Shown: one piece after another, positions 1 to 12,542 of the stretch | How the letters are laid out: the number at the start of each line of letters is the position of its first letter | Numbering within the stretch: the stretch's first letter is position 1 | IMG/VR virus record: IMGVR_UViG_2671181050_000002 | DNA: 12,542 nt | Reading direction: 5' to 3' (one strand) | Source of the DNA: a virus | Taxonomy: Duplodnaviria > Heunggongvirae > Uroviricota > Caudoviricetes | The notes under the pieces: model-generated | What the model saw: the letters and a program-made list of their open reading frames with translations, nothing else | Told to the model about the DNA's origin: nothing | Database searches by the model: none | Translations under genes and position numbers: made by a program

Positions 1-101
1 AGGCGGAATATATGCGTCACCTTCACCAATAAATTCATTAGTTCCGGCCAGCAGATTATAAATTTTTATGGTCCGTGCTTGTTCACTCATTCTGAATGCC
101 A
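1..101 (-). CDS. tfa: Tail fibre assembly protein Tfa, 5' end only (gene continues beyond window start)
   Basis: Minus-strand translation from ATG at 101-99 gives [34 protein letters not shown], matching the lambda Tfa N-terminus as recalled; the ATG overlaps the upstream stop (TAATG). Confidence 0.8.
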
Positions 102-2198
102 TTATGCAAGCCTCACAATATAGTTAAATGCGATGTTTTTGACGGTGTTTTCCGCGTTACCCGCAGCGTTAACGGTGATGGTGTGTCCATGTGAGCCAAT
201 CGCAACGGAGTGCGTATGAGCACCAATACCGACAGTATGTGCATGTGCGCCTGCGCTTGCAGCAGTGCCGGACAGCGAGTGGGTATGAGCACCATCTGAT
301 GATGTCTTCCCTGCATTACGAGTCTGGCCACTACCGCTTGTTGTGCTCATAATCCCCGCGCTTGGATTTGAAATCGCGGTATAACCATTAGGGAAAATGC
401 TCGTGTTCGTGCCACCAAATGCACCGGAACTCTTGTGTTGGTGCGCGCCGGCACTATTTGCGGTCCCGCTAATACTATGGGTATGCGCCCCGGTGTTATT
501 CGTGGATTTGGTTCCGTAATCAAACGACGATGTGGTTTTCGTCCCCAAATCCGTACTGGATGCGCTGGCGCTGTGGGTGTGCGATTTAATGCCGTCCTGT
601 TCCTGAGACAATACGGCGCGACCACTGGCAGGTTTGCCCTTAATCGTCCAGCCACGCATATCAGGGATCACGCCTGACGGATAAGCGGCTGCAAGTTTCG
701 GGTATGCAGATTTGTCAAAAGTCTGCCCCTGCATCAGGGCATAACCAGACGGAACGGTATCTGATGGCCACGGGATTGGTGCGCCGACTGGGTAGCTTTC
801 TGGTGGAAGATTTTTCGAGGTATAAACTTCTGCCCAGTCTTCCTCAAAACCATAGCCATCTCTTGAGGAACGGTAGAACAGACCTCCATTTCTGTAATGT
901 GCCTTCACCCCCTTCACCACCTTCGGCGTGTCCCAGCGCGCCAGCACCTGATATTCCCCGCTGTCTGCGGTGACTTCGGCAGTCAGGTGCTGCACCGCTG
1001 GCGGCGTGACATCATTCACCGTGCCGCTCTGGTCGCCGTCAAAGTGCGCCCCGTTATCCACGATGGCTTCTTTTTCCGGTACATGCTGCACGGCAGTGAT
1101 GGCATACGTGCCGTCATCGTTCTCACGGATACTCACACAGCGGAACAGGCGCTGACGCAACGTCGGCAACTTCAGCCCCCACACACTGTATTCTGCAACG
1201 CCGTCAGGAACCCGGTTCACTTTCACCTTAAGTCCGTCGGTGACGGACTGAACCTCCACGCTGACCGGACTCCCCTGCCCGTCAACCAGGCTTATCAGCG
1301 TGGTGCCGGAAGATGGCAGCGTGATTTCACGGTCGAGCGTCAGCGTCCGGGTCTGGCTGTTCACCGCCAGCACGCGACCACCGGTGCTGATACCGGCATA
1401 GTCATCATCGCAGATTTCAATGACATCGCCCGGTACATGGCGAAGCCCTTCAGCACCCACGCTGAAATCCACGGTCTGCGTCTCCAGCAGTTCCGTTTTA
1501 ATCAGCCACAGCCCGGCGCGGTGTGCCTGCCCCCGGCTGGTACAGCCAAAGGCATCCATCTTCGTGACATTACGACCGTAACGGGCAATGGCCTGCGTAT
1601 CTTCAACAAGCTCTGTCGCCGTCTCCCAGCCGTTGTTCGGGTCAATCCAGTTCACCTCAACGGCATTATGGCGGTCCTTCAGGGCGCTGAAGCTGTAGCG
1701 GAACGGCGCGCCATCATCCGGCATCACCACATTACTGCGGTTATAGGTCCACACCTTATCTGATGGTCGGTCCTGCACGAACGTCAGCGTCTGCCCGTTC
1801 CATACCGGCATACAGCGCATCGCCGAGCAGAAATCACTGAGCACATCCCACGCCTTACGCTGTGTGGTCAGCCAGGCATTACAGGTGATGCGCGGCTCCG
1901 TGCCGCCAAAACCATTCGGTACCAACTGGTCGCAGTACTGGCCGATGACATACAGCGTCCATTTATCCACATCTGCTGCACCAAGACGTTTCCCCATGCC
2001 GTAGCGCGGATGGGTCAGCATATCCCACAGACACCAGGCCATGTTGTTGCTGTATGCTGGCTTAAACGTTCCATCCCAGATACCGCTGTATTGCCGCGTC
2101 TGCGGGTTATAGTTCGACGGCACCTGCAGAATGCGCCCGCGCAGATGATAATTACGGCTCACCTGCTGGCTGCCGAACTGCTCCGAGTCCACCTGCAC
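102..2198 (-). pseudogene. Chimeric tail-fibre remnant: central part of host-specificity protein J (ORF aa 1-431) fused in frame to the C-terminal ~265 aa of side tail fibre Stf (GAHTHS His-box repeats, ends [11 protein letters not shown])
   Basis: 698-aa ORF from the six-frame track. Its N-terminal part ([41 protein letters not shown] ... [12 protein letters not shown]) matches the middle of lambda J as recalled; after residue ~431 it switches to Stf-like C-terminal sequence. The first codon is GTG in the middle of J sequence with no ribosome-binding site, and the upstream A fragment is in another frame. Confidence 0.7.
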
Positions 2199-3088
2199 GC
2201 CGACCAGTGCCGTGTTCGGGTATCCCCTTTCGTCTTCATCCAGTCTTTGACAATCTGCACCCAGGTGGTGAACGGGCTGTACGCCGTCCAGATGTGAAAG
2301 GTCACACTGTCCGGCGGCTCAATCTCTTCACCGGATGACGAAAACCAGAGAATGCCATCACGGGTCCAGATCCCGGTCTTTTCGCAGATATAACGGGCAT
2401 CAGTAAAGTCCAGCTCCTGCTGGCGGATGACGCAGGCATTATGCTCGCAGAGATAAAACACGCTGGAGGGGTCATCCGGCGTCCATTTGAGGCCAAACGG
2501 CGTCTCTTTGTCGCCAAATTTAAGATACTGCTCCTCCCCGCAGTGCGGGCAGGCAACATGAAAACGCATAAAATGCGGGGATTCACTGGCTGCACGCTCA
2601 ATCTGGCAGGTGCCTCTCACTTTGGGCGTGGAGCCACGGATGGACTTTGGCCAGACCGAGCCTTCAATACGCTTGTCACCCAGGAACGTCGGAGAGCCTT
2701 CCTGTTCAATATCATCATCAAAAGCAGCAAGTTCATCATAACCCGCCACATCCACCGACTTTTCACGGTAGTTTTTTGCCGCTTTACCGCCCAGGCACCA
2801 GAAGCCACGCCCATTAGTGAAACGCTTCATGGTGAGCGTGTTATCCCGGTGCTTTTTGCCATACCACGGGGCCAGCGCCAGCAGCGACGGAATATCACGA
2901 ATAGTCGGCTCAACGTGGGTTTTCATAAAGTTCTCGGCATCACCATCCGTCGGCAACCAGATAAGGGTGTTGCGCTGCTTATGCTCTATGAAGTAGGCAT
3001 AAACACCCAGCAGCATTTTGGAATAACCAACACGGGCAGACTTCACCACATTCACCTCGCGGATGTAGTCACTGCCCATCGCATTCAT
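2159..3088 (-). pseudogene. A: Terminase large subunit (gpA) internal fragment, lacking the N-terminal ~65 aa and the entire C-terminal half
   Basis: Translation (…)[67 protein letters not shown] ... [15 protein letters not shown] matches lambda gpA as recalled, then 19 out-of-frame codons derived from J sequence before the stop at 2159. An internal ATG at 3088 is the only possible start. Confidence 0.8.
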
Positions 3089-3201
3089 GATGGCCCGCTG
3101 CCACCTCCGGAGACGCAAGGGAGTCCCTGAGACTGCCAGCGTTCAATCGTTCGCGGATCCACGTTGAAAATTTCGGCAAGTTTCTTTTTATTAACCTTCA
3201 T
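3085..3201 (-). pseudogene. Terminase small subunit (Nu1-like) N-terminal stub, 38 codons
   Basis: ATG at 3201 gives [38 protein letters not shown], resembling the Nu1 N-terminal HTH region (lambda MEVNKKQLADIFGASIRTIQNWQEQGMP...). The reading frame runs into gpA-derived sequence at about 3097-3100 and stops at 3085. Confidence 0.6.
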
Positions 3202-3225
3202 GAAACAGTCTCACAACAAACACAG

Positions 3226-3337
3226 GGTCCGACATGAAAGTGCCCGAAAATGACTTTTTTAGGCGTTTTCATGTCGGACCTTTTACGGATTCGATATTAG
3301 AAAAAACAAATAGTTATGTTCGAGAAGTACCGACATG
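3226..3337 (-). other. cosB-like region: three R-site-like repeats CATGTCGG(A/T)AC at 3226-3236, 3270-3280 (inverted) and 3327-3337
   Basis: The three 11-mers were read directly; they lie between the cosN-like site and the Nu1 start in the same R3/R2(inverted)/R1 arrangement as lambda cosB, but with a different repeat sequence. Confidence 0.55.
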
Positions 3338-3344
3338 ATTTTCC

Positions 3345-3420
3345 CCGGAAAATTTTCATAAATAGCGAAAACCCGCGCGCCTTCCGCCCCGTAACCTGTC
3401 GGATCGCCGGAAAGGACCCG
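3345..3420 (-). other. cosN/cosQ-like terminase nicking region
   Basis: Minus strand reads CCGACAGGTTACG GGGCGGAAGGCG CGCGGGTTTTCGCTATTTATGAAAATTTTCCGG. The flanks match the lambda cos sequence as recalled (…ACAGGTTACG GGGCGGCGACCT CGCGGGTTTTCGCTATTTATGAAAATTTTCCGG), but the central 6 nt of the 12-nt cohesive-end core (3378-3389) differ. Confidence 0.65.
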
Positions 3421-3588
3421 CAAAATGATAATAATTATCATCTACATGTCACAACGTGCATCTACGCCATCAAACCACGTCAAATAATCAATTATGACGC
3501 AGGTATCGTATTAATTGATCTGCATCAACTTAACGTAAAAACAACTTCAGACAATACAAATCAGCGACACTGAATACGGGGCAACCTC

Positions 3589-3822
3589 ATGTCAACGAAG
3601 AACAGAACCCGCAGAACAACAACCCGCAACATCCGCTTTCCTAACCAAATGATTGAACAAATTAACATCGCTCTTGAGCAAAAAGGGTCCGGGAATTTCT
3701 CAGCCTGGGTCATTGAAGCCTGCCGCCGGAGACTGTGCTCAGAAAAAAGAGTTTCGCCTGAAGCAAACAAAGAAAAGAGTGACATTACTGAATTGCTCAG
3801 AAAACAGGTTAGACCAGATTGA
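3589..3822 (+). CDS. Small basic protein (77 aa) with a ribbon-helix-helix-like N-terminal segment, possibly the DUF3950/YlcI-YnfO family
   Basis: ORF MSTKNRTRRTTTRNIRFPNQMIEQINIALEQKGSGNFSAWVIEACRRRL... has a beta-strand / helix / helix pattern typical of Arc/CopG-type RHH proteins. The corresponding DNA is conserved in the lambda right arm next to cos (recalled). Family name is from memory. Confidence 0.5.
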   Translation: MSTKNRTRRTTTRNIRFPNQMIEQINIALEQKGSGNFSAWVIEACRRRLCSEKRVSPEANKEKSDITELLRKQVRPD

Positions 3823-3879
3823 AGCAATTTAGATAATCGTGCAGACTACGCCCCCTCATATCACATGGAAGGTACTACA

Positions 3880-4290
3880 ATGGCTCAGGTTGCCATTTTT
3901 AAACAAATATTCGATAAAGTGCGAAATAATTTAAACTATCACTGGTTTTATTCTGAACTAAAACGTCACAATGTCTCACATTACATTTACTATTTAGCCA
4001 CAGAGAATATTCATCTTGTTCTTGAAAACGATAATACGGTTTTAATAAAAGGACAGGGTAAGGTTGTAAATGTAAGATTTTCAAAAAATAAATGCCTTAT
4101 AGAAGCCACCTTAAAAGGATTCAAATCAGGAGAGTTATCATTTTACGAATACAGGAAAAATCTTGCTACAGCAGGGGTTTTCAGATGGATTACAAATATC
4201 CACGAAAACAAAAGGTATTACTATACCTTTGATAATTCATTACTCTTTACTGAGAACATTCAGAACACTACACAAATATTTCCGCACTAA
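3880..4290 (+). CDS. AT-rich hypothetical protein (136 aa from MAQVAIF), conserved lambda right-arm ORF
   Basis: ORF intact; a recalled lambda right-arm ORF translates to a related protein (about 75 percent identity by eye) with the reading frame preserved, which suggests a real gene. Followed by hairpin GTCCGGTT-N13-AACCGGAC at 4301-4329. Confidence 0.5.
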
Positions 4291-4878
4291 ATCATAACGT
4301 CCGGTTTCTTCCGTGCCAGAACCGGACTCGCTGGCATGATGAAATATGTGTACCCGGTAACCCCGGTGTGCATCGTTTTTGATTATTCCCGCACACTCGC
4401 GCAGAAGGAGTTCCCCGTCGGGCTACGGTCTCTGTTAATACGGGAATACGGCGACGATACAGCGCATGATGTGTCAGGCTTGAATGCCTTTATCCTTTAA
4501 AAGGGATATCAGTTAAGTTATCCCGTGTAGGGTATAAGCCATTATCAAAGCCACTCTGTAGGGAATGGCTTTTGTGATGGCATCACTTACTCTTTACGCT
4601 GCTATCCCACTCATCCCGGAATTTTGATGGGTTATTGAAACCTTCTGCTGACATAACAACTCCTTCAATGTTTGGCTGAAATTAGGATGTCTTTCCATCA
4701 GTCCGCCACCACAAAGAATCTTTTTTGCCATAAGGCAGGAGGTTCATCTTTCAGTGGCTGCCGGTGTTATTTCCCCACTTACTGGCTTGGGTTGTTTCGT
4801 GGTACTGCCGTTAACTGGTGGCCCAGAATAAATTCCGGTTTCATTATCAAGCCCACCCGTAAATGGGCTTTGTAATGG

Positions 4879-5148
4879 CTACTTCACTTTTGCTTTTGCT
4901 TTTGCTTCCGCTCGCTTACGCCGGCGCTCTTCTTTCCTCTCGGCTTTTGCCATGTCCATGAATGCCTGCATGATCGAGTTCCGCATCATGTAGCTAACAA
5001 AGTGATGATTGACACAGCCGTTGAGGCGCAGCTGCTCGCCAAACTCATCCACCGAGGCCAATGCTTCCATCATGCCCTTCTCGCCTTTCATGAACTCTGA
5101 GAAGTCGCGCCCCGCTCTGGAGGCGCATTCAATGACACGATCACTCAT
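4879..5148 (-). CDS. Hypothetical protein (89 aa) with a Lys/Arg-rich C-terminal tail
   Basis: ORF MSDRVIECASRAGRDFSEF...KAERKEERRRKRAEAKAKAKVK; its ATG overlaps the stop of the upstream KilA-N ORF (ATGA), suggesting translational coupling. No homolog recognised. Confidence 0.4.
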   Translation of the reverse strand: MSDRVIECASRAGRDFSEFMKGEKGMMEALASVDEFGEQLRLNGCVNHHFVSYMMRNSIMQAFMDMAKAERKEERRRKRAEAKAKAKVK

Positions 5149-5641
5149 CCCGGAAGCCCGGGGATCGTAATCTGCAGCTGGTTAGCCAGGGAGTTAATCT
5201 CAGCGACCAACACTGGCTTCGTATAGCGCCATGCTGCCAGCCCTTGTCCGCAGAAGCTCGCCATGTCTTTCTTCTGGTCAAACTCATGACATTTCATGTT
5301 GAGCTGCGCACTTAAGCTGTTGCGATGCTGAAGTTCTCCGGTGAAGTAGTCATCGAGGACTTTATAGGCCGCGTACTTGAACCCGGGGTTTAACCAAGCC
5401 GCATAATCGTAAGCAACAAACTTCCCGCCATATGTTCCACCGTGTACACCGCGCTCAGTAAAAACCACAGATTCGTGGTTTTTCTCCAGCTCGGCTAAGA
5501 ACTCTTTGGTCTGCTTGTTTCGCAGGTAGTGGTAAGGCGATTCAGATTCACTTTTACCACTGGCTTTCCACATACAGTGAGGCAGATCATGCCATCTTCA
5601 CCGATACGAATTGGTTGATTGAAGAGGGTTAATGATTTCAT
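5145..5641 (-). pseudogene. KilA-N domain protein with an apparent -1 frameshift near 5571-5576; intact downstream ORF is 5145..5573 (142 aa)
   Basis: The 142-aa ORF contains KilA-N/APSES-like motifs (SPYHYLRNKQTKEFLAELEK ... GGTYGGKFVAYDYAAWLNPGF). The expected N-terminal strand MKSLTLFNQPIRIGEDGMICLT is encoded from ATG 5641 in a different frame and stops after 47 codons. Confidence 0.5.
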
Positions 5642-5756
5642 AGCGTGTACCTACTCTTTGAAATGAACCTTTGCCGCACAGGAAACCAGCCCACCGAGGC
5701 TCGCCAGCACTAACTGGTATCCTCAAAGGCCCATTCCAAAGGGGCAGGTTCGGTGT

Positions 5757-5810
5757 AAAAAACATGCGTTGCGGTACGCATTTATTGCAAAAAGCCCCGC
5801 ATCGCGAGGC
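5757..5810 (-). terminator. Two tandem intrinsic-terminator-like hairpins downstream of Rz
   Basis: Minus-strand hairpin 5794-5810 (GCCTCGC/GCGGGGC with a G-U pair) followed by TTTTTG, and hairpin 5764-5781 (ATGCGT-N6-ACGCAT) followed by GTTTTTT. Confidence 0.5.
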
Positions 5811-5842
5811 TCATTAAATGGACTTTGTGATTTGCAAAAAAA

Positions 5843-6301
5843 TTATTTCAGGCATTGCGTCCTGATGTATTCCTGCAGGTAGTTAACCTGCGCGGTTATC
5901 TTGTCGATTCCACTTCGGAGACGGTAATAATTGAGTTCAGCATCTGCTGTAAGTCCTGGGCTTTCTCCATCGCCCATGCCGCTGGCTCCGGTCGTTGACT
6001 TTGCACAGGTGGCGGCGACTTGCAGGCGCTTACGCCCAGCAGAAACATCAGCACGGAGACTTTCGATAGTCGCGTTAGCATCAGCAAGCTCCTTTGTGTA
6101 TCTTGCGTCGAGTTCTGCTACATCACGTTGACGCTTCCGCATGTCAGCGATGGTGGCGTTCGCCTTCTCCAGTTCTCTGGCATTTTTGTCGCGCTGGGCT
6201 TTGTAGGTAATGGCGTTATCACGGTAATGATTAACAGCCCATGACAGGCAGACGATGATGCAGATAACCAGAGCGGAGATAATCGCGGTTACTCTGTTCA
6301 T
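5843..6301 (-). CDS. rzpD: Spanin inner-membrane subunit Rz
   Basis: [45 protein letters not shown]... has an N-terminal TM helix and coiled-coil region typical of Rz. The ATG at 6301 overlaps the endolysin stop (ATGA). Confidence 0.8.
5896..6087 (-). CDS. rzoD: Spanin outer-membrane lipoprotein Rz1, nested in the +1 frame of Rz
   Basis: ORF wholly inside Rz in another frame; signal peptide ending in a lipobox-like LLGVSAC followed by a Pro-rich mature part ([16 protein letters not shown]...). Exact start (M1 or M3) uncertain. Confidence 0.65.
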
Positions 6302-6795
6302 TGCTGACCCCACAAACAGATTTCACGCTCAATCTCACGACGAGTCATGAGACCTTTCCATTGCTTACCGCCAGCATATGTCCAGCGACGTAGCTGATCA
6401 CATGCGCCTTTGATATCGCCCTGGTTTATTTTGCGAAGAAGTGTCGATGTTCTGAAATTGCCAGCGCCCACGTTGTAAACGAACGAGTAAAGAGCGCCGC
6501 GCGTTGTTTCCGGTATATCAACTTTTATGTACGGGTTAATTTGTCTGGCGACCGTGGCAAGGTCTTTATTCAGGAGGGCTTTGCATTCTGCTTTGGTATA
6601 CGTTTTACCGAGCATGATGTCTTTTCCTGTATGCCCGTGACATACAGTCCATACACCAACAATATCTTTGTATGGTATGTAGCTGACACCTTCCAGACCA
6701 TCGTTACCACTTGGGCCAGTGATTAACACTGATGCTATAGCAATTGCTCCGCCACCAATAGCAGCAGCAACGGCTTTTCGTAATGATGGAGGCAT
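6298..6795 (-). CDS. rrrD: SAR endolysin (lysozyme R, phage 21 type)
   Basis: 165 aa, N-terminal Gly/Ala-rich signal-anchor-release segment ([20 protein letters not shown]) followed by a T4-lysozyme-like catalytic region; matches the R21/RrrD sequence as recalled. Confidence 0.85.
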
Positions 6796-7010
6796 TATTC
6801 ACCTCTCGCAGCCTTGCGCTTATCTTCTTTAATCTTGAAATAAAGGTTTGTCAGGTACGTCAGCAGGCCAAATACCAGGCTACCCAGCACACCTATTGCT
6901 GCCCACTGTGAGGGCGTGACTTTATCGAGCAGCTGTAAAAACCAGTACCCGGCACTACCTGCTGAGGTGCCATAGGCGACACCCGTTGTTAACTTATCCA
7001 TGGATTTCAT
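6795..7010 (-). CDS. essD: Pinholin S (phage 21 type) with dual-start motif MKSM
   Basis: 71 aa, [71 protein letters not shown], two TM helices; stop overlaps the endolysin start by 1 nt (TGATG); GAGGTG upstream of the start. Confidence 0.85.
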
Positions 7011-7119
7011 AACCCCACCTCGCAGACAAAGCGGGTGTAAATTGAGGGAATACTACGAAACGTAACAGACTCGGAGTCAGTGAATAACTCAGGTATTGGG
7101 TTATCAGCTAATATCGAGA

Positions 7120-7155
7120 CTCAAAAAATGGAAAAACCCGCTCGACGGCGGGTTT
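7120..7155 (-). terminator. Intrinsic terminator upstream of the lysis cassette (tR'-like position)
   Basis: Hairpin AAACCCGC-N6-GCGGGTTT (7134-7155) followed on the minus strand by TTCCATTTTTTGAG. Confidence 0.5.
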
Positions 7156-7583
7156 AAGCTGTGTGACGAAGTAACCACTCTTAACAGCATAACCAATTTT
7201 TTACGTACGTAAACCACTAAATGATATTTGCGAGAATGCTACCGAGTATTGAAAACACCACTACAAATACATAAGCAAATCTCAACAAATAACCAACAAA
7301 TAATTTCCAGCGTTATTTTTAGTCAATTTAAATTGAACCTTCAAATTATAGAGCACTTATAAATAACAGCCATTAATATAAATTGGCTAATAGATTTATT
7401 TTTATTCAGTCAAGAGCCATGAATAGGATTCGATAGAAAAAAGTTCAGATAAAAATAGAGATCTACTTCACAAATCAAACGAGAAACCAAAACTTACATC
7501 TTGAAATATTCACATTGATTAGATGAATATTTATCGCGCAGTGACATCATTTTTTAATAATAGTTCAAAAAAAAGGGCTCACG

Positions 7584-8666
7584 ATGAAAAAATTAACAGT
7601 GGCAATTTCTGCTGTAGCTGCATCAGTACTGATGGCGATGTCTGCTCAGGCAGCTGAAATTTATAATAAAGACAGTAACAAGCTGGATCTGTACGGGAAA
7701 GTTAATGCTAAGCACTACTTCTCCTCTAATGATGCAGATGATGGTGATACTACTTATGCCCGTCTTGGCTTCAAAGGTGAAACCCAAATCAACGATCAAC
7801 TGACTGGTTTCGGTCAGTGGGAATATGAATTCAAAGGCAACCGCGCTGAATCTCAAGGTTCCTCCAAAGATAAAACCCGTCTTGCCTTCGCTGGCCTGAA
7901 ATTCGGTGACTACGGCTCCATCGATTACGGCCGTAACTACGGTGTAGCATACGACATCGGTGCATGGACCGACGTTCTGCCAGAATTCGGTGGCGATACC
8001 TGGACCCAAACAGATGTATTCATGACTGGTCGCACCACAGGTGTTGCAACTTATCGTAACAACGACTTCTTTGGTCTGGTTGATGGCCTGAACTTTGCAG
8101 CTCAGTATCAGGGCAAAAATGACCGAAATGAAGTAACTGAAGCTAATGGCGATGGTTTCGGTTTCTCAACTACTTATGAGTATGAAGGATTCGGCGTGGG
8201 TGCAACCTATGCTAAATCTGATCGCACTAATAATCAGGTTATCTACGGTAACAACGGTCTGAATGCTTCTGGTCAAAATGCTGAAGTATGGGCAGCTGGT
8301 CTGAAATATGATGCGAACAACATCTATCTGGCCACCACCTATTCTGAAACCCAGAACATGACTGTTTTTGGTAATAACCATATTGCCAACAAAGCACAAA
8401 ACTTCGAAGCTGTTGCACAATATCAGTTCGACTTCGGCCTGCGTCCATCCGTTGCTTACCTGCATTCTAAAGGAAAAGACTTGGGTGTTTGGGGTGATCA
8501 GGACCTGGTTGAATATGTTGATGTAGGTGCAACCTATTACTTCAACAAAAATATGTCCACTTTTGTTGACTACAAAATCAACCTGATTGATAAGAGCGAT
8601 TTCACGAAAGCATCTGGCGTTGCTACCGATGATATCGTTGCTGTAGGTATGGTTTACCAGTTCTAA
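7584..8666 (+). CDS. nmpC: Outer-membrane porin, NmpC/OmpD-like (OmpC/OmpF/PhoE family), apparently intact
   Basis: 360 aa; signal peptide [23 protein letters not shown] then AEIYNKD...; C-terminal VGMVYQF typical of general porins; closely matches DLP12 NmpC as recalled. Confidence 0.85.
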
Positions 8667-8673
8667 TTTGATT

Positions 8674-8735
8674 ACTAAAAGATATGTTGTGGGAGGCTTT
8701 GCCTCCCCAACATATAAGTGGCTCCCTCAAGCCAC
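8674..8735. terminator. Hairpin cluster immediately downstream of nmpC: 15-bp stem at 8682-8715 and 6-bp stem at 8718-8735
   Basis: ATATGTTGTGGGAGGC-ttt-GCCTCCCCAACATAT (one bulged T); on the minus strand it is followed by CTTTTAG, on the plus strand the second hairpin is followed by TTCCTTT. Possibly bidirectional. Confidence 0.4.
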
Positions 8736-8784
8736 TTCCTTTAGAAGCACAACCTTGCTTCTAACTATATAAACCTTCTGTTAT

Positions 8785-8815
8785 ATATTACCCTTTATTT
8801 TTGGGGGCGTTTCAA
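8785..8815 (-). promoter_or_regulatory. Candidate late promoter (pR'-like) just downstream of Q: TTGAAA-19 nt-TAATAT
   Basis: Minus strand -35-like TTGAAA (plus 8810-8815) and -10-like TAATAT (plus 8785-8790), about 40 bp after the quuD stop; the hairpins at 8682-8735 would give a short terminated leader. Sequence-pattern inference only; the 19-nt spacer is suboptimal. Confidence 0.3.
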
Positions 8816-8830
8816 CGCCCCATTTTTAAT
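8804..8830 (+). terminator. Intrinsic terminator, plus strand (likely nmpC terminator)
   Basis: GGGGCG-tttcaa-CGCCCC followed by ATTTTTAAT. Confidence 0.5.
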
Positions 8831-8854
8831 AACTTTTAGTAAATAATTGGCGTA

Positions 8855-9238
8855 TTAATTAGAGTTATTAACAACGATATCCATCTCTAACCGGATATCT
8901 AATGCCATTAACATCCCTTCAATTATGCCCTCAGCCTTTTGTAACCTTTTCCCGATATAACCATCAGAGCAGCAATGCTTACCTGCCAGTGACATGAATG
9001 TCATACCGACTATATAATAATCTACTAATAAATCGTGCAAATCGCTGTTGTTCTTTTTCAGACGGGCCATGCACCCGCAAATGATCATCGCGTCATCGTC
9101 ACAACATTGCGGGCGAGATTTTACTTTTGAAGGAATTAATCCCTTAAAACCGGCGGCAATGGACGACCAGGTCACATCTTCATGATTATTAGCCGCCCAC
9201 GCTCCCCAACGCTCAAGAACCATCTGAATATCACGCAT
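8855..9238 (-). CDS. quuD: Late-gene antiterminator Q (phage 82 type)
   Basis: 127 aa from [60 protein letters not shown]...; GGAG 8 nt upstream of this ATG; matches DLP12 QuuD as recalled. The longer ORF-track start (9253) lacks an RBS. Confidence 0.8.
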
Positions 9239-9323
9239 CAACTTACTCCACAAAAATCAGACCAAAACGCCAATTACAAGCAAAAATCAACAAAACAGTA
9301 TTAGTTGATTGTTATCTCTGACT

Positions 9324-9464
9324 TCATACTCCTGCTCCTGTCAGTGTTTTGGCGTAATTCTTCAGTATTCGGTAATCGGTCAAAACAGAACCGGGGAAAC
9401 GATATAAGCGCAGACGCCCCCAGCGGTGGCGAAGAAGTTCTGCCATATTAAACTCAAACATCAT
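9324..9464 (-). CDS. ylcG: Small protein YlcG-like (46 aa)
   Basis: Translated by hand: [46 protein letters not shown]; ATG overlaps the rusA stop (ATGA). Below the ORF-track size cutoff. Confidence 0.55.
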
Positions 9465-9823
9465 TCATTCCCCATTTCGGTGATGGTCAGTTCCAGCCTC
9501 CCACCTTTGGTAACAGGCATCTTCACAACGCGGTAATCAACGACCTGAGCATCATCCAGCCAGAAACCTGCTTTAGTGAGTGCGTCAAAAGCGGCTTTTT
9601 GCAGATTATCCAGGTCACGGCGACGGCGATCCGGCATGTGGCACTCAATGCGGATTTTCACAGGCATAGCCAGGCCGATATCCAGCATTGCGTTTTTAAT
9701 GATTCGGGCGACGTTATCACGGTATGCCTGCCCTTCTGCGCTGATGTGCGTGCGCCCGCGATTATGCCGGTAGTAGCGGTTATTGCTCGGAGGCCAGGGT
9801 AATGTGATGCTGTAGGTATTCAC
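9461..9823 (-). CDS. rusA: Holliday-junction resolvase RusA
   Basis: 120 aa [120 protein letters not shown]; GTG start overlaps the upstream stop (GTGA). Confidence 0.85.
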
Positions 9824-9948
9824 GCCTTAATAACCCCCTCTTTCAGCCAGATAACCTGTGTTCTCGCCATACCTTCCAGCGCGCATTCTTTTGCATATGC
9901 AGCATCGACTTGCTTGGCATGCCCTTTACCGGCAATCTTCTGTATGCG
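9820..9948 (-). pseudogene. ybcO: ybcO-like 3' remnant (C-terminal ~41 codons, no start codon)
   Basis: The frame coupled to the rusA start reads ...[33 protein letters not shown], resembling the C-terminus of DLP12 YbcO as recalled; upstream in this frame are stops at 9949-9951 and 9955-9957 and no ATG. The 9949-10029 segment has no convincing coding frame. Confidence 0.4.
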
Positions 9949-10029
9949 CTAAACCTAGATAGAATCCACTCTGTGCACATTGAAGCCCGCTCTATGCTTC
10001 CTTTCAGGTATTGAAGGGATTGAGATGGG

Positions 10030-10377
10030 CTAAGCATTATTGGCCTCCTGCATCAGGAGAAAGACAATCATGGCGGCGCGGAGAGGTCTGGTATCAAATA
10101 TTGGGCTTACGCCTTTTGCATCCACACACCATTCAGTTAACTGGTCTAAGATAGAAATCCTGTATTTCTCAATAATCGGCCATGAAGCGCTCGGATCATT
10201 GCAGTAGTCAGGCAAATGATTTAATGGCTCAAAAGTTGTATCAGCATTTCCGTAATACCATTTGTTGGTGTTATTCCCTGATGTTTCCGGTTTACTTGCC
10301 CAAAGGCCTTTAAAAATTATGTCTCCTACCATTCTGTTAATTTCAAAATCACTTAACTGTGAATAATCCATTGTCAT
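10030..10377 (-). CDS. Hypothetical nin-region protein (115 aa from [20 protein letters not shown]...)
   Basis: ORF-track entry 10030..10413; the ATG at 10377 overlaps the ninE stop (ATGA), so it is the likely start. I could not place it in a family with confidence (possibly DUF2591/NinX-like, from memory). Confidence 0.5.
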
Positions 10378-10550
10378 TTCCTCGCACGATATCTTAGCCA
10401 CCGGATATCCCACAGGTGAGCTGTGTAATTGAAGGTTTTTACGTCAGATTCTTTTGGGATTGGCTTGCGTTTATTTCTGGAGCGTTTCGTTGGAAGGTAT
10501 TTGCAGTTTTCGCAGATGATGTCGGTGAAACTTCGTCGCTGTCGCCTCAT
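10374..10550 (-). CDS. ninE: NinE protein (58 aa)
   Basis: [58 protein letters not shown], matching lambda/DLP12 NinE as recalled; ATG overlaps the methyltransferase stop (ATGA). Confidence 0.75.
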
Positions 10551-11074
10551 GCCGCCCTCCTGACGCCCTGCCCGATCGCCATCAATGCCGCTTTGGATAC
10601 GGTAGTAAACATCCGTCGAGGACTGATGAACGGTCGCCAAATCAGCAGCATGGAGCCTTTGCTGTTTCCCTTCTTCTCCAGCCCTGTCGATGGTTCGATA
10701 AAATTAATCCGTCCATCAGTGATAATGCGAACTTCGTCGACACTCTCCAGAGCCTTGCTGAACCATCCGACTGACATATCCTCTGGCACAAGCATAACTA
10801 CCGTCTGTCGCTGTTGTATGCACTGCTCAGCGGCTTTTTCCACCCACGGCCTGATATTGCTGTACGGTGGGTTATTCCAGATTGCACCGTGGCTTACCCA
10901 CTCAGAATTGAGCGCGTCGTCGGCCTCAGTTAGCCAGTGAGCACACAGAGCATTTTTGTCGCTCGCTGCCGAATCCAGCCAGAATCCAAACTCAATATCC
11001 AGTGCATCAAAAAGCCAAAGCGGCGTTTGCCAGCAGTCCTTGTCGTGTGCTGGCGTATTTGATTTGATAGTCAT
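10547..11074 (-). CDS. Phage-type orphan DNA N6-adenine methyltransferase (Dam family), 175 aa
   Basis: From [31 protein letters not shown]...; catalytic NPPY motif ([14 protein letters not shown]); ATG overlaps the ninB stop (ATGA). No adjacent restriction endonuclease gene. Confidence 0.75.
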
Positions 11075-11511
11075 GCAGCCCGATCTCCCCATCTCGCTTT
11101 CCACTCCAGAGCCAGTCTCGCTTCGTCTGACCACTTAACGCCACGCTCTGTACCGAATGCCTGTATAAGCTCTAATAGCTCCGCAAATTCGCCTACACGC
11201 ATCCTGCTGGTTGACTGGCCTATTACCACAAAGCCATTCCCGGCAAGGTTAGGAACAACATCCTGCTGCTTTAATGCTGCGGTAAACACACACTTCCAGC
11301 TTTCTGCATCCAGCCAGCGACCATGCCATTCAACCTGACGAGAGACGTCACCTAAGCAGGCCCATAGCTTCCTGTTTTGGTCTAAGCTGCGGTTGCGTTC
11401 CTGAATGGTTACTACGATTGGTTTGGTTGGGTCTGGAAGGATTTGCTGTACTGCGTGAATAGCGTTTTGCTGATGTGCTGGAGATCGAATTTCAAAGGTT
11501 AGTTTTTTCAT
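11071..11511 (-). CDS. ninB: Recombination protein NinB (Orf family)
   Basis: 146 aa from MKKLTFEIRSPAHQQNAIHAVQQILPDPTKPIVVTIQERNRSLDQNRKLWACLGDVSRQVEWHGRWLDAESWKCVF..., matching lambda NinB as recalled; GGGAGAGGGAAG upstream of the ATG at 11511. Confidence 0.85.
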   Translation of the reverse strand: MKKLTFEIRSPAHQQNAIHAVQQILPDPTKPIVVTIQERNRSLDQNRKLWACLGDVSRQVEWHGRWLDAESWKCVFTAALKQQDVVPNLAGNGFVVIGQSTSRMRVGEFAELLELIQAFGTERGVKWSDEARLALEWKARWGDRAA

Positions 11512-11526
11512 GACTTCCCTCTCCCC

Positions 11527-11559
11527 CAAATAAAAAGGCCTGCGATTACCAGCAGGCCT
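11527..11559 (-). terminator. tR2-like intrinsic terminator upstream of ninB
   Basis: Hairpin AGGCCTGC-N8-GCAGGCCT (11536-11559) followed on the minus strand by TTTTATTTGG; it occupies the position of lambda tR2 (between ren and ninB). Confidence 0.45.
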
Positions 11560-11579
11560 GTTATTAGCTCAGTAATGTA

Positions 11580-11648
11580 GCAGAACACATCCGGTACATG
11601 GTTGAAACCATTGCTCACCACCAGGTTGATATTGATTCAGAGGTATAA
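11580..11648 (+). pseudogene. gam: gam 3' stub (last 22 codons and stop of the Gam inhibitor of RecBCD)
   Basis: In-frame [25 protein letters not shown] ends 5 nt before the bet ATG, matching the Gam C-terminus as recalled; upstream the frame is closed by TAG at 11565-11567 and no gam N-terminus is present. Confidence 0.6.
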
Positions 11649-11653
11649 AACGG

Positions 11654-12439
11654 ATGAGTACAGCACTCGCAACGCTGGCAGGGAAGCTGGCTGAACGTGT
11701 CGGCATGGATTCTGTCGACCCACAGGAACTGATCACCACTCTTCGCCAGACGGCATTTAAAGGCGATGCCAGCGATGCGCAGTTCATCGCATTGTTGATC
11801 GTCGCCAACCAGTACGGCCTTAATCCGTGGACGAAAGAAATTTACGCCTTCCCTGACAAGCAGAACGGCATCGTTCCGGTGGTGGGCGTTGATGGCTGGT
11901 CCCGTATCATCAATGAAAACCAGCAGTTTGATGGCATGGACTTTGAGCAGGACAATGAATCCTGCACATGCCGGATTTACCGCAAGGACCGTAATCATCC
12001 GATCTGCGTTACCGAGTGGATGGATGAATGCCGCCGCGAACCATTCAAAACCCGCGAAGGCAGAGAAATCACGGGGCCGTGGCAGTCGCATCCCAAACGG
12101 ATGTTACGTCATAAAGCCATGATTCAGTGTGCCCGTCTGGCCTTCGGATTTGCTGGTATCTATGACAAGGATGAAGCCGAGCGCATTGTCGAAAATACTG
12201 CATACACTGCAGAACGTCAGCCAGAACGCGACATCACTCCGGTTAACGATGAAACCATGCAGGAGATTAACACTCTGCTGATCGCCCTGGATAAAACATG
12301 GGATGACGACTTATTGCCGCTCTGTTCCCAGATATTTCGCCGCGACATTCGCGCATCGTCAGAACTGACACAGGCCGAAGCAGTGAAAGCTCTTGGATTC
12401 CTGAAACAGAAAGCCACTGAGCAGAAGGTGGCAGCATGA
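11654..12439 (+). CDS. bet: Single-strand annealing protein Bet (Red beta)
   Basis: 261 aa [84 protein letters not shown]..., essentially the lambda Bet sequence as recalled. Confidence 0.9.
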
Positions 12440-12542
12440 CACCGGACATTATCCTGCAGCGTACCGGGATCGACGTGAGAGCTGTCGAACAGGGGGATGA
12501 TGCGTGGCACAAATTACGGCTCGGCGTCATCACCGCTTCAGA
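12436..12542 (+). CDS. exo: Lambda exonuclease Exo (Red alpha), 5' end only (continues beyond window end)
   Basis: ATG at 12436 overlaps the bet stop (ATGA); translation [36 protein letters not shown] matches the lambda Exo N-terminus as recalled. Confidence 0.85.

Follow-up and report, generated by a model that had tools for sequence, protein, structure and literature searches.

Relation to described lambdoid prophages

Rac and Qin of E. coli K-12 are defective lambdoid prophages in which recombination genes persist in silent form (recET in Rac), or lysis and Q modules do; mutation can reactivate such genes, and infecting phages can rescue them by recombination. They differ from the element described here in integration site, in gene content and in having RecET where this element has Red, and their sequence-level relationship to it is limited to shared lambdoid modules. 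The class of cryptic prophages has been reviewed (PMC6379469).

DLP12, at argU of K-12, is likewise what is left of a defective lambdoid prophage and measures about 21 kb. It shares with the window (the whole 12,542-nucleotide stretch that was analysed) the ybcO'/rusA/ylcG/quuD stretch at 98% DNA identity, nmpC-essD-rrrD-rzpD at 92% (the figure that also holds for the S-R-Rz cassette against essD-rrrD-rzpD), ylcI/ybcV right-arm genes, and a retained cos with a truncated terminase A (aaaD) fused to remains of tail-fibre genes. As in the flank of the element, an AraC-type regulator lies beyond tfa. The two differ in site and integrase (argU and its own integrase in DLP12, att-lambda and lambda Int here) and in their joints, which are independent, aaaD ending at window position 2961 and not at the joint found here. 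In addition, K-12 nmpC is split by IS5 whereas the porin gene here is uninterrupted, exoD is a pseudogene whereas both bet and exo have their full length in the element, an emrE-ybcK-ybcN region stands in place of ninB-dam-ninE-ninX, and Nu1 is intact (nohD) but truncated in the window.

The lambda prophage, with attB between gal and bio, agrees with the element in site, in orientation (int...J-stf-tfa-attR-bio) and in gene order, and is similar in int/xis (99%), exo-bet-gam' (97–98%), ninB (99.6%), A' (98.4%) and J' (94.9%). However, about 27.5 kb of it is missing here, the Q, S, R, porin, most nin, right-arm and cosB/Nu1 sequences are of other lambdoid types, and cosN is mismatched at 5 of 12 bases. 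The functional phages ev099, mEp332 and PhiR11_1 are 96–98% identical to the segment from cos to ninB (about 3345–11580), but they and an undeleted relative (L024, GCA_025390815.1) retain immunity, replication, head and tail regions. The close match of this contiguous segment in all four shows what the ancestor looked like.

The window is a dead lambda-like prophage remnant, an ordinary and already-known kind of element, and is mosaic lambdoid, not lambda proper. It is very probably the central 12.5 kb of a cryptic mosaic lambdoid prophage, some 20 kb long, that is integrated at att-lambda (ybhC/ybhB-bio) in an E. coli lineage. The ancestor, of 45–50 kb, would have combined lambda-type int/xis/att, Red and ninB with a DLP12-type Q-porin-S-R-Rz module and phage-21-type cosB/Nu1, and would have lost about 27.5 kb by four independent illegitimate deletions with 0–3 bp of microhomology.

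Collinearity with lambda and structural-gene scraps

The original prediction held that the window is collinear with lambda, and BLASTN against lambda (NC_001416) bore this out. The blocks are collinear and reverse-oriented, in the order tfa'/stf', J', A', Nu1', cos, right arm, Rz-R-S, porin, Q, nin, ninB and gam'-bet-exo'. The matching blocks are:

1–239 and 507–785: stf/tfa, lambda 22074–21245 (1–239 is the tfa match, lambda 22074–21836)
905–2222: J, lambda 17455–16138, 94.9% identity
2211–3100: A, lambda 1768–879, 98.4%
3390–3751: lambda right end, reaching lambda base 48502
3806–4466: right arm
6032–6301: Rz
10377–10543: ninE
11071–11580: ninB, lambda 41084–40575, 99.6%
11580–12542: gam'-bet-exo', lambda 32884–31922, 97.9%

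Since the right-end match begins at 3390, cos lies at about 3378–3390. True likeness to lambda (97–99.6%) is confined to int/xis, Red and ninB. Q, the porin and the lysis genes are of the DLP12 type, and cosB/Nu1' is of the phage-21 type. A search of the window for tRNA and Rfam RNAs found none.

The left part of the window holds the remains of the structural genes, the cos region and accessory genes:

1–102, minus strand: tfa' (tail-fibre assembly gene), first 34 codons, running past the window end; its ATG (102–100) overlaps the stf stop
102–2198, minus: J'-Stf fusion ORF, 698 aa, in frame, without a native start codon
2159–3100, minus: A', internal large terminase fragment (lambda A 879–1768), ATPase part
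3085–3201, minus: Nu1', 38-codon stub (34 residues plus SGPS and stop) of a phage-21-type small terminase subunit
3202–3389, minus: cos region, phage-21-type cosB and cosN (3378–3389)
3589–3822, plus: YlcI-like DUF3950 gene
3880–4290, plus: YbcV-like DUF1398 gene
4336–4500, plus: orf54, completing the right-arm accessory block (3589–4500)
4879–5148, minus: orf89, open frame
5145–5641, minus: KilA-N/ORF11CD3 gene (Pfam)

The fusion ORF joins an internal J fragment (905–2198, within lambda J block 16138–17455) to the C-terminal part of Stf (102–907), as aligned by BLASTN to lambda and strain TUM9757, and an identical protein matches the Pfam families Phage-tail_3, Ig_J and Collar. In sister contigs tfa is full length (193 aa, Caudo_TAP). 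The A' ORF (309 aa, 2159–3088) enters J sequence out of frame and retains GpA_ATPase only, whereas intact copies have GpA_ATPase and GpA_nuclease; the nuclease/portal-binding part is gone. The cos/Nu1' DNA is 85% identical to the cos/gp1 region of phage 21 and 100% identical to ETEC prophages, and the R1, R2, I1 and R3 sites annotated in phage 21 have aligned counterparts in its cosB. In phage orientation cosN reads GGGCGGAAGGCG, a variant of the lambda/21 sequence GGGCGGCGACCT. The DUF3950 and DUF1398 assignments come from Pfam matches on sister contigs, in every one of which the KilA-N gene encodes 165 aa; the window copy is frameshifted by a 1-bp deletion at 5575.

Deletion joints

Four novel joints separate the blocks, and base-by-base alignment to parent-like sequences (lambda, strain TW10590 and strain TUM9757) placed each within a few bases of the junctions originally named. 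Microhomology was 0–3 bp at each, and the same alignment revealed no IS scar or sequence at any of the four.

J1, 11580: ren-ninB spacer (lambda 40575) to gam interior (lambda 32884), 1 bp (G) shared
J2, 3100|3101: codon 34 of the phage-21-type small terminase gene to A at lambda 879, 0 bp shared
J3, 2220–2222: terminase A (lambda 1768) to J (lambda 16138), GTA shared
J4, 905–907: J (lambda 17455) to the middle of stf, TCA shared

At J1, 7,690 bp (lambda coordinates) are missing, comprising the gam N-terminus, kil, cIII, N, the immunity region, cro, cII, O, P and ren, and with them pL, pR, cI and ori; a single deletion from gam' to ren would have cost the prophage N, kil, its immunity and replication functions and both early promoters. 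J2 lacks 587 bp relative to the TW10590 prophage, and the corresponding deletion would have joined parts of the small and large terminase genes (Nu1' to A'). J3, whose GTA sits in a 9/12 imperfect match (2211–2222), lacks 14,369 bp (lambda coordinates) with the A C-terminus, W, B, C, D, E, FI, FII, Z, U, V, G, T, H, M, L, K, I and the J N-terminus, so that the proposed A'-to-J' deletion would account for every head gene and most tail genes. J4 lacks 4,876 bp relative to TUM9757 (L022, 14317–19192), containing the J C-terminus, lom and the stf N-terminus, and its deletion would have left a J fragment fused to the end of the side tail fibre.

The prediction that virions cannot be formed is upheld by the loss of head and most tail genes at mapped joints, and from its gene content the remnant would be incapable of induction, replication or particle building.

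Integration site and flanks

A search of the neighbouring sequence for att and int, as had been suggested, found lambda-type int/xis and lambda attR in sister contigs. On the left, int and xis are 99% identical to lambda over 917 bp; the carrier loci reach as far as 437 bp inside int, and the attL/ybhC side is inferred beyond that point. On the right, the lambda P-arm, the core ACTTTTTTATACTAA and the bacterial B' arm form a true lambda attR, which directly adjoins ybhB-bioABFCD. The flanking int/xis, the full-length exo and the position of attR beside ybhB-bio identify the element as a prophage of E. coli that occupies att-lambda and spans about 20 kb. The chromosomal flank is 99.6–99.8% identical to E. 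coli genomes, 176 of which have the tfa-AraC-attR-bio arrangement, and TUM9757 has ybhC-int-xis...J-stf-tfa at the same site. BLAST mapping, joint analysis and genomic context together support the description of a lambda-type prophage cut down by internal deletions.

Retained genes and their expression

The remainder of the window is occupied by the lysis, porin, Q, nin and Red genes:

5843–7010, minus: lysis cassette (S, R, Rz, Rz1), all open
6795–7010, minus: holin S, 71 aa, Phage_holin_2_1
6298–6795, minus: endolysin R, 165 aa, Phage_lysozyme
5843–6301, minus: i-spanin Rz, 152 aa, Phage_lysis
within 5896–6087, minus: lipoprotein Rz1, embedded frame, lipobox LLGVSAC
7134–7155, minus: hairpin resembling an intrinsic terminator, in the AT-rich spacer between the porin gene and S, upstream of S
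7584–8666, plus: porin, 360 aa, OmpC/NmpC/Lc family, Porin_1, opposed to the late operon
8804–8821: porin terminator-like hairpin
8855–9238, minus: late antiterminator Q, QuuD type, 127 aa, PF06530
9324–11511, minus: nin region, ylcG to ninB (homologous-region annotation and Pfam)
9324–9464, minus: ylcG, 46 aa
9461–9823, minus: rusA, 120 aa
9820–9909, minus: ybcO/DUF1364 stub
10030–10371, minus: ninX, 113 aa
10374–10550, minus: ninE, 58 aa
10547–11074, minus: Dam-type methyltransferase, 175 aa
11071–11511, minus: ninB, 146 aa
11536–11559, minus: tR2-like intrinsic terminator between J1 and ninB, 8-bp GC-rich stem then TTTTTATTT
11580–11648, plus: gam', last 22 codons only
11654–12439, plus: bet, 261 aa, open
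12436–12542, plus: exo', truncated at the window end; sister contigs encode 226 aa

Of the genes originally described as retained, those for lysis, Q, bet, rusA, ninB and the porin are open at full length; exo is cut by the window end. The frames of ylcG, ninX, ninE and the Dam-type methyltransferase are open at full length as well. The Q protein lies outside the lambda Q family (PF03589, seen in locus L028). The porin gene is an uninterrupted moron of the PA-2 lc/DLP12 nmpC type, and the identical protein is widespread. The position of the hairpin at 7134–7155 makes it a possible late terminator tR'.

Red and nin-Q are probably silent, and with Q also the lysis cassette, because pL, pR and N are lost, a terminator stands ahead of ninB, and no sigma-70-like promoter was found at J1. 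That terminator is identical to the sequence directly upstream of ninB in lambda, which we take to be the one named tR2. With Q not made, the late operon would remain terminated. Although K-12 DLP12 is comparably decayed, transcription of its lysis operon has been reported (PMC7918800), and some Q-independent expression may by analogy occur here. The suggestion that the remnant could contribute lysis, recombination or outer-membrane functions is thus weakened for the first two; the porin is most likely the gene to be expressed and the best candidate for a host-relevant product.

It could be argued that the lysis cassette, Q and the porin, perhaps with Red, RusA and NinB, form a domesticated module under selection for host use, for instance in the permeability of the outer membrane or, as has been proposed for DLP12, in the turnover of peptidoglycan and the control of vesicles. 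All these frames stayed open while structural genes went, K-12 DLP12 also keeps the Q-porin-SRRz module and its lysis operon is reported both to be transcribed and to affect vesiculation (PMC7918800), cryptic prophages contribute to stress tolerance (PMC3105296), and many assemblies show stable inheritance of the remnant. On the other hand, the undeleted relative L024, which keeps cI, cro, cII, O, P, ren and Nu1 through D, is 99.89% identical over 3345–11580 (8 substitutions and 1 indel in 8.2 kb). With so few differences the decay looks recent, and at only about 0.1% divergence open frames are expected without selection; the genes other than the porin would be intact mainly because the decay is recent, and intactness says little on selection. 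Given also the frameshifted KilA-N gene, the loss of N and the early promoters and the terminator ahead of ninB, domestication is unlikely.

Reproducibility of the joints, and possible mobility

Considerably less probable still is a helper-dependent mobile element, excised and packaged when a helper with a matching terminase infects, or, in a variant, cleaved at cos in situ with transduction of the bio side. The phage-21-type cos looks complete, its cosQ-side sequence, cosN and cosB showing no difference from those of ETEC prophages that seem intact, int and xis are retained and attR is intact. However, the element, at about 20 kb, is far under the lambda packaging minimum, which is roughly 75% of 48.5 kb. 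It is also without replication functions and satellite hallmarks (primase, capsid-size redirection, helper-sensing repressor), promoters or activators that int expression would need are deleted, and there is no sign of horizontal spread, the locus being the same in every copy seen.

The same sequence and joints occur at 99.77–100% identity in isolate and metagenome assemblies (loci L004–L007, L025, L027 and L032–L037), at least 10 of them independent and identical in architecture. In the collection, 50 blocks index the A' protein bearing J3, and each of the six contexts listed has every joint. Such recurrence in separately assembled contigs excludes a contig-join artefact. None of 5,426 complete RefSeq E. 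coli genomes carried J1 or J3, so that knowledge of the host lineage comes solely from drafts and metagenome assemblies. Chimeric assembly between several lambdoid prophages of one genome or metagenome might be suspected from this absence and from the many near-identical lambdoid segments per E. coli genome (median 7 matching places), a classic cause of misassembly, but its probability is negligible, since all four joints recur to the base in contigs of different samples and pipelines (ENA ERZ1741985, ERZ28641206, ERZ918237, ERZ28615706 and ERZ28635967; NCBI GCA_948144105.1, GCA_016856385.1 and GCA_008041115.1; JGI 3300039332), each copy has private SNPs, and the contigs continue into single-copy chromosome (bioABFCD).

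As a cryptic mosaic lambdoid prophage, the element would hold its silent genes as a reservoir, open to reactivation by a promoter-creating mutation or to transfer by recombination into incoming lambdoid phages.

Collinearity with lambda and mapping of the deletion joints

By BLASTN against the lambda reference (NC_001416), the window is a lambdoid genome in reverse orientation whose blocks are collinear with lambda, as originally predicted, and the order and orientation of the lambdoid genes across the modules also agree with those of annotated lambdoid prophages.

Blocks of the window matching lambda NC_001416 by BLASTN
1–239 and 507–785, 3′ part of stf and start of tfa
905–2222, internal piece of J (lambda 17455–16138, 94.9% identity)
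2211–3100, internal piece of terminase gene A (lambda 1768–879, 98.4%)
3390–3751, lambda right end, reaching the last lambda base (48502)
3806–4466, right-arm sequence
6032–6301, Rz (87%)
10377–10543, ninE
11071–11580, ninB and upstream spacer (lambda 41084–40575, 99.6%)
11580–12542, end of gam, whole of bet and start of exo (lambda 32884–31922, 97.9%)

The four joints were aligned individually to the best parent-like sequences. The positions predicted for them proved correct to within a few bases, since the BLASTN blocks end there. J1, at 11580, fuses the ren-ninB spacer to the interior of gam with one G in common, and in lambda coordinates 7,690 bp are lost, comprising the gam N-terminus, kil, cIII, N, the immunity region, cro, cII, O, P and ren. 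J2, between 3100 and 3101, has no base in common between its two sides, codon 34 of a small-terminase gene and position 879 of lambda in A; relative to the intact copy in strain TW10590, 587 bp are deleted. J3, at 2220–2222, joins A to J via GTA within a 9/12 imperfect match and accounts for the loss of 14,369 bp in lambda coordinates, containing all head genes and tail genes Z to I. J4, at 905–907, joins J to mid-stf via TCA, with 4,876 bp lost relative to strain TUM9757. Base-level alignment revealed neither IS sequence nor long homology at any of the four joints, which look like ordinary illegitimate deletions. The essentials of lytic growth (immunity and early control, replication, head and tail) are lost at joints mapped to the base, and the O, P, cI, N, W–FII and Z–I genes are absent from the window and from the 20-kb sister loci that share its joints.

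J4 is in frame and leaves a 698-residue J′-Stf′ open frame (102–2198, minus strand) without a native start, while the remnant A′ frame passes out of frame into J and the Nu1′ stub is reduced to 38 codons. The stub ends in a TGA that shares bases with an ATG inside A (ATGA at 3088–3085, within the region 2159–3201), and for this reason the 309-residue A′ frame could be translationally coupled to the stub. Both this overlap and the in-frame J′-Stf′ joint are probably accidental; that the fusion is expressed as a receptor-binding decoy is speculative.

Recurrence of the joints in natural assemblies

The joints are genuine. Assembly artefact, the alternative raised with the original prediction, is ruled out by their recurrence in 12 sister loci from independent ENA, NCBI and JGI isolate and metagenome assemblies, which match the window through all joints over 3.5–12.5 kb with 99.77–100% identity and each carry their own private SNPs. 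The exact J′-Stf′ fusion protein is encoded on 15 contigs of public assemblies, and the A′ protein spanning J3 is indexed in 50 blocks. All four joints are present in six of the six contexts listed for A′, none of which is an intermediate carrying only part of them. These two proteins and Rz are useful exact-match handles for finding carriers, whereas the holin, Q and NinB are too common to anchor the locus; exact-protein look-ups returned 72,617 blocks for Bet and 7,500 for the porin. Megablast searches with 200–240-bp joint-spanning queries identified no carrier of J1 or J3 among 5,426 complete RefSeq E. coli genomes, and exact-pattern scans for J1 of species-representative genome contigs and JGI metagenome contigs gave no match. 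The carrier lineage is simply missing from the two sets scanned for J1, and is known from drafts and metagenomes only.

A Shigella origin is rejected, the flanking chromosome being 99.6–99.8% identical to that of ordinary E. coli. Derivation from an engineered lambda-Red strain is likewise rejected: the element is found in metagenomes from the gut and the environment and carries no markers, the cI857-N-gam part of such constructs is absent, and gam is truncated.

Insertion at the lambda attachment site

In the sister contigs the right flank comprises, in order, tfa (193 residues), an AT-rich stretch, an AraC-family regulator, IS3-family debris and a genuine lambda attR, which directly adjoins ybhB-bioA-bioBFCD and has ACTTTTTTATACTAA as its core, between a lambda P arm and the bacterial arm CTTGAGCGAAACGGGAAGG. 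The left flank comprises a full-length exo (226 residues), DUF1317, DUF1382, traR-like and ea22-like genes, xis and a 356-residue Int; the int-xis DNA is 99.0% identical to lambda 28249–29165, and together with the lambda arms in attR it gives the element lambda Int/att specificity. The chromosomal flank is that of E. coli, the tfa–AraC–attR–bio layout is also found in 176 complete genomes, and at the same site strain TUM9757 shows the full layout ybhC-int-xis...J-stf-tfa. On these grounds the element is an E. coli prophage at att-lambda, with about 20.6 kb between the inferred attL and attR. The original prediction had pointed to neighbouring att sites and int as a check: attR could be read, with its cognate int and xis at the opposite end, where the sequence reached stops short of the expected attL core. 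We infer attL from the 99% lambda-like int and the TUM9757 layout, and its BOP′ core is expected to be GCTTTTTTATACTAA, some 75–90 bp past the int stop codon and followed by ybhC.

The region right of tfa that holds the AT-rich stretch, the regulator and the IS3-family debris (13530–15790 of locus L004, outside the window) is equivalent to the b region. The AT-rich stretch contains a sequence read by eye as a 3′ fragment of a serU-like tRNA-Ser; ARAGORN found no complete tRNA there, and the Rfam and tRNA scans, which covered the window, were negative. The called length of the AraC-family regulator varies among copies (231, 247 or 308 residues), with an 83-bp indel between loci L025 and L027. 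The region looks like part of another island captured beside attR.

Mosaic composition and the cos region

By sequence comparison, the lambda-like modules are limited to int/xis, Red, ninB, A′ and J′, with the remainder from other lambdoid types. The ybcO′-rusA-ylcG-Q segment is 98% identical to DLP12, the cryptic prophage of K-12, and the porin-S-R-Rz segment 92%. Q belongs to Pfam family PF06530 (QuuD type), as opposed to PF03589 in lambda, and neither S nor R has a BLASTN match to lambda. The 244 bp of cosB and Nu1′ (3101–3344) are of the phage-21 type, with 85% identity to phage 21, 97% to phage IdasGreatGrand and 100% to ETEC prophages, and cannot be aligned to lambda save for 76 bp at 79%. 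The cosN site (3378–3389) reads GGGCGGAAGGCG in phage orientation; lambda and phage 21 have GGGCGGCGACCT, a difference of 5 bases in 12. It is a natural cohesive-end variant and not damage, because it is common to an undeleted relative (L024, GCA_025390815.1), which has a lambda-type cosB, and the TW10590 prophage, which has a 21-type cosB. The switch of cosB type is located at a conserved stretch ending at 3345.

The L024 prophage still has cI, cro, cII, O, P, ren and Nu1-A-W-B-C-D and shows how the ancestor looked; its 99.89% identity to the window over 3345–11580 indicates that the decay is recent. The ybcO/DUF1364 stub at 9820–9909 is an older event common to many lambdoids and not a deletion specific to the remnant, since it is likewise annotated as partial in L001 and L003, two prophages at argU; homology to TUM9757 and DLP12 stops at 9909, which marks a mosaic boundary.

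Two clusters of SNPs were found among the copies, one of 7 in bet-exo (11680–12504) that is private to the window against all sister copies, the other of 17 in J′ (equivalent to 1380–2010) that is private to the sister locus L032. The Bet allele of the window is the globally common one. These clusters are suggestive of gene-conversion patches derived from other resident lambdoids.

The att-lambda prophage of TUM9757 (L023, 29173–38590) bears a satellite-like insert with genes for an HTH protein, a TIR-domain protein, an Icd-like protein, a primase, an SSB, its own major capsid and decoration proteins, and a DUF262/HEPN pair. The insert stops just before a 5′-truncated major capsid gene, and the preceding terminase-to-D genes are unannotated in that prophage. 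At the corresponding place L024 has an integrase gene after the head decoration gene D (19456–20459). This may be a capsid-forming satellite targeting the lambdoid head region.

Retained genes and their predicted expression

The lysis cassette (as apparently intact), Q, bet, rusA, ninB and porin had been described as retained, and all have full-length open frames as judged by match to annotated homologues. The lysis frames are S (71 residues), R (165) and Rz (152) with the embedded frame of the lipoprotein Rz1; the others are the porin (360), Q (127), YlcG (46), RusA (120), NinX (113), NinE (58), Dam (175), NinB (146) and Bet (261). For exo, also described as retained, only the start lies inside the window, and the full-length gene is in the sister contigs. 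The exceptions are gam, with 22 codons left, the ybcO stub and the KilA-N/ORF11CD3 gene, which is frameshifted by a 1-bp deletion at 5575, outside any homopolymer. KilA-N is intact (165 residues) in all 11 sister copies covering this position; the deletion is either a strain-specific pseudogenisation or an error in the source sequence.

J1 takes out pL, pR, N and cI together, and with pR and N gone no Q would be made; without Q, the late transcript would halt at a terminator-like hairpin (7155–7134) upstream of S. The bet-exo genes, too, lack their promoter pL. The bet-ninB interval left by J1 is 142 bp between divergent genes and contains no match to a sigma-70-like promoter, and directly ahead of ninB is a strong terminator hairpin, identical in sequence to lambda there, which we take to be tR2. 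The porin gene is opposite in orientation to the late operon, has its own terminator (8804–8821) and, by analogy with the lc moron of PA-2 and the nmpC moron of DLP12, is the likeliest of the genes to be expressed.

In K-12 the lysis operon of DLP12 is reportedly transcribed, with an effect on vesiculation (PMC7918800), and cryptic prophages, taken as a class, have effects on stress tolerance (PMC3105296; reviewed in PMC6379469), so some Q-independent activity of the remnant is possible. The suggestion that it could still contribute functions to its host is reasonable as potential, but is weakened by the loss of pL, pR and N and by the terminator ahead of ninB. We consider it very improbable that the remnant is a partly domesticated, lineage-fixed module, or that its cos is exploited by helper phages. 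If domesticated, the remnant would express its uninterrupted porin and its lysis cassette of the DLP12 type without Q, and these would alter envelope or vesicle physiology; if exploited, the complete 21-type cos with its variant cosN would let matching helpers cut the chromosome beside bio and transduce host DNA.

Relation to known elements and significance

The element is a specific new member of the well-known class of defective lambdoid prophages such as DLP12, Rac and Qin, and its original reading as a lambda-type prophage reduced by internal deletions holds, refined by its mosaic composition, its att-lambda site and its probable silence. Identity with lambda sensu stricto (Lambdavirus lambda) is rejected, since none of the features tested for Q, lysis and cosB/Nu1 is that of lambda; Int/att specificity is shared. 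It is not DLP12 itself either, because site, integrase and joints all differ: DLP12, like the DLP12-type loci L001 and L003, lies at argU with intD, whereas the present element is at att-lambda; the aaaD/tfaD joint of DLP12 maps to 2961, which is no joint of the window, and no K-12 match spans J1–J4. A phage satellite (PICI or cos-satellite) is rejected for want of satellite hallmarks, as no primase, replication initiator or capsid-redirecting genes were found in the window or sister loci, where all genes are ordinary lambdoid genes or morons.

The importance of the finding is small beyond sound annotation, for which lysis, Q and Red genes that look intact should be marked as belonging to a non-inducible remnant and not to an active prophage. 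It provides a clean and datable example of prophage decay, with four illegitimate deletions, no involvement of IS elements and an undeleted relative that diverges by about 0.1%, in a remnant that occupies the textbook site of lambda attachment and is found again in 12 loci of natural E. coli assemblies. The SNP clusters of bet-exo and J′ make it, in addition, an instance of cryptic prophages that appear still to swap patches with resident lambdoids, which bears on how remnants may feed mosaicism.

Follow-up and report, generated by a model that had tools for sequence, protein, structure and literature searches.

The closest textbook analogue of the locus described here is the nohD-aaaD-tfaD segment of the DLP12 prophage in E. 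coli K-12 MG1655 (NC_000913.3, 580,834-582,097). DLP12 carries lambdoid late genes (rusA-ylcG-quuD-porin-essD-rrrD-rzpD ... ylcI-cos) and, after them, a Nu1 homologue; its truncated gpA pseudogene is fused directly to tail-fibre sequence, and the head and tail genes are all deleted. Other collapses of the same gene set are found in two further E. coli prophages. In LWY6, a partial Nu1 is joined to a partial L, while the TUM9757 prophage has lost all packaging genes and kept a truncated E through J, lom and stf, with J and stf intact. For E. coli, illegitimate recombination has been described as akin to microhomology-mediated end joining and as beginning with the resection of a double-strand break (PMC11372144). 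In the Spi- assay, which captures aberrant excision of lambda, such events leave zero to few shared bases and involve neither an IS nor site-specific recombination (PMC11372144, PMC3375238).

We analyzed a stretch of 12,542 nucleotides (hereafter the window), deposited as IMG/VR record IMGVR_UViG_2671181050_000002, in which lambda Nu1, A and J (NC_001416) are the parental gene types and none of the three is full length. The window shares the DLP12 arrangement, including the late gene order, the truncated gpA gene fused to tail sequence and the loss of head genes, and is 92-98% identical to it over much of the late region. In DLP12, however, Nu1 (nohD) is intact, only lambda A nt 711-1018 remains, joined to tfa, and the prophage lies beside appY-ompT. 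In the window Nu1 is reduced to 34 residues, a larger A piece (nt 879-1759) is joined to the middle of J, and the location is the lambda attachment site by bio. The two collapses represent independent events. The LWY6 and TUM9757 prophages are 95-100% identical to the window, and TUM9757 occupies the same site by ybhB-bioA with an stf/tfa end 100% identical to window positions 1-907, yet neither prophage has either of the packaging-gene joints described below. The joints resemble the Spi- products in sharing no more than a few bases; the Spi- literature concerns events at prophage ends that yield transducing phage, whereas those in the window are internal and their pathway is read from scars only.

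Deletion joints in the packaging genes

The window was aligned with lambda (L001, NC_001416), with an intact E. coli prophage carrying the same Nu1 allele (L002) and with a second prophage (L003). These references are relatives and not the true parents, and lambda and the two prophages agree at every joint. An internal fragment of gpA, the large terminase subunit, occupies positions 2223-3100 on the minus strand and corresponds to lambda nt 879-1756 (to 1759 with a shared triplet), or residues 57-350 of 641. Window positions 2211-3100 matched lambda A nt 1768-879 at 98.4% identity (E = 0). The protein encoded by the fragment is 100% identical to lambda gpA 57-350, and all 14 of its nucleotide differences from lambda are synonymous. 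The ATPase domain is retained (GpA_ATPase positions 19-237 of 247, E = 5.5e-46), with the Walker A motif KSARVGYS and the DE motif present. The C-terminal endonuclease domain of gpA cuts cos; the fragment covered only GpA_nuclease positions 2-34 of 294, under the curated cut-off, in comparison to 2-286 for lambda gpA. The N-terminal segment is likewise missing, with the fragment beginning at residue 57 and its first usable ATG being Met61. About the first 50 residues of gpA bind Nu1 and the C-terminus binds the portal, and both are needed for terminase assembly.

The open reading frame reported by the gene caller (2159-3088, minus strand) encodes 309 aa, comprising gpA Met61-Thr350 and an out-of-frame tail of 19 aa from J DNA; the A frame stops at 2159-2161, past the joint with J. 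This exact ORF was found on 37 contigs under the name 'phage terminase large subunit family protein [Escherichia coli]'. The other members of its 90% protein cluster are partial proteins at contig ends that continue with normal gpA sequence beyond residue 350. An antisense ORF of 229 aa at 2441-3130 on the plus strand was rejected as a gene, being equally open in lambda's own A and thus a by-product of the A sequence. Scanning positions 1900-3900 for promoters and terminators gave hits at chance level.

The first-pass annotation had placed the end of the gpA fragment at 2220-2222, joined to mid-J at a shared TAC. Alignment bore this out, as J identity runs through 2222 and A identity begins at 2220, so that exactly 3 bp are shared (GTA on the plus strand, TAC on the minus strand). 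Without any inserted base, gpA codon 350 is connected out of frame to J codon 212. In lambda coordinates 14,381 bp are missing (A nt 1757/1760 to J nt 16138/16141). The gpA nuclease half and all head genes are indeed lost, as that annotation stated, but the deletion also takes tail genes Z to I together with J codons 1-211, which it had left out. Over the 12 nt at 2211-2222, nine positions agree with both parents. For a random joint, P is 0.05 for the 3 bp and, as a post hoc figure, about 0.01 for the 9/12 match.

The second joint, between Nu1 and A, is blunt (0 bp shared) and also out of frame. Nu1 had been thought to switch to gpA out of frame at about 3097-3100, and a three-way alignment and BLAST fixed the position at 3100|3101. 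The missing 587 bp correspond to L002 3891-4477, covering Nu1 codon 34 through the equivalent of gpA codon 56.

What remains of Nu1, the small terminase subunit, is a 5' stub at 3101-3201 on the minus strand, with its ATG at 3201-3199. Its 101 nt comprise 33 codons and 2 nt, and codon 34 still reads Gly, so that 34 native residues are kept. These are identical to residues 1-34 of the 181-aa L002 Nu1 and matched Pfam Phage_Nu1 at positions 1-36 of 164 (E = 3e-13). The stub ORF (3085-3201, minus strand) encodes 38 aa, of which the last four codons are frameshifted (SGPS), followed by TGA at 3087-3085; its minus-strand sequence is GGCCATCATGAATGCG. This TGA shares bases with the first ATG in the frame of the gpA fragment (ATGA, 3088-3085). 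Full-length Nu1 of about 181 aa consists of a winged-helix DNA-binding domain, an oligomerisation region and a gpA-binding C-terminus, and the C-terminal four fifths of it are gone from the window. The description of the stub as the first ~34 codons of Nu1 with its DNA-binding helix-turn-helix is correct for the number of residues and for the helix-turn-helix itself. The whole folded DNA-binding domain is not covered, as the Nu1 DNA-binding constructs with solved structures range from residues 1-54 to 1-68 and thus cover at least 54 residues. Lambda nu1 gave no BLAST-level DNA match to the stub, and the stub together with the cos region represents another allele; window positions 3101-4582 are colinear with the Nu1 5' end and cos region of L002 at 98.3% identity.

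The J/Stf fusion and the retained cos region

On the other side of the A/J joint, an internal fragment of the tail-tip protein gene J lies at 905-2222 on the minus strand (lambda nt 16138-17455, codons 212-650 of 1132). It is 94.9% identical to lambda J and 96.1% identical to L003, while a further sequence, L011, matches it at 97.3%; Pfam detected Phage-tail_3 and Ig_J. Full-length J combines an N-terminal part belonging to the tip complex with a C-terminal receptor-binding domain. In the window the side tail fibre Stf takes the place of the C-terminus of this 1132-aa protein, in frame, generating an ORF of 698 aa at 102-2198 (minus strand) in which the J fragment continues into the C-terminal ~260 residues of Stf, with the Pfam domains Collar and Phage_fiber. 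The exact 698-aa protein was present on 10 contigs. The fusion point, at 905-907, is a third deletion joint; it shares 3 bp (TCA) and lacks about 4.7-4.9 kb, which included the J C-terminus, lom and the Stf N-terminus. A fourth deletion joint lies at 11580 and shares 1 bp. Summed over the four joints of the window, microhomology amounts to 7 bp versus 2.7 expected (P = 0.04).

Beside the Nu1 stub, the cos region is retained (3229-3389, minus strand). It includes a stretch, 3302-3377, that aligns to the lambda left end, and it is 79% identical to lambda cos. Three copies of CCGACATGA occur in it, at 3229-3237 (plus), 3269-3277 (minus) and 3330-3338 (plus), compared with 0.12 expected. Their arrangement is like that of the Nu1-binding R sites of cosB, and by analogy to lambda cosB they may be R sites. 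Upstream, the Q antiterminator and the lysis genes have stayed intact. A cos-type phage satellite (PICI-like element) would combine a cos site with an integrase, a regulator and a replication module of its own and be mobilised by a helper phage; the window keeps the cos region but has lost O/P replication and immunity, and the attL/int side lies outside it.

A lineage at the lambda attachment site

Six independent loci (L004-L009, from NCBI, ENA and JGI) carry the same 12.5 kb with all four joints at 99.77-99.93% identity. All six adjoin ybhB-bioA-bioB-bioF at the lambda attachment site; their contigs measure 45-129 kb, apart from one of 1.34 Mb. Among the carriers are the assemblies GCA_016856385.1 and GCA_008041115.1 and the genome with SPX35658.1. 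The first-pass annotation had proposed asking whether the junction is fixed in a lineage, and it is. Identical joints in six independent loci exclude an assembly artefact and demonstrate fixation; the scars are real and fixed in a lineage of E. coli, which has passed them on without change. No SNPs were found within 2159-3201 among seven copies, and the diversity of the lineage is 0.07-0.23%. Remnants of IS elements (rve_3 and HTH_Tnp_1 fragments) lie a few kb off, between the prophage end and ybhB. The locus lies at ybhB-bioA and has lost its head genes, most of the tail genes, both subunits of terminase and the immunity/replication block; six loci share this state, and we class it as a cryptic prophage remnant.

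We searched 5,426 complete E. coli genomes with 80-nt queries spanning the joints. The A/J joint was absent from all of them (best coverage 63% of the query), and no complete genome spanned the Nu1/A joint (best coverage 50%). Exact-pattern scans of the GTDB species representatives for both joints, and of JGI metagenomes for the A/J joint, found no copy; the carrier lineage is simply missing from these two collections. E. coli genomes contain A and J in several near-identical copies, at a median of 3 places per genome. The Bet allele of the window is ubiquitous (72,617 index blocks), and a search with it led to unrelated prophages.

Origin of the deletions and possible function of the remnants

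We consider the region, with a probability of roughly 0.85, to be non-functional late-operon debris (packaging and morphogenesis genes) of a lambda-family prophage that was serially deleted and vertically inherited. This is ordinary prophage decay and no new system. Both joints shift the reading frame, and as a result the locus can make neither terminase subunit and no head or tail. A prophage resident in the chromosome would have undergone at least two separate deletions here, neither of them needing homology. One of about 14.4 kb would have run from gpA codon 350 to J codon 212 over the shared triplet, probably through annealing or slippage at the microhomology after a break or a replication stall, a pathway with which the 9/12 match is compatible. 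The other, of 587 bp, would have run bluntly from Nu1 codon 34 to gpA codon 57, probably by end joining or a topoisomerase-type illegitimate event. A scar alone cannot give the molecular pathway of either deletion. Microhomology of 3 bp is by itself weakly beyond chance, and microhomology-mediated joining can describe the A/J joint but not Nu1/A.

The A/J deletion probably came first. A 369-aa protein (P0017) found on two short Logan/ENA contigs consists exactly of gpA 1-350 and the junction tail, which is what an intermediate with the A/J joint only would encode, and suggests this order. These contigs are at most 2.6 kb long and could be chimeric assemblies. A second candidate intermediate was rejected, namely a 581-aa protein on 44 contigs that corresponds to lambda gpA from Met61 through its C-terminus. 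The start codon of lambda A is GTG, so gene callers may pick Met61 on an intact gene; in addition, one of the source records resembles a fungal assembly contaminated with lambda, and the Nu1/A joint is absent from complete genomes.

Alternatively, both joints could have arisen together in one complex event, by a replication template switch (MMBIR/FoSTeS-like) or a single break repair that left Nu1, resumed in gpA at codon 57, copied 880 nt and continued into J. Such an event would account for the occurrence of both joints together in all six related loci and of neither alone in 5,426 complete genomes, as well as for a retained segment that is colinear and in the same orientation. We regard it as improbable, given that the 369-aa protein on two contigs implies an A/J joint without the Nu1/A deletion, that the joints are of different types, blunt in one case and with microhomology in the other, and that two further independent deletions within 12.5 kb make serial decay the norm here.

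Serial deletion also leaves a terminase fragment that could have been put to use. The truncated ATPase may be expressed, judging from a coding sequence without any amino-acid change relative to lambda and an ATG that overlaps the stop codon of the stub. The scars would then have accidentally made an expression unit, in which the Nu1 ribosome-binding site and a 38-codon stub lead, TGA over ATG, into the 309-aa ATPase, downstream of Q and the lysis cassette and beside an intact cos. If expressed, the orphan ATPase could poison incoming lambdoid phages at the stage of terminase assembly. Alternatively, the terminase of a helper phage could cut the chromosome at the orphan cos and start to package towards bio-uvrB. 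We judge it very unlikely that this unit has a role in phage defence or gene transfer. The same low standing applies to a domesticated gpA ATPase, translated by coupling to the Nu1 stub (ATGA) in late transcription and benefiting the host, for example by interfering with the terminase of a superinfecting lambdoid phage. Domestication would fit an intact ORF with complete Walker motifs that reproduces lambda gpA 61-350 without an amino-acid change, its 14 nucleotide differences all being synonymous, and that is invariant in seven copies and exact on 37 contigs, whose ATG is overlapped by the stub stop codon and which has Q and the lysis genes intact upstream. The synonymous differences are, however, probably older than the deletion, intact A genes being up to 99.5% identical, and a diversity of 0.07-0.23% predicts about one change in 930 nt, so the invariance carries no information. 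Moreover, the fragment has neither the Nu1-binding N-terminus nor the portal-binding C-terminus known from lambda biology, its ORF ends in 19 aa of nonsense, and fragments at other breakpoints, such as aaaD in K-12, are treated as pseudogenes.

Deletions adjacent to IS elements that have since been lost are a still more remote explanation. The rve_3 and HTH_Tnp_1 remnants a few kb away speak for it. An adjacent deletion leaves the IS at the joint, and we found no IS or IS end at either of the two; the A, J and Nu1 sequences abut without a foreign base, and it is implausible that an IS was lost precisely from both joints. The first-pass annotation had favoured illegitimate recombination over IS-mediated loss. 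We agree, as homology to the parents extends without a break to each joint, where no IS end, target duplication or filler base is seen. Joints produced by assembly or scaffolding that merged several lambdoid prophages are barely credible. The several near-identical A and J copies per genome are a classic source of misassembly, but the same joints recur in six loci that stem from different projects and were put together by different assemblers, within contigs of 45-129 kb and one of 1.34 Mb.

Serial deletion and vertical inheritance remain our reading of the locus. It provides a base-resolved case of a prophage decaying step by step at the lambda attachment site, with four joints in 12.5 kb, no IS and fixation in a lineage, which means little beyond bookkeeping. 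Not found in 5,426 complete E. coli genomes, the joints mark this lineage specifically and are usable for tracing it. For annotation they carry a warning: the 'phage terminase large subunit family protein' of 309 aa and the 'host specificity protein J' of 698 aa are fusion artefacts of deletion.

Structure of the packaging-gene joints

BLAST and base-by-base alignments were performed against lambda, the intact prophage of E. coli YJ6 that carries the same Nu1 allele, and the prophage of strain LWY6. BLAST returned three colinear blocks within 905-4582: a J block (window 905-2222, lambda J nt 17455-16138; 94.9% identity to lambda, 96.1% to LWY6), an A block (window 2211-3100, lambda A nt 1768-879; 98.4%) and a Nu1 block (window 3101-4582), which corresponds to the 5' end of the YJ6 Nu1, cos and the upstream genes (98.3%). 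At the A/J joint, identity to J continues up to and including 2222 while identity to A begins at 2220, with GTA (TAC on the coding strand) shared by both parents and 9 of the 12 bases in 2211-2222 matching both. J restarts at codon 212 past this joint. The deletion amounts to 14,381 bp in lambda coordinates and, on the lambda gene map, took the 3' half of A, then W, B, C, Nu3, D, E, FI, FII, Z, U, V, G, T, H, M, L, K, I and J codons 1-211.

The Nu1/A joint is blunt at 3100/3101 in the base-by-base alignment, which revealed no inserted bases at either joint, and BLAST placed the loss at 587 bp. The remaining 101 nt of Nu1 encode residues 1-34 without a difference from the intact allele; SGPS and a stop codon come next. 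The gpA-derived part spans residues 57-350 (of 641) and has the same protein sequence as lambda gpA (100% identity), all 14 nucleotide differences from lambda being synonymous. It matched the Pfam ATPase domain over almost its full length (positions 19-237 of 247), with the nuclease domain represented by no more than its first ~30 positions. The A frame then enters J DNA out of frame for 19 codons, to a stop at 2159-2161. The first-pass annotation, made without database searches, had described a Nu1 cut to ~34 codons running into gpA, an A-to-J joint with a common TAC, and loss of the gpA nuclease half and all head genes; the alignments bear out each of these, the shared TAC exactly.

Recurrence, order and origin of the deletions

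Neither joint was spanned in any of 5,426 complete E. coli genomes, and exact-pattern scans did not find the two joints in GTDB species representatives or the A/J joint in JGI metagenomes. The 309-aa ORF that holds the A/J joint (2159..3088, minus strand) has residue-for-residue matches on 37 contigs, and 10 contigs have the 698-aa J::Stf ORF. The window is 99.77-99.93% identical to six loci from NCBI, ENA and JGI assemblies; five of them carry all four window joints, the sixth stopping short of the last, and 2159-3201 is invariant among the seven copies. Therefore the scars are genuine and fixed in one E. coli lineage that has no complete genome in the collections searched, which answers the earlier question of whether the junction is fixed. 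Differences within the lineage are clustered, with 17 SNPs in the J fragment of one locus only (L004, against window 1380-2010) and seven that only the window has, in its bet region (11680-12504); such clustering suggests that they came from gene conversion by other lambdoid prophages in those genomes and not from point mutation.

For the order of the deletions, hypothetical intermediate proteins were constructed and looked up by exact sequence. A 369-aa protein, composed of gpA 1-350 with the lambda-type N-terminus and the 19-aa junction tail, matched two short contigs exactly (Logan, ENA). Such a protein would imply a genome with the A/J joint that lacks the 587-bp deletion, so that the 14,381-bp deletion was probably the earlier one. 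It is possible that the two contigs represent a chimeric assembly. A construct for the opposite order, running from Met61 to the native C-terminus of lambda gpA, is also on record; we rejected it as an intermediate, as it is best accounted for by intact lambda A (GTG start) being called from a later start codon, and the Nu1/A joint is missing from complete genomes. The same sequence is also filed as 'terminase, large subunit [Trichophyton mentagrophytes]', probably lambda DNA contaminating a fungal assembly.

IS-mediated adjacent deletion would leave an IS at the joint and is ruled out, since the parental sequences abut directly at both joints. A random joint has a 3-bp overlap with P = 0.05; the additional 6/9 flanking matches at the A/J joint gave P = 0.01 in a post hoc test, and microhomology summed over the four window joints (3, 0, 3 and 1 bp) gave P = 0.04. 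Based on these figures, the A/J joint fits microhomology-assisted illegitimate recombination, in support of the first-pass preference for this route over IS-mediated loss, and the Nu1/A joint is a blunt join independent of homology. For E. coli, illegitimate recombination has been described as MMEJ-like, beginning at resected double-strand breaks (PMC11372144).

Surrounding prophage and further joints

The window holds, on its minus strand, the late half of a lambda-family prophage, in the order bet/exo, ninB, dam, ninE/ninX, rusA, ylcG, Q, porin (other strand), holin, lysozyme, Rz, a KilA-N gene, DUF1398, DUF3950, cos, the packaging-gene scar region, the J::Stf fusion and tfa. The related loci place the element end at the classical lambda attachment site, beside an AraC-type regulator, IS fragments and ybhB-bioA-bioB-bioF. 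The porin gene (7584-8666, plus strand; 360 aa, Porin_1/Porin_4, nmpC/ompC-like) is intact between Q and the holin gene; the DLP12 porin gene is likewise positioned but interrupted by IS5 in K-12. The KilA-N/ORF11CD3 gene (165 aa) is split by a 1-bp deletion at ~5574 into ORFs 5145-5573 and 5495-5641 (minus strand), in the window only, all six relatives having an extra T.

A third joint (905-907, TCA shared) removed about 4.7-4.9 kb, comprising the C-terminal part of J, lom and the N-terminal part of Stf, and puts J codons 212-650 in frame with the last ~260 residues of the side tail fibre; the resulting 698-aa ORF (102-2198, minus strand) bears the database name 'host specificity protein J'. 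At the fourth joint (11580, 1 bp shared) the ninB side abuts the middle of gam. Compared with LWY6, about 5.7 kb is lost there (ren, P, O, cII, cro, repressor, sieB, cIII and kil), which leaves the remnant devoid of an immunity or replication module.

Possible residual function and comparison with other collapsed prophages

The stop codon of the stub (TGA) and the start codon (ATG) of the 309-aa ATPase-only ORF overlap as ATGA (3088-3085), and upstream of the scar region Q, the lysis genes and the cos region are all intact; with this arrangement, it is conceivable that the fragment is expressed or that a helper phage cuts at the orphan cos. The analysis gave no support for a function, and lineage diversity was too low for a selection test. 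The fragment lacks both partner-binding ends, and its ORF ends in a nonsense tail. Within 3226-3338, in the interval from the start of Nu1 to the end of cos, CCGACATGA occurs three times (0.12 expected by chance), two copies lying inside a 25-nt inverted repeat. The arrangement is similar to that of the R sites to which Nu1 binds in lambda cosB; by this analogy, the Nu1 left next to these putative R sites has lost the ability to bind them.

DLP12 of K-12 has undergone a collapse of this kind with different breakpoints: nohD is intact, and A is reduced to lambda nt 711-1018 (aaaD) and fused to tfaD. LWY6 has partial Nu1 joined to partial L. E. coli TUM9757 occupies the same bio-side site and matches window 1-907 at 100% identity with its stf/tfa end, keeping truncated E through stf with the packaging genes gone. 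Directly beside its truncated major capsid gene lie a HEPN-domain gene and a DUF262 gene (L011, the TUM9757 locus, 753-2469), which may be defence-type cargo inserted at the site of packaging-gene loss. The window region is an ordinary cryptic-prophage scar; the decay of prophages by serial deletion is already familiar, and what is new are these particular joints.

What the first reader, a model, noticed from the sequence alone, without database searches (positions are those of the whole stretch)
102..2198. In-frame J::stf chimera
The 698-aa ORF changes from J-like sequence to Stf-like C-terminal sequence after ...[12 protein letters not shown] (about nt 905) without breaking frame and ends in a TAATG overlap with tfa, as stf does in lambda. 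This removes the J C-terminal receptor-binding domain, lom and the stf N-terminus. The fusion is in frame (1 in 3 by chance), but it has no start codon or RBS and is out of frame with the upstream A fragment, so expression is doubtful.
Basis: partly seen in the sequence, partly recalled or inferred. Interest (0 to 1): 0.35.

Follow-up and report, generated by a model that had tools for sequence, protein, structure and literature searches.

The report
Deletion-made J::Stf fusion relic in prophage
The long open reading frame is a leftover of a decayed lambda-like prophage: one deletion happened to join the middle of tail-tip gene J in frame to the end of side-tail-fibre gene stf, which is ordinary prophage erosion and not a new protein.

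Summary
A 698-codon ORF on the minus strand (2198..102) consists of lambda J residues ~212/220-650 followed by the last 250 residues of a side tail fibre (Stf), and it ends in a TAATG overlap with tfa.

At nucleotide level the joint is a 3-nt microhomology (TGA, window 905-907). It cuts the Ig_J domain at 43 of 104 profile positions and removes about 4.65 kb (J C-terminus, lom, stf N-terminus) compared with an intact relative.

Three more deletions lie in the same window: Nu1'::A', A'::J' (out of frame) and loss of the immunity/replication region. No head or tail-shaft genes remain. The element sits next to bioA, at att-lambda.

The same two junctions occur in at least 15 E. coli and gut-metagenome contigs and in one further-eroded derivative. 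None of 5,426 complete E. coli genomes and none of 50,697 phage genomes has this junction or an unbroken full-length homolog.

J::stf deletions recur in E. coli. Six other junctions found by DNA search are all out of frame, so this in-frame case fits chance.

Divergence between the two lineages is concentrated in the J'/stf' segment and consists of polymorphisms shared with other J alleles, which points to gene conversion. Verdict: a fusion pseudogene of low interest.

The parts
1..102 (-). 5' end of tfa, the tail fibre assembly chaperone. 34 codons ([34 protein letters not shown]) are present before the window edge cuts the gene. Its ATG at 102..100 overlaps the ORF's stop codon as TAATG.
   Evidence: In the near-identical contigs L004-L006 the gene is complete: 193 aa with Caudo_TAP domains.
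102..2198 (-). The chimeric J'::stf' ORF. It has 698 codons counted from GTG 2198, and the stop TAA is at 104..102.
   Evidence: P0001 is an identical protein found on 15 contigs.
102..907 (-). The stf-derived part, equal to Stf residues ~826-1075. It carries the tail-collar domain and the gp37-type HxH receptor-binding tip.
   Evidence: blastn against L003 stf. Pfam Collar at ORF residues 472-519. PDB 2XGF, E 4e-84.
905..907 (-). The J::stf deletion joint. The 3 nt TGA (TCA on the + strand) are shared by both parent sequences.
   Evidence: Three-way alignment of the window with intact J and intact stf.
905..2222 (-). The J-derived part, J nt 634-1951 (residues ~212-650). It holds the hub domain (Phage-tail_3) and the first 43 of 104 profile positions of the Ig_J domain. 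It lacks the N-terminal FNIII-A domain, the fibre and the receptor-binding domain.
2220..2222 (-). The A'::J' deletion joint, a shared TAC. The two parts are out of frame here.
2159..3088 (-). The terminase large-subunit fragment A'. It is A-derived from about 3100 down to 2220, then reads 20 out-of-frame codons of J. Its stop TGA at 2161..2159 overlaps an in-frame J GTG at 2162..2160, forming GTGA.
   Evidence: (GpA_ATPase, E 5.5e-46).
3085..3201 (-). The Nu1/NohA-type terminase small-subunit stub, 38 codons. It is joined out of frame to codon ~55 of A.

Best explanation
The ORF is a fusion pseudogene in a heavily eroded lambdoid prophage at att-lambda, next to ybhB-bioA.

Shown: an illegitimate, microhomology-mediated deletion of about 4.65 kb joined codon 650 of J to codon 826 of stf. 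It removed the J fibre and receptor-binding domain, lom and the Stf N-terminus. The reading frames happened to match.

Shown: further deletions followed or accompanied it. A codon ~352 was joined to J codon ~212. The Nu1 stub was joined to A. All head and tail-shaft genes were lost, and so was the immunity/replication region.

Inferred: the product cannot be a virion component. It lacks the J N-terminus and the Stf N-terminus, its joint breaks an Ig-like domain, and no tail exists to attach to. It is probably not translated efficiently, because it has only GTG start candidates without a Shine-Dalgarno sequence. Transcription is also doubtful, because the pR region that normally drives the antiterminator Q is deleted.

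Partly shown: what the DNA does do is take part in homologous exchange with other J/stf copies. Since the junctions formed, the J'/stf' segment has been overwritten by patches from other alleles. It could in turn donate J, stf-tip and tfa sequence to infecting lambdoid phages.
For: 1. Parent genes are collinear in intact relatives, and the joints show 3-nt microhomology.

2. Pfam finds only profile positions 1-43 of 104 of Ig_J. It finds no FNIII-A_GpJ, Ig_J_second, Phage_Tail_Tip or Ig_GpJ_C, and no phage_tail_N from Stf.

3. The context in the window and in contigs L004-L007, which are 99.9-100% identical to it, runs bet | ninB ... Q, porin, S, R, Rz, kilA-N, ydfO, ynfO, Nu1', A', J'::stf', tfa, then an AraC-like gene, IS fragments and ybhB-bioABFCD. 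No portal, capsid, V, G, T, H, M, L, K or I genes are present.

4. No phage genome has an unbroken homolog, and no complete E. coli genome has this junction.

5. J::stf deletions are recurrent. At least 13 other in-frame junctions appear among the protein hits. Six junctions found by DNA search are all out of frame. These include the Qin prophage locus (tfaQ-pinQ-ydfK-ydfJ) of strain B-1109, which reads Nu1'::J'::stf'.

6. L012 carries both junction strings unchanged plus a further Rz::A deletion. Window and L012 differ at 2.9% inside the chimeric ORF, against 2 of 709 nt in A' and 0 of 762 nt in R/Rz. The differing codons split 36 synonymous to 11 nonsynonymous. At 35 and 40 of the 41 differing J sites respectively, the variant base is shared with other J alleles. 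This is the signature of imported patches.

7. Of the six J changes private to the window lineage, 4 are nonsynonymous and 2 synonymous. That fits relaxed constraint, but the sample is small.

8. Published precedent exists. Lambda recombines with Qin and Rac stf-tfa remnants at about 2e-6 (PMC3945230). Lambda J recombined with the J relic ECB_00512 of REL606 and phage fitness doubled (bioRxiv 10.1101/2020.11.02.365361).
Against: - The frame has stayed open over 698 codons in both lineages (window type and L012). That is weak evidence, because the lineages are young (flank divergence about 0.1%) and imported patches come from functional genes.
- Downstream tfa is intact and keeps the native TAATG coupling.
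- A GTGA stop/start overlap with the A' fragment could in principle permit reinitiation.
- One 5-kb metagenome contig (L008) shows the same J::stf junction behind a full-length J N-terminus and the M, L, K and I genes. If that contig is real, the fusion once sat in an otherwise intact tail-tip module.
- No expression data could be consulted.
Confidence: 0.85

Rival explanations
1. It is, or descends from, a functional hybrid central tail fibre. In this reading a lambdoid phage replaced the J fibre and receptor-binding domain with the gp37-type Stf tip, folded by Tfa, so that the tail tip targets the Stf receptor.
For: - L008 / P0005 (917 aa) has a full J N-terminus and the same junction, directly after M, L, K and I.
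- The Stf tip and tfa are complete.
- Many J-Stf hybrids exist in databases.
Against: - The window copy lacks J residues 1-211 and has no tail genes.
- The joint cuts the Ig_J domain and shows only 3-nt microhomology.
- No phage genome among 50,697 covers 80% or more of the ORF.
- L008 is a single 5-kb MEGAHIT contig. It is 100% identical to the window up to position 1451 and then 4.4% divergent. That pattern is what a graph mis-join between the relic and a co-resident intact J would give.
- Every other hybrid whose context was examined lies in an eroded prophage.
Confidence: 0.04
2. It is a domesticated, expressed host protein with a non-virion role, for example a cytoplasmic or released receptor-binding module made with Tfa.
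For: - The frame is open in all carriers.
- tfa is intact with its native overlap.
- A GTGA overlap with the A' stop codon exists.
- Substitutions between the two lineages are mostly synonymous.
Against: - The synonymous excess is explained by imported shared polymorphisms confined to the J'/stf' segment.
- Changes private to the window lineage are mostly nonsynonymous.
- There is no ATG or Shine-Dalgarno sequence, and promoter-like sites are not enriched.
- No other export or virion-assembly genes accompany the ORF in this relic.
- The ORF is absent from all 5,426 complete E. coli genomes, so it is confined to a narrow lineage.
Confidence: 0.05
3. It is an assembly artefact: a chimeric contig that joins J and stf from different prophages.
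For: J and stf are multi-copy in E. coli, and short-read contigs often break here. P0027, for example, is a partial protein on a 1.4-kb contig.
Against: - Both junction strings are identical in L004-L007 and L012, which come from independent samples and assemblers.
- 15 contigs carry the identical protein, the longest 1.34 Mb.
- A 3-nt overlap cannot be bridged by a k-mer assembler.
Confidence: 0.01

Closest known systems
Tail-gene remnants of the Qin cryptic prophage of E. coli (nohA/nohQ - J fragment - stfQ - tfaQ - pinQ), as seen in strain B-1109
   Same: It has the same architecture of decay. A Nu1 stub of about 34 codons is joined to an internal J fragment, which is joined to the 3' part of stf and followed by an intact tfa. 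In other strains the Qin locus even carries an in-frame J(1-598)::stf protein of 991 aa (P0011).
   Different: - The breakpoints differ.
- The J::stf joint in the B-1109 Qin copy is out of frame.
- Qin sits at the ydfJ/ydfK locus and has pinQ next to tfa. The present relic sits next to bioA and retains an A fragment.
DLP12 cryptic prophage of E. coli K-12 (rusA-ylcG-quuD-nmpC-essD-rrrD-rzpD ... nohD-aaaD-tfaD). The K-12 gene order is recalled from memory.
   Same: The late-region backbone is the same. PGAP names the homologous genes rusA, ylcG, quuD, porin, essD, rrrD and rzpD in close relatives. In DLP12 a terminase fragment is likewise followed by tail-fibre remnants.
   Different: DLP12 lies at argU and its A fragment abuts tfaD directly. 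Here J' and stf' pieces remain between A' and tfa. This comparison with K-12 DLP12 was not tested here.
Lambda gpJ (tip attachment protein; PDB 8iyk, 8k35, 9e7m)
   Same: ORF residues 1-432 match gpJ 220-651 at about 97% identity.
   Different: It lacks gpJ 1-219 and 652-1132, which include the rest of Ig_J, Ig_J_second, the tail tip fibre and the LamB-binding C-terminal domain.
Lambda Stf/Tfa and the T4 gp37 receptor-binding tip (PDB 2XGF)
   Same: It has the collar domain plus the HxH needle/tip, E 4e-84 against 2XGF. The tfa chaperone gene lies downstream with a TAATG overlap.
   Different: It lacks the Stf N-terminal tail-attachment domain (PF08400) and the long shaft, about 825 residues in all.
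ECB_00512, the J relic of E. coli B REL606 that recombined with lambda J (Borin et al., bioRxiv 10.1101/2020.11.02.365361)
   Same: It is a chromosomal J fragment homologous to lambda J that can exchange sequence with J genes. The present relic shows imported J patches.
   Different: Donation to an infecting phage has not been shown for this relic. The J segment kept here (nt 634-1951) only partly overlaps the exchanged region in that study (nt 1545-2796).

Membership tests
Functional TipJ / lambda gpJ tail tip protein | N-terminal FNIII-A_GpJ domain and a complete hub | tested here: not met
   Pfam finds PF24801 in the intact J (residues 86-207) but not in the ORF. The ORF starts at gpJ residue ~220.
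Functional TipJ / lambda gpJ tail tip protein | Ig_J, Ig_J_second, the tail-tip fibre and the C-terminal receptor-binding domain | tested here: not met
   Only positions 1-43 of 104 of PF24421 are present. PF24489, PF09327 and PF12421 are absent.
Functional TipJ / lambda gpJ tail tip protein | Encoded after tail genes H-M-L-K-I in a tail module | tested here: not met
   The gene directly upstream is a truncated terminase A fragment. No tail genes occur in the window or in the 22-kb contig L004.
Side tail fibre (lambda Stf / gp37-type) | N-terminal tail-attachment domain (phage_tail_N, PF08400) and shaft | tested here: not met
   It is present in the intact Stf (residues 1-134) and absent from the ORF.
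Side tail fibre (lambda Stf / gp37-type) | Collar domain plus gp37-like HxH receptor-binding tip | tested here: met
   PF07484 at residues 472-519. 2XGF matches residues 467-698, E 4e-84.
Side tail fibre (lambda Stf / gp37-type) | tfa chaperone gene immediately downstream, overlapping the stop codon | tested here: met
   TAATG at window 104..100. Tfa is 193 aa in L004.
Deletion-derived fusion pseudogene of a defective prophage | Parent genes are collinear on one strand in intact relatives, with the intervening DNA missing | tested here: met
   L003 has J-lom-stf-tfa. Its positions 2857..7510 have no counterpart in the window.
Deletion-derived fusion pseudogene of a defective prophage | The joint has the signature of illegitimate recombination and ignores domain boundaries | tested here: met
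   3-nt microhomology. The joint lies inside Ig_J.
Deletion-derived fusion pseudogene of a defective prophage | The element lacks genes essential for a phage life cycle | tested here: met
   Head genes, tail-shaft genes, Nu1, most of A, and the immunity/replication region are missing.
Deletion-derived fusion pseudogene of a defective prophage | Relaxed selective constraint on the fused frame | tested here: inconclusive
   Private changes are 4 nonsynonymous to 2 synonymous, which is too few to decide. The bulk of the divergence is imported by gene conversion.
Deletion-derived fusion pseudogene of a defective prophage | No functional product made | not testable with these tools
   No transcript or peptide data were available. 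The only sequence-level indications are the lack of an ATG or Shine-Dalgarno sequence and the absence of promoter enrichment.

The most novel reading that the evidence does not exclude
The J(…650)::Stf(826…) junction first arose in a phage with an intact tail-tip module, as contig L008 suggests. There it produced a working hybrid central fibre that carries a gp37-type tip folded by Tfa. Alternatively, the present truncated ORF is translated by GTGA reinitiation after A' and, together with Tfa, yields a trimeric receptor-binding module that the host uses. The repeated use of identical breakpoints in independent J::Stf fusions would then reflect selection or a recombination hotspot and not chance.
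Probability: 0.04. Interest if true: 0.55.

Novelty: new member of a known kind. Interest (0 to 1): 0.1.

Why it matters
It matters little on its own. It is a clean, well-resolved example of stepwise prophage erosion, with four microhomology- or short-overlap deletions in 12.5 kb.

It also shows a relic tail-gene segment being overwritten by gene conversion from other J alleles. This supports the view that such relics are exchange partners for lambdoid phages, as PMC3945230 and bioRxiv 10.1101/2020.11.02.365361 reported.

The practical value is a caution for annotation. Public databases label this ORF 'Host specificity protein J of prophage', although it is a J/Stf fusion remnant.

Tried and rejected
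1. An exact-match scan of 185,579 species-representative genomes for the 28-nt junction string found nothing. The junction is confined to a sub-lineage of E. coli that the representatives do not cover.

2. I asked whether in-frame J::stf fusions are favoured. This was rejected. The many in-frame hybrids among the protein hits reflect ascertainment bias, since a protein search can only see in-frame fusions. Six junctions sampled by DNA are all out of frame.

3. I asked whether the excess of synonymous differences between the window and L012 shows purifying selection on the chimera. This was rejected. The divergence is confined to the J'/stf' segment (2.9%, against about 0.1% in the flanks) and consists of polymorphisms shared with other J alleles.

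4. The antisense ORFs 897..1763(+) and 2441..3130(+) have no Pfam family and are treated as spurious.

5. An Rfam scan of the whole window gave no match at gathering thresholds.

6. The promoter and terminator scan of 1..4000 gave counts no higher than in shuffled sequence, and nothing upstream of the ORF.

7. I considered using L008 as proof of a functional ancestor. It is not accepted as proof, because its mosaic identity pattern is equally what a metagenome mis-assembly would give.

Full report
**1. What is in the sequence.**

The ORF listing gives a 698-codon ORF on the minus strand, 2198..102, starting at a GTG. Its translation begins ...[22 protein letters not shown], which is lambda J, and ends ...[18 protein letters not shown], which is a side tail fibre.

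- A PDB sequence search puts ORF residues 1-432 on lambda gpJ residues 220-651 (8iyk, E 5e-293). It puts residues 467-698 on the T4 gp37 receptor-binding tip (2XGF, E 4e-84).
- Pfam finds Phage-tail_3 at residues 111-279. It finds only profile positions 1-43 of 104 of Ig_J at residues 391-433. It then finds the tail Collar domain at 472-519.
- The stop TAA (104..102) overlaps the ATG (102..100) of tfa. The first 34 codons of tfa run off the left edge of the window.

**2. Where the breakpoints are.**

The reference is a more complete prophage of E. coli LWY6 (L003). It carries tfa, stf (1075 aa), lom and J (1132 aa) in a row on one strand.

- Window 905..2222 aligns with J nt 634-1951.
- Window 460..907 and 1..293 align with the 3' end of stf.

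A three-way alignment shows J ...GGTGGTGAAGGGCGTGA|GCTTT and stf ...CTTGCAGATGA|AGGCACAT joined as ...GGGGGTGAAGGCACAT. The two parents share only TGA (window 905-907). Both genes are at codon position 1 at window 905, so the fusion is in frame. About 4.65 kb is missing, namely L003 2857..7510, which covers the J C-terminus, lom and the stf N-terminus.

The upstream joint is of the same type. A ...AAAGGGGATAC|GGGAAAACG and J ...CAGTGCTAC|CCGAACACGG share TAC (window 2220-2222). There the frames differ. The A' reading frame runs 20 codons into J and stops at TGA 2161..2159.

**3. The surroundings show a wreck, not a phage.**

- Upstream of A' lies a 38-codon Nu1/NohA stub (3201..3085). It is joined out of frame to about codon 55 of A.
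- At window ~11580, bet directly abuts the ninB side. L003 19866..25555, which holds gam-kil-cIII, the repressor and cro region, cII, O, P and ren, is missing.
- Contigs that are 99.9-100% identical to the window (L004-L007) extend the picture to the left. They show a complete tfa (193 aa), an AraC-type gene, IS fragments and then ybhB and bioA-bioB-bioF-bioC-bioD. That is the att-lambda neighbourhood.
- No portal, capsid, tail tube, tape measure or M/L/K/I genes are present.
- The late region that remains is ninB, dam, ninX, rusA, ylcG, Q, a porin gene, S, R, Rz, kilA-N, ydfO and ynfO. This is DLP12/Qin-like according to the PGAP names in relatives.

**4. Is it a natural protein?**

- tblastn against 50,697 phage records finds none that covers 80% or more of the ORF. 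The best hits cover residues 1-436, which is J only.
- None of 5,426 complete E. coli genomes spans the junction. No species-representative genome has the 28-nt junction string.
- The large protein collection does hold the identical 698-aa protein. P0001 is on 15 contigs read, the longest 1.34 Mb, and NCBI names it 'Host specificity protein J of prophage'. It also holds single-residue variants P0002-P0004.
- P0006 (702 aa, contig L012) has both junction strings unchanged. It has lost a further 3.2 kb (window ~2908-6065), which fuses Rz to A, and it carries a different variable block in the stf tip.

The chimera is therefore real and inherited, but confined to a narrow lineage.

**5. J::stf deletions are common and frame-neutral.**

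The protein hits include at least 13 other J-Stf hybrids with different joints. Examples are J598|SARKVNGK, J773|TDTYADADGG, J715|PQQAGISE, J824|YEVYNNGYP, J575|TLRPFAID, J561|TALTDNTQ, J600|TVPSGYAL and J496|KAHYRNGG.

Every hybrid whose contig I examined lies in an eroded prophage:
- P0011 lies in the Qin locus, with nohA, A' and I'.
- P0025 lies beside S::Z and V::H fusions.
- P0008 lies behind a truncated tape-measure gene.
- P0007 lies in Qin, with a U-to-I gap.

A protein search can only see in-frame fusions, so I also sampled junctions by DNA. The best multi-piece hits of the ORF in complete genomes gave six distinct J::stf junctions: JX2, B-1109 (whose Qin locus reads Nu1'::J'::stf'), 17MR471, H3, TB06053 and Z142-3. 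In all six, J and stf are in different frames. The in-frame state of the present ORF is therefore what chance gives.

**6. Selection or gene conversion?**

- Window and L012 share both deletion joints, so their differences arose after the joints formed.
- The differences are strikingly uneven. There are 51 in the chimeric ORF between 466 and 2198 (2.9%), 2 in 709 nt of A', and 0 in 762 nt of R/Rz.
- Of the 47 differing codons, 36 are synonymous and 11 nonsynonymous. Several involve two changes in one codon.
- In an alignment with ten other J alleles, the window's base is shared with others at 35 of the 41 differing J sites. L012's base is shared at 40 of 41.
- This is the pattern of patches imported from other, functional J genes. 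It is not the pattern of in-situ mutation filtered by selection on the chimera.
- The six J changes private to the window lineage are 4 nonsynonymous and 2 synonymous. That fits relaxed constraint, on a very small sample.

**7. Expression.**

- No ATG occurs before codon 53, and no Shine-Dalgarno-like motif precedes GTG 2198, GTG 2192, GTG 2162 or that ATG.
- The promoter scan shows nothing above shuffled expectation and no site upstream of the ORF.
- The gene for the late antiterminator Q is intact, but the pR region that normally drives it has been deleted. Late transcription is therefore doubtful; this is inference.
- One caveat is that the A' stop and an in-frame J GTG overlap as GTGA (2162..2159). 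That arrangement can support termination-reinitiation. It is native J sequence, though, so the overlap is fortuitous.

**8. The one observation that points the other way.**

Contig L008 (5,072 bp, MEGAHIT, one sample) encodes M, L, K, I and a 917-aa J with a full N-terminus and the same junction. It is 100% identical to the window from 76 to 1451. It then carries all 34 of its mismatches between 1452 and 2222. Two readings fit this:
- It is a true recombinant or ancestor.
- It is an assembly path that switches between the relic and a co-resident intact J.

I cannot decide between them. For that reason the functional-hybrid rival keeps a few percent.

**9. Comparison with what is known.**

The closest parallels are the Qin remnants of E. 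coli (a Nu1 stub, a J fragment, an stfQ-type stf 3' part, then tfaQ) and, from memory, DLP12's nohD-aaaD-tfaD.

- The ORF fails the membership tests for a functional gpJ. It has no FNIII-A domain, no fibre or receptor-binding domain, and no tail module.
- It fails the tests for a functional Stf, because it has no N-terminal attachment domain. It does keep a complete gp37-type tip and its chaperone gene.
- It meets every testable criterion of a deletion-derived fusion pseudogene.

Published work shows that such relics exchange DNA with lambda. Lambda recombines with the Qin and Rac stf-tfa regions at about 2e-6 per phage (PMC3945230). The J relic ECB_00512 of REL606 donated about 1.3 kb to lambda J and doubled its fitness (bioRxiv 10.1101/2020.11.02.365361).

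**10. Verdict.**

The feature is real and was correctly read by the first stage. It is an ordinary product of prophage decay: a new instance of a known kind, of low interest. The only loose ends are contig L008 and the repeated use of some breakpoints among independent J::Stf fusions.

Noticed in passing
window 3085-3201 (minus strand), joint near 3100: A 38-codon Nu1/NohA-type terminase small-subunit stub ([38 protein letters not shown]) is joined out of frame to about codon 55 of terminase A. The Qin copy in L002 is also truncated after ...GGG of its lambda-type Nu1.
   Followed up: partly
window ~11580 (between ninB 11072..11512 minus and bet 11654..12439 plus): The whole immunity/replication region is deleted. 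This covers gam, kil, cIII, the repressor, cro, cII, O, P and ren, which is 5.7 kb in L003 (19866..25555). bet now faces ninB across about 140 nt.
   Followed up: partly
window 2159-2162 (minus strand): The stop TGA of the A' fragment overlaps an in-frame GTG of the J'::stf' ORF, forming GTGA. This is a possible termination-reinitiation site that was created by accident by the A::J deletion.
   Followed up: no
L013 7486-7489 compared with window 905-907; also proteins P0007/P0036, P0008/P0017 and P0022/P0033: Independent J::Stf fusions re-use breakpoints. The window (J650) and L013 (J496) both join to stf at the same ATG|AAG (K826) with TG(A) microhomology. J ends ...EAIVD and ...ALYWI, and stf start TALTDNTQ, each recur with different partners. 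This is more coincidence than uniform random breakage predicts, and it is unexplained.
   Followed up: partly
L013 565-3924; L012 527-1504; protein P0023: Other eroded prophages carry several in-frame gene fusions side by side. L013 has holin::Z and V::H together with J::stf. L012 has Rz::A. P0023 is an in-frame A::J::Stf triple fusion of 1169 aa.
   Followed up: no
L008 (5,072-bp metagenome contig), equivalent to window 76-2222: The contig has M, L, K, I and a full-length J N-terminus joined to the same J::stf junction. It is 100% identical to the window up to 1451 and then 4.4% divergent. It is either a real recombinant or ancestor, or an assembly mis-join.
   Followed up: partly
window 466-2198 versus L012: Divergence between two descendants of the same relic is about 20-fold higher inside J'/stf' (2.9%) than in the flanking A' and R/Rz (about 0.1%). 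It is made of polymorphisms shared with other J alleles. The stf tip variable block (window ~308-465) is replaced outright. This indicates gene conversion into a dead gene.
   Followed up: yes
window 7584-8666 (plus strand): An intact 360-aa porin gene (Porin_1/Porin_4) sits between Q and the holin gene on the opposite strand. This is the position where relatives carry genes annotated as porin or ompC.
   Followed up: no
window 4879-5642 (minus strand): A KilA-N/ORF11CD3-domain gene (165 aa) and an 89-aa ORF without a family lie between Rz and ydfO. They are absent from the JX2 relative, which has iss (bor-like) there instead.
   Followed up: no
protein P0001 in public databases: NCBI names the chimeric ORF 'Host specificity protein J of prophage'. 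That name hides the fact that 38% of it is Stf tip and that it is a truncated fusion.
   Followed up: no

Follow-up and report, generated by a model that had tools for sequence, protein, structure and literature searches.

The window analysed here, a stretch of 12,542 nucleotides from a tailed-phage record (IMGVR_UViG_2671181050_000002), contains a cos region that looks complete beside the remains of terminase genes, and its cohesive end departs from that of lambda at five of twelve positions. The question is whether such a site has been inactivated, belongs to a packaging-specificity class of its own, or carries a natural form of a working cos.

Our analysis revealed a complete lambda-family cos on the minus strand at window positions 3420-3224, the phage orientation being the reverse complement. 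In this orientation, a cosQ box is followed by cosN with the 12-bp cohesive end GGGCGGAAGGCG, by a tripartite cosB, and then by a stub of the small terminase subunit gene (terS):

3409 to 3420, minus strand: cosQ box, with GGGTCCT at 3419-3413; 12/12 against the phage 21 box
3376 to 3391, minus strand: cosN, reading ACG/GGGCGGAAGGCG/CGCG, with a CG dinucleotide on each side
3389 to 3378, minus strand: cohesive end GGGCGGAAGGCG, from direct reading and alignments
3346 to 3360, minus strand: position equivalent to I2, an IHF site of phage 21; 13/15 against the I2 annotated in M81255
3325 to 3340, minus strand: R3 box AATCATGTCGGTACTT, phage 21 type, 15/16; the critical TerS-binding site
3304 to 3318, minus strand: position equivalent to the IHF site I1, between R3 and R2; 13/15 against phage 21 I1
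3267 to 3282, minus strand: R2 box, inverted relative to R3 and R1; 16/16 against phage 21 R2
3224 to 3239, minus strand: R1 box; 14/16 against phage 21 R1
3201, minus strand: ATG start codon of terS, at bp 189 from the cohesive end

The first-pass annotation had described a complete-looking cos with a triple R-repeat and an inverted R2, and both descriptions hold. The cosQ, cosN and cosB elements are all present on the minus strand, and the motif CATGTCGG(A/T)AC occurs three times in the R3/R2(inverted)/R1 layout (3327-3337, minus; 3270-3280, plus; 3226-3236, minus) and nowhere else in the 12.5 kb. The expected number was 0.34, and none of 200 shuffles reached three; a repeat scan of the window also recovered the inverted arrangement of R2. 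The cosQ box is the packaging-termination signal, labelled “R4” in the phage 21 record M81255. Its columns were invariant in alignments of four and of seven sequences, and its distance from cosN was conserved. R3 occupies bp 50-65, numbered from the first base of the cohesive end, which is the spacing of R3 in lambda (PMC9026076).

The class of cosB was evident from the alignments with lambda and phage 21. Over 3150-3480, the window matches the phage 21 cos at 84% identity and that of phage IdasGreatGrand at 97%, whereas the lambda R boxes (CGTTTCC...) in the same alignment columns are clearly unlike those of the window. Two positions in R1 and two in I1 depart from phage 21, and the I0 region is poorly conserved (7/15). 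Lambda and 21 have cosQ and cosN in common and discriminate more than 1000-fold via cosB and TerS (PMC4669245). Judged by these matches, the cosB of the window is of the known phage 21 packaging-specificity class and is not a new one. The earlier suggestion of a specificity other than that of lambda was thus correct, but the repeats are not distinct, since they match the R boxes of phage 21 as listed above, and the alignment places this cosB in an established class.

The cohesive end is where the window departs from phage 21. Lambda DE3, phage 21 and IdasGreatGrand all have GGGCGGCGACCT, while the window has GGGCGGAAGGCG: bp 7-12 read AAGGCG instead of CGACCT, so that five of the six bases (7, 8, 9, 10 and 12) are changed and only C11, the symmetric partner of G2, is kept. 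The left half GGGCGG and the CG dinucleotides at both nick sites are likewise unchanged. The lambda sequence CGACCT, as first given, was confirmed at bp 7-12 in the lambda DE3 record. The six divergent bases had also been read correctly, but they were misplaced as central: they form the cosB-proximal half of the cohesive end.

The positions conserved in cosN are the flanking CG pairs and the left half GGGCGG, and mutations at bp 7-12 had minimal effects, whereas the symmetric changes at bp 1-6 were severe (Feiss et al. 2015, PMC4669245). This asymmetry reflects the anchoring of TerL, the large terminase subunit, by cosB-bound TerS, and no cosN specificity was found in lambda and N15-hybrid terminases (PMC4669245). 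The window allele retains every cosN position reported as conserved in that study, and agreement with CGACCT at bp 7-12 does not count in the literature as a defining mark of a lambda-like cos. Natural variants at bp 7-12 include N15 and phiD326 (bp 9 and 12) and Gifsy-1 (bp 8, 9 and 11) (PMC4669245). In the records, the end of N15 reads GGGCGGCGTCCG, and an end GGGCGGCGCGCT was inferred for mEp213 and LLS. Since five changes in six exceed those of any allele tested experimentally (two in N15, three in Gifsy-1), tolerance of the window allele is an extrapolation from these cases. As a separate observation, phage PhiR70_1 (PV340577) has the allele GGGCGGAGACCT, in which bp 7 alone is changed, adjoining intact lambda-type terminase genes.

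A paper by Vahanian et al. (2017; Virology 509:140) is reportedly devoted to natural cosN variation. The open-access literature gave only unrelated plant and Streptomyces papers for the 12-mer GGGCGGAAGGCG on either strand, and a literature search for the PhiR phage names found nothing relevant. None of the phage records searched begins at GGGCGGAAGGCG.

The occurrence of the allele was surveyed with a 60-nt probe across cosN, which was run on complete E. coli genomes, plasmids and phages. The complete E. coli genomes gave four identical full-length matches and approximately 64 at 95-99% identity, canonical sites falling at approximately 92%; the resulting figure of about 70 E. coli replicons is an estimate from these identity bands, with the allele confirmed by sequence in three. 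Furthermore, 22 plasmid records matched the probe, those of recorded size being approximately 46 kb, and two phage records, YDC107_1 and PhiR46_1, carry the allele. All seven of the probe-matched records that were read in sequence had AAGGCG together with a lambda-type cosB, an intact 181-aa Nu1 and a 641-aa A protein; by locus, the allele was confirmed in L014-L018 and L020. PhiR46_1, a telomere phage-plasmid like N15, has a full complement of lambda-type head and tail genes. An exact-pattern scan of IMG/VR recovered 78 contigs with the AAGGCG allele, of which 55 have a cosB of lambda type, 18 of 21 type and four of a third type, one contig ending too early for assignment. A metagenome scan for AAGGCG combined with the 21-type R3 flank added two contigs, and in nine of the resulting 20 loci with a 21-type cosB (18 from IMG/VR and two from metagenomes) TerS has 181-182 aa and TerL 638-641 aa. 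The allele usually adjoins intact genes for a 181-aa TerS and a 641-aa TerL.

AAGGCG is nevertheless uncommon. In an unselected sample of lambda-like cosN sites of IMG/VR with the six positions left free, the matches listed comprised at least 116 CGACCT, at least two AAGGCG and at least one CGACCG, a split that puts AAGGCG at approximately 1-2% of lambda-like cos sites among those matches. A scan of one genome per species, allowing any 6-mer at bp 7-12, found only canonical CGACCT at Escherichia/Shigella sites, and none of the best 40 full-length matches among 5,426 complete E. coli genomes exceeded 97.2% identity to window 3180-3460.

Several observations from the survey stand apart. Four IMG/VR contigs (L027, L036, L080 and L088) follow the AAGGCG cosN with a third cosB flank, TTTTCGCTATTTATGAGCATTTTAAGGGGACTGGTGGTGGTTTTGTTGTT..., which is neither lambda- nor 21-type and in which a pattern search found no Nu1- or gp1-like start; this flank may mark another packaging-specificity class. 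In approximately 27 of the 78 AAGGCG contigs (within L025-L101), the flanks on the cosQ side are strongly diverged, for example GCGGGTCCTTCCGGTGGGGTGGCCTGCC or TGTGGGTCCTTCTGATGACCTGAGCTCTC, which suggests that the allele may be old and perhaps came from more distant lambdoid lineages. Stretches identical to the lambda cos region were seen in Raphidiopsis brookii D9 (L010), Aeromicrobium sp. (L011) and a plasmid of Alicyclobacillus fastidiosus (L012), and a Bacillus thuringiensis CT-43 plasmid (H179) matched the 60-nt probe at 91.7%, as expected for canonical cosN. These four are most simply explained by contamination of the assemblies with lambda or a cosmid vector.

We infer that the intact relatives carrying AAGGCG are functional, since their reading frames are open and PhiR46_1 has been deposited as a phage. 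GGGCGGAAGGCG might define a second cohesive-end compatibility group of lambda-, 21- and N15-like phages, in which chromosomes that were cut from mixed concatemers and have one canonical and one variant end, mismatched at five of twelve positions, would fail to cyclise. We consider this unlikely. If true, the allele would be a partial reproductive barrier, or a means of escape from interference by cos relics and satellites with canonical ends, and relic sites would be live targets of recombination and cutting only for phages of the matching cosB class.

The occurrence of the allele also bears on the idea that the change in cosN is an inactivating lesion, favoured by selection or tolerated, by which a cryptic prophage would be spared cutting of its chromosome by resident or incoming terminases. 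The clustering of five substitutions within 6 bp, in surrounding DNA that is approximately 97% conserved, fits this idea, as does the prior loss of the terminase of the element itself. However, at least 44 independent loci have exactly this 12-mer adjacent to intact terS and terL; among them are three types of cosB and N15-like phage-plasmids that look complete, and a change specific to a dead prophage would not be so widely common. In addition, the important positions, namely the left half and the flanking CG, are untouched. A lesion is thus very unlikely.

Could AAGGCG instead mark a terminase whose nuclease specificity has evolved with it, and hence a separate cosN-specificity class? Five of the twelve cohesive-end positions differ, and the allele recurs as a discrete type rather than as a spectrum, as such a class might be expected to do. 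We aligned 79 complete TerL proteins from the surveyed loci, of which 44 came with AAGGCG, 33 with CGACCT and two with other alleles. In no column were the two groups (44 versus 33 sequences) fixed for different residues, and the majority residue differed in three columns only. TerL identity between the groups was 97.5%, intermediate between the two within-group values, and lay at 96-99% across groups; the alleles are interleaved among nearest neighbours, with the same allele in the nearest neighbour in 48 of 79 cases. Co-evolution of TerL with the allele was rejected on the lack of any fixed residue difference among the aligned proteins. Together with the lack of cosN specificity in the lambda and N15-hybrid enzymes (PMC4669245), this makes a separate cosN class very unlikely.

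As far as sequence comparison can tell, AAGGCG is a natural, rare cosN allele, and neither damage nor a change of specificity. The initial alternatives of an inactivated site or one of a different class both give way to its occurrence beside intact terminase genes and three cosB types, and to the lack of a covarying residue in TerL. The same combination of an altered right half, an unaltered TerL and three types of cosB is the strongest natural support we found for the published view that TerS anchoring, rather than local sequence, directs nicking of the bottom strand.

The state of the surrounding element accounts for the isolation of the site. Deletion junctions were mapped by local BLAST against intact relatives and show 2-4 bp of microhomology. 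The remnants and junctions next to cos are as follows:

3085 to 3201, minus strand: terS stub of phage 21 gp1/nohD type, 38 codons, ATG at 3201 and stop at 3085
3101/3100: first junction, removing 587 bp; terS codon 34 is joined out of frame to approximately terL codon 57
2211 to 3100, minus strand: internal terL fragment, approximately codons 57-352, with 97-98% identity to the intact TerL genes of relatives L004 and L026
about 2222-2211: second junction, joining approximately terL codon 352 to an internal part of J
1 to 2222, minus strand: internal J fragment (905-2222) and C-terminus of the side tail fibre, from local blastn matches
about 907-905: third junction, joining J to the C-terminal part of the side tail fibre

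The terS stub encodes 34 native residues covering the helix-turn-helix, followed by an out-of-frame SGPS and a stop, whereas intact relatives have 181 aa. It is of 21 type through the helix-turn-helix and is without the wing, the oligomerisation domain and the TerL-binding domain. The DNA-binding stub that had been ascribed to Nu1 was borne out in extent by translation, with its start, 38 codons and stop as given above. The only Pfam match of the terL fragment is GpA_ATPase, covering part of the ATPase domain without the nuclease domain. Further on, a chimeric 698-aa open reading frame (102-2198, minus strand) fuses a J part (Phage-tail_3, Ig_J) to the fibre C-terminus (Collar, fibre repeat); that this frame has remained open may be chance. 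The view that the terminase is gone was therefore accurate, terS being a frameshifted stub and terL an internal fragment only. The statement that the element lacks all structural genes was essentially so, although fragments persist: the piece of the TerL ATPase domain, the internal piece of J and the tail-fibre C-terminus.

At the other end of the element, the nin region abuts bet at a sharp junction (11580), and ren, P, O, cII, cro, cI and N have been removed in comparison with relatives L004 and L023. With its replication and immunity region deleted, the element would be incapable of the replication and repression usual for a lambdoid prophage. The genes that remain run in the order bet, nin genes, rusA, Q, porin, S, R, Rz, a KilA-N protein, DUF1398, ylcI and cos, which matches DLP12-type prophages integrated at argU. 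The same defective element was seen independently in IMG/VR contig 3300039332_000035, which agrees with the window at 99.9% over 4845 bp and has the same 38-codon stub. The element is the product of ordinary prophage decay. Two further segments were seen along it. An intact porin gene (7584-8666, plus strand; 360 aa, NmpC/OmpC-like) occupies the place it has in DLP12-type prophages, between Q and the lysis genes, and is preserved amid the decay around it. The closest E. coli relatives do not share segment 4830-5630 (open reading frames 4879-5148 and 5145-5573, minus strand), a variable cargo slot between Rz and cos with genes for a KilA-N/ORF11CD3 protein and for an 89-aa protein without a Pfam match.

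Retention of cosQ, cosN and cosB without any morphogenetic genes could also befit a cos-type satellite (PICI-like) that keeps its cos for packaging by a lambdoid helper, and islands are known that use a cos to hijack lambda-like helpers (PMC9026076). In described PICIs, however, the cos sites are without R boxes of the helper type and rpp replaces terS (PMC9026076), whereas the window has the full 21-type set of R boxes and its adjacent reading frame is a frameshifted deletion remnant of terS. Moreover, the pieces of terL, J and stf next to it are deletion scars with microhomology at their joins, O, P and cI are deleted at the 11580 junction, hence no concatemers would arise, and the gene order is that of DLP12-like prophages. 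A PICI-type replication and regulatory module of its own is absent within the window. A satellite is therefore highly improbable, and helper-mediated packaging of the element, which had been raised with the same caution at first, is speculation. The reading of the allele as an assembly artefact was rejected, as the allele recurs in many independent assemblies.

Taken together, the region is most probably a leftover cos site from a DLP12-like lambdoid prophage that has undergone heavy deletion, with a cosN allele that was natural and working in its ancestors. In lambda and 21, TerS dimers bind R3 and R2, aided by an IHF-induced bend at I1, and the bound TerS anchors TerL, which nicks each strand, the two nicks being 12 bp apart. 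With TerL held in place by TerS on cosB, the half of cosN closer to cosB (bp 7-12) would be free to drift, and AAGGCG is probably such a drifted but working version from intact ancestors. Recombination in the conserved cosQ-cosN block would then have carried it into lambda-type, 21-type and other cosB contexts, and an exchange of this kind would explain how one cosN allele comes to stand with three types of cosB. In the lineage of the window, terS and terL were destroyed and the head and tail genes lost through three illegitimate deletions, which left the cos without a cognate enzyme in cis, as a relic site.

The relic site can probably still be cut in trans by the 21-specificity terminase of a co-resident or infecting phage. 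Such a terminase, with IHF, would bind at R3 and R2 and nick between 3390 and 3389 and at the corresponding position of the bottom strand, and translocation after the cut would proceed towards the terS side, i.e., towards decreasing window coordinates. Productive lambda-like packaging needs a second, downstream cosQ-cosN (PMC4669245). Since neither a second cos nor a replicating concatemer is evident and the replication genes are lost, transducing particles are unlikely. Cutting would mainly stimulate recombination with the phage that supplies the terminase. The defective cos of DLP12 is a documented recombination hotspot with infecting lambda, and half of the lambda-DLP12 junctions adjoin cos (PMC3945230). 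As hotspots of recombination with incoming phages, relic cos sites may thus help to shuffle packaging modules between phages.

The main value of this study is a correction: a cos that looks mutated carries a natural allele, and a cosB that looked new is of the phage 21 class. The cos is genuine and complete, though orphaned; it belongs to a known kind and carries an uncommon natural cohesive-end allele, and its resemblance to known systems differs from part to part. Phage 21 (M81255; gp1/gp2 terminase) shares with the window the cosQ box, the left half of cosN with its flanks, and a tripartite cosB with near-identical R3, R2 and R1 and with the position of I1 and the spacing unchanged. Its TerS also agrees with the window stub over the first 30 residues, recognition helix included, except for K7 in place of R7. 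It differs in having CGACCT at bp 7-12 instead of AAGGCG, and in the terS and terL genes that are deleted in the window. The natural cosN variants of N15, phiD326, Gifsy-1 and mEp213/LLS vary, as the window does, only at bp 7-12 and keep GGGCGG and the flanking CG, and the anchoring of TerL by TerS on cosB explains both cases; with five positions changed, the window exceeds the natural variants named in the papers examined.

The N15-like phage-plasmids (PhiR46_1, YDC107_1, pAH01-1 and pRHBSTW-00124_4) carry exactly the cosN allele and the cosQ-cosN block of the window. Unlike the window, they combine these with a lambda-type cosB and Nu1, intact packaging and structural genes, and plasmid maintenance by telomere and ParAB functions. 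DLP12 resembles the window in the succession of Q, porin, S, R, Rz, ylcI/DUF1398, cos and a truncated packaging gene, and in the presence of a relic cos within a dead prophage. The end-points of the deletions differ between the two, and the window element has a 21-type cosB and a variant cosN. In contrast, L004, the intact relative at the DLP12 site, has a lambda-type cosB and a canonical cosN.

Follow-up and report, generated by a model that had tools for sequence, protein, structure and literature searches.

Where phage lambda carries bor, the lambda-like sequence analysed here has an apparent KilA-N gene spread over two reading frames and directly followed by a small ORF, which raises the question of whether the broken frame is a real mutation, an error in the sequence or a functional arrangement, and of what the two genes are. 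A sequence-only reading of the window (i.e., the whole stretch of DNA that was analysed, 12,542 nt) had placed the N-terminal strand of the KilA-N domain and the rest of the domain in different frames, and had offered a pseudogene, a sequencing error or an N-terminally truncated product as explanations. That observation is confirmed and its interpretation is supported by the analysis that follows, and the three options proved to be the right ones to weigh.

Translation of the minus strand agreed with the two frames and with all of the coordinates proposed for them. From the ATG at 5641, the sequence encodes MKSLTLFNQPIRIGEDGMICLT and then runs on in the wrong frame until a stop at 5495, giving a product of 48 aa, and the ORF at 5573-5145 (142 aa) begins MWKASGKSESE. 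The sole gap in a five-way DNA alignment of the window with ECP1, HK620, Stx2-1717, and PhiR49_1 was one missing A between window positions 5575 and 5574 (minus strand, codon 23), where CTGATATG has become CTGTATG, so that the loss of 1 nt suspected near 5571-5576 was borne out by alignment to four intact homologues. The deleted base lies between a G and a T, outside any homopolymer and outside any Dam or Dcm motif. With this base restored, the peptide reads ICLTDMWKASGKS and contains the core LTDMWKASGKS, as the expected LT-D/V-x-WKASGKS had anticipated. Intact relatives carry a single 165-aa protein (498 nt) here, including HK620 hkbK, ECP1, Stx2-1717, and hundreds of E. coli prophages; PhiR49_1 likewise has one 498-nt gene annotated as a "KilA-N domain-containing protein" and then a 258-270-nt hypothetical gene. 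Megablast matched 234 phage-genome records, and the resemblance is one of homology rather than chance: the best E. coli match to the 1.2-kb region that holds the cassette, strain MLI110, has 99.9% identity and differs by the missing base alone. The interval 5641-5145 is one KilA-N/ORF11CD3 gene split by a 1-nt deletion, and its two ORFs are best annotated as one frameshifted KilA-N/ORF11CD3 pseudogene (Table 1).

Table 1. Coordinates of the features discussed, in window positions
Feature	Position	Strand	Remarks and evidence
Internal gpJ fragment/tail-fibre C-terminus, in-frame chimera	102-2198	-	
Large terminase internal fragment (gpA ATPase)	2159-3118	-	
Nu1 37-codon stump, then cos-like sequence	about 3100-3202		
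DUF3950 and DUF1398 genes	3589-4290	+	
Portable module shared with P22-like HK620	4686-5646	-	blastn of window against locus L002
KilA-N/hkbL-like cassette	4879-5641	-	
hkbL-like 89-aa gene	4879-5148	-	Start overlaps upstream TGA as ATGA; phrog_875
(GCAAAA)3 hexanucleotide repeat	4886-4903	-	Encodes (AK)n tail; copy number differs among relatives
3' part of KilA-N/ORF11CD3 gene	5145-5573	-	From internal Met24; rest of KilA-N plus ORF11CD3 helical hairpin; Pfam
Single-base deletion site	5574-5575	-	Codon 23, lost A; alignment to intact homologues and six sister contigs
5' fragment of KilA-N/ORF11CD3 gene	5495-5641	-	22 native codons (MKSLTLFNQPIRIGEDGMICLT), 26 out-of-frame codons, stop; translation and alignment
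Rz-to-KilA-N spacer	5688-5865	-	Three terminator-like hairpins; no sigma-70-like promoter on minus strand
Rz spanin gene	5843-6313	-	Last lysis gene upstream of cassette; Pfam Phage_lysis, 136.6 bits
Rz, R, S, porin gene, Q, ylcG, rusA, ninX, ninE, dam, ninB	5843-11529		
Direct junction of ren to end of gam	11580		Removes O, P, cII, cro, cI, N
bet	11654-12439	+	

The identity proposed for the broken gene held, and a second domain that the sequence-only reading had left unnamed was added to it. In Pfam searches, the restored 165-aa protein matched KilA-N (PF04383) at 57.6 bits (cut-off 23.8, residues 9-101) and, at its C-terminus, ORF11CD3 (PF10549) at 50.5 bits (cut-off 25, residues 109-161). 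Taken alone, the 142-aa ORF keeps ORF11CD3 complete (50.9 bits, full profile 1-54) and matches KilA-N at 38.1 bits over profile positions 23-106 only, and the 48-aa ORF alone is too short to be scored against Pfam. A KilA-N profile check of the upstream frame, set beforehand, found the signal present: as the KilA-N match of the 142-aa ORF starts at profile position 23, the upstream frame contributes about 19 bits. Thus, the window copy has no complete KilA-N domain in a single frame, the break falling at codon 23, and residues 1-23 are kept even in homologues with as little as 53% identity. In the AF2 structure predicted for an intact homologue (pLDDT 85), two strands (2-6 and 9-13) and the first part of helix 21-28 precede the break, and helices 86-130 and 132-156 form a long hairpin. 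Foldseek with the KilA-N AF2 model gave weak matches only (Mbp1 DNA-binding domain, E = 0.68; DdrC, E = 0.17), a PDB sequence search with the KilA-N protein returned nothing meaningful, and NCBIfam held no family for this protein or for its 89-aa neighbour.

By its domain matches, the upstream protein is a member of the Bro network, with a putatively DNA-binding KilA-N head and a predicted helical hairpin (ORF11CD3) at the C-terminus. Two papers (PMC10111431, PMC8096241, citing Iyer, Koonin and Aravind 2002) describe this network as a set of shuffled phage domains, i.e., KilA-N, Bro-N, Rha, ANT, ORF11CD3, P63C, and T5orf172. The likeness of the window protein to its members is one of two-domain layout, in which a KilA-N DNA-binding head is joined to an exchangeable C-terminal module, and the network rests on domain shuffling rather than on a known function; our literature search turned up no study that addresses the function of hkbK/hkbL or ORF11CD3 proteins.

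The second ORF of the cassette had been described as coupled to the first by an ATGA overlap, which is seen in the sequence, and as having no recognised homolog, which did not stand, as HK620 hkbL, HK97 gp61, and phrog_875 are all homologues. The 89-aa protein matched phrog_875 at E = 3.7e-54 over the whole profile (1-85 of 85), contains the invariant motifs GRDFS.F..GEK and GC.N, and ends in a Lys/Arg-rich tail with the C-terminus KAERKEERRRKRAEAKAKAKVK; by this profile match it belongs with HK620 hkbL and HK97 gp61 in phrog_875, and "hkbL / HK97 gp61-like" is the label that we suggest for the ORF. The family is small (of 1.84 billion representatives, 21 match at E <= 1e-3), and its named members are all from Enterobacterales (prophages); no Pfam family matched the 89-aa protein. 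Its AF2 model (pLDDT 91.9) consists of three helices (3-20, 26-42, and 48-88), the last of which holds the basic tail, and a fold search of the model against PDB and BFVD returned generic helical bundles alone (E > 0.1). The tail repeat is variable, with a 12-nt indel in the alignment to HK620 and Stx2-1717, and partner lengths of 85, 87, 89, and 93 aa occur inside one 90% cluster. A zinc site at C8/C45/H48/H49 was considered as well and dropped as a conserved feature, C8, C45, and H48 each being replaced in distant homologues.

Piecewise homology and Pfam were used to map the window, and by this map it is a gutted lambda-like prophage remnant and not a live phage: it lacks every head gene, most of the genes for the tail, and also O, P, cII, cro, cI, and N. 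Four deletion junctions could be placed, i.e., tail-fibre/J chimera, J/terminase, Nu1'/'A, and ren'/'gam (near 905-907, 2211-2222, ~3100, and 11580, respectively). The 26-mer across the ren'/'gam junction had no match in GTDB representatives, and a 201-nt query across it had none among complete RefSeq E. coli genomes. An intact 360-aa OmpC/OmpD/NmpC-like porin gene (7584-8666, plus strand) lies between Q and the holin gene on the opposite strand; such a porin is typical of the lysogenic-conversion genes of DLP12-like prophages. The same gutted prophage was recovered in at least 24 public contigs by way of the terminase-fragment ORF, and its neighbours in sister contigs are an AraC-family gene, IS fragments, ybhB, bioA, bioB, and bioF; the ybhB-bioA-bioB-bioF flank marks the bio side of the region in which lambda classically integrates.

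Six of these sister contigs were compared with the window (three ENA metagenome scaffolds, GCA_016856385.1, GCA_008041115.1, and one JGI contig), of which five align over its entire length and the sixth (L030) over 1-10537, where that contig ends. Relative to the window, these contigs show 6-28 substitutions (identity 99.77-99.93%) and a single indel, which is the base at 5574/5575, and all six carry the intact 165-aa gene together with its 89-aa partner. Besides the deletion, the only change private to the window copy across the six comparisons is at position 9345, inside ylcG or close to its 3' end, where the window has T and all six sisters have G; with at least one private substitution, the window copy represents a slightly diverged lineage. 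A low-quality, indel-rich assembly was ruled out by the rate of one indel per 12.5 kb against the six sisters, and no other frame-breaking indel was found over 6.5 kb in comparison with strain OkiPb01701. Beyond the sisters, a 31-mer across the deletion had zero exact matches in GTDB species representatives, IMG/VR, and JGI metagenome contigs, and when a 71-nt stretch was searched by megablast in 5,426 complete E. coli genomes, each of the 389 genomes with that stretch (389/389) differed from the window by exactly this gap.

The same gene is broken in other ways elsewhere. Contigs were fetched with the exact 142-aa ORF, a retrieval that biases the sample toward knock-outs, and 10 of 10 had lesions other than the deletion in the window. 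The 48-aa ORF, unlike the 142-aa one, had no entry in the collection that was searched. These include a CAA to TAA change at codon 9 (Q9 stop; five contigs, L015-L019), a TGC to TGA change at codon 20 (C20 stop; two contigs, L013/L014), a -1 frameshift in a T5 run (one contig, L021), and a 1.25-kb insertion of the IS3 family at codon 21 (one contig, L012 5741-6992), in which an Rfam scan found nothing. Such independent early lesions in other isolates indicate that the KilA-N gene is dispensable in prophages.

We consider it most likely, at a probability of roughly 60%, that a real, recent, and neutral pseudogenising deletion of 1 nt, private to the lineage of this strain, arose in a decaying prophage and left the cassette silenced. 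This reading is preferred because the remnant is without replication, immunity, head, and most tail genes, and nothing in such a remnant would maintain the accessory genes of a late operon. It is also possible, as the second most likely explanation, that the source genome has an intact 165-aa gene and that one A was dropped from the consensus during sequencing or assembly, and the uniqueness of the deletion is also exactly what such an error predicts, given that it is unique against 389 complete E. coli genomes, GTDB representatives, IMG/VR, and JGI metagenome contigs, is absent from six near-identical sister contigs, and is the sole difference from MLI110 over 1.2 kb. An error would nevertheless have struck only once, with no second indel over 12.5 kb against the six sisters despite many homopolymer runs, where errors concentrate, and it would have struck between a G and a T, away from any homopolymer or Dam/Dcm motif, in a gene whose genuine lesions are common elsewhere and in a remnant that is decaying. 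The single indel and the position of the deleted base outside a homopolymer support a real mutation, and we infer a biological change, not an error of base calling.

Two further explanations would give the broken frames a function. That a functional, N-terminally truncated protein of 142 aa is made from Met24 (e.g., as a dominant-negative or partner-binding form) seems improbable to us, even though an ATG follows the break directly, ORF11CD3 is still complete, and an identical 142-aa ORF has been left behind in other isolates by at least five lesions of independent origin. This recurrence follows from retrieval by that exact ORF, no Shine-Dalgarno-like purine run occurs within the 12 nt upstream of the ATG at 5573, and termination-reinitiation at this ATG is unlikely because the upstream ORF stops 78 nt downstream of it. 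Moreover, Met24 is not a conserved internal start, as it is Ile in many homologues, and, judged from the structural model, the product would be short of two or three strands of the KilA-N sheet. Programmed ribosomal frameshifting or transcriptional slippage that restores the full-length protein has nothing more in its favour than the existence of two overlapping frames, and its probability is very low because neither a slippery heptamer nor a homopolymer occurs at the site (CTC ACT GTA TGT) and the relatives examined are all single-frame; with the two-frame layout conserved nowhere and the junction absent from all collections searched (GTDB representatives, IMG/VR, E. coli genomes, and JGI metagenomes), this explanation is effectively refuted. 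Whether a single private lesion or a base-call error, the change has little biological weight, as it affects a widespread prophage gene in a prophage that is already dead, and its practical value lies in annotation.

If the deletion is real, as we prefer, its effect on expression can be outlined from the layout of the locus. Five terminator-like sites were found in the region as against 1.6 +/- 1.4 in shuffled sequences, three of them on the minus strand, and a crude consensus scan found no sigma-70-like site on the minus strand from Rz to the ATG. The terminator scan had missed one more hairpin, GC-rich and with a T-run, near 5788-5812. The stop of the cassette is followed by a hairpin without a T-run, and in mEp235 a rho-independent terminator is annotated at the position that corresponds to the spacer. 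Given the terminator-like hairpins, the lack of a promoter, the HK620 homology that starts 5 nt upstream of the ATG, and the mEp235 terminator, we infer that the module in live phages would be transcribed within the Q-antiterminated late transcript. The remnant keeps Q and the late region, and the immunity and replication genes that drive the lytic cycle are gone. Translation from the native start would make 48 residues, 22 of them native, and the remaining frame of 142 codons would have no recognisable ribosome-binding site and would miss the first KilA-N beta-strands. Because it relies on the ATGA stop/start overlap, the partner gene probably also loses most of its translation, and silencing of the cassette, with both genes losing expression, is the most likely outcome suggested by this layout.

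In contrast to the lesion itself, the cassette is a very common one: by homology, it appears as a two-gene accessory module of enterobacterial temperate phages that has already been annotated, and it is common to P22-like, HK97-like, lambda-like, and Stx phages. The sequence-only reading had called it an accessory insertion, which holds in so far as the pair is a portable accessory module and does not in so far as it is nothing unusual, with about 2,065 of the 5,426 complete E. coli genomes matching its 1.2-kb stretch at least partly and 355 matching over at least 80%.

The company kept by the hkbL-like gene is more constant than its neighbourhood. We inspected the loci of the window, HK620, ECP1, Stx2-1717, PhiR49_1, HK97, mEp235, Klebsiella RAH1, three Klebsiella contigs, and Rouxiella, and in every inspected locus where the upstream gene is annotated or called, the hkbL-like gene lies 0-2 nt after a Bro-network gene (HK022, where the upstream gene has no annotation, is left out of this count). 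KilA-N+ORF11CD3 proteins are partnered after Rz in the window, HK620, ECP1, and the Stx phages, and within the tail module in Klebsiella phage RAH1; KilA-N+P63C proteins are partnered after Rz in HK97 and mEp235, and within the tail module in Klebsiella prophages. A pRha+ANT protein is partnered in Rouxiella, beside an Arc/antirepressor (immI-like) cluster and a tailspike, and the hkbL-like gene of HK022 occupies the same post-Rz slot, upstream of which only a weak KilA-like tblastn match was found. In two distant representatives (P0238 and P0239), the hkbL-like region is fused to a T5orf172/MUG113 domain, which is nuclease-like. Among the inspected loci, hkbL-like coordinates are 4001-4267 in L007, 4001-4252 in L008, 1801-2058 in L025, 1801-2055 in L026, and 1801-2034 in L027. 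On one Klebsiella-type contig (L011, 3244-3998), the KilA-N+P63C gene is also broken, into pieces of 69 aa (KilA-N) and 163 aa (P63C), and the partner is intact.

Since the hkbL-like gene directly follows Bro-network genes whatever their domain make-up or neighbourhood, we tentatively propose, as a doubtful reading, that its product is a dedicated and previously undescribed partner module of the Bro network, that the pair might act as effector and modulator or antidote, and that the knock-outs might come from selection against a host-toxic protein. If the pair does act in this way, repeated early KilA-N knock-outs, the deletion in the window among them, could mean selection against host toxicity and not neutral decay. 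Our working model, held with low confidence, is that the cassette may encode a DNA-binding regulator of Bro type with a stoichiometric small partner. The constant pairing is only a mildly new point, and it offers a modest lead for work on Bro, KilA, and antirepressor proteins, as the module exists in the tractable phages HK97, HK022, and HK620.

The closest known counterparts of the cassette are hkbK and hkbL of HK620 (NP_112071 and NP_112072), which share with it the gene pair, its order, the ATGA overlap, and the position after Rz; by blastn, the homology begins 5 nt upstream of the ATG and stops about 190 nt beyond the hkbL-like stop. Equivalent pairs with the same layout occur in ECP1, PhiR49_1, the Stx2-converting phages 1717, 2851, and WGPS, and in Ss-VASD. 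In these HK620-type pairs, the KilA protein is 96-100% identical to the restored frame of the window and the hkbL-like protein 99-100% identical, and they differ from the window copy in being without the 1-nt deletion at codon 23 and, for HK620, in having one GCAAAA unit in the tail repeat where the window has three; their annotations read "unknown" or "hypothetical". More distant are HK97 gp60/gp61, HK022, and mEp235 gp59/gp60, where a KilA-N protein, a 2-nt spacer, and an hkbL-like small protein again follow Rz, but the upstream protein (242-263 aa) has a P63C domain at the C-terminus where the window has ORF11CD3, and its KilA-N domain is only ~23% identical to that of the window.

Phage defence systems offer looser comparisons. 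BstA, a prophage protein of abortive infection, is a loose analogue only, differing in its size (~307 aa), its own C-terminal domain, and its embedded anti-BstA DNA element (PMC8585504), and the BstA model in PADLOC matched neither cassette protein. Among the systems catalogued in PADLOC, the KilA protein had only a partial match of 31 residues to the candidate system PDC-S22 (E = 1.2e-8), and the match of the partner to QatB was non-significant (E = 0.017).

Finally, the comparison with lambda bor, with which the sequence-only reading had begun, is accurate as to position, the pair lying between Rz and the cos/terminase end, so that it shares the genomic slot of bor between Rz and cos. In lambda, bor comes directly after Rz on the opposite strand, whereas the cassette of the window is on the strand of the lysis genes. 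No ORF tested between 3283 and 5641 had a Bor-family match in Pfam, and the lysogenic-conversion moron bor has no sequence relationship to the cassette, for which no promoter of its own was detected. Overall, the cassette is a standard mosaic alternative in the bor slot and not a peculiar insertion.

Follow-up and report, generated by a model that had tools for sequence, protein, structure and literature searches.

A tightly packed chain of four genes on the minus strand of the window, the 12,542-nt stretch of Caudoviricetes DNA analysed here, raises the questions of what its members encode, where they came from, and whether they are still expressed. The initial annotation had read the chain as ninB, an orphan Dam methyltransferase gene, ninE, and a 115-aa ORF to which no function could be given. 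All four ORFs were confirmed on the minus strand where that annotation had placed them: ninB at 11511..11071 (146 aa), the methyltransferase gene, dam, at 11074..10547 (175 aa), ninE at 10550..10374 (58 aa), and the 115-aa ORF, identified below as ninX, at 10377..10030 (115 aa from the ATG at 10377). A 174-aa ORF on the plus strand, antisense to dam (10416-10940), was without a Pfam match and was taken as spurious, and an Rfam scan of the whole window detected no RNA families.

The sequence contains ATGA stop/start overlaps at 11074-11071, 10550-10547, and 10377-10374. The same 4-nt overlaps are annotated between ninB and dam and between dam and ninE in VT2-Sakai, and between ninE and ninX in ST64T. 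Because they are annotated alike in independent phages, the overlaps represent conserved architecture rather than chance. The claim that every junction is an ATGA was correct as to the presence of three overlaps, but the third hinges on which start codon NinX uses. The packing reaches past the four genes, as stop and start codons overlap or abut throughout in the geometry of an operon: the three ATGA overlaps are followed by an 8-nt overlap of ninX with a chimeric ninF' ORF, a GTGA between a ybcO remnant and rusA, and one more ATGA between rusA and ylcG. No minus-strand terminator-like site was found between 11511 and 9464. Such ATGA packing is described as a general trait of lambdoid nin regions in PMC8022706, which cites Kroger & Hobom 1982 and Cheng et al. 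1995. The tight packing noted initially is thus borne out and is consistent with translational coupling, as judged from geometry. Based on this architecture and the literature, overlapping or abutting stop and start codons could allow ribosomes to reinitiate along the packed train, and the lack of untranslated gaps would limit Rho-dependent polarity.

The first and third genes had been correctly identified. The product of ninB (11071..11511), the recombination mediator also known as lambda Orf, matched the Pfam NinB family over its full length (PF05772, 2e-54; 183 bits versus a cut-off of 23.8) as well as PHROG 72, and is identical at 146/146 residues to PDB 1PC6, 'Protein ninB', which is lambda Orf. 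The identical lambda protein loads RecA onto SSB-coated ssDNA. Similarly, NinE (10374..10550) matched PF05322 over its full length (3e-42; 142.6 bits versus 25; residues 1-58 on profile positions 1-58); in the narrower NCBIfam subfamily PRK09689, it scored below threshold (35 bits versus 88). The ATG of ninE, which overlaps the dam TGA, is preceded by a strong AGGAGG 5 nt upstream. A PDB sequence search returned no solved relatives of NinE.

Immediately upstream of ninB, the minus strand carries an intrinsic terminator-like hairpin and T-run (11536..11559). The hairpin has an 8-bp stem with six GC pairs, then TTTTATTT, and the sequence is identical to that of phage ev243 at this point. Its location before ninB is that of tR2 in lambda. 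Homology breakpoints define a deletion joint at 11578..11581, where the last codons of ren meet the 3' end of gam. Specifically, homology to ev243 stops at 11580, homology to gam/bet starts at 11578-11580, and the segment missing at the joint is ren-P-O-cII-cro-cI-N...gam. Independent contigs contain the joint without interruption and match the window at 99.9% identity. Protein look-up revealed the same arrangement in 15 contigs, beside ybhB-bioABFCD, and the exact joint was not found in GTDB representative genomes. A crude consensus scan, blind to weak and non-sigma-70 promoters and to read-through, detected no sigma-70-like promoter within 9200-12542.

The chain is best explained as the promoter-proximal part of a nin region that belongs to a lambda-family prophage; the nin genes are the non-essential end portion of the delayed-early rightward operon. 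Transcription of these genes in an intact phage starts at pR and passes the terminator preceding ninB by way of N antitermination. The ren-to-gam deletion, of approximately 8 kb, has removed pR and N together with the immunity and replication genes, which would leave the chain as a promoterless passenger; the grounded prophage that carries it lies at the lambda attachment site. Since pR and N have been lost and an intact terminator stands in front of the chain, we predict that the chain is probably expressed weakly in this prophage, if at all.

As a separate observation, the four proteins are intact and identical or nearly identical to the versions found in functional phages, which could also mean that they are still in use. 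A rival reading is a domesticated host function, in which the defective prophage is kept because NinB, Dam, RusA, or NinX benefits the bacterium and a new promoter drives the genes. Although large segments have been lost elsewhere, the ORFs are intact and retain 96-100% identity to their phage counterparts; the remnant recurs in 15 contigs of differing sample origin, and activation of rusA in DLP12 by IS insertion provides a precedent. Nevertheless, high identity equally fits a recent deletion or recombination with other lambdoid prophages, E. coli genomes having a median of 2 related lambdoid places each. Moreover, no promoter-like site lies upstream, the intact terminator directly precedes ninB, and GATC methylation, the specificity expected of the methyltransferase, would duplicate that of host Dam. 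We consider domestication quite unlikely and favor a promoterless passenger.

The product of dam (10547..11074) is a phage-type orphan DNA N6-adenine methyltransferase, as had been proposed. The profile search suggested in the initial annotation returned a family match: the 175-aa protein aligned with the PF05869 Dam profile over its full length (6e-65; 218 bits versus a cut-off of 28.1) and scored 266 bits against the TIGR01712 equivalog model, for which the cut-off is 97. Catalytic motif IV, (D/N)PP(Y/F), occurs as NPPY at residues 68-71, encoded by AAC CCA CCG TAC on the minus strand at 10873..10862. No solved relatives of Dam were found in a PDB sequence search. The ST131 prophage methyltransferase M.EcoMIV was dropped as a comparator as it belongs to a different family, PF02086.

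The methyltransferase is identical at 175/175 residues to the VT2-Sakai dam product, BAA94133. M.EcoVT2Dam targets GATC according to PMC6602927, which cites Radlinska & Bujnicki 2001; equating M.EcoVT2Dam with BAA94133 relies on 'dam' being the gene name in the record and on secondary citations. From this identity and the reported specificity, the window protein would be a methyltransferase that places m6A on GATC, and GATC is likewise the expected motif. Because GATC is also the host Dam site, a phage-specific methylation motif, which the initial annotation had proposed to seek, is not expected.

What the phage would gain from a second GATC methyltransferase can be proposed from related systems. 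The phi24B dam product, 100% identical to that of VT2-Sakai, has been found in cultures of lysogens, with a change in expression on induction (PMC3342100). Virion DNA of lambda and P22 is under-methylated by host Dam (PMC8022706). The enzyme might, by its proposed specificity, add m6A at GATC in fast-replicating phage DNA that host Dam under-methylates, and the benefit could be a shield against methylation-sensitive GATC nucleases or an effect on timing or regulation. PMC7556043 notes that the purpose of phage Dam enzymes remains poorly understood, and the anti-restriction or epigenetic role suggested initially is plausible but unproven.

That this enzyme recognizes other or looser DNA targets, or modifies RNA under the possible direction of a small neighbour such as NinE or NinX, appears highly improbable. 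The 'DNA adenine methyltransferase' of Stx-prophage phiPA8 methylates 16S rRNA when bound to the adjacent product, a case showing that lambdoid prophage enzymes can be mis-annotated and that the substrate can be determined by the product of a co-transcribed gene (PMC10810198). In addition, the window enzyme is very small at 175 aa, NinE and NinX have unknown functions, and another phage methyltransferase has very relaxed specificity (PMC7556043). However, the phiPA8 enzyme is of the MT-A70 family, has a DPPW motif, and is encoded at another locus, near the other prophage end with its own partner gene (PMC10810198), whereas the window protein has NPPY and matches PF05869 and the TIGR01712 equivalog; identity with the phiPA8 16S rRNA methylase was thus rejected. 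The identical protein, once cloned, is reported to methylate GATC (PMC6602927). An obligate pairing of dam with ninX is also contradicted, as VT2-Sakai has dam without ninX and ST64T has ninX without dam. The GATC-specific reading of the methyltransferase is retained.

The orphan status of this methyltransferase was also borne out. Among the nine proteins encoded from Q to Bet, neither a restriction endonuclease nor any other defence component was detected. PADLOC gives 'orphan methyltransferase' (oMTase) as the top match for the enzyme, and the flanking genes are those for NinB and NinE here, with the same neighbours in related loci. The idea that the enzyme remains from a restriction-modification system whose other half was lost draws on the carriage of a DNA methyltransferase by a mobile element and has a negligible probability, given that all related loci examined place NinB and NinE beside it and that the nine flanking proteins have no nuclease or defence match.

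The 115-aa ORF, initially described as unassignable and unusually placed, is ninX (DUF2591; 10030..10377, minus strand). The protein matched PF10765 (8e-17; 62 bits versus 22.6; residues 4-110 on profile positions 1-114) and PHROG 444 (8e-44), with identities of 96.5% to ST64T NinX and 62% to its P22 counterpart. Homologues number 930 at E <= 0.001, and NinX occurs widely among phages that infect Enterobacteria and Vibrio, both temperate and virulent. Its slot, with ninE immediately upstream and ninF next, is the usual one in P22 and ST64T, and the ST64T ninE-ninX-ninF junctions have the same 4-nt and 8-nt overlaps as the window. The concern that the ORF is not a real gene or is a piece of an adjacent one, prompted by its initial lack of assignment and the recombination scar just downstream, is almost certainly misplaced in view of the full-length PF10765 match, the 930 homologues, the NinX annotation in P22, ST64T, and many E. 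coli genomes, and a confident AF2 model (pLDDT 87, pTM 0.80).

The start of NinX is most likely the second ATG, at 10371, which gives a protein of 113 aa beginning 2 nt past the ninE stop. The majority of aligned NinX homologues start with MDYS, and PGAP and metagenome gene callers place the start of a 113-aa NinX at this ATG. A GAGG Shine-Dalgarno sequence lies 8 nt before the ATG at 10371 and only 2 nt before that at 10377. Based on these homologue starts, gene calls, and spacing, the ninE/ninX junction is probably TGA-CA-ATG.

The structure prediction proposed initially for the 115-aa protein yielded the confident model above, and a structure search with it matched uncharacterised proteins only. 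The model superposes on PDB 1R7L, a Bacillus cereus phage protein, and 4PUP, a Burkholderia cenocepacia protein, at TM 0.62-0.67 (Foldseek probability 0.95-1.00; E 6e-3 for 1R7L), although each shares just 12-16% sequence identity with NinX. NinX is accordingly predicted from the model to be a small alpha/beta/alpha protein with a phage-wide fold that has no characterised member. As 1R7L and 4PUP are structural-genomics entries without function, they provide no mechanism that can be transferred to NinX. The literature searched on NinX/DUF2591 contained genome-annotation mentions only. A thioredoxin assignment, suggested by weak PDB sequence matches (E 0.04-1.8), was rejected: the model gave a TM of ~0.15 and the protein has no CxxC motif. 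None of the relatives of NinX, whether by sequence or by structure, is characterised. That NinX inhibits a host defence or DNA-repair factor is a proposal that we regard as unlikely; in such an inhibitor, the conserved N- and C-terminal helices might act as a scaffold and the variable, recombining middle as a target-binding surface.

Downstream of ninX, the minus strand contains a recombination scar. A 64-aa ORF (9843..10037), which overlaps the ninX stop by 8 nt, is a chimera of the first ~20 codons of a P22-type ninF, unrelated sequence, and the 3' end of ybcO out of frame. It is not a complete NinF, as it shares only the first ~20 residues with that of ST64T; no Pfam or PHROG match was found for it, and the RefSeq record of ev099 labels it 'protein ninF'. 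The initial annotation had placed ybcO (DUF1364) downstream of the 115-aa ORF. No intact gene is present, only a 3' remnant (9820..9948) fused to the ninF 5' stub. The remnant covers positions 62-92 of the 92 in PF07102, scores 18 bits versus a cut-off of 29.9, and comprises the last ~30-42 codons, with the final ~90 nt identical to K-12. At a 99.8%-identical locus, PGAP treats the ybcO equivalent as a partial pseudogene, 'incomplete; missing N-terminus'. The remnant's TGA overlaps the GTG of rusA (9461..9823), which encodes a Holliday-junction resolvase of 120 aa (PF05866, 6e-23). The rusA TGA in turn overlaps the ATG of ylcG (9324..9464; 46 aa, annotated in the YlcG family), and the early-right operon ends with the gene for a QuuD-like antiterminator Q (8855..9238; PF06530, 1e-53), both also on the minus strand. 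The nin chain combines three known types of module in a mosaic: ninB-dam-ninE, ninE-ninX-ninF', and 'ybcO-rusA-ylcG-Q.

Taken together, we are confident in an account of the chain as a nin-region mosaic with packed translation and a GATC-specific Dam, carried as a promoterless passenger in a grounded prophage. The four genes form an already known, well-annotated lambdoid nin-region block in a crippled prophage. Two questions left by the initial annotation are closed, in that the 115-aa ORF is NinX and the methyltransferase is of the M.EcoVT2Dam type, for which GATC is the expected site; a methylome experiment should reveal no sites other than those of host Dam. With a nin chain predicted to lack a promoter and a prophage much reduced by deletion, the locus at the lambda attachment site would represent a small case of prophage decay and mosaic recombination.

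Comparison with known systems places each part of the chain. The 2.3-kb module occurs at >=80% query coverage in 540 of 5,426 complete E. coli genomes and in 27 phage records, where the same names are annotated. The closest relatives, phages ev243, ev099, ev017, and mEp332 and E. coli prophages such as that of CFSAN064035, have 98-99.8% nucleotide identity over 9300-11580. Loci of the ev243/ev099/ev017/mEp332 type share the order ninB-dam-ninE-ninX-(ninF'/ybcO')-rusA-ylcG with the window. Upstream, ev243-type loci run into ren-P-O-cII-cro-cI, whereas in the window this segment is deleted and ninB abuts the gam 3' end and bet. VT2-Sakai, 933W, phi24B, and HK97 share the ninB-dam-ninE order. In VT2-Sakai, dam is flanked by ninB and ninE with the 4-nt overlaps of the window, but the ninB allele is 149 aa, ninX is missing, and an unrelated ORF and then roi follow ninE. 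In P22 and ST64T, ninX directly follows ninE and has the 8-nt ninF overlap, as in the window; ST64T differs in that ninD occupies the place of dam upstream of ninE and ninF is complete, not reduced to ~20 codons. DLP12 of E. coli K-12 has the ybcO 3' end, rusA, ylcG, and Q in the same order as the window and an identical ybcO/rusA junction. Nevertheless, its arrangement, ybcN-ninE-ybcO-rusA-ylcG-quuD, has ybcN before ninE, a complete ybcO right after it, and neither dam nor ninX. Finally, the lambda nin region (ninB-ninC-ninD-ninE-ninF-ninG-ninH-ninI) resembles the window in NinB, the upstream terminator, and the ATGA packing; in lambda, ninC and ninD stand where the module has dam, and ninF and ninG stand in place of ninX and rusA.

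Four adjoining ORFs lie on the minus strand at 10030-11511: ninB (ORF 1, 146 aa, 11511..11071), a dam methyltransferase gene (ORF 2, 175 aa, 11074..10547), ninE (ORF 3, 58 aa, 10550..10374) and ninX (ORF 4, 115 aa, 10377..10030). The ATGA start/stop overlaps described in the initial annotation are all present, at 11074-11071, 10550-10547 and 10377-10374. The chain as observed was therefore confirmed, and the interpretation placed on it was borne out in part. ORF 1 matched the NinB family (Pfam, 2e-54) and was identical to λ NinB/Orf, whose structure is PDB 1PC6, at 146 of 146 residues. NinB/Orf is a recombination mediator, as established for the λ protein. ORF 3 matched the NinE family, PF05322, over its full length (3e-42).

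The same 4-nt overlaps are annotated at ninB/dam and dam/ninE in the VT2-Sakai record and at ninE/ninX in the ST64T record. Given their occurrence in unrelated phage records, the overlaps are a conserved architecture and not a coincidence. Beyond ninX, the chain runs on up to Q, with GTGA at ybcO'/rusA and ATGA at rusA/ylcG. A passage in PMC8022706 that refers to Kroger & Hobom 1982 and Cheng et al. 1995 describes dense ATGA packing as a general feature of lambdoid nin regions. Such packing is usually read as coupling by termination and reinitiation; judging from the geometry, this would apply here, and the packing would also leave no untranslated RNA as a Rho loading site.

ORF 2 encodes a phage-type N6-adenine DNA methyltransferase: it scored 218 bits against PF05869 and 266 bits against the TIGR01712 'phage_N6A_met' equivalog (cut-off 97), and its NPPY motif occupies residues 68-71. 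When 50,697 phage records were searched in translation, >200 proved at least 99% identical to ORF 2, mostly from Stx phages. The protein is identical at 175 of 175 residues to Dam of Enterobacteria phage VT2-Sakai (AP000422, BAA94133). According to a passage in PMC6602927 citing Radlinska & Bujnicki 2001, M.EcoVT2Dam of prophage VT2-Sa targets GATC. Based on this identity, GATC specificity is expected for ORF 2, and the phage-specific m6A motif envisaged earlier is not.

The methyltransferase was rightly described as an orphan: NinB and NinE flank dam in every locus examined, and its best PADLOC match was 'orphan methyltransferase'. Models for nuclease and defence proteins matched none of the nine proteins flanking dam which, with the PADLOC result, refutes an origin as the leftover of a restriction-modification system. 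An activity directed at RNA or at sites other than GATC is unlikely. It would parallel the phiPA8 enzyme, which methylates 16S rRNA together with a partner protein (PMC10810198), but that enzyme is of the MT-A70/DPPW type and is encoded at a different locus, and dam and ninX each occur without the other (VT2-Sakai, ST64T). As for GATC methylation, the virion DNA of λ and P22 is under-methylated by host Dam (PMC8022706), so the most economical role of the phage enzyme would be to top up GATC methylation on replicating phage DNA. In lysogen cultures, the phi24B dam gene (528 nt, 100% identical to its VT2-Sakai counterpart) was detected, and its expression changes upon induction (PMC3342100). According to PMC7556043, what phage Dam enzymes do is still poorly understood.

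The 115-aa ORF, initially left unassigned, is NinX: it matched PF10765 (formerly DUF2591; 8e-17) and PHROG 444 (8e-44), and shares 96.5% identity with its counterpart in Salmonella phage ST64T and 62% with the P22 protein. An AlphaFold2 model based on 56 homologues was confident (pLDDT 87, pTM 0.80) and predicts a helix at each end, the C-terminal one being long, with a poorly conserved middle and a small sheet between them. The model and the PF10765 match refute a spurious ORF or fragment. The Foldseek matches to the model were all uncharacterised proteins: in the PDB, 4PUP and 1R7L, the latter from a Bacillus cereus phage (TM 0.62-0.67), and in BFVD, unnamed phage proteins. In the literature, NinX appeared only in annotation mentions. 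Our best guess, a speculation, is a small binding or inhibitor protein that acts early in infection.

The alignment of 56 NinX family members (window 10030-10371) revealed conserved ends, MDYSxLSDFEIN and an 11-residue stretch at the other terminus, enclosing unrelated, interchangeable middles, a pattern that suggests intragenic mosaicism. Database entry P0003 (173 aa) is an apparent NinE-NinX fusion, probably the product of a sequencing error or a frameshift. Of the aligned sequences displayed, most begin with MDYS. PGAP and metagenome gene callers start NinX at the ATG at 10371 (113 aa), and a GAGG Shine-Dalgarno sequence lies 8 nt upstream of this ATG and only 2 nt upstream of that at 10377. 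Based on these data, the ninE/ninX junction is more probably TGA-CA-ATG than ATGA, which is still close enough for reinitiation.

Homology to intact phages ends at 11580, within the last ren codons, and from 11578-11580 onward the sequence continues with the 3' end of gam and then bet, on the plus strand. This break places a deletion joint at 11578-11581 (context 11520-11660). Compared with the complete E. coli genome CFSAN064035, ~8 kb was deleted, comprising ren, P, O, cII, cro, cI, N and everything else as far as gam. The deletion left bet (plus) and ninB (minus) divergent, 142 nt apart, with a terminator-like hairpin intact directly upstream of ninB (11559..11536, minus strand). A consensus scan of both strands of 9200-12542 found no sigma-70-like promoters, versus ~3.8 in shuffled sequence. 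The nin chain thus appears, from its sequence context, to be a promoterless passenger in a grounded prophage, and its expression is predicted to be weak or nil. Domestication of the chain by the host, a less likely reading, has no positive support.

The ren/gam joint was found neither in 5,426 complete E. coli genomes nor in GTDB representative genomes. However, 15 contigs, from metagenomes and GCA_948144105.1, do share this arrangement; those examined matched window 1-12197 at 99.9% identity across the joint and adjoin ybhB-bioABFCD, the λ attachment site. In related contigs (ERZ1741985 NODE_63, 12097-21629), the remnant is succeeded by a gene for tail-fibre assembly, one for an AraC-type regulator, IS fragments and finally ybhB-bioA-bioB-bioF-bioC-bioD. 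The prophage therefore occupies the λ attachment site, its J end facing bio. On the minus strand at 102-3118, a fragment of the terminase large subunit (GpA_ATPase; 3118..2159) leads into an ORF of 698 aa that combines J C-terminal domains with a collar and repeat region of tail-fibre type. No head or tail gene remains between the fragment and this fusion; the morphogenesis genes are thus gone too. Between Q and the lysis cassette is an intact OmpC/NmpC-like porin gene (360 aa, 7584-8666, plus strand), in the slot that holds an IS5-disrupted nmpC in K-12 DLP12. DLP12-like accessory genes downstream of the lysis cassette, at 3589-3822 (+), 3865-4290 (+) and 4879-5573 (-), encode YlcI/DUF3950, YbcV/DUF1398, a protein of the KilA-N type and, in an ORF without a family, 89 aa.

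The nin block is already known and named. Over window 9300-11580, 27 phage records (ev243, ev099, ev017, mEp332 and others) share 98-99.8% identity, and prophages in 540 of the 5,426 complete E. coli genomes match as well; all of them carry the annotations NinB, phage N-6-adenine-methyltransferase, NinE family, NinX family and RusA. The ybcO gene reported downstream is not intact: its frame retains the last 30-42 codons only (9820-9948, minus strand; PF07102 profile 62-92/92), and PGAP calls the equivalent a partial pseudogene. A chimeric 64-aa ORF (10037..9843, minus strand) overlaps ninX by 8 nt. Its first ~20 residues are P22/ST64T-type NinF, followed by unrelated sequence and the out-of-frame ybcO 3' end (last ~90 nt, DLP12-type). 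This ORF matched no Pfam or PHROG family, and its name in RefSeq ev099, 'protein ninF', looks like an over-annotation. The ninF'/ybcO' site is a fossil recombination joint between P22-type and DLP12-type nin modules. Finally, the position of ninX, initially considered unusual, is not: ST64T is annotated ninE-ninX-ninF with the same overlaps, so the slot after ninE is canonical for P22-type nin regions. The order differs from that of DLP12 solely because DLP12 carries another module in this slot, ybcN-ninE-ybcO-rusA.

Follow-up and report, generated by a model that had tools for sequence, protein, structure and literature searches.

A base-resolved ninB–bet junction, the probable scar of an immunity and replication region deletion, in a lambda-like prophage remnant at attλ of Escherichia coli

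In intact lambdoid relatives ninB and bet are separated by ren, P, O, cII, cro, cI ... cIII, kil and gam. How, then, do these two genes come to lie back to back with a gap of only 142 bp between them? The question arises in a stretch of 12,542 nucleotides from a virus of the Caudoviricetes (IMG/VR virus record IMGVR_UViG_2671181050_000002), the whole of which is referred to here as the window. An earlier note, made from the sequence alone, had proposed that the immunity and replication region was deleted between a stub of gam and the tR2-ninB segment, leaving bet and exo without their promoter. Judged from the alignments described below, the 142-bp gap between the divergent genes is very probably the scar of a 5.7–7.7 kb deletion in a lambda-like prophage. 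The features around it, in window coordinates, are as follows.

11071 to 11511, minus strand: ninB (orf), recombination mediator, 146 aa, intact (PF05772 NinB, E 2e-54)
11527 to 11561, minus strand: the lambda tR2 intrinsic terminator, with a stem-loop at 11536–11559 and the U-run encoded by 11527–11535
11560 to 11580, minus strand: remnant of the ren-ninB spacer (lambda 40595–40575), without the ren stop codon and without the ninA ATG
11580 to 11581, no strand: deletion junction, lambda 40575 joined to 32884, with one nucleotide (G 11580) common to both parents
11580 to 11648, plus strand: gam stub, the last 22 codons and the stop, with no start codon and no N-terminus
11654 to 12439, plus strand: bet, RecT-family single-strand annealing protein, 261 aa, intact (PF03837, E 2.7e-33)
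12436 to 12542, plus strand: 5' end of exo, running off the end of the window, collinear with the full-length exo of the IMG/VR contig L002

With window 11300–11620 as the megablast query against lambda, positions 11300–11580 match lambda 40855–40575 at 100% identity over 281 bp. The identical stretch comprises ninB (100% DNA identity from lambda 40644 onward, over the stretch tested, window 11300–11580), the tR2 terminator and the spacer to 5 nt beyond the ren stop codon. Searches from the bet side show homology of gam-bet-exo to many lambdoid phages, starting at window 11580. When the window was aligned base by base with the two lambda parent segments, identity on the ninB side extended through G 11580 (lambda 40575, which lies 5 nt beyond the ren stop TGA at 40568–40570) and then collapsed; identity on the gam side started at the same G 11580 (lambda 32884) and took in the gam stop, the ribosome-binding site in front of bet, and bet itself. 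The lambda interval absent from the window is 32885–40574, or 7,690 bp. The prophage of E. coli LWY6, a second and closer parent and the closest intact E. coli prophage, was also used for sizing the deletion: it puts the breakpoint at the same base, with 5,690 bp missing. The exact size and content of the deletion are bracketed by these comparisons. The alignment revealed no recombinase or restriction-site scar at the join. Both flanks are collinear with lambda and with the intact relatives LWY6 and mEp332, which hold the deleted genes between ninB and bet.

The proposed loss of the immunity and replication region between the gam stub and tR2-ninB is borne out by the two-parent alignment, by the collinear flanks and by the absence of these genes elsewhere in the element. 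The base-by-base alignment with lambda gam and the ren-ninB interval contains neither a gam N-terminus nor immunity genes, and the whole interval that would hold kil, cIII, N, the immunity genes, cro, cII, O, P, ren, pL and pR is missing, as had been listed. The same list named rexAB; the interval in which these genes lie in lambda is indeed absent, but they need not ever have existed in the ancestor.

The hairpin in front of ninB, at first described as tR2-like, can be called tR2, because the minus strand of window 11561–11528 is identical, base for base, to the published tR2 oligo aacaggcctgctggtaatcgcaggcctttttatt (TR2-cut, PMC4824070 supplement) and lies at the position given in the same source. 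Li et al. 2015 used this primer-table oligo as the "well-studied lambda terminator tR2"; the same paper places tR2 30 bp downstream of where the small ninA ORF starts and gives the identical sequence, in a different context, a maximal efficiency of about 0.9 (PMC4824070). The minus strand of 11561–11528 also equals lambda 40594–40627. In our alignment the whole of 11527–11561 corresponds to lambda 40594–40628 and the stem-loop at 11536–11559 to lambda 40596–40619, so that the hairpin sits exactly at the lambda tR2 location; tR2 is not annotated in the lambda GenBank records NC_001416 and J02459. It has an 8-bp stem with six GC pairs, followed by TTTTTATTT on the minus strand, and its position is 24 nt upstream of the ninB ATG; it is the sole strong terminator-like call in the region, was called on the minus strand only, and is still correctly oriented in front of ninB after the deletion. 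The plus-strand RNA of the hairpin folds too (−18.6 kcal/mol, z −4.3) and is followed by the U-poor GUUAUUAG; read toward bet, tR2 would be at best a weak terminator. The description of the gam stub as abutting the hairpin was right as to the hairpin, but 20 spacer bases (11560–11579) intervene. The deletion also takes the ninA ATG (lambda 40567); this tiny ORF, which overlaps with the stop of ren, extends across tR2 into the start of ninB.

On the other side of the join, the gam codons at 11580–11645 and the TAA at 11646–11648 form a gap-free match to the 3' end of lambda gam (32884–32816). This alignment, an in-frame TAG upstream at 11565–11567 and the lack of a usable start (the sole in-frame ATG gives a 16-aa peptide) confirm that only the last 22 codons of gam remain, and the complete ORF of a functional Gam (RecBCD inhibitor, PF06064; 138 aa or the 98-aa GamS) is not present. 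Another prophage of the same genome could still be a source of Gam. Downstream, bet retains its native GAGG ribosome-binding site at 11640–11643 and encodes a protein with 260 of 261 residues identical to lambda Bet; its plus-strand orientation, divergent from ninB on the minus strand, is as first reported. The window holds the first 35 codons of exo, which is adjacent to bet and overlaps it (ATGA). In L002, the only copy in which exo is complete, the gene encodes 226 aa (PF09588, YqaJ family), of which 222 are identical to lambda Exo.

The element sits at attλ of E. coli, between ybhC, on the int side, and ybhB-bioABFCD. Its bet side is seen in L002, where bet is accompanied by exo, homologues of orf60a/orf63, a gene for a TraR/DksA-type protein and an Ea22-like gene, and further out by a dATP/dGTP pyrophosphohydrolase gene, xis, a lambda-type int and then host ybhC. 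The other side is seen in a second contig, L003, and runs from ninB through dam, (ninE), ninX, rusA, ylcG, a Q gene of the 82/DLP12 type and an oppositely oriented porin gene to S, R, Rz, KilA-N, DUF1398, a truncated terminase A, a J-like chimera and tfa; it ends with an AraC-type gene and IS fragments, followed by ybhB-bioABFCD. The bio flank matches E. coli strains, ML35 among them, at 100% identity, and carrier contigs of up to 120 kb show a normal chromosomal attλ context. Taken together, these contigs describe a remnant of about 25 kb at the classical E. coli attλ. No repressor, cro, N, cII, O or P was found among the called genes from ybhC to ybhB (L002 and L003 together), so the repressor/cro switch and O/P-type replication module of an inducible, replication-competent prophage are lacking. 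What is found is the configuration of a defective prophage, integrated at an attachment site with host flanks and an integrase at one end, and deprived of genes for lytic growth (the immunity/replication core and head and tail genes).

Comparison with known systems places the element among the lambdoid phages while setting it apart from lambda itself. Gene order, orientation and sequence on both flanks of the junction are those of the lambda early region, with the gam stub and the bet ribosome-binding site collinear, whereas the late region, with its 82-like Q, porin and RrrD lysozyme, belongs to the DLP12/mEp332 type. DNA identity to mEp332, ev099 and the LWY6 prophage is 95–98% across ninB-dam-ninE-ninX-rusA-ylcG-Q-porin-S-R-Rz and across gam-bet-exo. 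In contrast to the window, the viable phages mEp332 and ev099 and the LWY6 prophage contain the full ren-to-gam interval, and mEp332 also has all head and tail genes. The exact Bet protein is very common (72,617 index blocks), and its look-up serves as a control: among the matches listed, only Gam-containing contexts occur, and the identical Bet protein has full-length Gam directly upstream in 10/10 other contexts.

The consequences for expression follow from what the deletion took. In lambda, pL is the only promoter for the Red genes, and their transcription depends on antitermination by N. The lambda pL control region lies wholly inside the deletion, and no N_peptide domain was found among the called genes; of the Red operon, the bet/exo adjacency is kept while upstream pL, nutL and N are gone. 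A consensus scan found no plus-strand σ70 site between 9100 and 11653. In a weight-matrix promoter scan, run with approximate matrix values and calibrated on lambda promoters (pR' 14.7, pR 13.3, pL 12.5, pO 11.5, pRM 9.9), the highest plus-strand score was 4.9 in the 250 bp upstream of bet and 8.0 in the 2.6 kb upstream. These scores amount to background, since 18 hits per strand across the window score at least 8. The earlier view that there is no convincing promoter upstream of bet therefore holds in silico, with 4.9 and 8.0 set against 9.9–14.7 for the lambda controls. A promoter created by the join itself can be rejected, as the best score at or near the junction (4.9) is below the 99.9th-percentile background of the window (6.4).

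The strongest σ70-like site in the window, GTGACA-18-TATAAT at 8989–9018 on the plus strand (11/12 matches, score 13.0), lies 2.6 kb upstream of bet, antisense inside the 5' half of the 82/DLP12-type Q gene (8855–9253, minus strand), a position that recalls the lambda anti-Q promoter paQ. This candidate is the only plausible source of plus-strand read-through toward bet, and could in principle send antisense transcripts that way; further upstream, the porin gene ends in a predicted terminator. With the pL control region deleted and no promoter of control quality within 2.6 kb upstream, bet and exo have most likely lost pL-driven expression, so that their transcription is absent or limited to weak read-through. 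By the same reasoning, the loss of pR and N from the nin-Q arm makes it probable that the entire remnant is transcriptionally quiet, autonomous genes such as the porin gene excepted.

The junction allele is rare. A 401-bp query across the join is covered by none of 5,426 complete E. coli genomes, of which 3,696 match one side or the other, and none among 50,697 phage records covers the junction. The junction 30-mer used for searches, AGCTCAGTAATGTAGCAGAACACATCCGGT, has no match in the GTDB representative genomes (one per species) or in the JGI metagenome contigs; an exact search found it in one IMG/VR contig, L002, and it also occurs in contigs L003–L005 (ENA metagenome assemblies and an NCBI MAG), which were retrieved through the unusual 698-aa J-like ORF of the window. 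The exact 698-aa J-stf protein marks the lineage and is carried by 15 contigs, about 14 of which show the same RecT/NinB adjacency. Over 7.6–12.2 kb, L002–L005 differ from the window by 6–10 positions (99.87–99.94% identity), each with private differences.

In all five deletion-bearing copies the bet ORF is open, and six of the seven substitutions in bet/exo between copies are synonymous. With only seven substitutions, mostly clustered in one copy, a selection test on bet/exo has no statistical power, and the intact state of bet (five copies) and exo (one copy) would be expected equally after a recent deletion and under selection to retain them. L002 differs from the window at ten positions, six of which are clustered at L002 7251–7556 (window 12199–12504), from the 3' half of bet into the start of exo; of these six, five are synonymous and one is an A241V change. 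The clustering suggests a gene-conversion patch from another resident lambdoid prophage.

These data bear on an alternative to simple decay, namely that the locus is a domesticated recombination island, in which selection favours the deletion for ridding the element of lethal and regulatory genes and keeps bet-exo, ninB (orf) and rusA, expressed for the host via a cryptic promoter or read-through. The open bet in every copy, the full-length exo in L002, the preponderance of synonymous changes and the retained native ribosome-binding site would all fit such an island, as would the strong σ70-like site on the correct strand at 8989–9018 and a reverse tR2 whose weak U-tract makes it an inefficient block to plus-strand read-through. 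We nevertheless consider it very unlikely. A recent deletion would in any case leave bet/exo intact and the differences mostly synonymous. No site of promoter quality lies closer than 2.6 kb to bet, and an untranslated 2.6-kb antisense transcript is a Rho target. Divergence between copies is below 0.15%, too little to show purifying selection, and the clustered synonymous changes of L002 resemble a conversion patch rather than evolution in place. The allele is rare (0/5,426 complete E. coli genomes), and the related remnant in ML35 does without exo, bet and ninB. The specific form of this reading, in which the deletion left a repressor-free, non-toxic island of bet-exo divergent from ninB (orf), with rusA downstream, that is under selection in the host lineage and has low constitutive expression from a cryptic or antisense-Q promoter, is highly doubtful; if true, it would represent a natural Gam-less Red system alongside active RecBCD.

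That the join is an assembly chimera or a laboratory-engineered deletion is hardly credible. Its absence from the searched complete E. coli genomes, species-representative genomes and JGI metagenome contigs might raise the suspicion, as might the 100% identity of the ninB side to laboratory lambda over 281 bp. However, at least five sequences, produced by different projects and assemblers and each distinguished by SNPs of its own, contain the junction, it bears no recombinase or restriction-site scar, and contigs of up to 120 kb place it in normal chromosomal surroundings. Because several independent samples carry it with private differences, the join is an inherited allele and not an assembly artefact, and these multiple, slightly divergent copies effectively refute a chimera. 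An engineered or laboratory lambda deletion is rejected as well, given that the element is found in gut metagenomes and is not lambda outside the ninB patch (DLP12/82-type Q, porin, Dam methylase, ninX). Next to no probability attaches to a native mosaic boundary, that is, a lambdoid type with Red genes naturally beside the nin region and immunity/replication genes elsewhere: lambdoid genomes are mosaic and the ninB-side breakpoint lies near a gene boundary, 5 nt after the ren stop, but the other breakpoint falls in mid-gam and leaves 22 codons without a start, immunity and replication genes are missing between the host flanks, the element also lacks head and tail genes, and 0/50,697 phage records cover the junction.

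The preferred reading, a deletion within a once complete prophage, would begin with an ancestor of the same layout as lambda, mEp332 or the LWY6 prophage. In it a single event of illegitimate recombination, independent of homology, would have fused codon 116/117 of gam to a site 5 nt beyond the ren stop codon; the joining is regarded as illegitimate because the breakpoints overlap by one nucleotide only. Most of gam, kil, cIII, accessory genes of the ea10/ral/sieB type, N with nutL, and pL would have been lost, together with the repressor, pR, cro, cII, O with ori, P and ren. On the evidence of its sequence, the resulting element is without immunity, replication module, antiterminator N and early promoters, and its Gam is destroyed. 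Both arms would have been transcriptionally orphaned, the Red genes without pL and the nin-Q arm without pR, and the prophage would be unable to be induced, to replicate or to kill its host, so that the allele could persist and pass vertically in the lineage. Two more deletions, here called A'|J' and J|stf, and a frameshift in KilA-N fit continuing decay. In all likelihood the locus reflects ordinary stepwise prophage decay and is a grounded cryptic prophage of a known kind, built of well-known parts.

Such remnants have familiar counterparts. DLP12, Rac and Qin of K-12 are chromosomally fixed lambdoid remnants which have lost immunity, replication and structural genes by internal deletions and kept nin-rusA-Q-porin-lysis segments. 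Closer in location, ML35 carries a related lambdoid remnant with internal deletions at the same attλ site. Unlike the allele described here, which keeps bet, exo and ninB, the ML35 remnant (L009 7178–7680; window 10896) has a larger central deletion that joins orf60a (DUF1317) to a truncated dam and removes exo, bet, the gam stub, tR2 and ninB; its porin gene is interrupted by IS5, whereas the porin here is intact. The ML35 deletion could be independent, or it could be nested over the allele studied here.

The appropriate annotation is a defective prophage in which gam is a pseudogene fragment and bet-exo are remnants lacking a promoter. The locus offers a base-resolved case of the grounding of a lambdoid prophage, in which one microhomology-independent deletion takes all lethal, regulatory and replication functions at once. 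Seen alongside the remnant in ML35, which has the same site but another deletion, it illustrates repeated loss of the central region in prophage decay. This type of deletion is already known, and the significance is small beyond correct annotation. Were bet-exo expressed, the lineage carrying the allele would offer a natural setting in which to test Red activity without Gam, but nothing here points there.

Several other features of the element are of note in their own right. In the A'|J' join, a terminase A' of about 309–319 aa (GpA_ATPase; window 2159–3118) meets the middle of J out of frame near 2211–2222, with about 12 nt of homology overlap, and all head genes and most tail genes are missing. 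In the J|stf join, at 905–907, J is joined with 3–4 nt of microhomology to the C-terminal part of the side tail-fibre gene, with 4,651 bp missing relative to E. coli LWY6; the product is the 698-aa chimeric ORF (window 102–2198, minus strand), with Phage-tail_3, Ig_J, Collar and fibre-repeat domains. The KilA-N gene (5145–5641, minus strand) is short of one base at 5574 in the window (ACATA-CAG, against ACATATCAG in 4/4 relatives). This 1-bp loss is private to the window copy and puts the 165-aa KilA-N/ORF11CD3 gene out of frame after codon 22; the cause is either continued pseudogenisation of this copy or an error in sequencing. An intact OmpC/NmpC-type porin gene of 360 aa (7584–8666, plus strand) lies, oppositely oriented, between Q and the lysis genes and has its own predicted terminator at 8804–8821.
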